Positions 1-19,671 of a stretch of 19,671 nt of DNA are shown here, piece by piece (positions within the stretch are counted from its first letter, which is position 1; every line of letters begins with the position of its first letter). A program made the translations under genes and the position numbers. This stretch comes from Candidatus Heimdallarchaeota archaeon (GTDB taxonomy: Archaea > Asgardarchaeota > Heimdallarchaeia > Heimdallarchaeales > Kariarchaeaceae). Under the pieces are notes generated by a model. The model was not told the origin of the DNA. It saw nothing but the letters and a program-made list of their open reading frames with translations, and did not search any database. The stretch is taken from NCBI GenBank assembly GCA_015523565.1, contig WAKA01000179.1, positions 1-19,671 of the forward strand, read 5' to 3'.

Positions 1-1
1 C

Positions 2-139
2 CTTTCAAAAACTCCCTTAAAAAGTGATTATAAGGGTCATACAATTTACTTTTGTACAAGAACATGCTATGAACGATTTCAAGATGATCCAGAAGGATTC
101 ATTCGATCCCGACATGTCAAAATCCCGATTGAAGAATGA
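2..139 (+). CDS. YHS/TRASH-domain protein, 3' end (5' part lies outside the window)
   Basis: Frame +2 is open from the window edge and reads LSKTPLKSDYKGHTIYFCTRTCYERFQDDPEGFIRSRHVKIPIEE* (TGA 137-139). This matches the YHS pattern Y-x-G-x-x-x-Y-F-C-x-x-x-C-x-x-x-F-x-x-D-P-E. It is absent from the ORF track because it has no start inside the window. Confidence 0.85.
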   Translation, partial: LSKTPLKSDYKGHTIYFCTRTCYERFQDDPEGFIRSRHVKIPIEE

Positions 140-289
140 ATGCACAATCAGATCGCCCGTCAGACTTCATCTACGCAAAGGTATCGCTGACAATATTTTC
201 ATCATTTTGTGCAATCTACTCACCTATTGATGCCATATAATCTTGAGGATTGAACCAACATTCAAATTCAACTAAACCGATGGCATTCA

Positions 290-718
290 GTGAAAAGGTT
301 CAGTATCAGTTGCAGGGGTCACAAGAATATTCGCGGGACTCATAGAACCACTTGGGAAATAACAAGGGATAATTTTTTGTCACCAAGAGGTGACTGTATC
401 ATTGGGATTTCTGCATCACATGGACTTCTTGATTTTCCTGAAGGGCTCAAATCACATTTGAAATCAGGGGGGGAGATTGGTATCATTCTGGAAACTGGAG
501 GCATGACATTCCATGGGACTGCGTCTGGTCATCCTGACCTTGAACTCTCTCATTCTACAGAATGTGTATTCCGCAAAAGTGAATTTATCTCTGAAAGAAC
601 TGCGGCAATCAATTGTAGCTTTGCCGCAAATGATCTTCCTAGAGAGATGATTGAATTGTTGCAAGACGAGATGTCTGTTTTGACTGTGACCATTGAATGG
701 GATGATGGATCGTCTTGA
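290..718 (+). CDS. DUF371 domain-containing protein (archaeal)
   Basis: Motifs GHKNIRGTHRTTWEIT, LSPRGDCIIGISA, VFRKSEFISERT and AANDLPREMIELL are characteristic of archaeal DUF371. GTG start. Confidence 0.88.
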   Translation: MKRFSISCRGHKNIRGTHRTTWEITRDNFLSPRGDCIIGISASHGLLDFPEGLKSHLKSGGEIGIILETGGMTFHGTASGHPDLELSHSTECVFRKSEFISERTAAINCSFAANDLPREMIELLQDEMSVLTVTIEWDDGSS

Positions 719-1797
719 TAGATGGGCAAATAAATAATCCTTTTTATGTTCCATATGTGAAAGATGTTCAATGCATCGAAGTGGATAAGCTGGAAGGTCA
801 GAGGGTCGTAGGCATAATAAAAGACAATGGTCTATTGGACAGTACCCACAAGATCAGGGTGGAAGGGGTAAATCTTTTGATTCCAGTGACTGATGGGCAT
901 CAGGCGATATCTTTGTTGAAGGGATATAATGTCCATGCAAATATTGTTTTTGCAGAAATGGAAAGAAAAGTTTCGAAACCCCAATCCATCTATGATTATC
1001 TTGTTCAAAGCCTTCCCCAAAATCTGTGGAATGATATTCCCACTGCCTTTGATATCATTGGGGACATTGCCATTGTTGATCTAAAGGAATCCTTGGTTGA
1101 TTATGAAACAGAGGTAGGTATGGCAATTATGCTAGTTCACCCTTCAATACGGTCTGTTTATCGGAAAATCGGTGGAGTTTCAGGCCAATACCGTTTAAGA
1201 CCTCTGAAACTAATTGCAGGGATGGATGAACCCTTGACATTTCATAAGGAGTATGGTCTTGATATCATGGTTGATGTACGCAACACATATTTCTCTCCAA
1301 GACTGTCAACAGAGCATCACCGCGTGGCCTCAAATGTCAGGGAAGGAGAGCAAGTTCTAGACTTGTTCTGTGGGGTGGGAAGCTTTCCATTGCATATTGC
1401 CTCATTGGTTGAATGTGAGGTGGTTGCTGTGGATATCAATCCATCTGCCATTTCCTGCTTGAAAAAGAGCATTGAAAAAAACAGGAAACGATTGAAGGGC
1501 AGAATAATTCCTGTGTTGACAGATGCATCACAATTCTTCCCAGACAAGAAATTTGACAGAATAATCATGAATCATCCTTCTGGATCACGGGATTTTTTTG
1601 GAATTGCGACAAATCTTTTGGCTAAAGGTGGAATTGTCCATTATTATACCTTTGCTCCCATCAAGGATTATGAAAACGCAGTGAAAGAAGAACTAAATCT
1701 CTATCTTCAAGATTTTGAGATAATGGGATATACCAAAATCCGGCAATATTCTCCCACCGAATATCATTTGGCTGTTGACCTGAAAAGAAAATATTAA
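715..1797 (+). CDS. trm5: Trm5/TYW2-family class I SAM-dependent tRNA methyltransferase, probably tRNA (guanine37-N1)-methyltransferase (Trm5b-like)
   Basis: FDIIGDIAIV, G-x-YRLRPL, HKEYG, YFSPRLSTEH, the SAM-binding DLFCGVGSF, VDINP and DRIIMNHP (canonical NLP) motifs. The TTG start overlaps the DUF371 stop (TTGA, 715-718); the exact start is uncertain. Confidence 0.85.
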   Translation: MIDGQINNPFYVPYVKDVQCIEVDKLEGQRVVGIIKDNGLLDSTHKIRVEGVNLLIPVTDGHQAISLLKGYNVHANIVFAEMERKVSKPQSIYDYLVQSLPQNLWNDIPTAFDIIGDIAIVDLKESLVDYETEVGMAIMLVHPSIRSVYRKIGGVSGQYRLRPLKLIAGMDEPLTFHKEYGLDIMVDVRNTYFSPRLSTEHHRVASNVREGEQVLDLFCGVGSFPLHIASLVECEVVAVDINPSAISCLKKSIEKNRKRLKGRIIPVLTDASQFFPDKKFDRIIMNHPSGSRDFFGIATNLLAKGGIVHYYTFAPIKDYENAVKEELNLYLQDFEIMGYTKIRQYSPTEYHLAVDLKRKY

Positions 1798-1846
1798 TCC
1801 AAATCCAAATGATTTAACTTTTATCTGTCAAGGTTGAAGACGTATT

Positions 1847-3265
1847 GTGGCAGGGAAACCTCCTAACTTAGACTATAAACCCCCTTCAAAAGAGGGGAAA
1901 AGTTCATCTCCCCCGAACCTAGACTTCAAGCCCAGTTCCCAGCCCAAGTTGGATTCCCAACCAAATCCTGAAACGGAACAGACCAAGGATGGTCAAAAAA
2001 AGGTCATTGGTCCTCGAAGAGGTTCTCCCACAGTCATTCCAGAGAAATGGGATTTTTCCAATTATTACAAAAGAAAATTTGATCCTAAGGCATATCAAGA
2101 GCGGTTCCGTGCAAGGAATAAATTTGTTTCCATCAATAGGCTTCTATTAAGGGAAATTACTCTTATCTTACAGGCAAGGTTCAAGACAAAGCTGGAATTC
2201 CCTTCCATGAACATGCTTATTGCAGGTGTAATTGATCAAGCCTTTAAAGCTCAACTTCAATATCTGGACAGCATGATTGACCTTATCAAGGCTCATCGAG
2301 ATCCTCTCTTTCTGGATCTGGTCAGCAGTGGAGATACTAATCCAGACGTTCGCCCCACTTCATTTGAAAATGCCAAAAACCTTGTTATCCGTGAGTATCA
2401 TAGATATTTGGAAGACCTTCCTTCCATTGACTTCATGGATTATTTTGAAGAAGAATTCAAACGTCTGAAAGATGCGAGACTATTCAGTCGTCTTGGATTT
2501 TGGCAACTTTATACACTTGGATTACTATTAGAATACTGGGATCGTGAAGAAACCTTGATGCAAGTTGATGCAAGTCCATTTTTCACCTTTTTAGATGATT
2601 TGTTGATAGACTCAGACATTCACCGAAGGGTGGTGGGTGTAATCTTGCTTTTTGCCTATACCTTGGTAAGAAACACCCCTGATTTTCTACTAAGCTGGAA
2701 TCATTTTACATTAATTCCCAATGTCCTTCGAAACGGGTATGTGATAAATCCGTGGCTCAGGACACGATATGGCTCCCCTACTCAAAAGGGTGTAAAGTAT
2801 GAAAATTTCCTGAAATATTTCTTCCGTTCATTCGGCAAAATCCATGGTCGTGCTCCTGATATGCCTGGTGGTCCTCGAGAGGGATTTAAAGATTGGTTGG
2901 AACGGACTTTTGAAGAGATGGAACGACTTTTGTCCATTTATCCACTATTTCAGCATGAGGGTCAACCGATGATTATGGAGGCCATTCTTTTGCAATTAAG
3001 CCGTGAGCTTGAAAGTGAGCTGGTTTTACGTGAATATGACCGTGACGGTGTTCTCATATCCCATCCAAAATATGCAGATTATGCGTTTCCTCTACTCCAA
3101 TGGCTACAAAAGCTTAGTGAAAACAGGGAAAAGGCAGTCAACATTACGTCCATATCTGAAAAAGGAAAGAAATACATTCTTGATCAAGAGCATTTACGGC
3201 TTATACCCTATGCAATCAAAAAACTGAATGCCAAAGGTGAGAAATTTGTCCAACCATGGTTTTGA
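1847..3265 (+). CDS. Hypothetical protein (472 aa) with a Pro/Ser/Lys-rich N-terminal tail and a predicted mainly helical body
   Basis: Long uninterrupted ORF fitting between trm5 and the convergent fahA. No family motif recognised. Confidence 0.8.
   Translation: MAGKPPNLDYKPPSKEGKSSSPPNLDFKPSSQPKLDSQPNPETEQTKDGQKKVIGPRRGSPTVIPEKWDFSNYYKRKFDPKAYQERFRARNKFVSINRLLLREITLILQARFKTKLEFPSMNMLIAGVIDQAFKAQLQYLDSMIDLIKAHRDPLFLDLVSSGDTNPDVRPTSFENAKNLVIREYHRYLEDLPSIDFMDYFEEEFKRLKDARLFSRLGFWQLYTLGLLLEYWDREETLMQVDASPFFTFLDDLLIDSDIHRRVVGVILLFAYTLVRNTPDFLLSWNHFTLIPNVLRNGYVINPWLRTRYGSPTQKGVKYENFLKYFFRSFGKIHGRAPDMPGGPREGFKDWLERTFEEMERLLSIYPLFQHEGQPMIMEAILLQLSRELESELVLREYDRDGVLISHPKYADYAFPLLQWLQKLSENREKAVNITSISEKGKKYILDQEHLRLIPYAIKKLNAKGEKFVQPWF
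1859..1963 (+). repeat. Short peptide repeat PPNLDYKP / PPNLDFKP / QPKLDSQP in the N-terminal tail of the 472-aa protein
   Basis: Copies 1 and 2 are cct cct aac tta gac tat aaa ccc and ccc ccg aac cta gac ttc aag ccc: nearly identical peptide with mostly synonymous DNA differences. Confidence 0.7.
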
Positions 3266-3305
3266 TCTGTTGTTTGCTATCCGAACTTGTCAATTAATGG
3301 AATTG

Positions 3306-4583
3306 TCAACCTATGGAAGGGAGAACTTGTGAACTGACTTCTCCAAACCCAATTCTGAAATGCTCATTTTCCGCGTAAGCCTTCATAATAACCCTGTCAT
3401 AGTCTTGCAGTGCTTTTCTCGTTTCACCATTTGACAATTGCAATGGTTCCTTGCCTCTCCATGTCAATTCAAGAAGGCATGCCCTTGTTTCCTTTTCTGG
3501 ACCGCTTATTGTTCCTGTCCCACATAGGTCTCCTGTTCTCATATTGCATCCTGTCACTGTATGATGTGCAAGCATTTGATCGATGGTCCAATAAAGGTAC
3601 TTGAAGTTTGATCTCATTATTCTTTCAGGCTCTTTCATTTCTATTGTCTGTAGATATGTTTCAAGGACAATGTCATAAGTCAATGGATTTGACGATTTCA
3701 AATAATCCATAGGCATTGGGTCTTGATCCTCTTTTTTGACCATAAAGGGTTCCAATGCCTCTAGCGTCACTACCCATGGGGAAATGGATGTTGCAAAGTT
3801 TTTTGCAGTGAATGGACCAAGTGGTCGATATTCCCATCCTTGAATGTCCCTTGCACTCCAATCGTTCAAAATCACCAATCCAAAAATATGGTCTTTTGCC
3901 TTTTCTACAGGGATTGGATGCCCTAATTCATTTCCAGTGCCAACAACAAATCCCATCTCAAATTCAAAGTCAAGGAATCTTGTCGGCGAAAAGAATGGTT
4001 GCTCTGCACCGCTTGGCTTGATTTGTCCTTTCGGACGGACAATGTCTTTTCCGCTAACAATTACTGAACTTGCCCTTCCATGGTATCCCACTGGCAAATG
4101 AAGCCAATTTGGTTGCAATGCATTTTCTGGACCCCTGATTATTGTTCCTACATTTGTTGCATGATATCTGCTGGCATAGAAGTCTGTAAATTCACCGACT
4201 CTGAATGGCAAATGCATTTTCGCATTTTTTTGATGTACCAACGCTTTCTTCTTCAGGTCTTCATTGTCTTTCAATTCATTGTTTTGGGTGTCCTGCAATA
4301 GCTTGGAAATTCTTTGCCTGACTTTGGTCCAAATCTCCTTGCCTTTCGCCATGAATGGATTTAATTCAGGAAGGTGGAAGACTGGTTCATCCAATATGTC
4401 CGAAAACAATCCATTTGCTTCAACGACTTTTAAATCAAGGATGTAGTCTCCTATTGCCACCCCCACCCTTGGGTTTTTCTCATCGGTTGAAAACACCCCA
4501 TAAGGGAGATTTTGAATGGGGAATTGTGTATTCCTGTCATATTGTATGAATGATTTTAACTTCGGATCTGTGGTTGACCCCAT
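3306..4583 (-). CDS. fahA: Fumarylacetoacetase (full-length FAH)
   Basis: FPIQNLPYGVFS, TDFYASRYHATNVG, WLHLPVGYHGRASS, LDFEFEMG, NDWSARDIQGWEYRPLGPF and GTGTISGP motifs. The 425-aa length includes the FAH N-terminal domain. Confidence 0.95.
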   Translation of the reverse strand: MGSTTDPKLKSFIQYDRNTQFPIQNLPYGVFSTDEKNPRVGVAIGDYILDLKVVEANGLFSDILDEPVFHLPELNPFMAKGKEIWTKVRQRISKLLQDTQNNELKDNEDLKKKALVHQKNAKMHLPFRVGEFTDFYASRYHATNVGTIIRGPENALQPNWLHLPVGYHGRASSVIVSGKDIVRPKGQIKPSGAEQPFFSPTRFLDFEFEMGFVVGTGNELGHPIPVEKAKDHIFGLVILNDWSARDIQGWEYRPLGPFTAKNFATSISPWVVTLEALEPFMVKKEDQDPMPMDYLKSSNPLTYDIVLETYLQTIEMKEPERIMRSNFKYLYWTIDQMLAHHTVTGCNMRTGDLCGTGTISGPEKETRACLLELTWRGKEPLQLSNGETRKALQDYDRVIMKAYAENEHFRIGFGEVSSQVLPSIG

Positions 4584-4715
4584 AATTATTTCACATTTGC
4601 AATAAATATTAACCTATCTTGTGTTTCATGGGATAGCGCCGTGTCTTATTAAACCGTCTGAAACCTGTAAGGTTCTATGGTTGAATTGATTGTGTACAAG
4701 AACTGGACAATGAAG

Positions 4716-6440
4716 TTAATCGGCATAGTATTCTTCATACAGTTTGTCGAGAATATTTTCTGGTAACCAATGGTATATTGGCTCAAAATCTGGGATTTCC
4801 AATTTCTTCCCACCTTTCATCCATATAATTTTTTTAGCAACTTTTAGTTTTCCAAGCTTTTTCTGGTCTATCTCCAAATTATCTTCTTCTTCCTCATCAA
4901 GTCCGATAAAATGAAACTGCTTGTCAACCGCAAATCTCAATGCCTCTATCCTGTCATCAGTTATGACAAGATCCACTTGATCTTTCCATACCTGAAATTC
5001 ATCTTCATTGTCAATTTTTGCAAAAATATCATCTGATGCATAGTAATAGATTTTTTTGATCTTGGCTCGTTTTGCAAGTTCCTCAAACTGTTGGATTCTA
5101 TTGAATTTCCAGATGTCTCTGCTTCTCTGTTCAAATGACAGAAGGAAATCAAGATCAACGACGATAGTCTTGATTTTTGGTTCTTGTATTTTCAGGCATT
5201 TATTTTTTGTCAGGATTTGTAAGGCTTTTTTGTATCCTTTTCTGTTTGGTTTCCTTCCTGCCTCTTCAAGGATTTTCGTCCATTCGTCATAGCCTTCGTC
5301 TTCTGTAAACCCACTCCGTTTGACCCTGCTATGGAAACGGGCAACGAAAAGCGCGGTCTCATCCAGTTCTTCCATTGGCTCCAATCTCAATTGTATCAAC
5401 AAGCTCCAAGGTTCTTTCATTTTCAATTCAATTTCTGCAACTAGTTGCTCTATAGGGCTCTTTTCAACATCCCTGATAAGCTTGAACATCTCCAAGTCTG
5501 CAACAAGTGTCCAGATGCCTGTTTCATTGTTCAGTGCCAATCCTTCCTCTATAAGCTCCTCTACAATTTGGTATTTGTTTGAAAGGCTTTCAGAAACAAG
5601 TTTCTTGGCTGTAGTGTCGATTTCAACAAATTGGTTCAAGCTTTCGCTGATTGTTGGGTTGATCCATTTGATGAGTGCCACTGATGTCAAGAACACAAGA
5701 AACGGAACTTCATTGTGAAGTTTTGTTTTTTCGCCTTCTGGGAGATTGACAAGTACCCAGAAATCAGATGCAGGAACTTCAATTCCAGTTATTGCTGTTT
5801 CATTGGTTACTGCAAGTGGTATAATTCCATTTTCCAGCTTTTTCCCTTCCAACTTCGCAAGATGTAAAACTCGATTTGCGACATCGGCAGTTACATCTAG
5901 TTCTTCAAAGCTTTGAGGCTTGACATTGAGCTCTCCAAAAAATAACTTGAAGGGATATGCTGTCACGAAAACATTGAGGTCTATTATTTCTTCGAGAACC
6001 TTGAGGTTTTGGTTCATTGCCTTTCTTCCTGTATCTGAAATTGAATATTGCACAAGTTCCGGTCTATTGAGGATCTTTTGCAGTTCAGGACTTTTCCAAT
6101 CCTCTCCAAATTCATTTTCCAGACGTTCAAGGTTCTTTTCAAGGGCAGTTCTGTCAAAATCCACAATGTTTAGAAGACCTGAATCTTCCAGTTTTTGTAA
6201 TACTTCATTGATTACATGCAATTGAAAGCCAGAAATGGCATGAATCTCCACTCTTGTTATTTTCTCAAAAGCATCTGCACTTTTCAATATCAGCCATTCA
6301 ATTGGTTCCAATTGGGTATGTGTTTTAGCCTCAATTTTGGTGAACTTGAATGACGCAACAGGTGTTTTTGTTTTCAGAATGAGTGATGTTGAAAAATCTT
6401 TGTTGTGCTTTGCCCAATTCCTTAATGTCGTTGAAAACAT
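4716..6440 (-). CDS. Helicase-associated protein: N-terminal winged-helix region and C-terminal putative NYN/PIN-like (Zc3h12a/Regnase-type) nuclease domain
   Basis: 574-aa ORF starting 12 bp after the helicase stop, with a GAGGAG RBS. LEPIEWLILKSA...ITRVEIHAISGFQLHVINEVLQKLEDSGLL and YSISDTGRKAM resemble a wHTH and its wing. C-terminal TIVVD...KIYYYASD...IDNEDEF...TDDRIEALRFA...HFIGLD follows the NYN pattern. The ORF is solid; the domain calls are by eye. Confidence 0.6.
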   Translation of the reverse strand: MFSTTLRNWAKHNKDFSTSLILKTKTPVASFKFTKIEAKTHTQLEPIEWLILKSADAFEKITRVEIHAISGFQLHVINEVLQKLEDSGLLNIVDFDRTALEKNLERLENEFGEDWKSPELQKILNRPELVQYSISDTGRKAMNQNLKVLEEIIDLNVFVTAYPFKLFFGELNVKPQSFEELDVTADVANRVLHLAKLEGKKLENGIIPLAVTNETAITGIEVPASDFWVLVNLPEGEKTKLHNEVPFLVFLTSVALIKWINPTISESLNQFVEIDTTAKKLVSESLSNKYQIVEELIEEGLALNNETGIWTLVADLEMFKLIRDVEKSPIEQLVAEIELKMKEPWSLLIQLRLEPMEELDETALFVARFHSRVKRSGFTEDEGYDEWTKILEEAGRKPNRKGYKKALQILTKNKCLKIQEPKIKTIVVDLDFLLSFEQRSRDIWKFNRIQQFEELAKRAKIKKIYYYASDDIFAKIDNEDEFQVWKDQVDLVITDDRIEALRFAVDKQFHFIGLDEEEEDNLEIDQKKLGKLKVAKKIIWMKGGKKLEIPDFEPIYHWLPENILDKLYEEYYAD

Positions 6441-6446
6441 GTTTTT

Positions 6447-6452
6447 CTCCTC
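6447..6452 (-). promoter_or_regulatory. Shine-Dalgarno site (GAGGAG) for the 574-aa gene
   Basis: The minus strand reads TAA-GAGGAG-AAAAAC-ATG between the helicase stop (6453) and the start at 6440. Confidence 0.75.
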
Positions 6453-9134
6453 TTACAAAAACCTGATTTTTCTGACAAGCTTATGCTGTTGCGTATACTT
6501 TGCCAATTCCTTGAGAATGACCATTTTGTTCTTTGGTGTTCTGAGTTGCTTGAAGAACCTATGGTTCCCTATTATCAGGAGGTTGTGTTTCGCCCTTGAA
6601 AGACTTACATTAATCCTCTGAAGATTCTTAAGGAATCCAATATTCCCTTTTGTATTGCTCCTTGTCAGGCTAAGCAATACAATGTCCTGTTCTTGTCCCT
6701 GAAACCTATCTACAATGCTTACCCTTATCTTGATCGGTTGGTCAGGGACATTGTATCTCCATCCCCTTTCAGGGATAAGACCTTCCAACAATCTCAATTG
6801 CCTGTTTATCTCTCTGGACTGATCTGCATAATATGTGATCACTCCAATTGTCAAGGGTTTTTCCTCAGAAAATCCTAATGCTTTCGCGTCTATTTTGGTA
6901 AAAGCCGACACAATTTCTGCAATAGTGTCTGCTTCTGCAATGTTTTTGTATCCTTTCCATTTGCCGGGACTTTCATGTGGATTTGGATAATTCTCTGTGG
7001 AGATGAACACCATTGGCTCTGTAATTTCTTTTATTCCCAAGCTTTTGACACGTGGCAGTTTAAATCCGTGGGAAGCCGCATCGTCTGATGTTTTCAGGTT
7101 TCCATGATAGATTGTCTCATTAAGGAAATTGGCAAGGATTGCAGGCATTCTGTGCTGGTATTCCAATTTTGCATTTCTTGATTGGTCTACCCGTTGCAAA
7201 AAGTAATGGAAACAACTTCCCAAGGCTAGGTTAACCATTTCTTCAACAGACTGTATTGCTTTCTTATTATAGTTCAAGAGGTTGACTATTTTATCCCAGT
7301 GGTTCTCTGTTTCTCCTTCTGTCAATGCATGCAATTCCTCATGGAACCTTCGCAGTTGTCCCACTAATTCATTGGTTTTTTCATTATACAGATCCTCTCT
7401 TGAAGATTTTCCTTTCTCCTTTCCGTTGTTTTTTGTTTCCTCAAAATACCGCTGAACGTAAATCCTAAGTTCTTGGTCATTGACATAAGGTGGCAGTTGC
7501 CTATGGTCTCCCACAAGTATCCATTTTCTTGCCCTGACCGCAGGAACCAGAAATTCCATCACAGTTGCCTTGCTTGCCTCGTCAATTATGAGCATGTCAA
7601 AATTGATGGGGTTTTTGTCTGATTTTTCATAAAATCTTGCAATGCCTATTGTTGTTCCACATACTAGATTTGCTTGGTCAAGGACAAGATTTTCAAAATA
7701 TCTCCTTTCCTTTTGCCTCATTCTTTCCAAAAATTCCCCTTGAATCTCTGTAATGGTCTTATCTGCCCCATGAGCCTCTGAAAATGCTGGCAGTGTATCT
7801 TTTATATCATATACCCTATCCTGCAACCTGTACTTCTTCAAGTGACTTGGCATGTATTTTCTTCCCCCAACCCTTACAGCAACGACTCCTTTCTCTTCAG
7901 CAACCCTTTCAAGCACATTGTCAACTGCAACATGTGTTGGGGCAACCATCAGGACCCTTTTGCCATTGGCAACCATGTGCCTTATTATTTCAACAATCAC
8001 TGTGGTTTTTCCTGTCCCTGGTGGTCCATGTATTAAGGCAATATCGTCCGTGCTCAAGGCCAAGTCAATTGCCTCTGCTTGTCCACGTGAAATCTCCACC
8101 GCATGGGAAATGTTCGGGTGGAAATATGATCTGGGAAAAGATTCTGCTGGCGGCAATCCCCAAGGTCTAATTAACAGATCCGCAAGTTTGGAATATGTTT
8201 GGTTGTTTCTGCTGATAAGCAAGTTTACAGCCTGCATTTTTCTTCTGTTGCTTGCAATGTCCCCTTCCAGGAACAGTGTCCCCTCATCCGGCCAATCATC
8301 AATCCTGTCACCATCCTCCACTATGATTGTCTGCTCTGCCTCGTCATAGTCTGCAACTCTTACGGAGTAATACACGTTTCCTTCTTTGTCCTTGGCTGAA
8401 ATCTGGTTCCCGCCCTCAGTAATTTGCCGAGGGGGGTCTGTCACTTCAAGATAGCCTCTCTCATCATCACTTGGAAGTTTTGAATATGCACACTGTGGAC
8501 GATACTTTGGATCTTTGATGGACAGTCTTTCATAATATAAAAATTCAAGAAATGGCTGGAATGACCTGTTAAGAAAACGCTTGTAGTCAATGTCCATTTG
8601 CTCCCTCTCATTTTCCTTCATCCAAGATATGGCAGAAAACAAAATCTTTCCCAATGATGCCCTGTTGTTCATGCTTGCATTGGATGCCATGAACAGTCTA
8701 ATGGGATAATCTGTTGTCGGCAACAGATGGTGCTTGTTTTTTGATGGATTTACGTTATAGACATAAACAAGAAGTAACGTTTCCTTGTTTGGATACCACT
8801 TGAATATGCCGCCAATCGTATCTGTTTCCAGCTTGATTGTCAAATCCTCATTCTGAAGCAATTGGATGACAAATCTTTCAATATCTTCAGTTTCCTCTAA
8901 GTTATCTGGAAGTTGGATGGGATCCCTGTCCAATTGAATGATTATTTTTGGTGTCCCTGCAAAGTCCTCCAATTTCAACCCTTTTTCCTCAAAAATGCTG
9001 TCCGCCTTTTTTGTGATGTTGCATGCAAGGTCAAGGACAGGTTTTTGGTAATTTATGATTTTAGAGGATCTTTTTAGCTTCACCTTTTCCATGATCAGTT
9101 TAGGCATTCTCTTTGCTTGCACGTCACGTCTCAT
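6453..9134 (-). CDS. Superfamily 1B helicase, UPF1/DNA2-NAM7-like (AAA_11 + AAA_12)
   Basis: Walker A IHGPPGTGKTT, motif Ia VAPTHVAVDNVLER, Walker B IIDEASKA, motif III LVGDHRQLPP, motif IV YQHRMP, GVITYYADQ, motif V VDRFQGQEQD and motif VI RINVSLSRAK. There is no Cys/His-rich UPF1 CH domain at the N-terminus. Confidence 0.93.
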   Translation of the reverse strand: MRRDVQAKRMPKLIMEKVKLKRSSKIINYQKPVLDLACNITKKADSIFEEKGLKLEDFAGTPKIIIQLDRDPIQLPDNLEETEDIERFVIQLLQNEDLTIKLETDTIGGIFKWYPNKETLLLVYVYNVNPSKNKHHLLPTTDYPIRLFMASNASMNNRASLGKILFSAISWMKENEREQMDIDYKRFLNRSFQPFLEFLYYERLSIKDPKYRPQCAYSKLPSDDERGYLEVTDPPRQITEGGNQISAKDKEGNVYYSVRVADYDEAEQTIIVEDGDRIDDWPDEGTLFLEGDIASNRRKMQAVNLLISRNNQTYSKLADLLIRPWGLPPAESFPRSYFHPNISHAVEISRGQAEAIDLALSTDDIALIHGPPGTGKTTVIVEIIRHMVANGKRVLMVAPTHVAVDNVLERVAEEKGVVAVRVGGRKYMPSHLKKYRLQDRVYDIKDTLPAFSEAHGADKTITEIQGEFLERMRQKERRYFENLVLDQANLVCGTTIGIARFYEKSDKNPINFDMLIIDEASKATVMEFLVPAVRARKWILVGDHRQLPPYVNDQELRIYVQRYFEETKNNGKEKGKSSREDLYNEKTNELVGQLRRFHEELHALTEGETENHWDKIVNLLNYNKKAIQSVEEMVNLALGSCFHYFLQRVDQSRNAKLEYQHRMPAILANFLNETIYHGNLKTSDDAASHGFKLPRVKSLGIKEITEPMVFISTENYPNPHESPGKWKGYKNIAEADTIAEIVSAFTKIDAKALGFSEEKPLTIGVITYYADQSREINRQLRLLEGLIPERGWRYNVPDQPIKIRVSIVDRFQGQEQDIVLLSLTRSNTKGNIGFLKNLQRINVSLSRAKHNLLIIGNHRFFKQLRTPKNKMVILKELAKYTQQHKLVRKIRFL

Positions 9135-9172
9135 TCCCTATTCTCAAGCTTCCTTTATAATGTTAGGGAATG
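9132..9172. repeat. Perfect 9-bp inverted repeat CATTCCCTA-N23-TAGGGAATG (candidate operator)
   Basis: Arms at 9132-9140 and 9164-9172. The left arm includes the helicase start codon and the spacer holds the TATA-like box. Confidence 0.7.
9153..9160 (-). promoter_or_regulatory. Putative archaeal TATA box (TTATAAAG) for the helicase operon
   Basis: Lies 19-26 bp upstream of the ATG at 9134, which fits a leaderless or near-leaderless archaeal transcript. Confidence 0.5.
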
Positions 9173-9268
9173 GGTTCGAGGAATTGCCCAATGGAATTTT
9201 GTCCAATCATTCATCGACTATTCGATATGATCACTATATTTTAATAAAGTAGTGGGAACTCTTGAAAC

Positions 9269-10513
9269 ATGCAGGAAAATCTCGATCATCATCCTGTCCA
9301 AAACGAACATCGGGGATTAATGCTTGTATTTTTTGCCGTTTTTATTGATCTTCTTGGTTTTGGCATTATCATTCCAATTCTTCCATATTTTGTAGTGGAT
9401 ACGTTACACGGTAGTGACTTACAGTATGGAATGATCCTTGCAATTTACTCTCTTACACAATTTGTATTTTCCCCATTTTGGGGAAGGCTTTCAGACAAGA
9501 TTGGTCGCAGACCAGTGATTTTGGTAGGGCTTTTTGGCTCTTCCATCTCATTCTTCGTCTTCGGAATTTCGCAAAGCATCCCTGAACTATTTTTTGCAAG
9601 ATTCTTAGCTGGATTTTTCACTTCCGCTTCACTTCCTACAGCAAGGGCTTTCATTGCAGACATTTCCCCTCCTGAAAAACGAACTGCAAGAATGGGTATG
9701 ATTGGTGCTGCATTTGGTTTAGGTTTTACATTTGGGCCTGCCATTGGGTCTTTCATGGCAAATTTCCTTGTACCTGGTTTTGAAAAATATATCTATGCGG
9801 CTCCTTCTTTCTTGTCTTCACTGCTTGCACTCTTCAATTTCATCTTTGCCTATTTCAATTTGCCTGAATCATTGCCTGCAGATTTGAGATTGGAAAAATC
9901 ACTTCGAAAACTTGAACTTAAGGAACTTGAACCGAGCAGAAACAGGATCAAATATATTTTCAGCTTTCCACAAGTTTTCCTTCTTGTTTCCCTTTTTACA
10001 TTGACAACCATGCTGTTCAGTGCTTTTGAAGCCATGTTCGCATTATATGCCAGTGAAATTGATTCTTTTTTCAATGAAAAAACTATTGGATATGCATTTG
10101 CGTTGATAGGAATTGTTGTCATTTTTGTTCAAGGGGGTTTTATCCGTGTTGTTGTGGACAAAATCGGCAATGAAAACACTGTTCTGCTGGGCTTTCTTTT
10201 CAATATCATTGGTTTTCTTCTCCTTCCGTTTGCAACAAACCGCTACCTTCTCCTGATTTTTCTTATTCCTGTAGGGATCGGACAGGGTCTATTGACTCCA
10301 ACCTTGAATTCCCTTGTTTCTCTTCGTATTCCCAAAGAAGATATGGGTGAGGGTATGGGTGTCAATTCTGGTGGTGGTGCAATTGCAAGGGTAGTGGGAC
10401 CGTTGCTTGGCGCTTGGCTTTTTGCAATAGATATCCGCCTCCCATTTTATGTTGCATCAGTAACCTTGATTGTTTTGGCTTTCATTTCCGCAGTCAAGCT
10501 AAAAAAACCATAA
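9269..10513 (+). CDS. MFS transporter, TetA/DHA1-like (drug:H+ antiporter family)
   Basis: Multiple hydrophobic segments in two blocks, VFIDLLGFGIIIPILP, motif A WGRLSDKIGRRPV and motif C-like GAAFGLGFTFGPAIG. Confidence 0.92.
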   Translation: MQENLDHHPVQNEHRGLMLVFFAVFIDLLGFGIIIPILPYFVVDTLHGSDLQYGMILAIYSLTQFVFSPFWGRLSDKIGRRPVILVGLFGSSISFFVFGISQSIPELFFARFLAGFFTSASLPTARAFIADISPPEKRTARMGMIGAAFGLGFTFGPAIGSFMANFLVPGFEKYIYAAPSFLSSLLALFNFIFAYFNLPESLPADLRLEKSLRKLELKELEPSRNRIKYIFSFPQVFLLVSLFTLTTMLFSAFEAMFALYASEIDSFFNEKTIGYAFALIGIVVIFVQGGFIRVVVDKIGNENTVLLGFLFNIIGFLLLPFATNRYLLLIFLIPVGIGQGLLTPTLNSLVSLRIPKEDMGEGMGVNSGGGAIARVVGPLLGAWLFAIDIRLPFYVASVTLIVLAFISAVKLKKP

Positions 10514-10577
10514 AAATTGCATAATTGCCATACCCCGAATCAATGCCTTAATTAAATCCTATATTATCCATATTAAT

Positions 10578-11018
10578 GTGGTAAAACAAGACAATCATGT
10601 GCCTATTAATCCAATTGCAAGGTTAATCTTGGTTGGATACATTGCCTTGGCAATTTTGACGTTTCTTCTATTGGATTTTGTCCAATGGGCAAGGGATTTA
10701 TTTGTTCAGACCTTTTTCCTGATTGAAATAAATGGTGTTTGGTTCAGCGCTGCCATTGTTGGCTATGGATTTTATGCACTTCGGAAAAACATGATGAGAG
10801 TGAAGATGACTGGTGTAAAATTAAACTTGACCCCGCAGTATCTTATTGTTTCTGCTTTCTTTTTCTTCTTCATTAAACAGGTGATTGACTTAATTCTATT
10901 TTATGGCACAAATCTCTCGTCAGTTGAACAATTTGCCTTGACAAATGTCGCGATTGTTGTTGAATTTGGAGGTTTTGTCGCAGGGGTTGCTTCAATATAT
11001 TATTCAAGAAAAGGTTGA
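10578..11018 (+). CDS. Hypothetical integral membrane protein (~4 TM helices)
   Basis: 146 aa with four hydrophobic stretches. GTG start. It ends 8 bp before the next gene. Confidence 0.75.
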   Translation: MVKQDNHVPINPIARLILVGYIALAILTFLLLDFVQWARDLFVQTFFLIEINGVWFSAAIVGYGFYALRKNMMRVKMTGVKLNLTPQYLIVSAFFFFFIKQVIDLILFYGTNLSSVEQFALTNVAIVVEFGGFVAGVASIYYSRKG

Positions 11019-11026
11019 GATGAGGC

Positions 11027-11989
11027 ATGAGCTCATTTGTAATCACAACCAAAGATGGTCCTCCCGATATTTTTGTTGAGGTTGGCAAGCCTTTTGCCAA
11101 GGATCCTTACTTGATGGCTGGAATTTTCAAGGCTATTTTTTCCATTTCAAATGAACTGACCGACAATCCGTTGCAAGTGGTTCAGGCAAAAGGCTTCACT
11201 GTTAAATTCAGGCAATTGGACAATGACTATGTTCTGATTGTTGGAAGCGACAGGCATGTTGCAGGCTTGGAACTGCTCTTGGAGCAGTCAAAGAAAATTA
11301 TTGAGGATGGGGAACGATTTAATCTTCCGCACGAGCAAATAGAGGATGAGATCAAAAAAATGATCATATCCTATTTTGAGCAAGATAGTGGAACAACTGA
11401 AACATCCTCAACGGAAAATGTTCCTTCTATTGTTCCTGTTGCACTTCAACGACTTCCGGATTCAATTCTCACCGTAATTTTTTGGGGGTTGCTGACCTTC
11501 CGTCACTTCAAATTTCCCGCCACAGGCTCACTTGATTATGACAATTACATCTCTTCCCTTTTGGACTTTTTGGGTCAACCCTGTTGTTCAAATCTAGATC
11601 AAACCTGTAGCTCATCAATTCGATTTGTTTCTGAAAAAGGTGATTTCCTCCTTGATGAGAAAGAAAAACTTTCTCCCAAAGACAAAATGATACTCAAGAC
11701 AAATACAATCAAACGTTTGCTAAAACTTAGGAAGAAATCCAATCCTCTCGAATTGAAATCAATAATCAGTTCTTCACGTGCAACAATTTCCCTGATTGAC
11801 GAAATGATTGCAGACTATCCCCATTTAACAGAGGATCAAAAGCATGAAATTGACAAATTAAGATACTCTATCGGTCTAGACCTTGAACATTATTTGGTTG
11901 AATACCTGAAACATAAAAATTATCCCTATTTGGATGAATTTTTAATGCATGCTGAAACCATGGAATGGGTTAATCCTTGGTTGCATTAA
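11027..11989 (+). CDS. Longin-like domain protein with a possible DENN-like central region
   Basis: The N-terminal ~115 aa (FVITTKDGPP...DPYLMAGIFKAIFSISNEL...LQVVQAKGFTVKFRQLDNDYVLIVGSD plus a long helix) fit the beta-beta-alpha-beta-beta-beta-alpha longin pattern common in Asgard proteins. A GAGG lies just upstream of the start. Confidence 0.6.
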   Translation: MSSFVITTKDGPPDIFVEVGKPFAKDPYLMAGIFKAIFSISNELTDNPLQVVQAKGFTVKFRQLDNDYVLIVGSDRHVAGLELLLEQSKKIIEDGERFNLPHEQIEDEIKKMIISYFEQDSGTTETSSTENVPSIVPVALQRLPDSILTVIFWGLLTFRHFKFPATGSLDYDNYISSLLDFLGQPCCSNLDQTCSSSIRFVSEKGDFLLDEKEKLSPKDKMILKTNTIKRLLKLRKKSNPLELKSIISSSRATISLIDEMIADYPHLTEDQKHEIDKLRYSIGLDLEHYLVEYLKHKNYPYLDEFLMHAETMEWVNPWLH

Positions 11990-12051
11990 TGTAGCAGAAA
12001 ACCACGTATCTTACTTTTGCTTTAAGAAGATGTAAATCCTTTAATAATCAA

Positions 12052-14145
12052 ATGACCGATGGCATGCAATATCTTTTCAATCCCAAGACTGTTGCAATTG
12101 TTGGGGCAAGCCGCAACCCCAATTCAATTGGGAGGGAAATCCTGAAAAACATTCTAGAACTGAATTTTGAGGGTCGAGTTTATCCTGTCAATCCTAAAGC
12201 CTACTCTGTAAACTCCCTGCGATGTTATGAATCTTTGTCTGCAATTCCTGATAGTGTTGATTTGGTTATCATAGTTGTTCCTGCAAAATATGTGAAAAAT
12301 ATAATGGAAGAAGCGGTTTCATTGGGTGTTAAGGCGGCTGTTATTATTACTGCTGGTTTCAAGGAAATCGGGGGAGCAGGAGCAAAACTAGAGAAAGAGA
12401 TTGCAGAAATTGCCAAGAAAGGTGGAATGAGGGTTGTCGGACCGAACTGCATGGGCATTCTCAATGCACATGAACCATACCTGAACGCCACTTTTGCACC
12501 AGTCAAACCACTTCCAGGCAAGATTGGCTTCATTTCCCAATCTGGTGCGTTGGGTGTTGTTATCATGAAATATGCAACGCAACTGAAATTGGGATTTTCA
12601 AAGTTTGTCTCATTGGGCAATAAAATGGATGTCAATGCAAATGACATGCTTAAGCTTTTTATGGATGACAAGGATACAAAGGTTATTCTTGGATATCTTG
12701 AGGCATTTTCAGATCCTGGCAATTTTGCATCAGTCGCCAAGGCGGCGTCCAAGAAAAAGCCAATCCTGATGGTCAAAAGCGGTCGGACACCCCAAGGCGC
12801 TAGGGCGGCTTCCTCACATACTGGTGCCCTTGCAGGTCAAGAATATGTGGTTTCCGCCGCAATGAAGGGATCTGGCATTATCAGGGTCAACTCGGTCAAG
12901 GAATTGTTCGATTCAGCAATCGGTTTTCTGAAGGCTCCTTTGCCAAAAGGGAACAGAGTTGCAATCCTGACAAATTCTGGTGGTCCAGGAACTCTTGCCA
13001 CTGACACCCTTATCTCATTGGGCATGGAAATTGCTGAATTAAGTGAAGAAACATTGGAAAAGCTGAAGAAGGTAATTCCCCCTGAAGCGAGCCCATTGAA
13101 TCCCGTCGACCTGATTGCCAGTGCAGATGCAAAAAGATACAAGGAAACATTGGAGATACTTTTGGCTGATGAAAATGTGGATAGCGTCATCCTTATTTTC
13201 GTCCCCCCATTGATGATACAGGCAATTGAAGTTGCACAGGCGATCAACCCCATTGTTCAGGCAAGTGACAAGCCAGTTTTGGGCTGTTTCATGGGAAGAG
13301 ATGTCATAAGGGAACAAGACCTGAATGTTGATTATCCCATTTTTGATTTTCCTGAATCTGCGGCACGTGTATTGAAAGACATGTATTCCTATTACCAATG
13401 GAAAATTACTCCTATTGAAGAACCAGAACGCCTAGTGACTGATAAGTCCTCTCTTAAGGAAGTTTCACGTATCCTCAAAAAATCAAAGGGTATGGGGTTA
13501 TTGGATCCCATCAATACACAAAAAGTTCTTGAACTGTATGGGTTGAAATTCCCTGAATCAAAAATAGTAAAAACATCTGATGAATTATTTTCCCATGCCA
13601 AAAAAATCGGCTTTCCTGTTGTTGTCAAGATAGCCTCCTCAAAAATCGAACATAAAACAGATGCAGGTGGTGTATTTCTTGACATACGGAATTTTGAAGA
13701 GCTTATTGATGCATTCCTTTCCATCCAAAAGGTGTATGATAAATTCAGCATTCCCAAGGAAGAACGTACTGTTCTAGTGCAAAAATACTATCAAAGTGGT
13801 GTTGAACTTGCAATGGGATCCACATTTGACAGGCAATTTGGGAACGTCTTGATGATTGGTTCTGGGGGGATCCTCATTGAGCTTTTGAAAGACGTGGTCT
13901 TCAGGCTTGCTCCGATTTCCCGTTCTGATGCCGTTGAAATGATTCACCAATTGCGTGGCTATCCCCTCCTTCTTGGCTTCAGAGGTCAACCACCCTCTGA
14001 CATTGACGCTTTGGTTGATGCCCTCCTTCGGATCAATCAATTGGTCTGGGATAATCCAGAGATCAAGGAGCTAGACATAAACCCAATCCTTGCATTACCC
14101 AAAGGACAGAACCCAATAATATTGGATGCACGGATAACTCTTTGA
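12052..14145 (+). CDS. acdAB: ADP-forming acetate/acyl-CoA ligase, fused alpha-beta subunits
   Basis: CoA-binding VAIVGAS...VYPVNP, GPNCMG, SQSGALG, phospho-His motif ASSHTGALAG, TNSGGPG, NPVDL, ATP-grasp HKTDAGGV and ELDINP. There is no GNAT domain, so it is not PatZ. Substrate range unknown. Confidence 0.92.
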   Translation: MTDGMQYLFNPKTVAIVGASRNPNSIGREILKNILELNFEGRVYPVNPKAYSVNSLRCYESLSAIPDSVDLVIIVVPAKYVKNIMEEAVSLGVKAAVIITAGFKEIGGAGAKLEKEIAEIAKKGGMRVVGPNCMGILNAHEPYLNATFAPVKPLPGKIGFISQSGALGVVIMKYATQLKLGFSKFVSLGNKMDVNANDMLKLFMDDKDTKVILGYLEAFSDPGNFASVAKAASKKKPILMVKSGRTPQGARAASSHTGALAGQEYVVSAAMKGSGIIRVNSVKELFDSAIGFLKAPLPKGNRVAILTNSGGPGTLATDTLISLGMEIAELSEETLEKLKKVIPPEASPLNPVDLIASADAKRYKETLEILLADENVDSVILIFVPPLMIQAIEVAQAINPIVQASDKPVLGCFMGRDVIREQDLNVDYPIFDFPESAARVLKDMYSYYQWKITPIEEPERLVTDKSSLKEVSRILKKSKGMGLLDPINTQKVLELYGLKFPESKIVKTSDELFSHAKKIGFPVVVKIASSKIEHKTDAGGVFLDIRNFEELIDAFLSIQKVYDKFSIPKEERTVLVQKYYQSGVELAMGSTFDRQFGNVLMIGSGGILIELLKDVVFRLAPISRSDAVEMIHQLRGYPLLLGFRGQPPSDIDALVDALLRINQLVWDNPEIKELDINPILALPKGQNPIILDARITL

Positions 14146-14174
14146 CAATTTCCCGTTTATCCTTACTGTTACCC

Positions 14175-14185
14175 TTAAATTATAA
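14175..14185 (+). promoter_or_regulatory. Putative TATA box (TTAAATTATAA) for the LLM gene
   Basis: AT box beginning 27 bp before ATG 14202 and 36 bp before ATG 14211. It favours an internal ATG over the TTG at 14142. Confidence 0.45.
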
Positions 14186-14201
14186 TTGTAAACTCTGTGC
14201 T

Positions 14202-15137
14202 ATGGAGCCTATGAAATTCGGTTTGTATATTCGTTCACCCACCTTTGAGGAAATGCTTGAGAAATCCAAATTAGCGGAAAAATTGAATTATTATGGCGTC
14301 TTTGTCAATGATCACGTCCATGGTTTTGCAAATGAGGGAAAAGAACCTTATCTTGAAGCTTGGACTGTCATGACCGCAATTGGGGCGTTGACGCAAAGAA
14401 TAAGGGTCGGACACATTGTCTTGTTCAATAGTTTACGAAATCCTGCCTTTTTGGCAAAGTCAATAGCAACTTTGGATAACATCACAAATGGTCGATATGA
14501 GACTCTAATTGGTGCAGGTTGGAATGAACCTGAATATGTCGGCTATGATCTTATGGGTAAGGGTCGTGGAATGCCTCCTGCCAAGGAACGTGTTGATCGC
14601 CTGATTGAATCTCTTCAAATCCTTAAATTGATGCTTTCTCAAGAAGTCAGTGATTTTGATGGAACCTTCTGGAAGCTGAAAGGTGCAATCAATATTCCAC
14701 AGCCTGTTCAAAACCCAATGAGAATTTACGTTGGAGGGTCAAAACCCCGTATGGTTCGAACAGCGGCAAAGTTTGCTGATGGACTGAACATTGCATCTCG
14801 TGGCTATTCCAATATGAAAGAAGTTGCAGACCTTTTCAAGAAAGAGGTGGAAACCCTTGGAAATTCAACTGAAAATTACATGCTTTCTGGTTTTGACGGG
14901 ATAAGAATCGCCAAGAACACGCAAGAAATGGATCAAATGGCAAAACAACTTGCTGAAAGACTACAAAAGCCAGTCGAGTTTGTCAAACAGGATTATCTTG
15001 TCGGAACCCCGGAAATTCTTGTCGAAAAACTCAGGGCTTTGCAGGATTTGGGTATTGGAATGATGGTTGTCAGTCCTGTATATGAACATGGGAATCCCAT
15101 TGAGGCATTCAATGACCTTGTCATTTCCCAACTCTGA
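14202..15137 (+). CDS. LLM-class (luciferase-like) flavin/F420-dependent oxidoreductase
   Basis: MKFGLY, VNDH, EAWTVMTAIGALTQRIRVG, RNPAFLAKSIATLDNITNGR, IGAGWNEPEY, PQPVQ...IYVGG and AAKFADGLN motifs. The start is probably ATG 14202 or 14211 rather than the track's 14142. Confidence 0.9.
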   Translation: MEPMKFGLYIRSPTFEEMLEKSKLAEKLNYYGVFVNDHVHGFANEGKEPYLEAWTVMTAIGALTQRIRVGHIVLFNSLRNPAFLAKSIATLDNITNGRYETLIGAGWNEPEYVGYDLMGKGRGMPPAKERVDRLIESLQILKLMLSQEVSDFDGTFWKLKGAINIPQPVQNPMRIYVGGSKPRMVRTAAKFADGLNIASRGYSNMKEVADLFKKEVETLGNSTENYMLSGFDGIRIAKNTQEMDQMAKQLAERLQKPVEFVKQDYLVGTPEILVEKLRALQDLGIGMMVVSPVYEHGNPIEAFNDLVISQL

Positions 15138-15138
15138 A

Positions 15139-15160
15139 ATTTTCCAAAAAAAAGGAAAAT
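15139..15160 (+). terminator. Stem-loop ATTTTCC-A8-GGAAAAT right after the LLM stop (possible terminator or binding site)
   Basis: Perfect 7-bp stem (15139-15145 / 15154-15160) starting two bases after the TGA. Function is inferred only. Confidence 0.35.
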
Positions 15161-15210
15161 AAAGGGGATTTTGTAACATTCCTTAAAAGGTGCTGTACAA
15201 TTGACAATTA

Positions 15211-16356
15211 TTGAGAATCGCGATATTGACTGATACCTATTATCCCATTTATGACGGTGTGGTAAGATTTGTTGAATATCTTGCAAAAGCCTTGAGGGAT
15301 TATGGACATACTCCGATAATAATTGCCCCTAGAATTCCTTCCTTGTTCTATAAGGGGGACGAGAGGCATGAACCCGGTATTGGTCAAATACGTGTCCCTG
15401 TGCTTCCAGTGCCAATCAAGGAATATTTTGCAACATTCCCGTCACCTCGCATGCTGGTTGCCCTAAAAAGTTGCGATTTGATTATCATTAACTCTCTCAG
15501 TTGGACATCAATCTATGCCATGGGAATAAACAAATTATTCAAAAAGCCAGTTTACCAATTTGTCCATCATGACGAATTTGAATTGGCCCGGCTTGTTTTC
15601 AAGTTCTCCAAACCTGTTGTGGATTTTTTCATGGGTCTTGTCACCCATCTTACACTAAGTATGGATAGGTATGCAATTGCCACAAACAAATTTTATGAGA
15701 AAACCCTAAGATTTCATGGAGACCCCAAGAAAATCTTCCGTGTGCCTTTTGTGTATGAAAAACAGGATGTCGATGAGAAATTAATAGAAGAGTTTAGACA
15801 AACAGTTGGAATTCCAAAAGGCAACAAGGTTCTTCTCTATCTTGGACGTCTCGCCAATGAAAAGAATACACCTGTTGTTTTTGAGGTCTTAAAACATTTT
15901 TCCGAAATTCCTGGCATAAGTTGTCTCATGGTTGGGCGAGGTTATCATCTTCAACCATTGCGTGATCGGGTGAAAAAAGAGAAACTAAAGGTCATATTGA
16001 CCGGAAGACTTCATGACAAATTTCTTCCTGCTGTCTATACGCTGGCTGACATGCTTGTCACTCCCACTTTCCATGAAACCCTCTGTTTCACTGTTGTGGA
16101 AGCCTTGAACTACCATACTGTGCCTGTAGTAAACGGAAGGTATCACGAACCTTCACTTACAGAGGAAAACACAATTTTCATCAAGGACATTACTGACAAG
16201 GATGAGATCATAGACAAAATATCCAATGTCCTTTTCAATGAAGAAAAACTTGCACAAATGCAAAAAAACACGGAGACTGCCGCGGCCTACCATTCATATG
16301 AATCTTTTGCAAAAATCTGGGCTGAAGAAGTTGCAAAAGTGAAACAAAAGGAATGA
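15211..16356 (+). CDS. Glycosyltransferase family 4 (GT-B), similar to diacylglycerol alpha-glucosyltransferase-like enzymes
   Basis: N-terminal MRIAILTDTYYPIYDGVVR, LYLGRLANEKN and the E-x7-E motif ETLCFTVVE. TTG start. Confidence 0.88.
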   Translation: MRIAILTDTYYPIYDGVVRFVEYLAKALRDYGHTPIIIAPRIPSLFYKGDERHEPGIGQIRVPVLPVPIKEYFATFPSPRMLVALKSCDLIIINSLSWTSIYAMGINKLFKKPVYQFVHHDEFELARLVFKFSKPVVDFFMGLVTHLTLSMDRYAIATNKFYEKTLRFHGDPKKIFRVPFVYEKQDVDEKLIEEFRQTVGIPKGNKVLLYLGRLANEKNTPVVFEVLKHFSEIPGISCLMVGRGYHLQPLRDRVKKEKLKVILTGRLHDKFLPAVYTLADMLVTPTFHETLCFTVVEALNYHTVPVVNGRYHEPSLTEENTIFIKDITDKDEIIDKISNVLFNEEKLAQMQKNTETAAAYHSYESFAKIWAEEVAKVKQKE

Positions 16357-16411
16357 TTTTTTCAAAGCCCCCTGTAAAATATTTTTTTAATGCCTATAAA
16401 ATCTTGACTTA

Positions 16412-16864
16412 ATGACTGAATCCGTCCTTATAGATTCAAGGAAAACATATGTCATCGTTCTCATTACCGGGATTCTCAATTTATTGATTACCTTTCCTTT
16501 TCTTGGTGCATTTTTACCACTTCCTGGGTTTGCATTTGTGGCATTGACTCTTAGATGGCTTAAAACCCGTTCAAAACAGGGAATGAAACTCGCACCGATT
16601 GCCGTCATTGTGGATCTGGCATCATATCTAGGCTTTTCAAGTGTAGCGGCAGGCAGAATTCCACAATGGTACTTAACAATAAAAGTCATTAGTTGGATTG
16701 CCCTTATTGTCATCTTCTTTGTCATAAGATGGGAATTGAGCATCATTCCTCGACCTGTTGTTGAATTGAATGATGAAGAGGCACGCCGTGCCCGAAAGGC
16801 ATTGAAAACCAGGGACCCTGACGATATCATGGCTATCAGTAAAATAAAAGGTTGGTCTTTCTAA
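16412..16864 (+). CDS. Hypothetical membrane protein (3-4 TM helices, charged C-terminal tail)
   Basis: 150 aa, hydrophobic segments followed by ELNDEEARRARKALKTRD. Co-oriented between the GT4 and PlsC-like genes. Confidence 0.7.
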   Translation: MTESVLIDSRKTYVIVLITGILNLLITFPFLGAFLPLPGFAFVALTLRWLKTRSKQGMKLAPIAVIVDLASYLGFSSVAAGRIPQWYLTIKVISWIALIVIFFVIRWELSIIPRPVVELNDEEARRARKALKTRDPDDIMAISKIKGWSF

Positions 16865-16912
16865 TATACTTGTAAAAGAAATTCATTTAATCCCCATTTT
16901 CCCTGATCAAAC

Positions 16913-17764
16913 ATGGAACCCCCTGCCATGGAAATTGAAGATGACTTGGATGATTACAGATCTTCAGACAAGCTGAGAATACAACAATGGCCCCCAAAAT
17001 ACAGGAATGGTCAAGTTGGTACTGATCCAGGCACCTTTTACAAGACTGCCAAGGCAATCCTACAAGGGATAGGTCGGACTTTCTATCATCCCAAATACGA
17101 GAACGAATGGGTTCTAAGGAAACTGGAGGAAAAAGGAAAAGGCTTTATCTTTGCATCCAACCACGATTCTGGCTATGACCCCATTGTCCTTATTGGCAGT
17201 TACAAGGGAAAAATGTATATCTTAGCTCTAGACAATCCATGGTGGGACATCAAGATCATCCGTTCCTTTATGGAAAAAGTGGCCATTATTCCAGTGGCTT
17301 GGCGCGGGAACAACGAATCAATGCAGGTGGCGATCAGAATCCTGAAAAGCAATTATGCACTTCTTGTTTTCCCTGAAAGCAACTTTGTGCATAAACGCAG
17401 AAAAATCTATGGAAGAACTGGTGTTGCTGTCATGGCGGCCAAGACTGGTGCACCTATCTTGCCTCTAGGCATAAAAGGGGTTGATTTCCGGCATTTCCTT
17501 GACTTTTTGCCTCCACTGACGTATAGGCTTACTGTGAACTACTCTACCCCCCGAATTGTGAAAGATGAATTCCGTATCGGTGTTGATGATGTTCTTGACA
17601 AAACAGTGGCTCGAGGCATCACGGATGAAATCATGTATGAAATCAGGATGGCGTCAAACTATAACGGGCTCCTCAAGAGGCATGCAATTGAACTGCTGAG
17701 ATATTACAAAAGCTCGAAATTCAAACACAACACGTATACCATGCCTGATCCTGATTTTGCGTGA
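16913..17764 (+). CDS. Lysophospholipid acyltransferase family protein (PlsC-like)
   Basis: Catalytic H-x4-D in FASNHDSGYD, block III VFPES (canonical FPEG), GRTGVAVMAAKTG and block IV APILPLGIKG. Confidence 0.85.
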   Translation: MEPPAMEIEDDLDDYRSSDKLRIQQWPPKYRNGQVGTDPGTFYKTAKAILQGIGRTFYHPKYENEWVLRKLEEKGKGFIFASNHDSGYDPIVLIGSYKGKMYILALDNPWWDIKIIRSFMEKVAIIPVAWRGNNESMQVAIRILKSNYALLVFPESNFVHKRRKIYGRTGVAVMAAKTGAPILPLGIKGVDFRHFLDFLPPLTYRLTVNYSTPRIVKDEFRIGVDDVLDKTVARGITDEIMYEIRMASNYNGLLKRHAIELLRYYKSSKFKHNTYTMPDPDFA

Positions 17765-17897
17765 ATTTGGCTGGGTCAATTGCCTTTCCTCACATCCGTA
17801 CCTTGATCTGATCTTCTGGGTGCTGCATGGGTAAGGATTATCATGGAACGATGAATTCTCCACAATGGTTACGGATTGATTGGCACCAAGGATATGG

Positions 17898-18959
17898 TCA
17901 TTCATATAGATTAACAATCCCTTCTTCATTAGGGGGAGGAAGTAATGCTTGGAACGCCCCTGATCTCATGAAATTTAGAAAATACATGAATATTTCTGGT
18001 GGATATGGTTTGGGAAGTTGTTCCCAATACTCTATCCAACTGTTGACATAAGAATCAAACCTTTTAACAAACTCAGGGGATTGAAGGTTTGGATTGCTTA
18101 ACCAAGAATTGGATCTTTTGGTTCCAAATCTTGCTTTTAGTTTTTGCATTTCTTTAGTGATATGAGATATAATCGGTCTTTTAGTTGGGACGCCTTCCAT
18201 CAGACCAAGAACAGAAACAATAGGTGTGAAATCGTCTATTAAAAACAGATATGAGCGTTTTATTCTTTGTCTTATCCAGTTGCAATTATCTTCAAAACTT
18301 TGATATACGTGTTCAAAATTTGAAACCAAACGGTTAATTGCCACGATTGCATTTACCCCATATTGATCAAATTTTGCAATATTTGGCTGATAAATAATGG
18401 TGTTTTTTAGATGTTCGCGTAATCTTTCATGGATGGCCACGCCGTAAATACCAGATTTCATGAAGTAATTGTTTGTTGAAATTATTAAATCTTGCAATTC
18501 GGGGTGGTTTGACTTGTAATAGATATATTTGCCGTTATTAATTACCTCATTGTCTTCAATGAATTCTTGAGTGACTGAATACATTTCTTCAAAAACAGTT
18601 TCTAAATTACGTATCTGATCAACAGTTTCTTGAGTGATATGTGGATTCTCCAGATTCAACGGTAATTTAACCGCTAATTTTTCTAAAAGATCCATTGTCT
18701 TAGTAACCTCGCTTGTGAAATGGAAACGACCTTTCATTCCAAAGTTGCGTCTTTGAAGATTTGAGGTGTTTTTCACAGTCAACAGTTCCTTCAGAGAAAA
18801 CAATATGAACGGTAAATCAGCGGGCTCCCATTTCGGCAATACCTTTACAGTCTTGGTGTTTGAGAAAATATCATATAGGATATACCCATCTCTGTTTTTG
18901 GTATATTCAAAATAAGAATCTTCACTATTGTAAGGCGAATTGGGATAAAAACAAGCCAT
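17898..18959 (-). CDS. Hypothetical protein (~353 aa, no recognised family)
   Basis: Long ORF in AT-rich DNA where chance ORFs are short, preceded by a canonical TATA box. Start is ATG 18959 or TTG 18965. Confidence 0.75.
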   Translation of the reverse strand: MACFYPNSPYNSEDSYFEYTKNRDGYILYDIFSNTKTVKVLPKWEPADLPFILFSLKELLTVKNTSNLQRRNFGMKGRFHFTSEVTKTMDLLEKLAVKLPLNLENPHITQETVDQIRNLETVFEEMYSVTQEFIEDNEVINNGKYIYYKSNHPELQDLIISTNNYFMKSGIYGVAIHERLREHLKNTIIYQPNIAKFDQYGVNAIVAINRLVSNFEHVYQSFEDNCNWIRQRIKRSYLFLIDDFTPIVSVLGLMEGVPTKRPIISHITKEMQKLKARFGTKRSNSWLSNPNLQSPEFVKRFDSYVNSWIEYWEQLPKPYPPEIFMYFLNFMRSGAFQALLPPPNEEGIVNLYE

Positions 18960-18981
18960 CTCCAAAAAAAGATGTTCCGAA

Positions 18982-18991
18982 TTTATATAAA
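18982..18991 (-). promoter_or_regulatory. Archaeal TATA box TTTATATAAA for the 355-aa orphan gene
   Basis: Consensus TTTATATA located 23-32 bp upstream of ATG 18959. Confidence 0.65.
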
Positions 18992-19142
18992 GCTGTTTGG
19001 ACTATGAATAGAAACCATTAACACATAAATTTTCTTTGAAATAAACTTGCTATTGAAATTTTTTTTATATCTAACATGATTGTATGCTTGTAATATTTTA
19101 TTCATTGTCCCAATAAAAATAAATTGCATGTCAAAAAAAAAT

Positions 19143-19260
19143 TTAAAAAATAATGGATTGTTTTGTGAATATTGGTAGGTTAAAAAAATCCTCCATTATT
19201 GTATGATTGAATCTAGCTATTTCACCATTAGATGGTCTTGCTTTTCCATATCTACTCGAT
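19143..19260 (-). pseudogene. Possible degraded IS481/IS3-type transposase (integrase core) fragment
   Basis: The minus strand reads RYGKARPSNGEIARFNHTIMEDFFNLPIF. This resembles the P-x-x-NG-x-IERFN-x-T-x-x-EEF segment carrying the final catalytic Glu, here changed to Ala. The match is short. Confidence 0.35.
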
Positions 19261-19671
19261 CCTAGTGAGAGTGGTGGTTCAATTGGTGGGGGGTTTACCA
19301 CTTATCTGATCCTGATTTTACGTAAAATGTAACATTCGCTAAATACATACCTCTAATTTTATTTTCTTTCCATTTTTACAATTTTGTATCCTGAAATGTG
19401 GAATAGGATTTTGTTTCATAGTTAAATGATTTTAGCAAAAATATTTGATTTGTTGCTTCATATTGTAATAATTATAATTGTTGACAACAGTCCTAATACT
19501 TGATTGTATTTTCGCTTTTTCACTCAATCATTCTATTTTGCAATTTAAGTGCTTCATCTTTGTTCAGACATAAATACAGACAAACTAAATCTGAAAAATA
19601 AAAAACGGATACTACTATTAAGCTAATTAATCTTCCTTTATATGTTGTTTATGAATCTAATGGAATATCTC

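Follow-up and report, generated by a model that had tools for sequence, protein, structure and literature searches.

Organization of the locus

The window, i.e. the entire stretch of 19,671 nucleotides that was analysed, belongs to a Heimdallarchaeial MAG of the family Kariarchaeaceae, in agreement with its earlier assignment to a probable Asgard archaeon. The relevant features are as follows (coordinates, strand, description, basis):

1847–3265, plus strand: possible associated gene (P0046; 472 aa; no known family); distribution, proximity
4716–6440, minus strand: partner gene (P0002; 574 aa), putative CnuE-like adaptor plus nuclease; AlphaFold2 model
4776–5180, minus strand: C-terminal NYN domain of the partner (Zc3h12a/Regnase/PRORP-type, PIN-like), aa 421–555; Foldseek, VIA, hhalign
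5181–5375, minus strand: second winged-helix domain of the partner, aa 356–420; VIA wide search
5376–5615, minus strand: small α/β domain of the partner, aa 276–355; high pLDDT
5736–6440, minus strand: N-terminal module of the partner (N-module), aa 1–235; VIA, hhalign
6441–6452, minus strand: 12-bp intergenic junction with GAGGAG ribosome-binding site; sequence reading
6453–9134, minus strand: SF1B UPF1-like helicase gene (P0001; 893 aa), CnuH/MkoA-like; Pfam, PADLOC, motifs
8097–8987, minus strand: lineage-specific N-terminal domain of the helicase, aa 50–346; conservation
9135–9268, no strand assigned: divergent intergenic region between the helicase and an MFS gene, candidate archaeal promoter; direct reading, function inferred

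Both genes of the pair are real, as orthologues are found in every Kariarchaeaceae genome searched, with identities of 53–85% for the helicase and 29–58% for the partner. The two reading frames, their spacing and the ribosome-binding site read as originally described: the junction is TAA-gaggagaaaaac-ATG, with GAGGAG 6 nt ahead of the partner ATG. Among orthologues the gap ranges from −20 to +14 nt, including ATGA stop/start overlaps in several genera, and such tight or overlapping junctions imply co-transcription and translational coupling. An apparent gap of 56 nt at one orthologous locus is due to a miscalled start.

Of the promoter that had been proposed for the pair, a TATA-like element (TTATAAAG) is present at positions 9153–9160 of the 134-bp divergent spacer, 19–26 nt ahead of the ATG at 9134; judged by its sequence it may function as such. 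The true start of the helicase may be Met10, where its closest orthologue begins. The pair is indeed surrounded by unrelated metabolic or housekeeping genes, namely those for a fumarylacetoacetase (downstream), the divergent MFS transporter (upstream), Trm5/TYW2 and an ADP-forming acyl-CoA synthetase. Neither RNA genes nor defence genes were found in the window, and nucleotide composition over the gene pair shows no anomaly.

The helicase

An intact SF1B helicase had been predicted, and this is borne out by Pfam matches to AAA_11 (3.7e-43) and AAA_12 (6.8e-40) and by the SF1 motifs GPPGTGKT, DEAS, GDHRQLPP, VDRFQGQE and SLSRAK, which are invariant in 18 orthologues. The PADLOC model for MkoA matches aa 226–884 with its positions 494–1101 (E 4.5e-115, 384 bits), and the IGHMBP2-family model TIGR00376 reaches 242 bits, which is under its cut-off of 349. 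The best PDB matches are IGHMBP2 (136 bits) and UPF1 (121 bits).

The N-terminal domain has no Pfam match and contains many invariant residues. It is present in all 11 family genomes, only weakly elsewhere, and is common to the helicases adjoining two distant relatives of the partner (P0026 and P0027). A weak lead from the atlas search connects it to the 1B barrel of SMUBP-2.

The partner protein and its NYN domain

The partner had been described as unannotated, and it still is: no match was obtained in Pfam, PADLOC or NCBIfam at E≤1. For 17 members of its family no meaningful Pfam match, including PF11977, was found at E≤10, and a homologue search returned only 24 matches in 1.8 billion cluster representatives. 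The AlphaFold2 model (pLDDT 90.4, pTM 0.73) predicts two winged helices, the first of them MarR-like, and an NYN domain at the C-terminus. The N-module comprises a β-hairpin, the MarR-like winged helix (aa 42–146) with two helices inserted in its wing, and β strands; in VIA it superimposes on MarR-family regulators over about 75 aa (Z 10–11.5, rmsd 1.4–2.0 Å). The small α/β domain carries invariant residues (W310, D315-L316-E317 and E336), and no convincing Foldseek or VIA match was found for its fold. The second winged helix resembles cullin WHB domains (VIA Z 8–9) and the winged helix of Rpa2 (Z 7.2), with an rmsd of 1.7–2.4 Å over about 64 aa.

When the C-terminus was checked for the predicted PIN/NYN fold, Foldseek returned Regnase-1, ZC3H12C and KHNYN as best matches (probability 0.99–1.00, target TM about 0.6) and PRORP2 with a poorer superposition (probability 0.91–0.99). 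VIA scores are very similar for ZC3H12C (Z 11.9; rmsd 2.8 Å over 128 aa), PRORP2 (Z 11.7) and MCPIP1 (Z 11.6). Heimdall PF11977 domains align in hhalign over 122 columns (probability 93%, E 3.4e-7), and an atlas PF11977 cluster matches the partner at TM 0.60. Thus, AlphaFold, Foldseek, VIA and hhalign agree on the combination of winged helix and Regnase/NYN-type fold that had been read from the sequence.

The putative active site is atypical. D429 is kept in 16 of 17 members, D431 in 15, D477 in all and an acidic residue (D/E) at position 495 in 16, all of which are placed by the model at C-terminal ends of strands. D515, the last Asp of the NYN site and the counterpart of Regnase D244, is kept in only three members and replaced by Arg in nine. 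The full acidic set therefore holds for the window's own partner, which keeps all four acidic positions, but not for the family. Considering also that the G-S-N and S-N-D motifs lack their Asn and Ser, that the D226 equivalent aligns ambiguously, that PF11977 is not matched even at a permissive threshold and that MarR-like folds usually bind DNA, the partner might be a non-cutting adaptor or regulator whose two winged helices guide the helicase to DNA or RNA. We regard this as doubtful in view of the four acidic positions retained in 15–17 of the 17 members and intact in the protein encoded here. Moreover, canonical PIN domains function with three or four acidic residues, the fourth often being variable.

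Distribution and a third component

The helicase gene lies directly upstream of the partner gene in all 11 other Kariarchaeaceae genomes searched (six genera), with a single match per genome. The two genes are adjacent wherever they occur and overlap in several lineages, which answers the question of their co-location elsewhere in the affirmative. The locus is syntenic within the genus of the source MAG. Its neighbours change from one genus to the next (ribosomal protein S7 and Arf GTPases in L003; MR_MLE, GNAT or FtsX elsewhere) and are housekeeping genes in every one of them. No signs of mobile elements or defence islands were seen. Within the family the pair is now fixed on the chromosome and passed on by vertical descent.

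Among 400 Asgard genomes searched, the full-length pair was not found in other families, which argues against a general Asgard function. Outside the Kariarchaeaceae occurrence is patchy and effector regions vary. Distant relatives linked to helicases have only the N-module in common with the partner (hhalign E 1.3e-12, P0027; 4.3e-15, P0026); four such relatives directly follow orthologous helicases (P0027 in L048, P0026 in L051, G031 in L056 and G013 in L060). The C-terminal region differs between lineages and the N-module is retained, in keeping with what has been published for CoCoNuT systems, where an adaptor is combined with exchangeable nucleases (Bell et al., eLife 2024; PMC11090510). 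Similar shapes retrieved in the atlas search also carry PIN_4 or PLDc_2.

The locus had been taken for a two-gene unit. This view has to be revised because a gene for an Hsp70-like ATPase shows the same distribution (11 of 11 family genomes) and adjoins the helicase gene in further genera as well as in distant archaea. It is divergently adjacent in six genomes (G045, G047, G048, G049, G050 and G051), and on the same strand immediately upstream in two distant archaea (L048 and G031). In the source genome it is unlinked to the pair and located on another contig (C37). Its product (P0045; about 920 aa) consists of an Hsp70-like ATPase preceded by a helical N-terminal region that, by analogy, may be HEAT-like; the protein is homologous to one with a clear Pfam HSP70 domain (hhalign E 3.9e-38). 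A CDC48/SpoVK-type AAA+ gene adjoins the Hsp70-like gene in some relatives.

The P0046 family occurs in nine of the 11 Kariarchaeaceae genomes; outside, one marginal partial match was found (G067, E 5.2e-4). Its gene is near the pair in the genus of the source MAG and at most about 1.3 kb from the Hsp70-like gene in G054, G051 and G045 (directly adjacent in G054). P0046 may belong with the system.

Proposed function

The gene linkage, folds and distribution described above are observations, and we infer from here on a physical complex, its substrate, nuclease activity and a biological role. With a probability of about one half, the pair contributes the helicase and the effector to a nucleic-acid surveillance system of the kind exemplified by CnuH-CnuE (CoCoNuT) and Mokosh. 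The coupled unwind-and-cleave module proposed originally is still the most economical reading. The helicase would load on single-stranded RNA (or ssDNA) and, if it shares the polarity typical of its family, translocate 5′ to 3′ with ATP. The conserved elongated winged-helix N-module may tether the partner to the helicase, both winged helices may help to grip nucleic acid, and the NYN domain would cleave the strand exposed by the helicase. P0045 would be part of the same system and most likely sense or gate its activity. The most likely role is restriction of foreign or aberrant RNA, that is, immunity in a broad sense.

Several observations speak against surveillance or immunity: the atypical NYN site, the window devoid of defence genes and the unlinked Hsp70-like gene of the source genome. 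Occurrence in each of the 11 other family genomes searched, synteny within the genus, neighbours with housekeeping functions and a helicase whose conservation is on a par with that of a central metabolic enzyme (85% identity versus 86% for the acyl-CoA synthetase) are likewise unusual for defence. The same features, together with a single match per genome across six genera and the lack of mobile-element or defence-island signs, would suit a housekeeping role, in which the same helicase, NYN endonuclease and Hsp70-like ATPase were recruited in the Kariarchaeaceae for quality control or decay of cellular RNAs such as stalled or aberrant transcripts, a functional analogue of UPF1-dependent decay. 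This possible though less likely role is also compatible with the binding of peptides and AU-rich RNA by Hsp70 (cited in PMC11090510) and with the finding that UPF1 unwinding licenses Regnase-1 cleavage in animals (PMC7145602). However, it does not readily explain the confinement of the full-length form to one family or the patchy, effector-variable relatives elsewhere, which recall defence systems; one distant relative even adjoins genes for an IetA-like AAA protein and a viperin-like radical-SAM protein.

Comparison with known systems

Like Regnase-1 (ZC3H12A)/UPF1 of animals and SMG6/UPF1 in NMD, the pair combines a UPF1-like helicase with an NYN/PIN-type protein, and the nearest solved folds of the partner C-terminus include those of ZC3H12C, Regnase-1 and KHNYN, tied with PRORP2. 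Since the host is a Heimdallarchaeon, one might regard the pair as ancestor or sister of the eukaryotic decay machinery. We consider such direct kinship highly improbable. The bacterial-type MkoA model outscores the IGHMBP2-family model, although scores of the two libraries are not strictly comparable, and the best PDB match is IGHMBP2 rather than UPF1. The UPF1 CH domain is missing, and the full-length form occurs in a single family whose genomes encode canonical PF11977 NYN proteins separately. As to further differences from the eukaryotic systems, sequence identity is only about 10–12%, a CCCH zinc finger is missing here, and the prokaryotic operon layout contrasts with separate, unlinked genes in eukaryotes. 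The relation to UPF1-SMG6 or UPF1-Regnase decay is thus one of analogy only.

The canonical archaeal PF11977 proteins share the fold of the partner and detectable profile-profile similarity. Those of the source genome and its relatives keep the DGSN and (T/S)ND motifs and have other architectures, for instance a 565-aa membrane protein and a stand-alone protein of about 170 aa. The partner does not reach any Pfam threshold.

Mokosh type I (MkoA plus MkoB), reportedly described by Millman and colleagues in 2022, has the same two-gene layout of helicase and nuclease. In PADLOC the helicase matches MkoA and the partner has no match. MkoA differs by its serine/threonine kinase domain, profile positions 1–493 being unmatched here, and the partner, which is no PLD nuclease, does not match MkoB; in the entire genome the MkoB model finds a single match, which is weak, of a generic PLD kind and located on another contig.

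The pair had not been recognized as a named system, a view that no longer holds given this MkoA match and a design that matches the CnuH-CnuE module of Type II/III CoCoNuTs and relatives, in which a UPF1-like helicase is followed by a protein that joins an elongated wHTH to a nuclease (PMC11090510). Shared traits are the single operon, often with overlapping genes, the order of helicase and elongated winged helix with C-terminal nuclease, and effectors that differ between lineages. In addition, P0045, with its helical region and Hsp70-like NBD/SBD, resembles CnuC of Type III-A, which consists of HEAT plus Hsp70 (PMC11090510). The CDC48/SpoVK-type AAA+ gene next to the Hsp70-like gene of some relatives is a further trait in common with CoCoNuTs. 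Unlike in CoCoNuTs, neither a McrB-like NxD GTPase (CnuB) nor a McrC homologue is present at the pair or the Hsp70-like locus, coiled coils and TerY-P were not noted, and the effector is NYN instead of HEPN, PLD or Vsr. The N-module has no significant sequence similarity to the PLD protein of a CoCoNuT-like operon on a bacterial plasmid, and the correspondence to CnuE is thus limited to architecture. Finally, CoCoNuTs are "nearly absent in archaea" (PMC11090510), whereas the host is archaeal here and the locus fixed and vertically inherited. Devoid of the McrBC GTPase/nuclease of CoCoNuTs and of the kinase and PLD of Mokosh, and restricted to a single archaeal family apart from scattered variants, the system seems to represent an archaeal version of the helicase-plus-nuclease surveillance systems that have so far been known, computationally only, in bacteria.

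Organization and conservation of the locus

The two open reading frames and the 12-bp gap of the original prediction were both recovered on the minus strand of the window, with the helicase gene preceding that of its partner and a junction that reads TAA-gaggagaaaaac-ATG. The features of the locus are as follows.

1847-3265, plus strand: P0046, 472 aa, a protein of no known family, encoded near the pair in the window's genus
3306-4583, minus strand: fumarylacetoacetase gene, downstream of the pair after 132 bp
4716-6440, minus strand: open reading frame of the partner, P0002, 574 aa
6453-9134, minus strand: open reading frame of the helicase, P0001, 893 aa

An AT-rich spacer of 134 bp upstream of the pair is shared with a divergent MFS transporter gene. 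Within it, TTATAAAG, located 19-26 nt before the helicase ATG, is a plausible candidate for an archaeal TATA box that would serve a short-leader or leaderless transcript. Further neighbors in the window encode Trm5/TYW2, an ADP-forming acyl-CoA synthetase, a luciferase-like oxidoreductase, and a glycosyltransferase. The order and orientation of trm5, the P0046 gene and the pair are the same as in three related loci (L001, L019, L020), relative to which only the fumarylacetoacetase gene has been inverted.

Scans of the window gave neither tRNA nor Rfam features, and no compositional break was seen. A mobile element or defence island in the window was considered and rejected on the grounds that integrase, repeat, tRNA and composition signals are lacking. 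Toward its 3' end (18000-19671) the window has a G+C content of 0.31-0.34, compared with about 0.40 elsewhere. The genome comprises 3.57 Mb in 233 contigs and is about 90% complete. Its suspected Asgard origin is correct, two orthologues carrying the name 'Candidatus Kariarchaeaceae archaeon'; Arf/Ras-family GTPases are encoded on one related contig.

Full-length homologues of the partner are present in all 11 other Kariarchaeaceae genomes (six genera) and in no other family among 400 Asgard genomes, and the N-terminal domain of the helicase has the same distribution in this set. The helicase gene lies directly upstream of the partner gene on the same strand in every readable locus. The genes are separated by -20 to +14 nt and in several genera overlap at ATGA (an apparent 56-nt gap in one locus reflects a miscalled start), which points to translational coupling. 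Within the window's genus the whole neighborhood is syntenic; between genera the flanks differ and the pair remains together. Chance neighborhood was considered and rejected, adjacency being kept in at least five divergent lineages. Helicase and partner identities drop in parallel (85/58, 76/53, 67/39, 60/38, and about 54/31%), as expected under co-inheritance. Relative to the nearest relative, the helicase (85%) is conserved to about the degree of the acyl-CoA synthetase (86%) and the partner (58%) to that of Trm5 (56%).

Presence in every other genome of the family that was searched, stable synteny, strong conservation and the housekeeping nature of the neighboring genes would all fit a domesticated machine for housekeeping control of RNA. 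We regard this role as a tentative possibility, less likely than the immune-type role described below.

The helicase

P0001 was correctly identified as an intact SF1B helicase. It matches the Pfam families AAA_11 (3.7e-43) and AAA_12 (6.8e-40), and the residues of SF1 motifs I-VI in both RecA-like halves are invariant across 18 orthologues. Residues 226-884 match the PADLOC model of the Mokosh helicase MkoA (PDLC03920) with an E value of 4.5e-115, profile positions 494-1101 representing the helicase part only. The score against the IGHMBP2-family model, 242 bits, is below its cut-off of 349 bits. By sequence, the closest solved structures are IGHMBP2 (136 bits) and UPF1 (121 bits), followed by DNA2, Sen1 and ZNFX1.

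The N-terminal domain, residues 50-346, is strongly conserved and matched no family. A word-based homologue search with this domain gave no match outside Kariarchaeaceae, and an atlas feature search returned only weak leads, to SMUBP-2 1B and ZNFX1/DUF6469. The Cys/His-rich CH domain, a hallmark of eukaryotic UPF1, was not matched in P0001, whose N-terminus contains few cysteines. As UPF1 licenses Regnase-1 (PMC7145602), it is attractive to link the pair by direct descent to eukaryotic mRNA decay involving UPF1 and PIN/NYN nucleases; however, nothing tested here supports such a link, and we consider it very improbable.

The partner defines a new protein family

No Pfam, PADLOC or NCBIfam model matches P0002. 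When 1.8 billion cluster representatives were searched exhaustively, 24 relatives were identified, of which about 15 are full length. P0002 and its relatives define a new protein family, comprising about 15 sequence clusters at 50% identity. An AlphaFold2 model based on a 17-sequence alignment is confident (pLDDT 90.4, pTM 0.73). Its predicted domains are listed below; the second winged helix is taken from a separate model of residues 236-420.

P0002 aa 42-146: MarR-like winged helix with two helices inserted in the wing (Z 10-11.5, rmsd 1.4-2.0 A over about 75 residues)
P0002 aa 276-355: small alpha/beta domain with invariant W310, DLE315-317 and E336
P0002 aa 356-420: second winged helix, resembling cullin WHB domains (Z 8-9)
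P0002 aa 421-552: NYN-type PIN-like domain (predicted fold)

The first winged helix has no Pfam MarR match. For the small alpha/beta domain, Foldseek and VIA gave no trustworthy match, the RelP and GLD-2 rows having probabilities of at most 0.3. The C-terminus models as a PIN-like NYN fold, so that the anticipated combination of a winged helix with a Regnase/NYN-like domain is borne out. The best fold matches are ZC3H12C (Z 11.9, rmsd 2.8 A over 128 aa), PRORP2 (Z 11.7) and MCPIP1/Regnase-1 (Z 11.6), with a Foldseek probability of 1.00; an atlas cluster of Thorarchaeota Zc3h12a-like proteins (PF11977) was matched with a TM score of 0.60. At the sequence level, an hhalign comparison of the C-terminal profile with six Heimdall PF11977 domains yielded a probability of 93% and an E value of 3.4e-7 over 122 columns. 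None of the 17 partner members has a match to PF11977, or a meaningful match to any other Pfam family, at E<=10, and a PDB profile search with the C-terminal domain of P0002 returned only noise (TLR4, primase; E>0.1).

Acidic residues of the NYN domain were mapped via the hhalign alignment, counted over the 17 partner members, and compared with the Regnase catalytic set D141, N144, D225/D226, S242 and D244. D429, equivalent to D141, is present in 16 of 17 members; positions 431 and 480 are each acidic in 15, and D477 is an additional aspartate invariant in all 17. An Asp or Glu at position 495, directly after strand 3 and in the D225/D226 region, occurs in 16 of 17, its register being ambiguous. 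By contrast, D515 (equivalent to D244) is found in only three members, all from the window's genus, and is replaced by Arg in nine. The equivalent of N144 is lost, as are the G-S-N and S-N-D motifs. Hence, P0002 itself has an acidic residue at every expected position, but this does not hold for the family, which lacks the full Regnase set. These losses could mean that the NYN domain is inactive, a reading that partly overlaps those of an immune and of a housekeeping function. The acidic residues that are conserved, three to four in number, lie at C-terminal strand ends and are compatible with an active PIN-like site. We consider inactivity unlikely, and predicted nuclease activity plausible.

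The window's genome (contig C84; L046:205-1902, plus strand) and most Heimdall genomes searched also encode bona fide Zc3h12a-type NYN proteins, which are about 565-640 aa long and contain DGSN and TND motifs; PF11977 matches were obtained for 20 of 21 related genomes. In the C84 copy, a signal-like segment at the N-terminus is followed by a long region rich in Asn, Thr and Ser, a single transmembrane helix and, at the C-terminus, the NYN domain. A membrane-anchored Regnase-like nuclease of this kind is unusual.

A conserved core with an exchangeable C-terminal region

Three weak partner matches, P0025 to P0027, share only the N-terminal 170-215 or so residues with P0002. Residues 1-235 of the partner (N-module, including the MarR-like winged helix) align by hhalign with P0026 (E 4.3e-15) and P0027 (E 1.3e-12); a word-based search among longer proteins with the N-module profile gave no match outside Kariarchaeaceae. 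The C-terminal regions of P0026 and P0027 differ from that of the partner and show no NYN similarity. Each of the three proteins is encoded directly after a large helicase that is 40-44% identical to the Kariarchaeaceae helicase profile, N-terminal domain included, and the same adjacency exists on short contigs in two genomes of a sister Heimdall family. The helicase and the winged-helix N-module thus constitute the conserved core, to which exchangeable C-terminal regions are attached.

Candidate additional components

In several Kariarchaeaceae genera an open reading frame of about 880-940 aa divergently adjoins the helicase gene. Its homologue in locus L048 lies immediately upstream of the helicase gene on the same strand and scores above the Pfam HSP70 threshold; in genome G031 an Hsp70/MreB-like open reading frame overlaps the helicase start, and in L051 an Hsp70-like homologue (HSP70, 1.7e-15) is located four genes downstream of the partner. 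The window's genome encodes one copy, outside the window.

Contig C37, about 10325-13096 (L052:1450-4221), plus strand: P0045, 924 aa, helical N-terminal region followed by an Hsp70-like ATPase

Peptidase, transporter and HD-hydrolase genes surround that of P0045. The P0045 family is present in 11 of 11 other Kariarchaeaceae genomes, matching the distribution of the pair, and aligns with a 991-aa Asgard protein that has a Pfam HSP70 match of 86 bits (hhalign probability 99.95%, E 3.9e-38, 792 columns). Residues D446, G448, T452 and K453 of the phosphate-1 motif are invariant. In P0045 itself the second phosphate motif is N-x-N-E-N-G instead of the D-x-G of relatives. The N-terminal half may be HEAT-like.

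A classical AAA ATPase gene (PF00004; PADLOC IetA-like matches to 4e-26) immediately precedes the Hsp70-like gene in three lineages (L051:8419-13427; L058; L059). L051 additionally encodes, between the partner and the AAA/Hsp70-like genes, a small radical-SAM protein (Fer4_12, weak pVip match) and a 190-aa unknown protein. Members of the P0046 family occur in 9 of 11 Kariarchaeaceae genomes; elsewhere the family gave a single marginal partial match, and an atlas search with P0046 gave no match. In G054, G051 and G045 the P0046 gene lies no more than about 1.3 kb from that of the Hsp70-like protein, being directly adjacent in G054. P0046 might represent either a fourth component or what is left of an ancestral gene cluster.

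With a probability of about one half, we propose that the pair belongs to an immune-type system. This proposal is based on what the helicase is related to, on the effector being exchangeable, on the patchy occurrence outside Kariarchaeaceae, and on the proximity of one distant relative to IetA-like and viperin-like genes. A bolder reading, in which helicase, NYN endonuclease and Hsp70-like ATPase form a core, vertically inherited Kariarchaeaceae machine that surveys the cell's own translated RNAs, is a long shot. If it were true, UPF1-dependent mRNA decay would have a prokaryotic counterpart, and possibly a relative, older than eukaryotes. Kariarchaeaceae belong to Heimdallarchaeia, the Asgard lineage often placed nearest to eukaryotes. 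The pair also bears on whether modules of this kind can pass from immunity to housekeeping RNA control, a question that matters for how eukaryotic RNA surveillance arose. In addition, the compact set of three to four genes makes it possible to probe the coupling of a UPF1-like helicase to an endonuclease and the contribution of an Hsp70-like ATPase.

Comparison with known systems

Mokosh type I consists of a helicase that also bears a Ser/Thr kinase domain and of a PLD nuclease (10.1101/2022.05.11.491447). An MkoA-type helicase is present here (E 4.5e-115), but MkoA profile positions 1-493 are unmatched and a kinase is absent from the best 25 of 49 Pfam matches. Likewise, the partner has no PADLOC or Pfam match and hence is no MkoB; in the whole genome the MkoB model found only a generic 28.5-bit PLD match on contig C50. 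Because kinase and PLD nuclease are absent, the pair is not Mokosh.

The claim that the pair is not a named system has to be qualified, as the CnuH-CnuE architecture of Type II/III CoCoNuTs has already been described (PMC11090510). In both cases a UPF1-like helicase is followed in an operon by a protein combining an elongated winged helix, here with an insertion in the wing, and a nuclease fold. Type III-A CoCoNuTs comprise a protein with HEAT repeats and Hsp70-like NBD/SBD and, in some cases, a CDC48-like AAA+ protein (PMC11090510); P0045, with its helical region and Hsp70-like NBD/SBD, is similar. By contrast, the effector here is of the NYN type and the host is an archaeon, a domain in which CoCoNuTs are nearly absent (PMC11090510). 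Pfam detected neither a McrB-like NxD GTPase (CnuB) nor a McrC homologue (CnuC) among the window's open reading frames, four of which (472, 146, 320 and 355 aa) have no Pfam assignment, or among those in the stretch from about 7 kb upstream to 4 kb downstream of the P0045 gene. AAA_5, used as a proxy for McrB, gave 21 matches in the genome, all unlinked, and is too general for this purpose.

A bacterial operon on a Pontibrevibacter plasmid (NZ_CP049815.1, 38729-34697) that encodes a UPF1-like helicase, a 365-aa unknown protein, a PLD protein and a 'sigma-54-interacting' AAA+ protein looks like a Type III-C CoCoNuT. When the N-module was compared by hhalign with proteins downstream of UPF1-like helicases on two plasmids, the only match was a faint one (E 0.004, probability 8%) of this 365-aa protein to the wing region. 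An atlas shape search placed the N-terminal part of the partner near a PLD-containing cluster and the whole model near a PIN_4 cluster, both with low TM scores. As no sequence homology of the N-module to the bacterial example was detected, membership in the CnuH-CnuE group rests on architecture.

Helicase modules with a winged-helix nuclease, such as CnuH-CnuE and Mokosh, are known to date mostly from bacteria, and in the case of CnuH-CnuE from computational work only. The Asgard version of this design differs from them by its NYN effector, by the absence of McrBC, by a stand-alone Hsp70-like partner and by being fixed throughout a family rather than scattered in defence islands.
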